Positions 1-33,142 of a stretch of 33,142 bases of DNA are shown here, in pieces. The translations under genes were made by a program, and so were the position numbers. How positions within the stretch are numbered: position 1 is the stretch's first letter; each line of letters opens with the position of its first letter. Origin of the DNA: a virus (Duplodnaviria > Caudoviricetes); IMG/VR virus record IMGVR_UViG_3300030330_004871, positions 1-33,142 of that record; one strand, 5' to 3'. The notes beneath the pieces were generated by a model. It had not been told where the DNA came from, searched no databases, and saw only the letters and a list, made by a program, of their open reading frames with translations.

Positions 1-1
1 T

Positions 2-349
2 GCAGAAATAAAAAAATTTAACGAGGGTGGAATAAATTATTTACCTTCAAAAGTTTCCCATGATGAGAACGATGCAAATAATTATATTCGTGCACATGGA
101 TATGTAGAGGACGGATCTGGAAACGGAGACAAAGACGAAGATACAATGTTAGCTCAATTAGCAGACGGTGAGTTTGTAACAAGAGCAGACGGAGTGTTAG
201 GTGCTGGAATCATAGCTGGAGCAAATCCAAATAGTATGAGAGACATGCGAGAAAAAGGTGCAGCTTACTTCTATGAACAGCAAAAAAGATACAAAAGAGT
301 ATTTGATTTATTGAAGGATGCACATGGCGACAGCTCAAAAAAAAATTAA
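2..349 (+). CDS. C-terminal part of a virion protein (5'-truncated) with an FxxGG...D...A.L.DGEFV motif
   Basis: Frame is open from base 2: AEIKKFNEGGINYL...GSGNGDKDEDTMLAQLADGEFVTRADGV. Resembles the 'FAxGG...G...SD.i.A.LSnGEFV' motif of phage tape-measure/internal proteins. Confidence 0.7.
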   Translation, partial: AEIKKFNEGGINYLPSKVSHDENDANNYIRAHGYVEDGSGNGDKDEDTMLAQLADGEFVTRADGVLGAGIIAGANPNSMRDMREKGAAYFYEQQKRYKRVFDLLKDAHGDSSKKN

Positions 350-782
350 ACCACTTGTAAGTATTTTACCCATTGAACCTAAAGATATTGAAAGGTTCTG
401 GCCTCTTATGGAATTTATGATAGCAGAGGCTTTAACATTTTCAGGTAAGTATGCTGATCCAGAATGGTTCTTTAGAGAGTTAAAAAAAGATGTCATGCAA
501 TGTTGGATAATGTTTGGCTCAGATGAGTCAGAAGAAAACAAAGTTTTTGGTGTAACTATTGGAAGAATAGCTGAACTTCCAAATTTTAGTCAGTATGAAA
601 TTATAATTTGCACAGGAAAAAGAAGAGAGTTATGGGAAGATAATCTTGTTAAAGAAATAACTAATTTTGCAAAACATAATAAATGTAAAAGATTAAGCAT
701 AATGGCCAGACCTGGTTGGGAAAGAGTATCTAAAGACTGGGGTTGGAAAAAGAAACACGTACAATTAGAGAAATGGATATAA
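324..782 (+). CDS. GNAT-fold-like virion assembly protein (T7 gp13/P22 gp14-type position)
   Basis: About 152 aa. GAAGGA lies 5 nt before ATG 324. The C-terminal 'FAKHNKCKRLSIMARPGWERV..WGW' is GNAT-like, and the gene sits just before the ejection proteins. Confidence 0.55.
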   Translation: MATAQKKIKPLVSILPIEPKDIERFWPLMEFMIAEALTFSGKYADPEWFFRELKKDVMQCWIMFGSDESEENKVFGVTIGRIAELPNFSQYEIIICTGKRRELWEDNLVKEITNFAKHNKCKRLSIMARPGWERVSKDWGWKKKHVQLEKWI

Positions 783-783
783 T

Positions 784-1635
784 ATGAGTTTTTTTGGAGG
801 AGGAAGATCATCACAACCTGCACCACCTGCAGCTCAAACACAATTTGTTAGAGAGGCTCCTGGTATAGAGGAACGTAAAATTGAGTTGATGGACATTGCA
901 AGACAAGTTGCACAACAACCAATTGATCTTCCTGATGTCCAAGCAGCACCCGCAGGTGCTTTAGAACAATTAGGTTTTACACAAGCTGGAACAACAGGTG
1001 TAGGAGCTCCTACAGTAGCTCAAGGTATTGCTCAAATCCAGGCAGCAGCAGCTCCAGTGGGTCAAGCACAAATAAATCAATTTTTAAATCCATATCAATC
1101 TTACGTTACAGATGAAATTGCAAGACAAGGTCAGATTGCACAAAATCAATTAGCTGCTAGAGCAGTTGATGCAGGTGCGTTTGGCGGAGCAAGAGAAGGC
1201 GTTCAACAAGCAGAGCTACAGGCAAGAACTCTTGAAGCTATGGGAAGAGCAAACGCTTTAGGTTTTGGACAAGCTTTAGGTGCAGCTCAAAATCAACAAA
1301 GAGTTGGTTTAGCTGCAGGACAACAATTAGGAAATCTTGGAGCAGGGCAACAACAAATGGCAACTAGAGACATTCAAACGTTGTTAGGCGCGGGTGGTGT
1401 GCAAAGACAACTTGCACAACAAGCATTAGATGCACAAAGAGCATCAACTTTACAACAACAATATGAACCTTATCAAAGGGCTGAATTCTTAGCTAACCTA
1501 TATGCTGCAGGACCTAAAACTCAATCAGGAGTTACGATTGGCACACAACCAACTACAAGTCCATTAGCACAAGCAGTAGGAACGGGTATAGGAGCATTCA
1601 CAGCTTATCAAGGTTTAAATCCTCAAGGAGTGTAA
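784..1635 (+). CDS. Internal virion / DNA ejection (pilot) protein, Q/A/G-rich
   Basis: 283 aa with an MSFFGGG N-terminus, 'FLNPY...AGAFGGAR' and a hydrophobic Gly-rich C-terminus. First of three ejection-type genes. Confidence 0.65.
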   Translation: MSFFGGGRSSQPAPPAAQTQFVREAPGIEERKIELMDIARQVAQQPIDLPDVQAAPAGALEQLGFTQAGTTGVGAPTVAQGIAQIQAAAAPVGQAQINQFLNPYQSYVTDEIARQGQIAQNQLAARAVDAGAFGGAREGVQQAELQARTLEAMGRANALGFGQALGAAQNQQRVGLAAGQQLGNLGAGQQQMATRDIQTLLGAGGVQRQLAQQALDAQRASTLQQQYEPYQRAEFLANLYAAGPKTQSGVTIGTQPTTSPLAQAVGTGIGAFTAYQGLNPQGV

Positions 1636-3797
1636 TGTCCATAAATAAAATTTTAAATAGACCTTTGTTTAGAAAAGAAGCTTTAAAAAAAGGCCACCTC
1701 AAACCAATAAGTAAACAATTAGGTGGTGAAATAAGAGCTTTACCAAGTCCTTTTTTTGGTCCACCAAAACCAACTTTGGGTCAAAATATTATGAGAAGTT
1801 TACCAGTAAGAGCGGTAACAGGTTTAGGAAGAGGTTTAATGAACCCTGTTATTTTAGGAGGTTATGCAGGAGGTAAAAAAGTTGCAGATGCTTTTGCCAT
1901 AGAAAATCCTTTAACACGAGAAGGTATTGGATTAGCTGGATCTATAGGTGCAACTAGATTACCTGGTGCGGCAGCAATTGGATCTATGGGTATGGGTCCT
2001 CAAGCAGGTATTTTAGCTGCTTTAGGCTTAGGTTATATGGGAATGAAAGATCAACAAAGATTTGATGCATTGACTCCTCAACAACAAGCAGCAGAAAGAG
2101 CAGAACAAGAAAATTTTGCAAGATCTGTTGAAAGCGATGGTGGTATCTCTCCAAATATTTTTACAAGAGCAAAACCTAAACCAAATATTTTTCAACAAAA
2201 TAAAAATATTACTGAAGTAAGACCTGAAGGAGGTGGTAGAGGTAAAAAACCATCACAAGTAAATGTTGACGTGGCTACTGAACCTCAAAATACAACAGAA
2301 GTTGCTGGAACGAAAAAAATTGATACAGCTAAAATTGCAGAGAACGCGATGGAGTTTCCAAATCCACAATTAAACTTACCAGTTGCTGAAGAAAAAAAAG
2401 AAGAATTTAACCCATTGCAACCTGGTAAACAAGATGAAGATGCGCCTAAAGGTAAGGGACGAGGGTTACAAGCTGATTTAGATGCGTTACAAAAGGATTC
2501 ACCATTCATGCAACAGCTTGACGTAGCAAAACAAATTGCAAAAGAAATGAGAGGAGGCAGAACATCTAATTCTAATCTTATTTTTTTAAGTAATTTAGCA
2601 TCAGGATTATTAACGGGAACGACTAGAAAATCAGGTTTAGGAGGTGCAGTTGAAGTGTTTGGTAAGGCACTTGGACCAGCCGTAAATAATATGGTTATGG
2701 TAAAAATGAAAGAGGATGAGATAAATCAAAACTTGTTGGGTAGAGCCATGGAATTTACAACAGATTTTTTAAAAGCACAAAATGATGCATACGAATTACC
2801 TGACACTGATGAAGTTGGTGTAATTCAAAGAACAAATGCAGATGGAGAATTGGTAAATGTTGCTGGACGTAGACTTAAAGATGGAACTTTACAAATAAAT
2901 ACAGGACAAATAGGTCGGAATGGTAGAAACATATTTGTAACAGTTCCTGGAAGAGATGTAAATTTCATAGCAGACAAAGACAAAAATAAAGATACTTTGG
3001 AACTAGCTGGTGATCTTGCAGGTAAATATGCAGCACTAAATTTAATTAATAGAAGTTTAGGAATTATTTTAGAAGAAAAAGCAGATGCTGGTGTAGGTGG
3101 AGCAATACAATTGTATGGTGGTCGTTTAACTAGAGCGTTAGGTGATGTATTTGACTTTGTTAAACCTTCAGGAAATAACAGAGCTGAATTAAATAGATCA
3201 GGTAGAGCTATATTTGAACTTGAAAGAGATAAGGCTGCTAGGCGATTAGTAAATGCTGGTGAATATGAAACAAAAGATGAAGCAAAAAGATTTTTAGATA
3301 AAACTTTTGGAAATTATAATAAAATAAAAACTAATTACTTTAATGAGGCTAAGAGGAGATTAGAAGGTGGTAAATCACTAGATTATGAAAGACTTGCAAT
3401 TAATGAAACAGTTTTAGTTTACAAATTAGCTAATTCTTTAAAATCAAAAGATAGATTAACACAAAAAGATATTGAAATGGCAAAAAATCTTGTAAGAGTA
3501 TTCCCATTCTTAAGAGGTGAAACAGACGTAACAGCATCACTTCAAGCTACGGCAGAAACAATTCTTGACGATATTAAACAAAATGAAAGAATGTATCTTA
3601 AAGCTGGAGGAGCTTCTTCTTATTTAGAAAATGAAAGAAGAGCATACGGTCTTGATACTAGACCATTCCAAGGTGACAGTCAAATTGATGTGAGAGCAAA
3701 AGAACTACAGGACTTGACTGAAGAAGAATTAGAACAAAAATTTAATATAGTTACACCACTTGTTGGTCAAACAGGTCGTGGAACTCAAAGAGGTTAA
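1635..3797 (+). CDS. Internal virion / ejection protein
   Basis: 720 aa with Gly/Ala hydrophobic segments and helical regions; TAATG coupling to the upstream gene. Confidence 0.55.
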   Translation: MSINKILNRPLFRKEALKKGHLKPISKQLGGEIRALPSPFFGPPKPTLGQNIMRSLPVRAVTGLGRGLMNPVILGGYAGGKKVADAFAIENPLTREGIGLAGSIGATRLPGAAAIGSMGMGPQAGILAALGLGYMGMKDQQRFDALTPQQQAAERAEQENFARSVESDGGISPNIFTRAKPKPNIFQQNKNITEVRPEGGGRGKKPSQVNVDVATEPQNTTEVAGTKKIDTAKIAENAMEFPNPQLNLPVAEEKKEEFNPLQPGKQDEDAPKGKGRGLQADLDALQKDSPFMQQLDVAKQIAKEMRGGRTSNSNLIFLSNLASGLLTGTTRKSGLGGAVEVFGKALGPAVNNMVMVKMKEDEINQNLLGRAMEFTTDFLKAQNDAYELPDTDEVGVIQRTNADGELVNVAGRRLKDGTLQINTGQIGRNGRNIFVTVPGRDVNFIADKDKNKDTLELAGDLAGKYAALNLINRSLGIILEEKADAGVGGAIQLYGGRLTRALGDVFDFVKPSGNNRAELNRSGRAIFELERDKAARRLVNAGEYETKDEAKRFLDKTFGNYNKIKTNYFNEAKRRLEGGKSLDYERLAINETVLVYKLANSLKSKDRLTQKDIEMAKNLVRVFPFLRGETDVTASLQATAETILDDIKQNERMYLKAGGASSYLENERRAYGLDTRPFQGDSQIDVRAKELQDLTEEELEQKFNIVTPLVGQTGRGTQRG

Positions 3798-3798
3798 T

Positions 3799-6700
3799 AT
3801 GAGTGAATTTATTGAAAATCTTCAAAAACAATTAGATGATAAAACTCTTAATCCAGAAAATTTAACTAATGAACAGAAATCTATAATTGATGAATTAATT
3901 AGAAGAAAAAAATTAAAAGGTCCAACCACTCAACAACTTACAGAAATGAGAGAAGGCGCAAGGGAGGATATTGTAAGTGAAAAAGAATTTCTTCAACAAC
4001 CTTTAAAAGCATCAACTGGCGTTGGTTCACCCACTTATGAATTAGCGGGTGACGTTGCTGGTAGTATTTTTCCATATGCTTATAACAGAAAAGAAATTTT
4101 TAAAGCTGCTAAAGATGGAATTTTAAATACCAAGGGGACTGGTTTTTTTGTAGAACAAGCCGATAAACTATCAAGAGCTTTACCAGGAAGATTTAAATTA
4201 TTTGGTGGTGCAATTAGAGGTATTGGTAAACTTTTAAATCCATTATCAAGAGCTTATCGAGGCCCACTTTTAAAAACTGAAATTCAGTCTGTATTAGGAG
4301 GAACTCTAGGAGCAGGAGCAGGAGCTTTTACATATGATACATTAAATGAACAAGTGGGTGTAACTGTTGCCTCAGCACTTGCAGACGATTTATCTGAAAT
4401 ACCAGAGGGTGAAGTAGAGAGAGACCAACTTGTAAATACAGCAGTAGCAATGAAAAATGCTTTATTGTTTAACACAGGAGCATCTATATTATCTCCATTT
4501 GTTTTTGGACCTTTTGGCAAACTATTAAAAAATGGTTTTGGCACAGTAGGACCTAAACAAAAAGAACTTGCTATGTTTGCAAGAGACAAAGGTTTACCTT
4601 TACCTATGCTATCGGCTCTTAAAGAAGGACAAGGAACTTTTTCAGGACTTGGAAGAAATTTTTTTAAATTTATGGGGGTATTCCCACTTGTAGCTCCTAT
4701 TGGTAAAGTTGCAAAATCTGAGGCAGAAATTGCCGGAGGTAAAAGATATCTTGAAGATTTACAAGCTTACTCTCCACTACTAAAAGTAAGTGCAATAAAT
4801 AGCAGTGTTCGAAAACAAGCTGAAAAGGTGTTTATTCAAAATACGGATCTTTATAATAGTGCTTATAAACAATTTGATAATTTAGCTGTTAATTCAGGAA
4901 ACCCTAGAATGATTAGTTTAAAAAAGACACAACAAGCGGCAAGAGAATTTATTGAGGAAAACGCAGAACAATTTCCTGAGTTTCAACAATATTTAGGAGT
5001 TAGAAATATTGAGGCGGCACCTTTAAAAGACATTGAAAAAATACTAACAATGCAAGGTGATCCTATAAACATGTTTATGAAAGCGATGCTTCAAATAGGT
5101 GATAACAATTTACTTTCACCAAAACAATTTAAGGGTGTTATGACAATGTTAAACAATGCAATTGAAGGTAGTCGTTACTCTACACTTAAAGATAATATGT
5201 TTATTATGCGTGAAGCTATGGAAACAGATTTTGCAAGGTTTGGTAACGACATTGAAAATCTTTCATATTTTTTAAAAGATGAAGGCATAAAAGCAACTTA
5301 TGATACTATTCAATCTACAAGTGGTAAAAATTTAGCTGATCAATTTTTAGAAAAAAGTAGAGACTCAGCAAGGTTATTAAAAGACCAATTAATGTTAGCA
5401 AATAAAATTTTTGCTGATGTACAAGGATTTTATCAACTCTCTCCAGTAATACAAACGTTAAGAAAATTTGACAGAAACGCTTTTACGGCAAAAAGTTTAG
5501 AGGGATTTCAGGGGGCTGGAACTCAATACAGAGATCAATTATTTAAAAACATTGGACAAGCAGTCTTTGAAAATGATTCAGTTGATGCACTTGTTCAATT
5601 TAAAAAATTAATAGGTGCAGAGGGTTCTTCAGAAATTGGAGTAAAAGCTACGGAGGGTGGTGAAAATTTATTTAAAGCTGTTCAAGCAAAATATGCTTTC
5701 AATAAATTTTTAAGAGCTTTTAAAAGCCCCTCTGATGCTGGTGCAAATTCATTAATTAATTTTGTTGATGAAGATGTATCAATAAAATCTGGTACAAAAT
5801 ATTTAACTGATACTTTGAAAGTAATGACTCGTGATGAAAAACGTGCCCTAAAAGATTTTAGTATCAAAGAAGTTAAAAAAAATAACGGTATATTTGATGT
5901 TACAGAATTAAAATTTGGTGCTGATGATTTTGCTGAGTTTGATGCTGACAAATTTATGAGATCTTTTGGTATTGCAAATTCATTTGATGAGGGTGGTAGA
6001 AGAAAAATACAATATATGCTTGGTAATAAAGGTGCAGAAGAATTTTATAATTTTGCATCTTATATGAAAGCGATTGGTGAAACACAAATTTCCGACCCTT
6101 CTCAATTTTTAGCTAGAAGATTAACACTTGGTGGAGGATTAATTGGAGGTTTAGGTTTAGCCTTTGGAGGTTCTGGACTTATAGCTGCTGCTGCTTTTCT
6201 TTTACTATCAAGAAGAGCTGGACAAATTTTGTCAGACCCTATTGCTATAAGAGCTATGAATGACGCTCTTTTGCCAGATGAAACATTAAAAATATTAAGA
6301 GGTGAAAAGCTTGGAACAGGAACGCCTAAAGCAACTTTTTTACCTGGCAGAGATTACTATTCAGGAAGAAGTGTGCAAACTGTAGTGGACGCTTTAAAAG
6401 TAAATAGTGTATTAGGTAAAACAAAAGCTGTAACAGAGTCAGCTATGAAATTAGGGATGACAAGAAAAAGAGATGCTTTAGCAAGATTAATAAATTATTT
6501 AGCAGAAGAAGATAAAGATATACCAAAAGTTGATCCAAAAACTATTAGTGAAGCTGAAATAATTGATAGGTTATCTGAATTACCTATGTCTATTCCAGAG
6601 CCAATATTTAAAGATAACATACCAGAAAAGGTTGATGAGGTAATGTTTGCAAATGATTTTAGTAATTCATCAGGTGATACAAATGAAGATAATAACTTAG

Positions 6701-6927
6701 TTGGAATGATTAATAGATCAATTCAGAATAACGCAATAATAGAGAATCAAGAATTGGAAGCACAAAGACAAGAAGATTCTTCAGTCATGGGTGATTTACA
6801 ATTACAAAGTCCTGTTCAAGAAACAGCGCAAACCGGACAAGTAGTGAACCCGCAACAATTTGCAGCTTTATTTCCAGATGATTCTTTAGGAGCTCAGATA
6901 GCACAACGAGGTACTAGAAATGTCTAA
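3799..6927 (+). CDS. Large internal virion / ejection protein
   Basis: About 1042 aa from ATG 3799 (GAGG upstream). Helical, with two Gly-rich hydrophobic stretches and a C-terminal 'FAALFPDD'. Position matches T7 gp16/P22 gp16. Confidence 0.6.
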   Translation: MSEFIENLQKQLDDKTLNPENLTNEQKSIIDELIRRKKLKGPTTQQLTEMREGAREDIVSEKEFLQQPLKASTGVGSPTYELAGDVAGSIFPYAYNRKEIFKAAKDGILNTKGTGFFVEQADKLSRALPGRFKLFGGAIRGIGKLLNPLSRAYRGPLLKTEIQSVLGGTLGAGAGAFTYDTLNEQVGVTVASALADDLSEIPEGEVERDQLVNTAVAMKNALLFNTGASILSPFVFGPFGKLLKNGFGTVGPKQKELAMFARDKGLPLPMLSALKEGQGTFSGLGRNFFKFMGVFPLVAPIGKVAKSEAEIAGGKRYLEDLQAYSPLLKVSAINSSVRKQAEKVFIQNTDLYNSAYKQFDNLAVNSGNPRMISLKKTQQAAREFIEENAEQFPEFQQYLGVRNIEAAPLKDIEKILTMQGDPINMFMKAMLQIGDNNLLSPKQFKGVMTMLNNAIEGSRYSTLKDNMFIMREAMETDFARFGNDIENLSYFLKDEGIKATYDTIQSTSGKNLADQFLEKSRDSARLLKDQLMLANKIFADVQGFYQLSPVIQTLRKFDRNAFTAKSLEGFQGAGTQYRDQLFKNIGQAVFENDSVDALVQFKKLIGAEGSSEIGVKATEGGENLFKAVQAKYAFNKFLRAFKSPSDAGANSLINFVDEDVSIKSGTKYLTDTLKVMTRDEKRALKDFSIKEVKKNNGIFDVTELKFGADDFAEFDADKFMRSFGIANSFDEGGRRKIQYMLGNKGAEEFYNFASYMKAIGETQISDPSQFLARRLTLGGGLIGGLGLAFGGSGLIAAAAFLLLSRRAGQILSDPIAIRAMNDALLPDETLKILRGEKLGTGTPKATFLPGRDYYSGRSVQTVVDALKVNSVLGKTKAVTESAMKLGMTRKRDALARLINYLAEEDKDIPKVDPKTISEAEIIDRLSELPMSIPEPIFKDNIPEKVDEVMFANDFSNSSGDTNEDNNLVGMINRSIQNNAIIENQELEAQRQEDSSVMGDLQLQSPVQETAQTGQVVNPQQFAALFPDDSLGAQIAQRGTRNV

Positions 6928-7108
6928 AGAAGCTTTACAAAAAATAGAATCGCATGAAAAACTTTGTAGAATAATGCAAAAACAAACCCATGATAAAATT
7001 CATAATTTAGAAAAAGCAGTAAGCAGAATAGAAAAAATAATGTTGACTTCTGCAGGTGTATTAATTACAGGTATGGCTAGTGTCATAATTGTATTAATCA
7101 CAAAATGA
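6920..7108 (+). CDS. Small coiled-coil protein with C-terminal TM helix (XhlA/holin-like)
   Basis: 62 aa: HEKLC...RIEK followed by a hydrophobic C-terminus; GAGG RBS. Confidence 0.6.
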   Translation: MSKEALQKIESHEKLCRIMQKQTHDKIHNLEKAVSRIEKIMLTSAGVLITGMASVIIVLITK

Positions 7109-7758
7109 AGTTAAATAAAAAATATCCTTACAAACATTATAATAGATTCTCAGATACAACCGGCAGAAAATATTTAGTTGATAATATAAAAGTCCCTTCA
7201 GTAACAACAATTTTAGGAGCCACAAAAGATAAAAGATTTTTAGATAATTGGCGTAGGCGTATTGGTGACAAAGAAGCAGATCGAATCATGAGACAAGCAT
7301 CGACTGTAGGAACAGAAATGCACCAAGTCCTTGAATATTATCTTACAGGTCAAGGTTATTACAATGCAGCTGAAGAGGGCACTAAACCTAGAATGATGGC
7401 AAAAACCATTTTGGACAACATTAAACTAGATGAAGTGTGGGGTAATGAAATAAGCCTTGAATATAAAAATCAATTTGCAGGAACTTGTGATCTAACAGCA
7501 GTTGCATATGGTAAACCCAGTATAGTTGATTGGAAGCAATCAAATAGGCCAAAAAAAGAAGAATGGGTAGAGGACTATAAACTACAGCTAGGTGCCTATT
7601 ATTTAGCCCATACAACGAACTACGGGCCCATAGAACAGGGGGTAATTAGTATTTGCACCCGTGACCTCCAATATCAGGAATTTAGGCTCTCAGAGGCTGA
7701 TTTGAAAGAATATGCAGATAAATTTTTATTAAGAGTTGATCAATTTAATAAATTATAA
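7105..7758 (+). CDS. PD-(D/E)xK exonuclease (MGME1/Cas4-like phage exonuclease)
   Basis: Motifs PSVTTIL, GTEMH, E...AGTCDL...IVDWK and QLGAY. Confidence 0.85.
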   Translation: MKLNKKYPYKHYNRFSDTTGRKYLVDNIKVPSVTTILGATKDKRFLDNWRRRIGDKEADRIMRQASTVGTEMHQVLEYYLTGQGYYNAAEEGTKPRMMAKTILDNIKLDEVWGNEISLEYKNQFAGTCDLTAVAYGKPSIVDWKQSNRPKKEEWVEDYKLQLGAYYLAHTTNYGPIEQGVISICTRDLQYQEFRLSEADLKEYADKFLLRVDQFNKL

Positions 7759-9180
7759 CAACCAGTCTTTAAGGTCTTCTTCTCCCAAAGTTTTAGCAGC
7801 TATTTGACCCTTACTTACTAAAGACTTCATTATTGCTTCATCTAGGGTATTTTTAGCTACAATATCAATATAAACAACAGAACCCTTTTGACCCATTCTG
7901 TGCGCTCTATCTTCTGATTGTTTACGCACTTCTAAATTGTAGTTATTTGAGTAATAAATTACTGTATTACAAGCAGTAAGAGTAAGACCAAACCCACCAG
8001 TAGTTGGGTTGCCAACAAGAAATCTACACGTTGGATCCTTCTGTATACGTTCAACAGCCTTTTTTCTATTTTCAACATTAACTTCTCCATAGATAGATAC
8101 GACAGCATTGTTGCCATATTTTTTTTGCAAAAACATTATAATTTCTTTAATATTATAAATATAGTTAGCCCAGATAATAACTTTACCATCTGTTTCCTCT
8201 AATATCTCCTCTAGTGTATTTAATTTTGATTTATGTAAAGCCATAATTTGACCATCATCATTTTTAGTAAAACCATTACATACCTGATGTAATTTTATTA
8301 TTTCAGTAAGTTTATTTGAAAAAGATATGGTACTATCCTCAACGATAGCTAGAGCGGTTGTTCTGAGTTTTTCATAAATTTTTTTACCTTCACCCTCTAA
8401 TTCTATATATCTTTTCTGACGAATTTTTGGTTTTAAATCAAGACATTGATCCTTTCTAATCCTAGTAGAAAATTGTTGTAATTTTGTTTCTAACTCTTCC
8501 AGGCGTTTATAGTATTTAGGCACACTGATAAATCTACCTGAACCCACTTGTATGTCAGTCATTTCAGCATATCTATTTCTAAAAGCTAAGTAACTAGAAA
8601 AACCTAATAGTTCTGGACTTAAAAATTGACATTGTGTATAAAGGTCTAATGGAGATTTTGTTATTGGCGATCCTGTTAATATGCGCCTTATACGAGACAA
8701 TGATCTTAATCCTAAAATGTTTTTTGTTCTTTTTGCTGATCTGTTTTTTATTGTGGTTGATTCATCCAGTGCTACAAAATTTAATTTATTTGTAGATAAA
8801 TAATTTACACAAGCATTAAATCCTCTTTTAGTTGATAGTGCTTCCACGTTGATTAGAAAGATTCTAAGTTTATTTGTTTTGTTAAGCTTTTCGAAATCTT
8901 TAGGTTTATCTAAATTCCATTTATATATTTTATATTCAACAGCTTTTGGTAAATGTGTTTGTATTTCAGTTTCCCATACTGTATAAACTGACTTAGGTGC
9001 TATGATTAACGCTGATGTTATTTGTTTTTTGAAAAACAAATAAGCCATGTTATCTATTGTAACTTTTGTTTTTCCAGTGCCCATTTCCATAAAGTATGCC
9101 CACTGCATTTTTTCTGCAGATTGATTTAAAGCATTCCTTTGATGTTCATAAGGAATTGTCTTATACGGGTATTTCCACAT
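7753..9180 (-). CDS. SNF2-family (SF2) helicase
   Basis: PYEHQ, MEMGTGKT (Walker A), LDEST, LTGSP, GGFGLTL and QSEDRAHRMGQ. Probable start is MWKYPYK at 9180, because the longer ORF would overlap the divergent gene. Confidence 0.9.
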   Translation of the reverse strand: MWKYPYKTIPYEHQRNALNQSAEKMQWAYFMEMGTGKTKVTIDNMAYLFFKKQITSALIIAPKSVYTVWETEIQTHLPKAVEYKIYKWNLDKPKDFEKLNKTNKLRIFLINVEALSTKRGFNACVNYLSTNKLNFVALDESTTIKNRSAKRTKNILGLRSLSRIRRILTGSPITKSPLDLYTQCQFLSPELLGFSSYLAFRNRYAEMTDIQVGSGRFISVPKYYKRLEELETKLQQFSTRIRKDQCLDLKPKIRQKRYIELEGEGKKIYEKLRTTALAIVEDSTISFSNKLTEIIKLHQVCNGFTKNDDGQIMALHKSKLNTLEEILEETDGKVIIWANYIYNIKEIIMFLQKKYGNNAVVSIYGEVNVENRKKAVERIQKDPTCRFLVGNPTTGGFGLTLTACNTVIYYSNNYNLEVRKQSEDRAHRMGQKGSVVYIDIVAKNTLDEAIMKSLVSKGQIAAKTLGEEDLKDWLL

Positions 9181-9250
9181 CCTATACACATATATATTTT
9201 TTTTGTTTACAAGATCAAGTAAATAATTTAAGACCCCAACAGGAGGATTT

Positions 9251-9790
9251 ATGGATATTGAAAAAATGTCAAATTTAGACATTAGTCAAGATAGTGTAAA
9301 ATCTATTTCTGATAAATGTAATCAACTCAAAGACCTTCAAACTCAAATTGAAAATGCAGAAGAAAAATTAAAAACTTTAAAAAATCAATCGAGAGATTTG
9401 GAGGAGAGAATAATTCCAGAGATGATGCAGGAAGCCGGTGTATCTTTGCTTAAATTAGCTGATGGGTCAACTGTAGAAGTTAAACCATTCTATGCAGCAA
9501 AAATTCCTGAGTCACGTGTTGATGAAGCCTTCGGTTATTTAAGAAGTAATGGATTCGAAGATTTAATTAAGAATACTGTTACTGCTTCATTTGGTCGAGG
9601 ACAAGACAACCAAGTCTCTGAATTAATAAATGTGTGTGAGAAGTTTGGTTTTAACTATAATAAAAAAGAAAAAGTTGAACCTATGACTTTAAAGGCATTT
9701 GTTAAAGAACAAGTTGAGGGCGGTAAAAAATTACCATTTGATTTGTTCGGTGTGTACATCGCAAATAAAACGAAAATAACAAATAAATAA
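9251..9790 (+). CDS. Conserved phage replication-module protein (coiled-coil N-terminus)
   Basis: 179 aa with a strong AGGAGG RBS at 9241; 'VEPMTLKAFVKE' motif of the kind seen next to SSB genes. Confidence 0.75.
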   Translation: MDIEKMSNLDISQDSVKSISDKCNQLKDLQTQIENAEEKLKTLKNQSRDLEERIIPEMMQEAGVSLLKLADGSTVEVKPFYAAKIPESRVDEAFGYLRSNGFEDLIKNTVTASFGRGQDNQVSELINVCEKFGFNYNKKEKVEPMTLKAFVKEQVEGGKKLPFDLFGVYIANKTKITNK

Positions 9791-9800
9791 TAGGTAACAT

Positions 9801-10592
9801 ATGAAAATAAAAGACGGACAATCGAACGAAGTGGCGATTAAAAAACCTGCAGGAGCAGTAGCATCAATTAATATTGAGCAATTTGCAGACGCAGGATTTG
9901 AAAATGTAGACTCTAAAAGTCTAGCATTACCATTTCTAAAAGTTCTTGGTCAGCTTTCACCACAGGTAACACAAGGTGATAGCCAGTTTATGGCACAAGC
10001 TAGAGCAGGAATGATATATAACACTGTAACAGACGAGTTATATGAAGGTCAAAAAGGCATAACTGTAATTCCTTGTTACTATAAGTTGGAATATATTGAA
10101 TGGAGAGACAGAGAAAAAGGTGCTGTAGCTCCGGTAAATGTTTATCCAGCTGATTCAGATATCATGAGTAAAACTACTCGTGGAGATGATGGTAAGGATA
10201 GACTTGAGAATGGCAATTACATAGAAGAGACAGCATCTCACTATGTTATGATTCTTGAGGAAGAAAAATCATCTACAGCCTTAATTACTATGAAGTCTAC
10301 TCAAAGAAAAAAATCAAAGAAGTGGAATTCCATGATGATGTCCTTAAGGCAAAAGAGAAAAGACGGCAAAGGTTTTTTTAAACCAGCACCGTTTACTCAA
10401 ATGTATTCACTTAAAACCGTATTAGAAAAGAATAATTTAGGTTCTTGGTTCGGTTGGGAGATAGAACATTTAGGACAAGTGGAGAGCGAAGATACAATCA
10501 AAGCTGCTTATGACTTTTATGAGTCTTGTAAAAAAGGAGCAGTAAGAGTTAACCACGGAAAAGAAGAACAAGTAGAAAAAACTCCATTCTAA
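9801..10592 (+). CDS. Putative single-stranded DNA-binding / annealing protein
   Basis: 263 aa, 'LPFLKVLGQLSPQV', 'MKSTQRKKSKKWNSMM' and an SSB-like acidic tail ending in PF. Confidence 0.6.
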   Translation: MKIKDGQSNEVAIKKPAGAVASINIEQFADAGFENVDSKSLALPFLKVLGQLSPQVTQGDSQFMAQARAGMIYNTVTDELYEGQKGITVIPCYYKLEYIEWRDREKGAVAPVNVYPADSDIMSKTTRGDDGKDRLENGNYIEETASHYVMILEEEKSSTALITMKSTQRKKSKKWNSMMMSLRQKRKDGKGFFKPAPFTQMYSLKTVLEKNNLGSWFGWEIEHLGQVESEDTIKAAYDFYESCKKGAVRVNHGKEEQVEKTPF

Positions 10593-10593
10593 C

Positions 10594-12165
10594 ATGGATC
10601 TACTTGACAAAACCCTGGAGGAGTTTATAGAACTCTTCCAGGGCTCATCTACATATTTTGGTGTTTCCAAACCCACGGGTAAGAAAAACTCAAAAGGTAA
10701 GGCAGAATTCAAACATTGGGTTGAACCTACTCCAATGACAAAGGATCATTGGGTGCAACATTTAAAAGGAGAAACTTATTATGGATCTGTCCCTATCAGA
10801 GATGATAATACATGCAGTTGGGGGGTCATCGATGTTGATCGTTATAATATACAGCATAAAGAAATTATATCGATTATACGGAAAAGAAAATACCCACTCG
10901 TACCATTCAGGTCAAAATCGAACGGACTCCATTTAATTTTATTTATTGAAGGTGTAGTTCCTGCATCTGCAATGAGAAAAAAATTAATAGAGTTAGCGTC
11001 AGATTTAGGTATTAACGATACTACAACAGATATTTTTCCTGCTCAAGATGAAGTGGATCTTTCACCAGAAAACTGGGATGATAAGAGAAAAGGTAATTTT
11101 GTAAATCTACCATATCAAAAAGCCCATATGACAACAAGAGTTGCTATGGACGATGAATGCAACTCAATAAAATTAGAAAATTTATATTCGTTTATATTAC
11201 AATACAGATTAAAAGTAACAGAATTTAAAAAATTAAAAATATTTCAAGATAATGAAACAAAAGATTATCCACCTTGTGTAGTAAACTTTATGAAAAATAA
11301 AGTTAAAAAAGGTGAGGGTCGTAATGATGCAATGTTCAATGTTGCCGTACTTGCAAAAAAAATTAATCCTGATCCTGTTATGTATCAAGATTGGACTAGA
11401 GATATGATGATTAAAGTTTGCGAGGAAAGATTACATCCTAAAGAATTAGAAAACATATTTAAAGGCGTTGAAAACAAAGAGTATGCTTATAAATGTAAAA
11501 CATCTATAGCAAGAATGCATTGTGTATCTACAGAGTGTGTAAAAAGAAAATTAGGTATAGGAGCAAATGAAGCTTTACCTGAGGTAGGTAAATTAATCAA
11601 AGTAAATTCTTATCCAGAACCATATTGGATTCTGCCTATTCAAGGTAAATCTATAAGACTATCTACAAAACAATTATATCAGCAGCAACTTTTAGGAGAA
11701 CAGTTATTAAATTATGATATTGTGTGGCGACCTCTAAAGCCCACAAAGAGAGATCCAGATCCATACAGAGATTGGCTTGAGGAACTTGTTTCAAATAAAC
11801 AAGACATGGAGGGATTTGACTCTGTGGAAGAATTAGGAGATGTATTTAATTCAAGGATGGCAAGATTTTTAGAAGATGTTGAGGATACTACAGAATTTGA
11901 TCAAATAGATTCAGGTAATATATGGCGAGACGAAACAGAAATGAGATTTAAGTTAGAAACCTTTAAATCTTTTATGAAAAAAATGGGTTATAATTGGAAT
12001 GAAAAAGAGTGTACTAAATTTTTAGAAACAGGAGGTGCAAAGCCAAAGTCTAAGTTTAAAGCTATACAAACTAGACATTGGGTTGTAGCATTACCAAAAC
12101 AGAGTGAACACAAAAACAAAAATGTCAAATTCGTTAAAGCAAAGGCTGCGTGGGAAGACAATTAA
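10594..12165 (+). CDS. Archaeo-eukaryotic-type primase (AEP/PrimPol) with PriCT-like domain
   Basis: AEP motifs IDVD, SKSNGLHL and GNFVNLPY; PriCT-like GEGRNDAMF; Cys cluster. Confidence 0.8.
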   Translation: MDLLDKTLEEFIELFQGSSTYFGVSKPTGKKNSKGKAEFKHWVEPTPMTKDHWVQHLKGETYYGSVPIRDDNTCSWGVIDVDRYNIQHKEIISIIRKRKYPLVPFRSKSNGLHLILFIEGVVPASAMRKKLIELASDLGINDTTTDIFPAQDEVDLSPENWDDKRKGNFVNLPYQKAHMTTRVAMDDECNSIKLENLYSFILQYRLKVTEFKKLKIFQDNETKDYPPCVVNFMKNKVKKGEGRNDAMFNVAVLAKKINPDPVMYQDWTRDMMIKVCEERLHPKELENIFKGVENKEYAYKCKTSIARMHCVSTECVKRKLGIGANEALPEVGKLIKVNSYPEPYWILPIQGKSIRLSTKQLYQQQLLGEQLLNYDIVWRPLKPTKRDPDPYRDWLEELVSNKQDMEGFDSVEELGDVFNSRMARFLEDVEDTTEFDQIDSGNIWRDETEMRFKLETFKSFMKKMGYNWNEKECTKFLETGGAKPKSKFKAIQTRHWVVALPKQSEHKNKNVKFVKAKAAWEDN

Positions 12166-13732
12166 AATCTTTGGACCACCAGGAACTGGAAAGACTGAAA
12201 ATTTACTCAAGAGAGTTGAGCGCTATCTCAAAAAAGGACACTCTCCAGATGAAATCTGTTACATATCATTTACCAACAAAGCAGTTAATGAATGTGTTTC
12301 AAGGGTCAGAAAAAGATTTAAAGGTTACGATGAAGACGATTTTAGATATTTCAGAACCTTGCATTCTCTGGCAAGACAACAGTTTGCTGAGATTCCCGTT
12401 TTAGATCCAAAAGCTGATATGCTTATGTTTCATACACAATACGGGACAATAAAGGTAAATTATAAAGAGGGTCACGATGAACAAAAAGTTTTTAATAATT
12501 GGTCATTACAAATCTATGATAGGGCAAGAAATATGAAAGTAGATCCTGTGTGGCTTTACAAACAGCAATCTAGAAAAGCTGTAAGGTTGCAGCAGTTTAA
12601 ATCTATTATTAATGGTTACGAAGAATTTAAAACAATGGAAATGGAGAACGGACAACGGACACCAGATAGATTAGACTTTACAGATATGGTGCAAAAATTT
12701 ATTGATGAGGGAGTATCAATACCCTTTAAAGTATTAATGGTAGATGAAGCACAAGATCTAACTCCCCTGCAATGGGACTTGGTTGTAAAATTAGCTAAAG
12801 CAGTAAATAGAGTTTATATAGCAGGTGATGATGATCAAGCCATTTATGAATGGAATGGAGCTGAAGTTGAATTTTTTCAAAATTTTCCTGGTAGATCTTT
12901 AGTTTTAAAAAAATCTGTTAGATTAAATAAAAACATACATCACTTTTCATCTTGTTTATTGTATTCAATGGGTGAAAATAGAATAGAAAAAGAATTTTAT
13001 TCTAATGGTAAGGAGGGTGCAATCTATCGTTGGAATGGATTAAAAAAAGTGCCTTGGGATTTAGAGGGTGATTGGATGATTCTTGCTAGAATAAATGATG
13101 TAAAAAGGGAACTTCAGGAGGAGGCAAAAAATCTTGGTCTTTACTATCAAGATCAGAAAAATAATAAATCTTTTGACCCAAATCAATTTGCTGCAATAGA
13201 GTATTGGAAAAAAATATGTCAAGGCGGTTCCATAACTAGAGAGGAAGCATGTATAATGTATGAATTTTTATTAAACATTGACCACGGATACCGGTCATCA
13301 GATAGCAAAAAATGGTCTTTTGCTCACGCAAATCAGGTATTTAATTTTGATGAATTACATCTCAGATGTGGTATGAGAGATGAAAGGGCACCTTGGGAGG
13401 AAGTGTTTAAAAGAAAATTTAAAGATAAAGATAAAAAATATTTAAAAAAACTTATGAGTGAAGGTGTAGATTTATCACAACCACCAAAAATTATAATAGA
13501 TACTATTCATCAAGTGAAAGGTGGAGAGGCAGACAATGTTATTTTAGCTAGTAAATGTAATTTTCCATCACATTTTGATAAGAAAAATCTATCTGAAAAA
13601 GTAAAAGAGCTTCGAGTATGGTATACGGGAGCCACGAGATCGAAGCAAACTTTACACTTGCTTGGAACTAATCATCAATATAATTTTCCATTAGGTAAAT
13701 ATTTTAAATTATATGAGGCCAACTATGTTTAG
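12122..13732 (+). CDS. UvrD/Rep-like SF1 helicase
   Basis: GPPGTGKT, SFTNKA, TLHS, VDEAQD, GDDDQAIY, TIHQVKGGEAD and YTGATR. Confidence 0.92.
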   Translation: MSNSLKQRLRGKTIKIFGPPGTGKTENLLKRVERYLKKGHSPDEICYISFTNKAVNECVSRVRKRFKGYDEDDFRYFRTLHSLARQQFAEIPVLDPKADMLMFHTQYGTIKVNYKEGHDEQKVFNNWSLQIYDRARNMKVDPVWLYKQQSRKAVRLQQFKSIINGYEEFKTMEMENGQRTPDRLDFTDMVQKFIDEGVSIPFKVLMVDEAQDLTPLQWDLVVKLAKAVNRVYIAGDDDQAIYEWNGAEVEFFQNFPGRSLVLKKSVRLNKNIHHFSSCLLYSMGENRIEKEFYSNGKEGAIYRWNGLKKVPWDLEGDWMILARINDVKRELQEEAKNLGLYYQDQKNNKSFDPNQFAAIEYWKKICQGGSITREEACIMYEFLLNIDHGYRSSDSKKWSFAHANQVFNFDELHLRCGMRDERAPWEEVFKRKFKDKDKKYLKKLMSEGVDLSQPPKIIIDTIHQVKGGEADNVILASKCNFPSHFDKKNLSEKVKELRVWYTGATRSKQTLHLLGTNHQYNFPLGKYFKLYEANYV

Positions 13733-13928
13733 AAGATTAATTATTGAGGCGCTAACAGATAGATATAATGCACAGATATCTGAGGCTGAAGCTACATTAA
13801 AAATTTATTTAGAAAAGCCTGTAGCAATAGGTGAACATCCACAACATATTGATGAGGCAGATAAATTAGTAGAAAAAATTGCACAAGCAGAAGAAAAATT
13901 ACAAATATTACAAGAGTTTAAATTATGA
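13725..13928 (+). CDS. Small conserved phage coiled-coil protein
   Basis: MFRRLIIEAL...VAIGEHPQH; overlaps both neighbouring genes. Confidence 0.7.
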   Translation: MFRRLIIEALTDRYNAQISEAEATLKIYLEKPVAIGEHPQHIDEADKLVEKIAQAEEKLQILQEFKL

Positions 13929-14170
13929 CAAATAAAGATATGTTTGATGAGGCATTTCCACAAGACAAACAAATTGGAGGATCTCATTACAAACATTTTC
14001 ATATACAGCCTTATGAATTTATATCTAAGAATGAACTTTCGTTCTTTCAGGGTAATGTCATAAAGTACGTTTGTAGGTATCGTTTTAAAAATGGTGTTGA
14101 AGATTTAGAAAAAATTAAACATTATTGTGATTTAGAAATTTTAAAATTAAAAAGTAAAAAATCTGAATGA
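13925..14170 (+). CDS. DUF3310 / T7 gp1.7-like protein
   Basis: QIGGSHY...IQP..FI...F.QGNVIKYV.RY..KNG.EDLEK signature. Confidence 0.85.
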   Translation: MTNKDMFDEAFPQDKQIGGSHYKHFHIQPYEFISKNELSFFQGNVIKYVCRYRFKNGVEDLEKIKHYCDLEILKLKSKKSE

Positions 14171-14253
14171 TTAATTATTTGAGTTTTTTATTAATTATGT
14201 TAATTATATTTGGTGCAATAACTTTATTATTAGTGTTTTGGAATAATGAGTAA
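14167..14253 (+). CDS. 28-aa single-TM micro-protein (not in ORF track)
   Basis: MINYLSFLLIMLIIFGAITLLLVFWNNE*; ATGA overlap with DUF3310 and overlap with the next start fill the gap exactly. Confidence 0.6.
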   Translation: MINYLSFLLIMLIIFGAITLLLVFWNNE

Positions 14254-14893
14254 TTTATTATCAAGGTTTCATTTTTTTGGTCCACTACTTTATCATGTTA
14301 AACTAGATTTAAGTCACATTGAAAAGATAAAAGCTATGTGTTTAAAAGATAAAAATAAATTTTATAGAAACAATTTAGCAGGTCATATTAAAGATGAATA
14401 TAGAATAGATCATGTAAATTTACAAATTTTGTTACAAGAAGCGATAGATGATTTTAGAAAAAGTTTTACGGCTTTTTACAAAATAGAAGCTCCAGAAATC
14501 TACATTTACAACGCTTGGGTAAATTTTATGAAACCTGGTGATTTTAATCCTCCACATACACATGCTGGAGATTTTTCAAGCGTACTCTTTATAAGTATGC
14601 CACAAGAATTATTAGATGAAAATAAGGAACACAATTCTCAACACATAAATAGTGCAGGTCCTGGATCTATAAGTTTTTTCGCAGGTGTAGGTGGCGGCAT
14701 GTCTAATTGGAGACAAGACTTTACACCAGATGCAGGAGAATTATTTATGTTTCCTGCAGATTTAATGCATATGGTTTATCCTTACAAAAGTAATGTTGAA
14801 AGAGTTACAGTTGCGTTTAACATGAGGATTGAGGATGAACAAGGATATCGTAATAAAATTTTGAGGGATAAAAAAACACGAGATGAAAGATGA
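14246..14893 (+). CDS. 2OG-Fe(II) oxygenase superfamily protein
   Basis: WVN...GDFNPPHTH...SSVLF, MFPADLMHMV.PY and RVTVAFN. Confidence 0.85.
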   Translation: MSNLLSRFHFFGPLLYHVKLDLSHIEKIKAMCLKDKNKFYRNNLAGHIKDEYRIDHVNLQILLQEAIDDFRKSFTAFYKIEAPEIYIYNAWVNFMKPGDFNPPHTHAGDFSSVLFISMPQELLDENKEHNSQHINSAGPGSISFFAGVGGGMSNWRQDFTPDAGELFMFPADLMHMVYPYKSNVERVTVAFNMRIEDEQGYRNKILRDKKTRDER

Positions 14894-15009
14894 TAAAGAT
14901 AATTATTATGCTTGGTATTGTTATGATCCTGACTTCGTGCGTAAAAGATTTCGATTTAAACCCGGCTACTACTATCGTAAGATATATCATAAATGACTCA
15001 TCAACTTAA
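14890..15009 (+). CDS. 39-aa lipoprotein (not in ORF track)
   Basis: MIKIIIMLGIVMILTSC-VKDFDLNPATTIVRYIINDSST*: signal peptide II with LTSC lipobox; ATGA overlap with the upstream gene. Confidence 0.7.
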   Translation: MIKIIIMLGIVMILTSCVKDFDLNPATTIVRYIINDSST

Positions 15010-16861
15010 TTTTATTTACAATGATAGTGATTGGGTTTGTCCAAGTGAGTATCCTGACTTAAGCGGTGCAAAAGAAATTGCAATTGATTTAGAAACAAAA
15101 GATACAAATATAAAATCTAAGGGTTCCGGTTGGGCAACTTTTGACGGAGCTATTATAGGCTTTGCTGTAGCTGCATTAGGTCAACAATGGTATTTTCCAA
15201 TACAACATGATGCAGGAGGTAATATGGATTTAGGTATTACAACCGCTTGGATGCAAAGTGTACTAAGAACTCCAGCCACAAAAATATTTCATAATGCGAG
15301 TTATGATGTTGGTTGGTTATTAGTAAATGGTTTTGAAATCAATGGTCCTATTGTTGATACTATGATCGCAGCTGCTTTGATAAATGAAAATAGATACAGT
15401 TTTAGTTTGAATGCTTGTGCTAAAGATTATTTAGGTGAAATTAAAAACGAAACATTTTTAAATGAAAAAGCTAAAGAGTGGGGTATAGATGCAAAAGCTG
15501 ACTTATGGAAGTTACCTGCAGGTTATGTAGGATTTTATGCTGAGCAAGATGCAGGTTTGACCTTACGTCTTTGGGAGAGATTAAAATCAGAGATAAGTAA
15601 ACAAAGTTTAAATGATGTTTGGGAAATGGAAATGGAGCTGTTGCCTATATTAATAGAGACAAGAAGGCGAGGTATAAGGGTAGATGAGACTAAGGCAGAA
15701 AAGTTAAAAAAAGAATTTAAAGAAAAAGAATTTCATGTATTAAAAAAAATTAAAGATGAGACTACGATTAAGCCTGACATATGGGCTGCAAGATCCGTAG
15801 CACAAGTGTTTGATAGAATAGGTGTTGAATACCCACGGACACCGAAAACTGGAGAACCAAGCTTTACCCAAAACTGGTTAGTGAATTGTAATAACCCGAT
15901 AGCGCAACTAATAAGAGAAGCAAGAGAAATAAATAAATTCCATTCAACATTCATAGACTCCATTCAAAGATATGTTCATAAAGGTAAAATACATTCAGAA
16001 ATAAATCAACTAAGATCTGATCAAGGTGGAACCGTATCTGGAAGATTATCTTACTCTAATCCAAATTTACAACAAATTCCTGCACGTAATAAAGAATATG
16101 GTAATAAAATTAGAAGTTTATTTTTACCTGAAGAAGGTAAACAATGGGGCAGTTTTGATTATAGCCAACAAGAACCTAGATTGGTTGCTCATTATGCAGC
16201 CAGTATAAATGAAGATTTTACAGGCGCTGATGATTTTATAGAAGCTTATAAAAACGAAGAAGCTGATTTTCATCAAATAGTAGCAGATATGGCAGGAATT
16301 AGTCGTACACAAGCTAAAACGATCAATTTGGGTCTATTTTATGGCATGGGTAAGGCTAAACTAGGAAAAGAATTAGGTATTTCTAAGGATAGTGCAGAAA
16401 ATTTATTAATTAAGTACCACTCCAGGGTACCTTTTGTTAAAAAATTAGCAGAAGCAGTAACTAATAGTGCTTCTAAATATGGTTTTATTAGAACAATAAG
16501 GGGTCGTAAATGCCGATTTGACATGTGGGAACCTGCTACGTTTGGAATGAATAAAGCAATGCAATATGAGGAGGCTAAAGCCATTTATGGTAATAACATC
16601 AGGAGGGCTTTTACTTACAAAGCATTAAATAGGTTGATTCAAGGTTCAGCAGCAGATCAAACAAAACAAGCTATGATAAATTGTTACAAGCAAGGGTTTA
16701 AACCAATTTTACAAATTCATGACGAATTATGCTTTTCAATAAATAATGAAAATGATATTAAGGGTGTTAAGGAGGTTATGGAGAATGCTATTGAAAATCT
16801 TAAAGTCCCTTTTAAGGTTGATGTGGCCCTTGGAAAAAGTTGGGGTGAAGCGAAAGAGTAG
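14993..16861 (+). CDS. polA: Family A DNA polymerase with 3'-5' exonuclease
   Basis: Exo motifs DLET, HNASYD and YAEQD; SGRLS..PNLQQIP; motif A DYSQQEPR, motif B RTQAKTINLGLFYG and motif C IHDEL. Confidence 0.96.
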   Translation: MTHQLNFIYNDSDWVCPSEYPDLSGAKEIAIDLETKDTNIKSKGSGWATFDGAIIGFAVAALGQQWYFPIQHDAGGNMDLGITTAWMQSVLRTPATKIFHNASYDVGWLLVNGFEINGPIVDTMIAAALINENRYSFSLNACAKDYLGEIKNETFLNEKAKEWGIDAKADLWKLPAGYVGFYAEQDAGLTLRLWERLKSEISKQSLNDVWEMEMELLPILIETRRRGIRVDETKAEKLKKEFKEKEFHVLKKIKDETTIKPDIWAARSVAQVFDRIGVEYPRTPKTGEPSFTQNWLVNCNNPIAQLIREAREINKFHSTFIDSIQRYVHKGKIHSEINQLRSDQGGTVSGRLSYSNPNLQQIPARNKEYGNKIRSLFLPEEGKQWGSFDYSQQEPRLVAHYAASINEDFTGADDFIEAYKNEEADFHQIVADMAGISRTQAKTINLGLFYGMGKAKLGKELGISKDSAENLLIKYHSRVPFVKKLAEAVTNSASKYGFIRTIRGRKCRFDMWEPATFGMNKAMQYEEAKAIYGNNIRRAFTYKALNRLIQGSAADQTKQAMINCYKQGFKPILQIHDELCFSINNENDIKGVKEVMENAIENLKVPFKVDVALGKSWGEAKE

Positions 16862-16925
16862 AAAAATTTTAGAGGGATATTATTACGATGGTAAACGTTT
16901 ACATACTTTATATAAAAAAAGATAA
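16845..16925 (+). CDS. 26-aa basic micro-protein (not in ORF track)
   Basis: GTG start: MKRKSRKILEGYYYDGKRLHTLYKKR*; bridges polA and the next gene. Confidence 0.45.
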   Translation: MKRKSRKILEGYYYDGKRLHTLYKKR

Positions 16926-16927
16926 TA

Positions 16928-17455
16928 ATGAATGATATATTGATTTATGATGATATTATAAATCAAGACTCATTAGAAAATATTAATAATTTATTAGTAG
17001 AGGGATTTCCTTGGTTTTTTACAGAAACAACAGCTGAAAATCAATTTGACTTTAAAGACACGTTTGAACATTTTCAATTTGTTCATTTGTTTATCAAAGA
17101 AAAAGAAATAAATTCTGCATATATAAATTTTTTAGAAAAAATTGTAGATGATTTGCCATTTAAATTAGAAAATATAATAAGAGCCAAAGCAAATTTTTTA
17201 CCACAAGTAATGCATGATGAAGATAAATTTAATAATCCACACGTTGACTCTTTTATTAAACATAAAGTTTGCATTGTTTATTTAAATGACTCAGATGGAG
17301 ACACTTTTATTTTTGATAATTTTAAAAATATAATTAAACGAGTTACACCTAAAAAGGGTAGAGTATTAATAATGAATGGAAACTTAATACATACAAGCTC
17401 TCATCCTATTAAAAGTAAATTTAGAATTATTTTAAATATAAATTTTGAAAATTAA
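16928..17455 (+). CDS. 2OG-Fe(II) oxygenase superfamily protein
   Basis: FPWF, NPHVD (HxD), VYLNDSDGDT, PKKGR....G...H and RIILNINF. Confidence 0.85.
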   Translation: MNDILIYDDIINQDSLENINNLLVEGFPWFFTETTAENQFDFKDTFEHFQFVHLFIKEKEINSAYINFLEKIVDDLPFKLENIIRAKANFLPQVMHDEDKFNNPHVDSFIKHKVCIVYLNDSDGDTFIFDNFKNIIKRVTPKKGRVLIMNGNLIHTSSHPIKSKFRIILNINFEN

Positions 17456-17515
17456 ATTTTTGGAAAATTTAGAGCGCACGAGTCTTAGGAATAAAGTTAG
17501 TTTTTTTTTAAAAGC

Positions 17516-17704
17516 TTAACCTGCTTCTTTTAAAAGATCAGTTTTAGCTAAATCAACGTCATATTCATTGATTTTGATCTTTACATCTTTTATTTTAATG
17601 TCGAGCCACTTCATGTCTGGTGTAACATTACCCTGCTTTAATGCTTGGGATGCCCACTTGGACTCCAACTGAAGTTTCTTCGCCACTAGTTCCTGTAGAG
17701 ACAT
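17516..17704 (-). CDS. Hypothetical coiled-coil protein
   Basis: 62 aa; GAGGAGG RBS upstream on the minus strand. Confidence 0.7.
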   Translation of the reverse strand: MSLQELVAKKLQLESKWASQALKQGNVTPDMKWLDIKIKDVKIKINEYDVDLAKTDLLKEAG

Positions 17705-17894
17705 TTCTATCTACCTCCTCAAAGGTTATAAAAAGAAAATTTGGATCATGAAATCCAGCACCTTCTTTTTCGTTATAATCTCTTGAGTCAACCTTCTTTA
17801 CAAAACCCTCAAGAGCAGCTGTATCGTTCTTAGCCTCAAGCGTCTCATCAATATATATATTTTTATAGTTTGCTTGGACGCGATATAGCTTCAT
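17628..17894 (-). CDS. Hypothetical protein (probably leaderless mRNA)
   Basis: 88 aa; ATG lies 5 nt downstream of a TATAAT box. Confidence 0.65.
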   Translation of the reverse strand: MKLYRVQANYKNIYIDETLEAKNDTAALEGFVKKVDSRDYNEKEGAGFHDPNFLFITFEEVDRNVSTGTSGEETSVGVQVGIPSIKAG

Positions 17895-17899
17895 GCATC

Positions 17900-17929
17900 A
17901 TTATATAACAAAATGTGATATAAATGCAA
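17900..17929 (-). promoter_or_regulatory. Sigma70-type promoter
   Basis: TTGCAT-18 bp-TATAAT, with TATCACAT in the spacer. Confidence 0.65.
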
Positions 17930-18151
17930 CTATGCGGGGGTATTTGGGTCGATTTCTTTACATTCAAATTTAATGGCTATTTTGTTAGCGTTTACTACAT
18001 CTGGATCAAGTGAATTTATTAATTCAGCAGCTTTTTTGTAACCTTCTTGTGAACATTGTAGCCAAGTATCGTGTAAACCATCAGGGTACATCATTCCTGG
18101 ACAGCTTTGAGTTAAAAAACTACACATGTGTAAAATTAATAAATACTTCAT
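17930..18151 (-). CDS. Small Cys-containing hypothetical protein
   Basis: 73 aa with a hydrophobic N-terminus and C-x6-C...C...C; AGGA RBS. Confidence 0.65.
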   Translation of the reverse strand: MKYLLILHMCSFLTQSCPGMMYPDGLHDTWLQCSQEGYKKAAELINSLDPDVVNANKIAIKFECKEIDPNTPA

Positions 18152-18181
18152 TTTCCTATATTATCCTATTTTATTATTTAC

Positions 18182-18209
18182 TTGCATATCCCATTAAAAT
18201 GTATATAAA
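18182..18209 (+). promoter_or_regulatory. Sigma70-type promoter in divergent region
   Basis: TTGCAT-16 bp-TATAAA, with ATCCCAT in the spacer. Confidence 0.5.
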
Positions 18210-18248
18210 AGTTTTATGTTTTTAAAATTAATTAACAAAGAGGTTATC

Positions 18249-18542
18249 ATGAAAAACATAAAAGAAATAGCTGTAATGACAGCTGCTGAAAAGTTAGGCG
18301 AGGCCTTAGTTTTAAACCCTGATTGGGAAGTTAAACCTAAGAGCGTAGTCATGACTCATGTCTTTTCAGTTGAATTTAATGAGTCAACAAAAGAATTGCA
18401 GTTAAGTGTAAATGGAGATGTTTACAAAACTGTAAGAGCAAGAGATATCATGAGTGGAAAAATAAAATTCCACGCAGGTCTTAGCGCTGTAATAGATAAA
18501 TTTAATTTATGGAGTTATGATGAGCCAAAGTCCAATAATTAA
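18249..18542 (+). CDS. Hypothetical protein
   Basis: ACAAAGAGG RBS before ATG 18249. Confidence 0.7.
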   Translation: MKNIKEIAVMTAAEKLGEALVLNPDWEVKPKSVVMTHVFSVEFNESTKELQLSVNGDVYKTVRARDIMSGKIKFHAGLSAVIDKFNLWSYDEPKSNN

Positions 18543-18798
18543 AACTAAATCTGATTCACCTGTTTTTAATAGTTGGATTAGTAGAGTTGATCAAATACTT
18601 AGTCAAGTACCTGCCATATCAGCAAACTTTCATATGCCATTAGAATATGGTGATGATGAATACCAAGCTGCTATGAAGAAGTTACAGCAGTGTGCAATGT
18701 ATTTTGAGAACATGCCTATCTATCCAATTAATGAATCGATGGCATCTAAATTAGTAGACGACCAACTACAGGCAATAAATGACAAACCTGATTATTAA
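18517..18798 (+). CDS. Hypothetical protein
   Basis: 93 aa; GGAG RBS. Confidence 0.7.
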   Translation: MMSQSPIIKTKSDSPVFNSWISRVDQILSQVPAISANFHMPLEYGDDEYQAAMKKLQQCAMYFENMPIYPINESMASKLVDDQLQAINDKPDY

Positions 18799-18886
18799 GA
18801 CAATTTTTTGTTTAATATTATTTTTGTTACCAGCAAAAGTAATTTTGTTAATTATTGCTGCGTTAGGTTACACAATATTGTTCTAA
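18779..18886 (+). CDS. 35-aa hydrophobic hairpin membrane protein (not in ORF track)
   Basis: MTNLIIKTIFCLILFLLPAKVILLIIAALGYTILF*. Confidence 0.6.
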   Translation: MTNLIIKTIFCLILFLLPAKVILLIIAALGYTILF

Positions 18887-18901
18887 CTAAAGGAGGAAAA
18901 G

Positions 18902-19684
18902 ATGGACAATTTAGTAAAAAATAAATACTTTGAGACAACTGATTACACAAAGTTTAAAAAAGCTAGGGGTAATAGACCGGTTGATCAAGGACACGTATCT
19001 CAATTAAAAAAATTAATTGCAGAAAAAGATCTTAAAGATCCAATACGTGTAAATAAAAACATGGAAGTAATAGATGGACAGCACACGTTACAAGCTAGAA
19101 AAGAACTAGACTTGGTTGTGCCTTACATTATTATTCCTTCTGACGATCCACTTGATGTTGCAAGACTCAACACGGGCAGAAGGAATTGGTCCATGGAAGC
19201 ATACCTAAGTCATCATTGTTCTAGAAACAGATTTGACTATAAAGTCTGTAAACAAAAAATGGATCAATATGGTATCAATGTTGCAGAAGCGATTGTTTTA
19301 TTATTAAAACAATGTTCACTATGGAATAGAATATCCACTGATTTTAAAACAGGACAATTTAAAATTCCTGCAGGTGGTATAGCTAATTGTGATAGGATTG
19401 GGTCAGCTCTTAACCAGCTTAAAAAATATTTTTTAGGTATGGATGATACAAAGAGACGACTTAAAAGATCTATGGTTATGGCTTACATTATAGCCGATAG
19501 ATGCCCAGATTTTGATTTAAAAAGATTTAGGGAGGCCTGTAAAAGTAAATCATCGTGGTTTTTATCGGGAACTAGCACTAAAGATTACATAATGATTATA
19601 GAAAAAATCTATAATAGTGGTCGTAGTAAACATAAAATAAAACTACTTGATTTTTTTGAGTCAAAAGAATATCAAGATCATTAG
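18902..19684 (+). CDS. ParB/Srx-like N-terminal domain protein
   Basis: GNRPV...HV..L...I, PIRVN...EVIDGQHT; AGGAGG RBS. Confidence 0.75.
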   Translation: MDNLVKNKYFETTDYTKFKKARGNRPVDQGHVSQLKKLIAEKDLKDPIRVNKNMEVIDGQHTLQARKELDLVVPYIIIPSDDPLDVARLNTGRRNWSMEAYLSHHCSRNRFDYKVCKQKMDQYGINVAEAIVLLLKQCSLWNRISTDFKTGQFKIPAGGIANCDRIGSALNQLKKYFLGMDDTKRRLKRSMVMAYIIADRCPDFDLKRFREACKSKSSWFLSGTSTKDYIMIIEKIYNSGRSKHKIKLLDFFESKEYQDH

Positions 19685-19693
19685 GAGAATATC

Positions 19694-19915
19694 ATGAACA
19701 TCAATAAATGGAAGTCATGCGCAGTTGATATCAATACTTATTGTATTATTAGAGCAATGGGAGATCAGGGATTTAGAAGACCTGGATCAATGATTGCCAA
19801 GATAGTTGATGATGAGGTTAGGAAGATAGCTAAAAAAGAGGGGAAAAGCTATCAAACGATGAAGGAGAATTTACTATCACAGGGTAAGAAGTTACTCAAC
19901 GGGAGTGGTAAATAA
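19694..19915 (+). CDS. Putative ribbon-helix-helix DNA-binding protein
   Basis: KWKSCAVD (strand), INTYCIIRAMG (helix), R, PGSMIAKIVDDEV (helix); AGGAG RBS. Confidence 0.55.
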   Translation: MNINKWKSCAVDINTYCIIRAMGDQGFRRPGSMIAKIVDDEVRKIAKKEGKSYQTMKENLLSQGKKLLNGSGK

Positions 19916-19953
19916 ACCCGCAAGTTGGATGGTTAACCTTGAACTTGGGGTTG

Positions 19954-19984
19954 AAAAAGGGCCGGGAGATCTGGCCCTTTTTTT
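19954..19984 (+). terminator. Intrinsic terminator (probably bidirectional)
   Basis: AAAAA-GGGCCGG-gagat-CTGGCCC-TTTTTTT. Confidence 0.85.
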
Positions 19985-19985
19985 G

Positions 19986-20012
19986 TTGCATTTAAGTCAC
20001 ATATTTTATAAT
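19986..20012 (+). promoter_or_regulatory. Sigma70-type promoter
   Basis: TTGCAT...TATAAT with a short 15-bp spacer containing GTCACAT. Confidence 0.5.
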
Positions 20013-20122
20013 AACAAATCATACGTATTCCTAAGCCTATATGAAAAGGTGGGGCTTCAAAACACCTTATGAATCCAGAACAACGAAAACTAATTTAACT
20101 TTAATTAAATGAGGAGATTATT

Positions 20123-20380
20123 GTGGAGATTAGTAGAACTGTTAGAAAAAGCAGTGAAGAGGCATTAAATCAGGCGTTAGACAAATTAGTTATGGTTTGT
20201 CCTAATAAGAAAACCTATGATGAACTAACTAGTTTAATGTTTCAGTTGTATTGTGGAAATGACTATGGCTTAGGAAATTTTAGTTTATCTTTTCTCGACA
20301 AAATTGAGGAAAGATGGCAATCAGGCAGAAAGAAAATAGCTCAGGCTAAAGGTTTAAAATTGGTTGTCAAAGATGCGTAG
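20123..20380 (+). CDS. Hypothetical protein
   Basis: 85 aa, GTG start, GAGGAG RBS. Confidence 0.75.
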   Translation: MEISRTVRKSSEEALNQALDKLVMVCPNKKTYDELTSLMFQLYCGNDYGLGNFSLSFLDKIEERWQSGRKKIAQAKGLKLVVKDA

Positions 20381-20430
20381 CCACGGTGTAATCCATAATC
20401 CATATCTTTTCCCGCATCGTGGTTATGCAC

Positions 20431-20625
20431 ATGTCAAAGGTTCCTAGAGGTTTAGTAAGTAAAACCATCTTCTTTGTAAGCGCTTTATCTGGAGATGAGC
20501 GAACTAGATATATTGAAGAAATTCTAGACGATTATTATTGGATTAAATCACAAAGATATCCCAAAGCAACAGTTAAAAAGTTTTATGAGCTATTCACCAA
20601 ACTTGTTAAAAAATTTGGGCATTAA
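20431..20625 (+). CDS. Hypothetical protein
   Basis: Start uncertain (20419, 20425 or 20431); follows a strong hairpin. Confidence 0.6.
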   Translation: MSKVPRGLVSKTIFFVSALSGDERTRYIEEILDDYYWIKSQRYPKATVKKFYELFTKLVKKFGH

Positions 20626-21004
20626 GTTAGCCATGGAATTTTTAAAAGAAAAACGACCCCCTGAGATTAGGTTGTTCCAAGCTATCCTGTTACAGGCGTT
20701 TGAGGATTCGATGTCCATTAGTGGTTTTAAAAAGGATACGTATTGGAAAGAAGATAGTCATAAATGGTTTTTAGAAAATAGTACAGATTTCCAGGACGTA
20801 TGTTGGAATGCAGATTTAGATCCACAGGTTATTAGAGAAGAGTATTTAAAATTGATTAAAAAAGGTGTTGTTAAATTTAGTAAATTACAAAAATCGTGGA
20901 TGAATTATCGTGAGTATTACAGGGCGTATCGAAATGCTAAAACAAAAGAAGAAAGGGCTGAAGTAAAAAAGAAAATTTTTTCTGATAAAATTAGAATTAA
21001 ATAG
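20585..21004 (+). CDS. Conserved phage hypothetical protein
   Basis: 139 aa with 'LFQAILLQAFED...WF....DF..VC..A.LDP' motif. Confidence 0.75.
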   Translation: MSYSPNLLKNLGIKLAMEFLKEKRPPEIRLFQAILLQAFEDSMSISGFKKDTYWKEDSHKWFLENSTDFQDVCWNADLDPQVIREEYLKLIKKGVVKFSKLQKSWMNYREYYRAYRNAKTKEERAEVKKKIFSDKIRIK

Positions 21005-21211
21005 TCATGGTGGTCTTATAAATTTGATAACCCCTGGGGGCATTACAAAGAGAGCGTAAATGTTATCCCCCAAGGAACTAATGAAATATTGATCTTTTTT
21101 AAGGACCATGAGAAAAATATACCAGAATACCGGCTACCGGACAACAAGTAAAAATATACTATATAGATATCCTAGACTAACTAACAATAAAAAACAGTCA
21201 GGGGGTAATAG

Positions 21212-21318
21212 TGGTGTATCTGGTGTATCTAAAGAACTATTATCTAATAATACCAACACTTTTAGACCATTTTTATGGTGTATCTATGGTGTATCTATGG
21301 TGTATCCCGGATACACCA
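21212..21318. repeat. TGGTGTATC iteron-like array
   Basis: Direct copies at 21212, 21221, 21276, 21287 and 21298; inverted copy at 21310. Confidence 0.9.
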
Positions 21319-21412
21319 GTCTTGCGGGAACTTGATCGAATAAATTTCAGGTAGTTACTTTTTGATGAAATAATCTATATAGTAGAAATATAATGAACAA
21401 AAAGAAAAAATA

Positions 21413-21934
21413 ATGGGTGGGTTAACTAAAAAAGAGTTAAGAACTGAAAAAGATTTAACTCAAAAACAAAAAATGTTTGTTGAGATTATGGTGCAAGATC
21501 ATGGACAAATCACACAAGCTGAAGCTTTGAAGAGAGCAGGATATGATTGTAAAGATATAAATACAGCTAGATCTACGGCTTCCCAATTATTAAACAGAAG
21601 AAAAAATCCACATATAGCAAAATATTATGACAAAAGATTTGAACAAGAAATTAAAAAATATGAGAGTGACAATCTCAGACGTTACAAAAGATTTGAAAGA
21701 TTAGCTGATAAGGCTGAAAAAAAAGATCAATACGCAGCTGCAATTAATGCTGAGTATAGATCAGGTCAATTAGCTGGTGCGTTCATTGATAGAAAAGAAG
21801 TTAGAGTAACTGGTTTGGAGGGAATGTCACGTGAGGAACTTGAAAGTAAACTCAAAGAACTTTCAGAAAAAATCGATGGTTATAATGCAAAAACCATTGA
21901 GCCTGAAGAGACGGCTGTATCTGAAGAGGGCTAG
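21413..21934 (+). CDS. terS: Terminase small subunit
   Basis: LTQKQKMFV...A..RAGY...ASQLL....PHI HTH signature; C-terminal 'MSREELE..L'. Confidence 0.8.
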   Translation: MGGLTKKELRTEKDLTQKQKMFVEIMVQDHGQITQAEALKRAGYDCKDINTARSTASQLLNRRKNPHIAKYYDKRFEQEIKKYESDNLRRYKRFERLADKAEKKDQYAAAINAEYRSGQLAGAFIDRKEVRVTGLEGMSREELESKLKELSEKIDGYNAKTIEPEETAVSEEG

Positions 21935-22067
21935 TTGGTCTGTTTGGATCAGAGAGTTTAATAAATTGCATAATCCTACGATGTTCACTTCAATTGGTAA
22001 TGTTGAGGTTAATGTAAATGAGAAAAAAAATAGCTATACCAAAAAAAATAAAAAACCAAATCGATAA
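21885..22067 (+). CDS. Possible small overlapping protein
   Basis: MQKPLSLKRRLYLKRASWSVWIREFNK...; bridges terS and the next gene, overlapping each by about 50 nt. Confidence 0.35.
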   Translation: MQKPLSLKRRLYLKRASWSVWIREFNKLHNPTMFTSIGNVEVNVNEKKNSYTKKNKKPNR

Positions 22068-22314
22068 ATATCCCATGGTAGCTGTCGAATGGTATGATAT
22101 TGTTTCGAATAGCTCGTGGTCTTCGTTTGATGAACTTAGAAAATCTAAGTTGGCTACGTGCATTACCAAGGGTCACCTTCTATCTCAAACTAAAGGTGTA
22201 ACTAGATTATTTGGTGACTATTCATTTGCTGATAATGGAGTTGACATTGAAAGTATAGGTAATACTACTATTATACCTAATTCAGTAATTAAGGAGATAA
22301 AAAAGTTAAGTTAA
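22018..22314 (+). CDS. Conserved phage hypothetical protein
   Basis: 98 aa, V.VEW.DI...SSW...C...G.L...IP...I pattern; GAGG RBS. Confidence 0.75.
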   Translation: MRKKIAIPKKIKNQIDKYPMVAVEWYDIVSNSSWSSFDELRKSKLATCITKGHLLSQTKGVTRLFGDYSFADNGVDIESIGNTTIIPNSVIKEIKKLS

Positions 22315-22317
22315 TTA

Positions 22318-22719
22318 ATGACAATAAACGCAAGAGAATCTAGACTTTGGCAAAAGGTTAAGAAAGGACTTAACAAATGTTTTTTAACTCGCATAGAATC
22401 TAGCACAATCAATGGTATTCCTGATATTCATGGCGTAAGTAAATCTAAAGTTTTTTGGATTGAACTTAAATCTGATGAAGCTAATTATCCTAAATTAAAT
22501 AAATGGCAAATAGTTTGGATTAATAAATATATTAAAGCTGGTGGGATTGTATTTATCCTCGATGAGACCCTCTCGAAGAGGTCTCTTAAACTTTACAGAC
22601 CGGTGTCCGTGTTTACTGATCCTCGTTCCCTCGTGTCGTTTGCCTCGTTCTCGTTCCCGTTACAATGGCTAACGGTGCAGGAGACCATCCTGCGGGAACT
22701 GGAAGCTCGGGCAGCATGA
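22318..22719 (+). CDS. Holliday-junction resolvase / VRR-NUC-like PD-(D/E)xK endonuclease
   Basis: ESRLW, RIES...GIPD, WIELK and Q..W......GG. Confidence 0.8.
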   Translation: MTINARESRLWQKVKKGLNKCFLTRIESSTINGIPDIHGVSKSKVFWIELKSDEANYPKLNKWQIVWINKYIKAGGIVFILDETLSKRSLKLYRPVSVFTDPRSLVSFASFSFPLQWLTVQETILRELEARAA

Positions 22720-22834
22720 TCCTCGTTTCTCGTTCTCGTCCTCGTTCTCGTTGGGAACACGACCACGGACCATCCAGCGAAGGCAGCAGCTCAGGCAGCA
22801 GCTGGTGGGAATTCCCTTTCACCTGCCCCTCGTT
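22622..22834 (+). repeat. CTCGT(T) short-repeat cluster 1 in a GC-rich island
   Basis: About 10 co-oriented copies, e.g. CCTCGTTTCTCGTTCTCGTCCTCGTTCTCGTT. Confidence 0.85.
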
Positions 22835-22888
22835 TCTTTTTACTCTTTGTTAGTTAACGGGGGGCTGGTAAAAGGGATCCTCCTGCTG
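22796..22888. ncRNA. Candidate structured small RNA (long hairpin)
   Basis: 22813-22834 pairs with 22856-22877 (20 of 22 pairs), plus an outer CAGCAG/CTGCTG helix. Confidence 0.5.
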
Positions 22889-22902
22889 GGCAAAAAAAGT
22901 TC

Positions 22903-22931
22903 TTGACTTATATCCCATGAGGTCTTATGTT
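22903..22931 (+). promoter_or_regulatory. Sigma70-type promoter
   Basis: A-tract, then TTGACT-17 bp-TATGTT with TATCCCAT in the spacer. Confidence 0.75.
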
Positions 22932-23125
22932 AGACTTGCGCACTTCAGGAGTCTTGGACCATGATGGCTAATACAGGGTTGATCACTGCTCTGGCTTGAA
23001 ACAAATAAAAACTGAAGTGACGCTAATAAGGTTTCAAAGTGCCATAATATAGTTGATACACTTTGGTAGTTTGCAAGTTTCCTATTTCACTAAACTTGCA
23101 CTAACAAAATAACAAAGGAGAGCAA

Positions 23126-23320
23126 ATGCCAAAGTATGTGGTAAACGTTGATATGGATTCACCCCGTGAAGAAGGTGAACATATTGAAGAGAAATTTAAA
23201 AATGGAATCGAAGCCCCGAACGAACACGAAGCTGAACTGGTTGTCGACAAGTTCGTAAAAAATCAAATGTACGGAGGTCCGTACTATTCGATTTCAAAAG
23301 CGGAGGGCGAAGATGAGTAA
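23126..23320 (+). CDS. Small acidic early protein
   Basis: 64 aa; AAGGAG RBS. Confidence 0.75.
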   Translation: MPKYVVNVDMDSPREEGEHIEEKFKNGIEAPNEHEAELVVDKFVKNQMYGGPYYSISKAEGEDE

Positions 23321-23627
23321 TTCCTATGATCACACAATAAAGATGAATATGCTGGATTCGGTCTACGGCAGCAAAGAAAAATTGAAAAAGAACCTAGCCT
23401 TGAAAAGAGAGGAACTACAGCAGTGGCATCTTGAAGAACAAAAAAAATATGACCGCGCTTTAGAAAATTTTGATGAGTGGTACACTGAGTACGCGGGAGC
23501 TCCGTGGGAGGAGAACAATGATATGCCGGAAGCCGGTAAAACTTACGCGTTGACCGGTGGCCGAGACCAACCTTCTATTGCCAGTGGAGATAGTTGGAAG
23601 GATTGTGTAGTGAAGGATGAGAAATGA
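23313..23627 (+). CDS. Hypothetical protein
   Basis: 104 aa; GGAGG RBS. Confidence 0.7.
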   Translation: MSNSYDHTIKMNMLDSVYGSKEKLKKNLALKREELQQWHLEEQKKYDRALENFDEWYTEYAGAPWEENNDMPEAGKTYALTGGRDQPSIASGDSWKDCVVKDEK

Positions 23628-23628
23628 T

Positions 23629-23826
23629 CTCGTTCTCGTTGTCGTTTAGTGAGGGACTTATTTCATTGAATGTCTGCCATCCCAGCAGCACGGGCAGCTT
23701 CTGATGGGCGCTCTCGTAATGTATTTAGTTTTGTTGTTATTGTTCCCAAGTACAACTTTGCTGGTGACTGGAATTCTCGTACTGGGGGTGATTGGTGCTT
23801 TCTTTTAACCTCGCTCGTACTGGGGG
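23629..23826 (+). repeat. CTCGT short-repeat cluster 2, including 2x CTCGTACTGGGGG
   Basis: Copies at 23629, 23635, 23713, 23776 and 23814. Confidence 0.75.
23704..23808 (+). CDS. 34-aa hydrophobic hairpin membrane protein (not in ORF track)
   Basis: MGALVMYLVLLLLFPSTTLLVTGILVLGVIGAFF*. Confidence 0.5.
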   Translation: MGALVMYLVLLLLFPSTTLLVTGILVLGVIGAFF

Positions 23827-23922
23827 CACGATGGGCAGCACCACAAGTTCAAGGTTAGCCGTGCACGGCAGGTGGAAATTAGTTCCCAAGCATTACTTTA
23901 GAATTATTCTAAAAAATAATAG

Positions 23923-23950
23923 TTGCTTGATCAGTGGGATTTGATAAGAT
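23923..23950 (+). promoter_or_regulatory. Sigma70-type promoter with extended -10
   Basis: TTGCTT-16 bp-TAAGAT (TGn precedes the -10), with TGGGAT in the spacer. Confidence 0.6.
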
Positions 23951-23982
23951 TTCGATCAAACAATTTAATAAAGGAGAAAAAT

Positions 23983-24393
23983 ATGGGTCTTGATATGTAT
24001 GCCTTCAGGCACAAGGGCGCAAGAATAACAAGCAAAACAGATAGAGATAAGTTAGAAGGAACTAAAAGGGAGATAGTGCAGTTTGCCGATTGGCGAAAGC
24101 ATAACCGACTACAAGGTTTTATGGAGAACATCTGGAATGAAAAGACAGGTCATCATAAAATGGGTGTCTTTAATTGTGAGCCATTATATTTAGATCGCTC
24201 TGATCTCGATAAATTAGAAGAGGCGATAAGATCACGCTCGTTACCAGAAACGAGTGGTTTCTTCTTCGGTCAAGATAGCTACACCTGGCAGGGCGAACAA
24301 GAGGACATGAAAGCCTACGATTTAAAATTTGTGGCTAATGCTAAAAAATATCTTAATGAGGGGTATGAGGTATTTTATGAATGTTGGTGGTAA
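23983..24393 (+). CDS. Widespread 'MGLD' phage protein of unknown function
   Basis: MGLDMY...WRKHN.L..F...NC...L...GFFFG...Y..WW; AAGGAG RBS. Confidence 0.8.
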   Translation: MGLDMYAFRHKGARITSKTDRDKLEGTKREIVQFADWRKHNRLQGFMENIWNEKTGHHKMGVFNCEPLYLDRSDLDKLEEAIRSRSLPETSGFFFGQDSYTWQGEQEDMKAYDLKFVANAKKYLNEGYEVFYECWW

Positions 24394-24432
24394 AGGCACA
24401 ACTACAGGTTGAATAAAAATTAAATTTAACTA

Positions 24433-24463
24433 TTGCATTAATAATGGGATTTGATAGTAATAT
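24433..24463 (+). promoter_or_regulatory. Sigma70-type promoter
   Basis: TTGCAT...TGGGATTTGATA (12 bp identical to 23935-23946)...TAGTAATAT. Confidence 0.55.
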
Positions 24464-24510
24464 CTTATCCAATATTAATTGGTGTAAATTAACTAAACAA
24501 AGAGGTCTAT

Positions 24511-24840
24511 ATGACACAAGCAGCCAGACGACTAAAGCAAGAGGAAAAAAAAATAGTTCTTGCTTATGTTCAATTAAAGCTAAGACAAAACAGACTATCT
24601 AAAGAGTTAGATACAATGAAACAAAACATTGTTGATTGCTTTGATAGAACAAAACAAAACTTAATCATTGTTCAAGATGAAAGTGGTAATAGTTTTGGAT
24701 TGCAAAAAATAAATCGTAAGAGAAAGAAATTTGAAACAGCAAATTTCAAGATTGCTCATAATGATTTATATAATAAGTTCACAACTGAAATAGCTTATTG
24801 TGAATACAAAGCGATTGGAGAAAACAATGTCCAACAATAG
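24511..24840 (+). CDS. Hypothetical coiled-coil protein
   Basis: 109 aa; ACAAAGAGG RBS. Confidence 0.75.
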   Translation: MTQAARRLKQEEKKIVLAYVQLKLRQNRLSKELDTMKQNIVDCFDRTKQNLIIVQDESGNSFGLQKINRKRKKFETANFKIAHNDLYNKFTTEIAYCEYKAIGENNVQQ

Positions 24841-25087
24841 CTTGATCAATATAGCGCAAATACTTGCAGAAAGGGTTGGAGATAAATCGCCAACTCAATT
24901 AAAAGACATGGTTATTGATAATGGAGTTAAGAAACAACTCAATTACGAAATCATGTTTCAATTATTAATGGGTGAGTGTGAGAAACACATTTTAGAAAAT
25001 GTGGGTAACCCTGTTGTTGATGAGTTTAAAGACAACATACTTAATAAGTTTAGTACGCTTATACAAACACTAACACCTAACACATAA
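24827..25087 (+). CDS. Hypothetical protein
   Basis: GGAG RBS before ATG 24827. Confidence 0.7.
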   Translation: MSNNSLINIAQILAERVGDKSPTQLKDMVIDNGVKKQLNYEIMFQLLMGECEKHILENVGNPVVDEFKDNILNKFSTLIQTLTPNT

Positions 25088-25100
25088 TAATTACTCACTA

Positions 25101-25126
25101 ACCAATGGCGCAACTGCGCCATTGGT
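25101..25126. repeat. Perfect 12-bp inverted repeat
   Basis: ACCAATGGCGCA-ac-TGCGCCATTGGT. Confidence 0.85.
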
Positions 25127-25212
25127 GTATCTACAAGGCTCTTTTTCCAAAACAAATTAGACCTGCATTTCTTAGTAGAGGATCCTGCGTTCCAGCCTGT
25201 GCAAAGTACAAC

Positions 25213-25241
25213 TTGCACCTTTAGTAAGTAGGATATATAAA
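25213..25241 (+). promoter_or_regulatory. Putative terL (late operon) promoter
   Basis: TTGCAC-17 bp-TATAAA, with TAGGAT in the spacer. Confidence 0.5.
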
Positions 25242-25262
25242 TACATAGGGGTCCCAAACGGT

Positions 25263-26741
25263 ATGAACATTGAGCATTTATCAGAAGAGGAATTAAAAGA
25301 TTTAATTTTTAAAAAGCAGTTGGAGTGGATCAAGTTATGCCAGGATAATTTTTTAATTTTCGCAACAGCTGTTTGGCAAGATTTTATTTATCGTAAAACT
25401 AACAATCCTAAAAATTACGGACACCATCAAATTATTGCTAATGCCTTTCAAGAAATAGCTGAAGGTAGTGAAAAGAGGCTCATAATTAATATGCCTCCTA
25501 GACATACTAAATCAGAATTTGCATCCTACCTTTTCCCAGCATGGATGATTGGCAGGAATCCTAAGATGAAAATAATGCAGGTTTCACACAACGCAGAATT
25601 AGCTTCGCGGTTCGGTAGCAAAGTTAGAAATTTAATGAACACCAAAGAGTATAAACAGATCTTTGGAGATGTTACACTAAGAGAAGATAGTAAAGCAAAA
25701 GGACGTTGGGAGACCAATCATGGTGGGGAATACTTTGCAGCGGGTGTTGGCGGTTCTATCACAGGACGAGGGGCGGACTTACTTATTATCGATGATCCAC
25801 ATACTGAACAAGACTCCATGTCAGACTCAGCTATGGATCGTGCATACGAGTGGTACAATTCAGGACCCAGACAACGTTTGCAACCCGGTGGCCGTATTTG
25901 TGTAGTCATGACTCGTTGGGCTACGGATGATTTAACAGGAAGGCTCATCAAAGCACAATCAGAGCCTAAAGCAGATAAATGGAGTATTATAGAATTTCCT
26001 GCCATACTTCCTAACGATGAACCTGTATGGCCTGAGTATTGGTCTAAAGAAGACCTCGAAGCAGTAAAAGCTTCTATCTCAACAAAAAATTGGAACGCAC
26101 AATACATGCAGGACCCAACCTCAGAAGAGGGAGCGATAATCAAACGAGATTGGTGGAAGCATTGGGATTCAGAAAAACTTCCTAAATTACTTCATGTCAT
26201 ACAATCTTATGATACTGCATTTTCAAAAAAAGAAACTGCAGATTATTCTGCAATTACTACTTGGGGAATATTTGAACCTTTTGAAGGTTATGAAAAATGT
26301 ATAATATTATTAGATGCACAAAAAGGTAGATATGATTTCCCTGATCTTAAAAATTTAGCCATAGAACAATATCATTACTGGGAACCTGAAACTGTTATTG
26401 TTGAGGCTAAGGCTAGTGGTCAACCATTGATACACGAATTACGTAGAGCTGGTATACCAGTTGTAGATTATGTACCTGCAAGAGGCAGAGATAAGCACAC
26501 GCGAATAAATAGCTGTGCACCGGTATTTGAGTCTGGTATGGTCTGGGCACCTTTGGACGAACACTGGGCACAGGAAGTTATCGAGGAATGTGCTGCATTT
26601 CCTAATGGTCAGTATGATGACTATGTTGATTCTATGACCCAAGCTGTGTTAAGATATAGGCAAGGTGGTTTTGTACAAACATATTCAGATGATTGGGACG
26701 AACCGAACTTTAAAATAGAAAAGGATTATAAATATTATTAG
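25263..26741 (+). CDS. terL: Terminase large subunit
   Basis: PPRHTKS (Walker A), ITGRGADLLIIDDP (Walker B), VMTRW, nuclease SYDTA...DYSA and FPNGQYDDYVDS. Confidence 0.95.
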   Translation: MNIEHLSEEELKDLIFKKQLEWIKLCQDNFLIFATAVWQDFIYRKTNNPKNYGHHQIIANAFQEIAEGSEKRLIINMPPRHTKSEFASYLFPAWMIGRNPKMKIMQVSHNAELASRFGSKVRNLMNTKEYKQIFGDVTLREDSKAKGRWETNHGGEYFAAGVGGSITGRGADLLIIDDPHTEQDSMSDSAMDRAYEWYNSGPRQRLQPGGRICVVMTRWATDDLTGRLIKAQSEPKADKWSIIEFPAILPNDEPVWPEYWSKEDLEAVKASISTKNWNAQYMQDPTSEEGAIIKRDWWKHWDSEKLPKLLHVIQSYDTAFSKKETADYSAITTWGIFEPFEGYEKCIILLDAQKGRYDFPDLKNLAIEQYHYWEPETVIVEAKASGQPLIHELRRAGIPVVDYVPARGRDKHTRINSCAPVFESGMVWAPLDEHWAQEVIEECAAFPNGQYDDYVDSMTQAVLRYRQGGFVQTYSDDWDEPNFKIEKDYKYY

Positions 26742-26749
26742 GAGAATTT

Positions 26750-27940
26750 ATGCCACGAAGAAGTATGAAAAGCCCGGAACAATTAAAAATGGAAGCTAAA
26801 GAAAGTGCTAGGGCAAAACAAAAAGCAAAAGAGAATATGTTCTTAACAGGTGGCCAGGCAAAGATTGCAGCCAAAGCTCCACCAACAAATAAAATTGATG
26901 CAAAAGATTTCGCTGTGCTTAGAGCAGAAAAAGCAAAAGGCAGAGGCAAAGGTTTACAAGATGAAAAAGTAAAACCTGGTAAAGTCATGAAAGCTAAAAG
27001 GGGAAAATTAGGTGAGGCAAAAGATTACAAACAATATTTAAAAGGATTAAAAAAAATAAGTGAAGAGGGAAAAATGAGAAGGATGAAAAGTCCAAAATTT
27101 AGTCCCGCAAACCCTGAAGCATTCAGTGTTAAAACTTTAGGTTTCAAGAGTGAAGATGCATACTATAACAAAATGATGAAAGACCCAAAATTTGCAAAAA
27201 TAGTTTATAAAACAAGAGGTAACCCTAAAAGACCAGCAGCTATTGATAATAGACTGAGACAATTAAATGCAAGTGCTAGACTTGATAGGATAAATAAAAA
27301 TCCTAAAACAAAAAAAATGTATGAAAAGGGTACAAGATTTGGAGGAGCTAGAGCATTAAAAGCAGCCAAAGCCACTAGAATAGGTAAAATAGCTGCAGGA
27401 GTTGCGGGTGCTGGATTAGCGGCAAAAGCTTATTTAAATAAAAAATTAGAAGAAGCACAAGCTAAGAAAAAAGCTAAAGGTAAAATGGGTGGTGGTTTAG
27501 CTGCTGCTACTGAAAGATTAAGAGCTCAAGGTAAAATGGGTGGTGGCATGATGAACAAACCTATGCCTATGTACAATAAAGGCGGTGGAGCTGACACTGG
27601 TAAAGTTGGAGAAATGAAAAGTAAAATTGGTGTTTTAAGTAATAAGCTTAGAAGACAAGGCATGAGACTTACAAAAAGAGATATAGAAAAAGCTGGTGAC
27701 ATGGCAGGTTCAATTAGTCCATATCTTTCTAAAAGAGCTAAAAGCTCAAAACAAGGTGCATTAAACTTAGTAAATAGATCTCTTAAAATTTTAAGAGATA
27801 ATAAAAAAATGGTAGGCACAAAATATCAAAAAATGGGTGGTGGCATGATTAACAAACCTATGGGTTATAAATCAGGTAAATCTGTCATGGCTAAAGGTTG
27901 TAAATTAGGAAGAAAAAAACCAACTAAAATGTATACATAG
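26750..27940 (+). CDS. Highly basic K/G/M-rich protein with KMGGG repeats
   Basis: 396 aa; AGGAG RBS; internal DNA repeat 27533-27565 / 27830-27862 (32 of 33 identical). Confidence 0.75.
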   Translation: MPRRSMKSPEQLKMEAKESARAKQKAKENMFLTGGQAKIAAKAPPTNKIDAKDFAVLRAEKAKGRGKGLQDEKVKPGKVMKAKRGKLGEAKDYKQYLKGLKKISEEGKMRRMKSPKFSPANPEAFSVKTLGFKSEDAYYNKMMKDPKFAKIVYKTRGNPKRPAAIDNRLRQLNASARLDRINKNPKTKKMYEKGTRFGGARALKAAKATRIGKIAAGVAGAGLAAKAYLNKKLEEAQAKKKAKGKMGGGLAAATERLRAQGKMGGGMMNKPMPMYNKGGGADTGKVGEMKSKIGVLSNKLRRQGMRLTKRDIEKAGDMAGSISPYLSKRAKSSKQGALNLVNRSLKILRDNKKMVGTKYQKMGGGMINKPMGYKSGKSVMAKGCKLGRKKPTKMYT

Positions 27941-27948
27941 GAGGGACA

Positions 27949-29865
27949 ATGTCCCTACGAAGTTTATTTCAGTTTGGGAAGCAGCTTCTTAAAGGTAAGA
28001 AAGAATCAGCGACACCGACCACCGGACAACAACAAAAACAGATAACTTATCAACCAAAGCCTTCTCAAGCACAAGGTCAAGAGTTAGCTGTTCAAGAAAT
28101 TAAAACACCTCCTGTAGTTTTAAATCAAACTAAAGCTTTACACATGGGTGATGATATCGCTCCCGCATTTGGTTCATCTACATACGACTGGGCGATGAGA
28201 ATAGGTAGAGGAAAATATACAGCGGATGAATGGTTAAATCATCTAACAAGCACACGAAAAATAAATACAAGAGTTTTTGGTAAGCCTACAACCAAAATAG
28301 AAAGAGGAGAAAAAAGATTTAAATATGATAGAGGACCCTTTGCAGGAAAAGAAATTAATATATCTAAGGAAGAATTGTTTGATTCAAATTTAGCCTCTTT
28401 TAATGAAGCAGGTAATTTGACAGGTGGTTTATTAGCAGCTGCAAAAAAATTTGGTATAAAGTTAGATGCTAATGAAGTAGGGGCCATGATAAAATTAAAT
28501 CCGATTAATAGATTAAAACCAGTTGAATTAGGTGCACAGAAAGGTGCACAAGAAGCATTTGAAGTTGCAACAAAAAATTTAGATGAAGCAGTTAGTGCTA
28601 TTGCTAGAAAAAATCCTAATGATGCAGATTTATTAACTTTTACAGATGCAGTAAGAAATAACATTACTGCTGCTAGACGAGGTGAACTTGGTAAGGGTGT
28701 ATTTAGTAATATTAGAGATGATCTTAAATCTATAAAAGCAAGACAAAGTGTAATTAATCCACAGGAAAGAGCCACACTTAACAAACTTGAAGCAGAGTTA
28801 AACAACGCTGTAGCACCAATGAGAACTAACAAAACTAAATATGGAAATGAAACAAGTTACACATTACAGGGTGGTAAAGATTACAAAGAAACAATTTTTC
28901 ATTTAGATGAGCCCATAAGAACAAATTCAAATCCATTAAAAGATCCAGGTCACTTTTCTGATACAGGTGCTAAGAATCAAGTTTATCATGTAAGATTTGA
29001 TACAAGATTTACTCCTGATGGTAAGAAAGGTTTTTTAATTCATGAAATACAATCAGACGTTAATCAGTCTACAGCTAAAGCTTTATCAAAAGCACAACAG
29101 TTATCTGAAGATTTCAGAGTAAACCCTTTTCAAAAAGACATTGAATTAAATTTACTTTTAAATCAAAGAAATCAACTTAGTCAAAATTTAAACGAGGCTG
29201 TTTTAGCTGGTAATCAAAACATAGCAAATGCAATAGGTACACAGTTAGCAGCCACTACAAGACAAATTACAAAATATGGTAGATCAGAAGGAAGAGCTTA
29301 TGATTACTTTCCAATGGTTGAAGCGGATCAATATGGGGATCATGCATTAAAATATTTAATGCAAAAAGCTGCTAGAGAAAATATGGATTTTGTTGCAATT
29401 GCTCCTTTTGAGAAATTAAGTTTTCGTCAAGGATATAAAGCAGGTAATGAAAGATTTTATGGTTATGCTTCTGGTAAGGGTATTAACAAAAGTGGAGAGG
29501 CAGTCATGCCAAAACTTATGAAAAAAAATGCGAGGTTTTATGACTCTAAAGCTGGTCCAACAAAAATATCTTTATCAGATCCATCATTACCTTATAAACG
29601 TGTTTTAACTGAAAAATTCACATATCCTTCAAAACATAAATTAGGTGGTAAAACAATTAGAAGCACTTATCATTCAAATGCAAAAAAAGAAGCCACAAAA
29701 CCTTTTGAAGGAGAGCAATTTATTTTTATGGAGCCTTCAAACCCAAACTTGTATTTTGATGCTTTTGCTATAAAAGTTACACCGATGATGAGAAATACAC
29801 AAAAAACCTATAAGTCTAAAGGTGGACTTGTAGTAGATATATTTAAACCAATGAGGTACAATTAA
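27949..29865 (+). CDS. Putative virion-delivered protein with H.RF...EIQSD domain
   Basis: 638 aa; GHF...HVRFDTR...IHEIQSD...ALKYLMQKAA...DFVAI...GNERFY; AGGAGG RBS. Confidence 0.6.
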   Translation: MSLRSLFQFGKQLLKGKKESATPTTGQQQKQITYQPKPSQAQGQELAVQEIKTPPVVLNQTKALHMGDDIAPAFGSSTYDWAMRIGRGKYTADEWLNHLTSTRKINTRVFGKPTTKIERGEKRFKYDRGPFAGKEINISKEELFDSNLASFNEAGNLTGGLLAAAKKFGIKLDANEVGAMIKLNPINRLKPVELGAQKGAQEAFEVATKNLDEAVSAIARKNPNDADLLTFTDAVRNNITAARRGELGKGVFSNIRDDLKSIKARQSVINPQERATLNKLEAELNNAVAPMRTNKTKYGNETSYTLQGGKDYKETIFHLDEPIRTNSNPLKDPGHFSDTGAKNQVYHVRFDTRFTPDGKKGFLIHEIQSDVNQSTAKALSKAQQLSEDFRVNPFQKDIELNLLLNQRNQLSQNLNEAVLAGNQNIANAIGTQLAATTRQITKYGRSEGRAYDYFPMVEADQYGDHALKYLMQKAARENMDFVAIAPFEKLSFRQGYKAGNERFYGYASGKGINKSGEAVMPKLMKKNARFYDSKAGPTKISLSDPSLPYKRVLTEKFTYPSKHKLGGKTIRSTYHSNAKKEATKPFEGEQFIFMEPSNPNLYFDAFAIKVTPMMRNTQKTYKSKGGLVVDIFKPMRYN

Positions 29866-29867
29866 GA

Positions 29868-32183
29868 ATGGCTGTAGAGAAAAACAACGAAATTGTAGAA
29901 GAAGAAATCAAAGAGGAACCAGAGGGTTTACCAATTGACGTTACTGTAGAAGGTGAAGACGAAATTGTTGAGGAATCTTTACAAGATGATTTTAATGCTA
30001 ATCTTGCTGAAGATATGGATGAAAGAACATTATCTTCTATGGCTAGTGATTTAATCAGTGAATATAAAAAAGATAAATTATCTAGAAAAGAATGGGAAGA
30101 AGCTTACATTAAAGGTTTAGAATTATTAGGCACAAAATATCAAGAGGTAACGAGACCTTTTAGAGGTGCTAGTGGAGTCACACATCCGTTATTAGCTGAG
30201 TCTGTTACACAATTTCAAGCACAGGCTTACAAAGAATTAATACCATCTGATGGTCCTGTAAGAACAAAAGTTGTAGGTTTGCAATCACCACAAGTAGAAG
30301 CTCAAGCAGATCGTGTAAAAGAATACATGAATTTTTTATTAATGGAAGAGATGGAAGAGTATACAACTGACATGGATCAAATGTTATTTTATTTACCCTT
30401 GTCCGGTAGCACGTTTAAAAAAGTGTATTACGATGCATTACTTGGAAGACCATGCTCTAAATTTATACCAGCAGAAGATCTAGTGGTTCCATACTACGCT
30501 TCAGATTTAAAAGATTGTGAAAGAATTACACACGTAATTAAGATGACTGAAAATGAGGTCACAAAAAAAGTTGCAGCAGGATTTTACAGAGATGTTAAAT
30601 TGATGACTCCAACACAACAAACAGATAGAGTTCAACAAAAAGTAGATGAGCTACAAGGAGTAAAAAAAACAGAGTCTGATAATCTGCACACAATACTTGA
30701 AATGCACGTGGATCTTAATTTAGATGATTATGAAAATTTTGATGACAAAGCTAAAAAAATTAAAATTCCTTACATTGTGACTATAGATGAGGGATCAGGA
30801 GAGATATTATCTATTTACAGAAATTACAAACCTAATGATATCTCTTACGCACGAATAGAATATTTTGTACACTTTAAATTTTTACCAGGGTTAGGATTCT
30901 ATGGTTTTGGTTTGACACATATGATAGGTGGTTTAAGTAGAGCTGCAACACAATCACTAAGACAATTGATTGATGCAGGTACTTTAAAAAATTTACCAGC
31001 AGGATTTAAATCAAGAGGTATTAGAGTAAGAGATGATGATCAACCTATTCAACCTGGTGAGTTTAGAGACGTGGATGCACCTGGAGGAAATATAAGAGAT
31101 CAGTTTTTTAATCTTCCATTTACGGAACCATCTACAACTTTATTTCAATTATTAGGTTTTGTTGTACAAGCAGGACAAAAATTTGCAGCTATAACAGATT
31201 CAAACATCGGTAACGATGTACAAAATAGAGCTGTAGGCACTACAATCGCTCTAATGGAGCGTGGTTCACGTGTTATGAGTGGTGTTCACAAACGTTGTTA
31301 CTATGCAATGAGGTTAGAATTTAAAATTTTAGCAAAAATTTGTCAAGAATCGTTACCACCTGAGTATCCGTACGATGTTTATGGTGGTCCAAGACAAATT
31401 AAACAAGCAGATTTTGATGAAAGAGTCGATATTTTACCGGTAGCAGACCCAAATATTATGTCTATGGCGCAAAGAGTAACTCTAGCACAAACACAATTAC
31501 AAATTGCACAGACAAATCCACAAATTCATAACATACACGAGGCTTACAGACGTGTTTATGAAGCTTTAGGCACGAAACAAATAGAAGCAATTTTAAAACC
31601 TGCACCAAAACAACCTGAACCCATGGATCCTGCGAAAGAAAACGCACGTGCATTGCAAATGCAATTGTTAACTGCCTTTGAATTTCAAGATCATGATGCA
31701 CATATAGCTGCTCACATGGCATTTATGGCATCAAGAATGGTACAAATTAATCCACAAGTGTATGCATTAATGCAATCACACATTTCAGATCACATTTCAT
31801 TCAAAGCAAAGGCACAAGTTAGAGCAGCAATGGCAAATAATTCTGAAATGCAACAGATGGCACAACAAAATCCAGAACAATTCCAGATTTTGTTTGATGC
31901 AGAGGTTGCAAAAGTTGCTGCACAGATAACACAAGAGCTTGTTCAAACAGAATTAGCTACAAATTCAGCAAAACAAGATCCATTAGTAAGAATTAAACAA
32001 CAAGAGGTAGATTTAAGGGCAATGGATATGCAAAGAAAGGCAGAAGAAGTTAAATTCAAACAAGATCAGGAAAACATTAGAGCTGCAGCAAGATTAGATT
32101 ACGATTATGATAAACTTGCACAACAAGATCAACAATCTGATGAAAGATTAGATATAGCGAGAGATAAACTTGAGAAAAAATAA
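29868..32183 (+). CDS. Portal protein
   Basis: 771 aa downstream of terL; SRKEWEE, HPLLAE..QFQA, GSTFKKVYYD, FYGFGL and a Q-rich coiled-coil C-terminus (P22-like barrel). Confidence 0.88.
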   Translation: MAVEKNNEIVEEEIKEEPEGLPIDVTVEGEDEIVEESLQDDFNANLAEDMDERTLSSMASDLISEYKKDKLSRKEWEEAYIKGLELLGTKYQEVTRPFRGASGVTHPLLAESVTQFQAQAYKELIPSDGPVRTKVVGLQSPQVEAQADRVKEYMNFLLMEEMEEYTTDMDQMLFYLPLSGSTFKKVYYDALLGRPCSKFIPAEDLVVPYYASDLKDCERITHVIKMTENEVTKKVAAGFYRDVKLMTPTQQTDRVQQKVDELQGVKKTESDNLHTILEMHVDLNLDDYENFDDKAKKIKIPYIVTIDEGSGEILSIYRNYKPNDISYARIEYFVHFKFLPGLGFYGFGLTHMIGGLSRAATQSLRQLIDAGTLKNLPAGFKSRGIRVRDDDQPIQPGEFRDVDAPGGNIRDQFFNLPFTEPSTTLFQLLGFVVQAGQKFAAITDSNIGNDVQNRAVGTTIALMERGSRVMSGVHKRCYYAMRLEFKILAKICQESLPPEYPYDVYGGPRQIKQADFDERVDILPVADPNIMSMAQRVTLAQTQLQIAQTNPQIHNIHEAYRRVYEALGTKQIEAILKPAPKQPEPMDPAKENARALQMQLLTAFEFQDHDAHIAAHMAFMASRMVQINPQVYALMQSHISDHISFKAKAQVRAAMANNSEMQQMAQQNPEQFQILFDAEVAKVAAQITQELVQTELATNSAKQDPLVRIKQQEVDLRAMDMQRKAEEVKFKQDQENIRAAARLDYDYDKLAQQDQQSDERLDIARDKLEKK

Positions 32184-32457
32184 AGATCCAAAAATTGGCA
32201 CTGGTAAAAAACCTAAAGGTTCAGGTAGGAGGTTGTACACAGATGAGAATCCTAAAGATACTGTTAGAATTAAGTTTGCGACTCCTTCTGATGCTCGTAA
32301 GACTGTTGCAAAAGTTAAAAAAATATCTAAACCATTTGCAAGAAAAATACAAATCCTAACAGTTGGTGAACAACGTGCTAAAGTTATGGGTAAATCAAGA
32401 GTAGCATCAATATTTAAAGCAGGAAAAAATGCAATCAGACAGACAAAACAAACGTAA
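32170..32457 (+). CDS. Small basic phage protein
   Basis: GTGKKPKGSGRRLYTDENPKDTV.IKFAT; TTG start. Confidence 0.7.
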   Translation: MRKNKDPKIGTGKKPKGSGRRLYTDENPKDTVRIKFATPSDARKTVAKVKKISKPFARKIQILTVGEQRAKVMGKSRVASIFKAGKNAIRQTKQT

Positions 32458-32581
32458 AGGACTTAGTGGAGGGGTAAAATTTGGGCCACCGCCTAAAAAA
32501 GGACCTAATCCACAAGGTATAAACTTAGTTAGGTCAAAAAATGCAAAAAAACTTGTACGAAAATCTACCAGAAAATCTTAA
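32429..32581 (+). CDS. 50-aa basic Pro/Gly micro-protein (not in ORF track)
   Basis: MQSDRQNKRKGLSGGVKFGPPPKKGPNPQGINLVRSKNAKKLVRKSTRKS*; AGGA RBS. Confidence 0.6.
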   Translation: MQSDRQNKRKGLSGGVKFGPPPKKGPNPQGINLVRSKNAKKLVRKSTRKS

Positions 32582-32888
32582 AATAATTTTTTTAGCTGGA
32601 TTATTTGATGGAGAAGGAAGTTTTGGAGTTTGGGGCAAAGGTAGAGGAAGAAAATCATTTCAATGTTCTGTTGAGATGTGTGATAAAGATATAATTGAAA
32701 GGTTTTTTAATTTATTTGGTGGATCTATGTTACCTGTAAAAATTCGTAATGAAAAATGGAAACAAACTTGGAAGTGGAAGATGTCGGGTAGAAGGGCTTT
32801 CAGAATTGTAGGAAAAATGATAAAATATATGTGTCAAAGAAGAAAGGACAAGTACAATGTGGTTAAGTGCAATCAAATTAGCGGTTAG
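32541..32888 (+). CDS. Free-standing single-motif LAGLIDADG endonuclease-like protein
   Basis: FLAGLFDGEGSF, V.MCDKDII..F...FGG and W.W...G..A. Confidence 0.85.
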   Translation: MQKNLYENLPENLKIIFLAGLFDGEGSFGVWGKGRGRKSFQCSVEMCDKDIIERFFNLFGGSMLPVKIRNEKWKQTWKWKMSGRRAFRIVGKMIKYMCQRRKDKYNVVKCNQISG

Positions 32889-33142
32889 TGCTGGAAGTAA
32901 AATTTATGCTAATAAGCAAAAGACGAAGATGGCAATGTCAGAGGCACAACTTTTACATGCTGATCGTATGGCTCGAGGTGAGGAGCAGTATCAGGGAAAA
33001 CTTCTAGAAGCCCGACAATCAGATTGGAAGGACGAGGCAGTTTTGATAATTCTTAGTTTGCCCGTGGTGGTACTCGCCTGGGCAGTGATATCGGATGACC
33101 CATCTGCGATGGACAAAGTAAAATTGTTCTTCGAGATGTTCT
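32857..33142 (+). CDS. Putative holin (3'-truncated)
   Basis: MWLSAIKLAVSAG...QSDWKDEAVLIILSLPVVVLAWAV...; AAGGA RBS; runs off the window end. Confidence 0.6.
   Translation, partial: MWLSAIKLAVSAGSKIYANKQKTKMAMSEAQLLHADRMARGEEQYQGKLLEARQSDWKDEAVLIILSLPVVVLAWAVISDDPSAMDKVKLFFEMF

Follow-up and report, generated by a model that had tools for sequence, protein, structure and literature searches.

By fold and alignment, a GC-rich non-coding stretch of the virus record analysed here (a fragment of 33 kb, 33,142 nucleotides, in the following 'the window') contains a real, conserved plus-strand stem-loop, and the loop and the gene 24511 (gene B) leader, as judged from the comparison of related sequences, co-evolve. 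We regard it as probable (roughly 0.6) that the hairpin belongs to a plus-strand antisense RNA, derived from the 3' end of a probably late terminase small subunit (terS) operon, which would occlude the ribosome-binding sites of early genes. A wider proposal, in which such a late RNA would read a common leader signature, silence dispersed early genes in trans as an early-to-late translation switch based on base-pairing, and be retuned between AGAGG and AGGAG forms from one lineage to another, is considerably less certain and is put forward tentatively.

The virus fragment and its gene neighbourhood

Among 50,697 phage records, the large terminase of the window has its best match in Pelagibacter phage HTVC023P (69.6% identity), and the genes present include those for PolA, primase, helicases, terS and portal. 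The window is treated here as a fragment of an HTVC023P-type pelagiphage; a scan of bacterial genomes returned two matches, both in unrelated genera, which do not bear on the host. HTVC023P-type phages are described as the most abundant known group of marine phages, with early genes without known function (PMC12753301; 10.1101/2019.12.14.876532), and are reported to be lytic and to lack integrases (10.1101/2019.12.14.876532).

The hairpin, a predicted RNA element that spans 22799..22888 when its variable outer helix is included, lies between a VRR-NUC/resolvase-like nuclease gene directly upstream (22318..22719, plus strand; the label is our own, from weak endonuclease and Hjc matches) and a promoter-like site at 22903, beyond which small genes and then the large terminase gene (terL) are found. 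The operon that would hold the hairpin in its 3' region starts with terS (21413..21934, plus strand). Among relatives the distance between the hairpin and the nuclease gene varies widely, and the open reading frames overlapping the hairpin gave no family match. Approximately 190 nt of non-coding sequence (22932-23100) separate promoter 22903 from gene 23126, and relatives carry varied, structured-looking inserts there. Upstream of terS, at 21214-21310, tandem GGTGTATCT repeats are present, with a further copy before terL near 25124; they are candidate pac or origin iterons.

Around the hairpin there is also a strand-polarized cluster of eight CTCGTT hexamers (22622..22834, plus strand), and more are found in the window at 23629-23640 and 24237. 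The hexamers occur on the gene strand only, in a cluster of about 2.5 kb from the nuclease gene to gene B (G004, 18/19, at 53.8-56.2 kb; G003, 12/12, at 48.3-50.0 kb). At the equivalent place in HTVC023P, AACAACGAA is present three times, in the opposite orientation. The cluster is a possible packaging, entry or nascent-RNA signal.

Fold and conservation of the hairpin

The conserved stem is formed by a GC-rich 5' arm (22813..22834) and a 3' arm (22856..22877), and 20 of its 22 positions are paired as the earlier note had described (one pair being G·U), with two 1x1 mismatches, C·A and U·U. In the window the folding z-score is −6.1 on the plus strand and −6.5 on the minus strand, with none of 200 shuffled sequences as stable, and −6.2 when the hairpin is folded as DNA. 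The loop (22835..22855), complementary to early-gene leaders over the Shine-Dalgarno sequence and the A-rich tract preceding it, is U-rich and largely unpaired, with an opening cost of 1.7 kcal/mol. The segment 22843-22857, previously singled out as the complement of the leaders, is exposed in 13 of its 15 nucleotides, the last two (22856-22857) being part of the stem (unpaired probability, 0.1 and 0.0).

In a first set of 80 loci, fetched by means of the nuclease gene, the hairpin was present in 79, the remaining locus being truncated, and in a redundant set of 279 window-like loci, 263 had it after the VRR-NUC-like gene. When the set was enlarged to 331 loci, an automatic hairpin caller gave 243 positives among the 281 window-like loci and 0 among the 50 HTVC023P-like ones. 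Among the window-like loci missed by the caller, 18 were recovered by a broader pattern and two by the model R1 at 55 bits, the others being two isolates, HTVC027P and 023Pt_psg01, and the 16 loci that make up the L137 group, in which there is no hairpin. The 243 called hairpins are redundant, with 125 different contexts and 57 different loops among them. A search with model R1 gave no convincing copy for HTVC023P (one match, E 0.74), HTVC027P, 023Pt_psg01, DSL-LC04 or G006. When only the stem was used as a pattern, all 78 related matches enclosed a U-rich CTCT loop, and the 28 unrelated ones did not.

Across 49 distinct hairpins, 97.6% of 735 alignment cells in the stem are paired and 8 of 15 pairs show two-sided changes, a degree of covariation exceeding that of 500 out of 500 shuffles and of every slid control, for a structure that was itself derived from the same alignment. 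Thus, conservation in relatives, which the earlier note had proposed as a check, was found, together with compensatory changes in the stem.

Two more familiar roles were considered and rejected. An intrinsic terminator is not compatible with loops of 13-24 nt in the relatives and with the complete lack of a U-tract after the 3' arm (0 of 125 distinct contexts), and the hairpin does not appear in a terminator scan of the window. The boxA antitermination consensus has a G directly before the CUCUU core, and this G is found in 0 of 49 distinct hairpins.

In two loci of a more distant lineage (L360 and L364) another GC hairpin is found approximately 730-740 nt past the nuclease gene; its loop is U-rich and has CCTTTC at its end. 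The lineage without hairpin (L137, L138, L139, L259 and L293, the latter being G006) provides a natural comparison set.

Complementarity between loop and leaders in the window

All three leader matches of the earlier note were confirmed. The loop pairs with 18228-18242, in the leader of 18249 (gene A; leader, 18228..18251, plus strand), at 15 of 15 positions with one G·U, and with 24489-24504, in the leader of gene B (24489..24513, plus strand), with one bulge; the match at 23100-23120, by the first gene past the hairpin, 23126 (leader, 23109..23128, plus strand), is partial, with nine contiguous pairs and a separate block of six. When the 42 leaders of the window were ranked, those of 18249 (−17.3), 24511 (−15.8) and the ParB-like 18902 (−15.0) came on top. 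The leader of 18902 (18884..18904, plus strand), a candidate target in addition to those named earlier, outranks that of 23126 (−12.5); among relatives it gave a mean of −14.8 over 30 pairs, with a permutation p of 0.035 for pairs that were not de-duplicated. The opening cost of the target leaders is 1.5-3.6 kcal/mol, versus that of the loop given above. A further match, to terS codons 4-8 (21422, 14/15), was rejected as a target, since the mean was −8.5 kcal/mol and −14 or lower was reached in 10% of 83 pairs.

In the comparison with shuffled loops, also proposed in the earlier note, the match was only modestly above chance, for the best three leaders taken together (sum equalled by 11 of 1000 shuffles, p 0.011) as for the best single leader (61 of 1000, p 0.06); with the core held fixed, the corresponding values were 5 and 30 of 1000. 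In addition, a site internal to a coding region, at 30641 (−19.2), beats every leader of the window. On these two grounds the case made by the window alone is only suggestive.

As for the products of the two genes with the highest-ranking leaders, gene B (24511..24840, plus strand) encodes a 109-residue protein of no named family, predicted to consist of a long helix, a hairpin and a helix, and is highly conserved (810 relatives). Searches gave no Pfam match above cut-off and no named Atlas cluster, and the best PDB values were E 0.2 and Z 4.2. There is a weak similarity to YqaJ/RecE-like exonucleases in their C-terminal part, 7 of 28 homologues weakly matching a RecE-like PHROG, and the protein could be a stand-alone interaction module. 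Gene A (18249..18542, plus strand) encodes 97 residues, with no family found by search and a poor predicted model (pLDDT, 64).

Co-variation of loop and leaders among relatives

In many relatives the leader of gene B contains a near-perfect complement of the loop, extending over the Shine-Dalgarno sequence and the spacer to the start codon with up to 16 contiguous pairs. Of 97 distinct window-like cases, 84 have their best same-strand antisense site to this leader within the hairpin, as against 0 of 29 HTVC023P-like ones; among the 13 misses, two are hairpins overlooked by the caller, and the window is a true miss, the best antisense site to its own B leader falling outside the hairpin. In four long contigs the B leader ranks 2/92, 3/81, 1/89 and 3/68, with the A leader in the top six in three of them, and the best-two leader sum was matched by 6, 13, 0 and 0 of 150 shuffles, respectively. 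In a fifth contig (G007), the loop of which has no CTCT core, the top leader is that of an AGGAG-type early gene (2 of 150 shuffles), in a ranking that excludes gene B, as this was missed by the ORF caller. The 10-mer AACWAAGAGG has eight matches in six hairpin-bearing contigs, all at the A or B leaders or in the loop (coordinates read by eye), and none in the four hairpin-less genomes HTVC023P, HTVC027P, 023Pt_psg01 and G006.

Cognate loop-B leader duplexes are more stable than permuted ones (−16.9 versus −15.4; 84 pairs, p 5e-5). The median p was 0.002 when each loop and each leader was used once, and phylogenetically independent pairs gave 17 better, 4 worse and 3 tied (p 0.0036). The leader of the first downstream gene co-varies more weakly (22:9:4, p 0.015). 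For the leader of gene A and that of gene 23983 (E), the preference for cognate duplexes ceased to be significant once the pairs were de-duplicated (median p 0.12 each). The independent pairs were 5:2:3 for A and 13:16:2, with no co-variation, for E, and the terS leader, used as a control, gave p 0.66. These p values are nominal, several target sets having been compared; the trees were built from short proteins, and L251 was excluded from trees and pair tests because of a mis-called start.

The co-variation which had been suggested as a check was thus found for the 24511 leader. Of the targets named in the earlier note, gene B stands by co-variation, the position of 23126 is weakly supported, and 18249 is retained on account of its conserved complementarity.

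The changes in the loop are also informative. Loops without CTCT are combined with an AGGAG-type B leader in 5 of 5 combinations, as opposed to 4 of 62 among the CTCT-bearing ones; examples are found in the L140, L294 and L092 group. In L024 the lengths of the A-tract in loop and leader match. Note that in the VRR-NUC tree the loops without CTCT are grouped in a single clade of weak support, with their B proteins scattered, so that this 2x2 table may reflect few events, and that four combinations (L096, L194, L297 and L279) are counter-examples. The L137 group (16 loci, no hairpin) keeps gene B, mostly with an AGGAG-type leader, and a gene A homologue was not detected in 17 loci of this group, some of them too short to be decisive. 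In HTVC023P the A-rich leader motif occurs six times and its complement is absent; since no HTVC023P-like locus has the hairpin, the leader motif does not need it.

Transcription context and proposed mechanism

A sigma70-like promoter with an ATCCCAT spacer box (22903..22931, plus strand) is found just downstream of the hairpin. Sigma70-like promoters at 18182, 22903, 23923 and 24433 have in common an ATCCCAT/ATGGGAT spacer box in either orientation, which is also present in relatives and in one early promoter of HTVC027P, and which is a candidate operator through which a phage regulator would control early transcription. The earlier statement that each target is the first gene behind a promoter is to be read with care: the sites are consensus-like only, a promoter scan yielding 25 sites versus 28.9 in shuffles, with 22903 among them and 18182 and 24433 not, yet 22903, 18182 and 24433 all carry the common box.

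With a permissive pattern, an early-type promoter is found 15-353 nt past the stem in 124 of 125 contexts. With the promoter in this position, early mRNAs would not carry the hairpin, and, there being no U-tract either, the hairpin would have to be transcribed from a start upstream of it, the simplest case being transcription together with the terS operon from a promoter-like site at 21365-21394. In HTVC027P terS and terL are classified as Late and gp35 and gp37, between them, as Early (PMC12753301). The hairpin and gene B were not detected in HTVC027P, so that the timing is carried over by synteny only; on this analogy, the hairpin RNA is likely made late.

In the proposed mechanism, transcription of the 3' end of the terS-VRR-NUC operon, likely in the late phase of infection, would yield an RNA containing the hairpin. 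With its loop exposed, this RNA would base-pair with early-gene leaders at their ribosome-binding sites, mainly with the leader of gene 24511, and presumably block the translation of these genes. For the leaders downstream, pairing might take place either in cis, if transcription reads through, or in trans. The leader of 18249 lies 4.6 kb before the hairpin, with a terminator-like site at 19953 in between, and would therefore be reachable only in trans, an action on the A leader to which conservation, as opposed to co-variation, lends support. If the mechanism is true, it would represent an early shut-off mechanism in a lytic phage, and it would mark genes B and A as genes whose late silencing matters.

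A different arrangement is seen in HTVC027P (L082, at about 13690) and in L426-L486, where the stop codon that closes the last early gene is directly followed by a CCTTTCT or CCTCTCTCT tract. The tract complements the early leaders of its own lineage, and switches appear to match; a crude test, with unreliable start calls, gave 13 of 40 with at least 7 pairs (p 0.046). It is a possible independent analogue of the hairpin loop.

Alternative explanations

The earlier note had left open that the site acts on the minus strand, as a decoy mimicking the leaders, or is the ribosome-binding site of a minus-strand gene. In the window the hairpin is indeed about equally stable on both strands, and a minus-strand start codon is at a usable distance in 19 of the 49 distinct hairpins. 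However, the stem alignment contains 141 G·U versus 24 A·C appositions and the plus strand folds better in 47 of the 49, so that, with the stem covariation, the decoy reading fails; as to a gene, 19 of 49 is a minority, the window itself has no usable start codon, and the minus-strand frames, of 1 to 115 codons, share no common length, those of the window being without a PHROG match. We therefore consider a function of the minus strand highly improbable. The plus-strand antisense reading is instead supported by the stem covariation, the strand asymmetry and the loop-leader co-variation, unevenly across the targets that had been named. The possibility that host mRNAs are the main target of the loop, or that it is a general anti-Shine-Dalgarno sink dampening host translation, would agree with the resemblance of its core to the 3' end of 16S rRNA. 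Against this stand the co-variation of the loop with a leader of the phage and the GUUAGUU extension, the match of which is an A-rich tract specific to the phage, making this reading, too, very unlikely.

Somewhat more weight is due to explanations in which the pairing is incidental, each of which we nevertheless judge unlikely. The hairpin might form in single-stranded DNA, as part of a signal for packaging, entry or replication, the loop being an inverted copy of the leader module whose similarity would be kept by recombination rather than by pairing. The polar CTCGTT repeats, which form a GC-rich block of about 2.5 kb beside terS and extend into coding regions, the stability of the fold as DNA and the mosaic gene B tree, indicating frequent exchange, are in line with this, and G·T is tolerated in DNA hairpins too. 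The repeats are, however, kept in the lineage that has no hairpin, so that hairpin and repeats are separable, and the loop, whose complement takes in both the Shine-Dalgarno site and the spacer, changes along with the B leader instead of keeping one sequence. Alternatively, the RNA may have a local job, as a processing site, a 3' stabilizer, a Rho-linked end of the terS operon or a protein-binding loop, with leader pairing as a by-product. Its position directly past the last gene of the operon, the lack of an intrinsic terminator, the conserved 1x1 mismatches and the modest single-genome statistics would all fit; such a job would leave unexplained that the loop co-varies with the B leader and with neither the terS nor the 23983 leader, and that AACWAAGAGG is confined to the A and B leaders and the loop.

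Comparison with known systems

A description of this hairpin was not found in the literature searched, and the passages of PMC9599517 that were examined do not mention noncoding, intergenic or promoter elements. Forty-four candidate RNAs linked to Pelagibacterales phages are reported in PMC10690425; in the tables examined, as distinct from the alignments, the loop motif was not found; the hairpin may be among the anonymous candidates of that study (Fremin 2023).

Antisense control in phages is best known from temperate immunity regions (PMC12197685). The c4 RNA of P1/P7 displays in a loop the complement of the region around a ribosome-binding site in an mRNA of the same phage, and by binding there it prevents translation (PMC12197685; PMC8198154), and corresponds to Rfam family RF01695 (PMC2864571). 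In contrast to the temperate phages with c4, the HTVC023P-type group is reported to be lytic (10.1101/2019.12.14.876532). The likeness to c4 drawn in the earlier note holds as a concept, the hairpin loop being computed to complement the region around a ribosome-binding site, but does not extend further. The fold of c4 is multi-stem with two recognition loops, whereas the hairpin consensus is one long helix with one loop. There is no match to RF01695, Rfam giving 0 matches at E≤1 in the window and, in six relatives, only a sub-threshold match to a plant miRNA (25.7 bits versus 95). Within the 33 kb fragment, no icd/antirepressor PHROG or Pfam match and no immunity region is found near the hairpin, and, unlike with c4, the targets predicted here are small, separate genes, each with its own promoter.

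RsaA, RsaE and RNAIII of staphylococci are anti-Shine-Dalgarno sRNAs with C-rich loops. In RsaA, an unpaired pyrimidine loop seeds pairing with the Shine-Dalgarno regions of several mRNAs (PMC3961350). The unpaired pyrimidine loop of the hairpin would likewise seed pairing with such regions, but it additionally reads a phage-specific A-rich tract, and the hairpin is without terminator or Rfam match, whereas these host sRNAs have their own promoter and terminator. In T4, leader hairpins hide the ribosome-binding site on long early transcripts, locally, and so silence late genes early. Masking of a ribosome-binding site in dependence on transcript length, as a timing device, would be common to both, with the difference that pairing by the hairpin would be long-range or in trans, mediated by the loop, and would silence early genes late. 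With trans-encoded sRNAs the hairpin shares a conserved single-strand structure, an exposed seed and the co-evolution of this seed with the leader of gene B (17:4).
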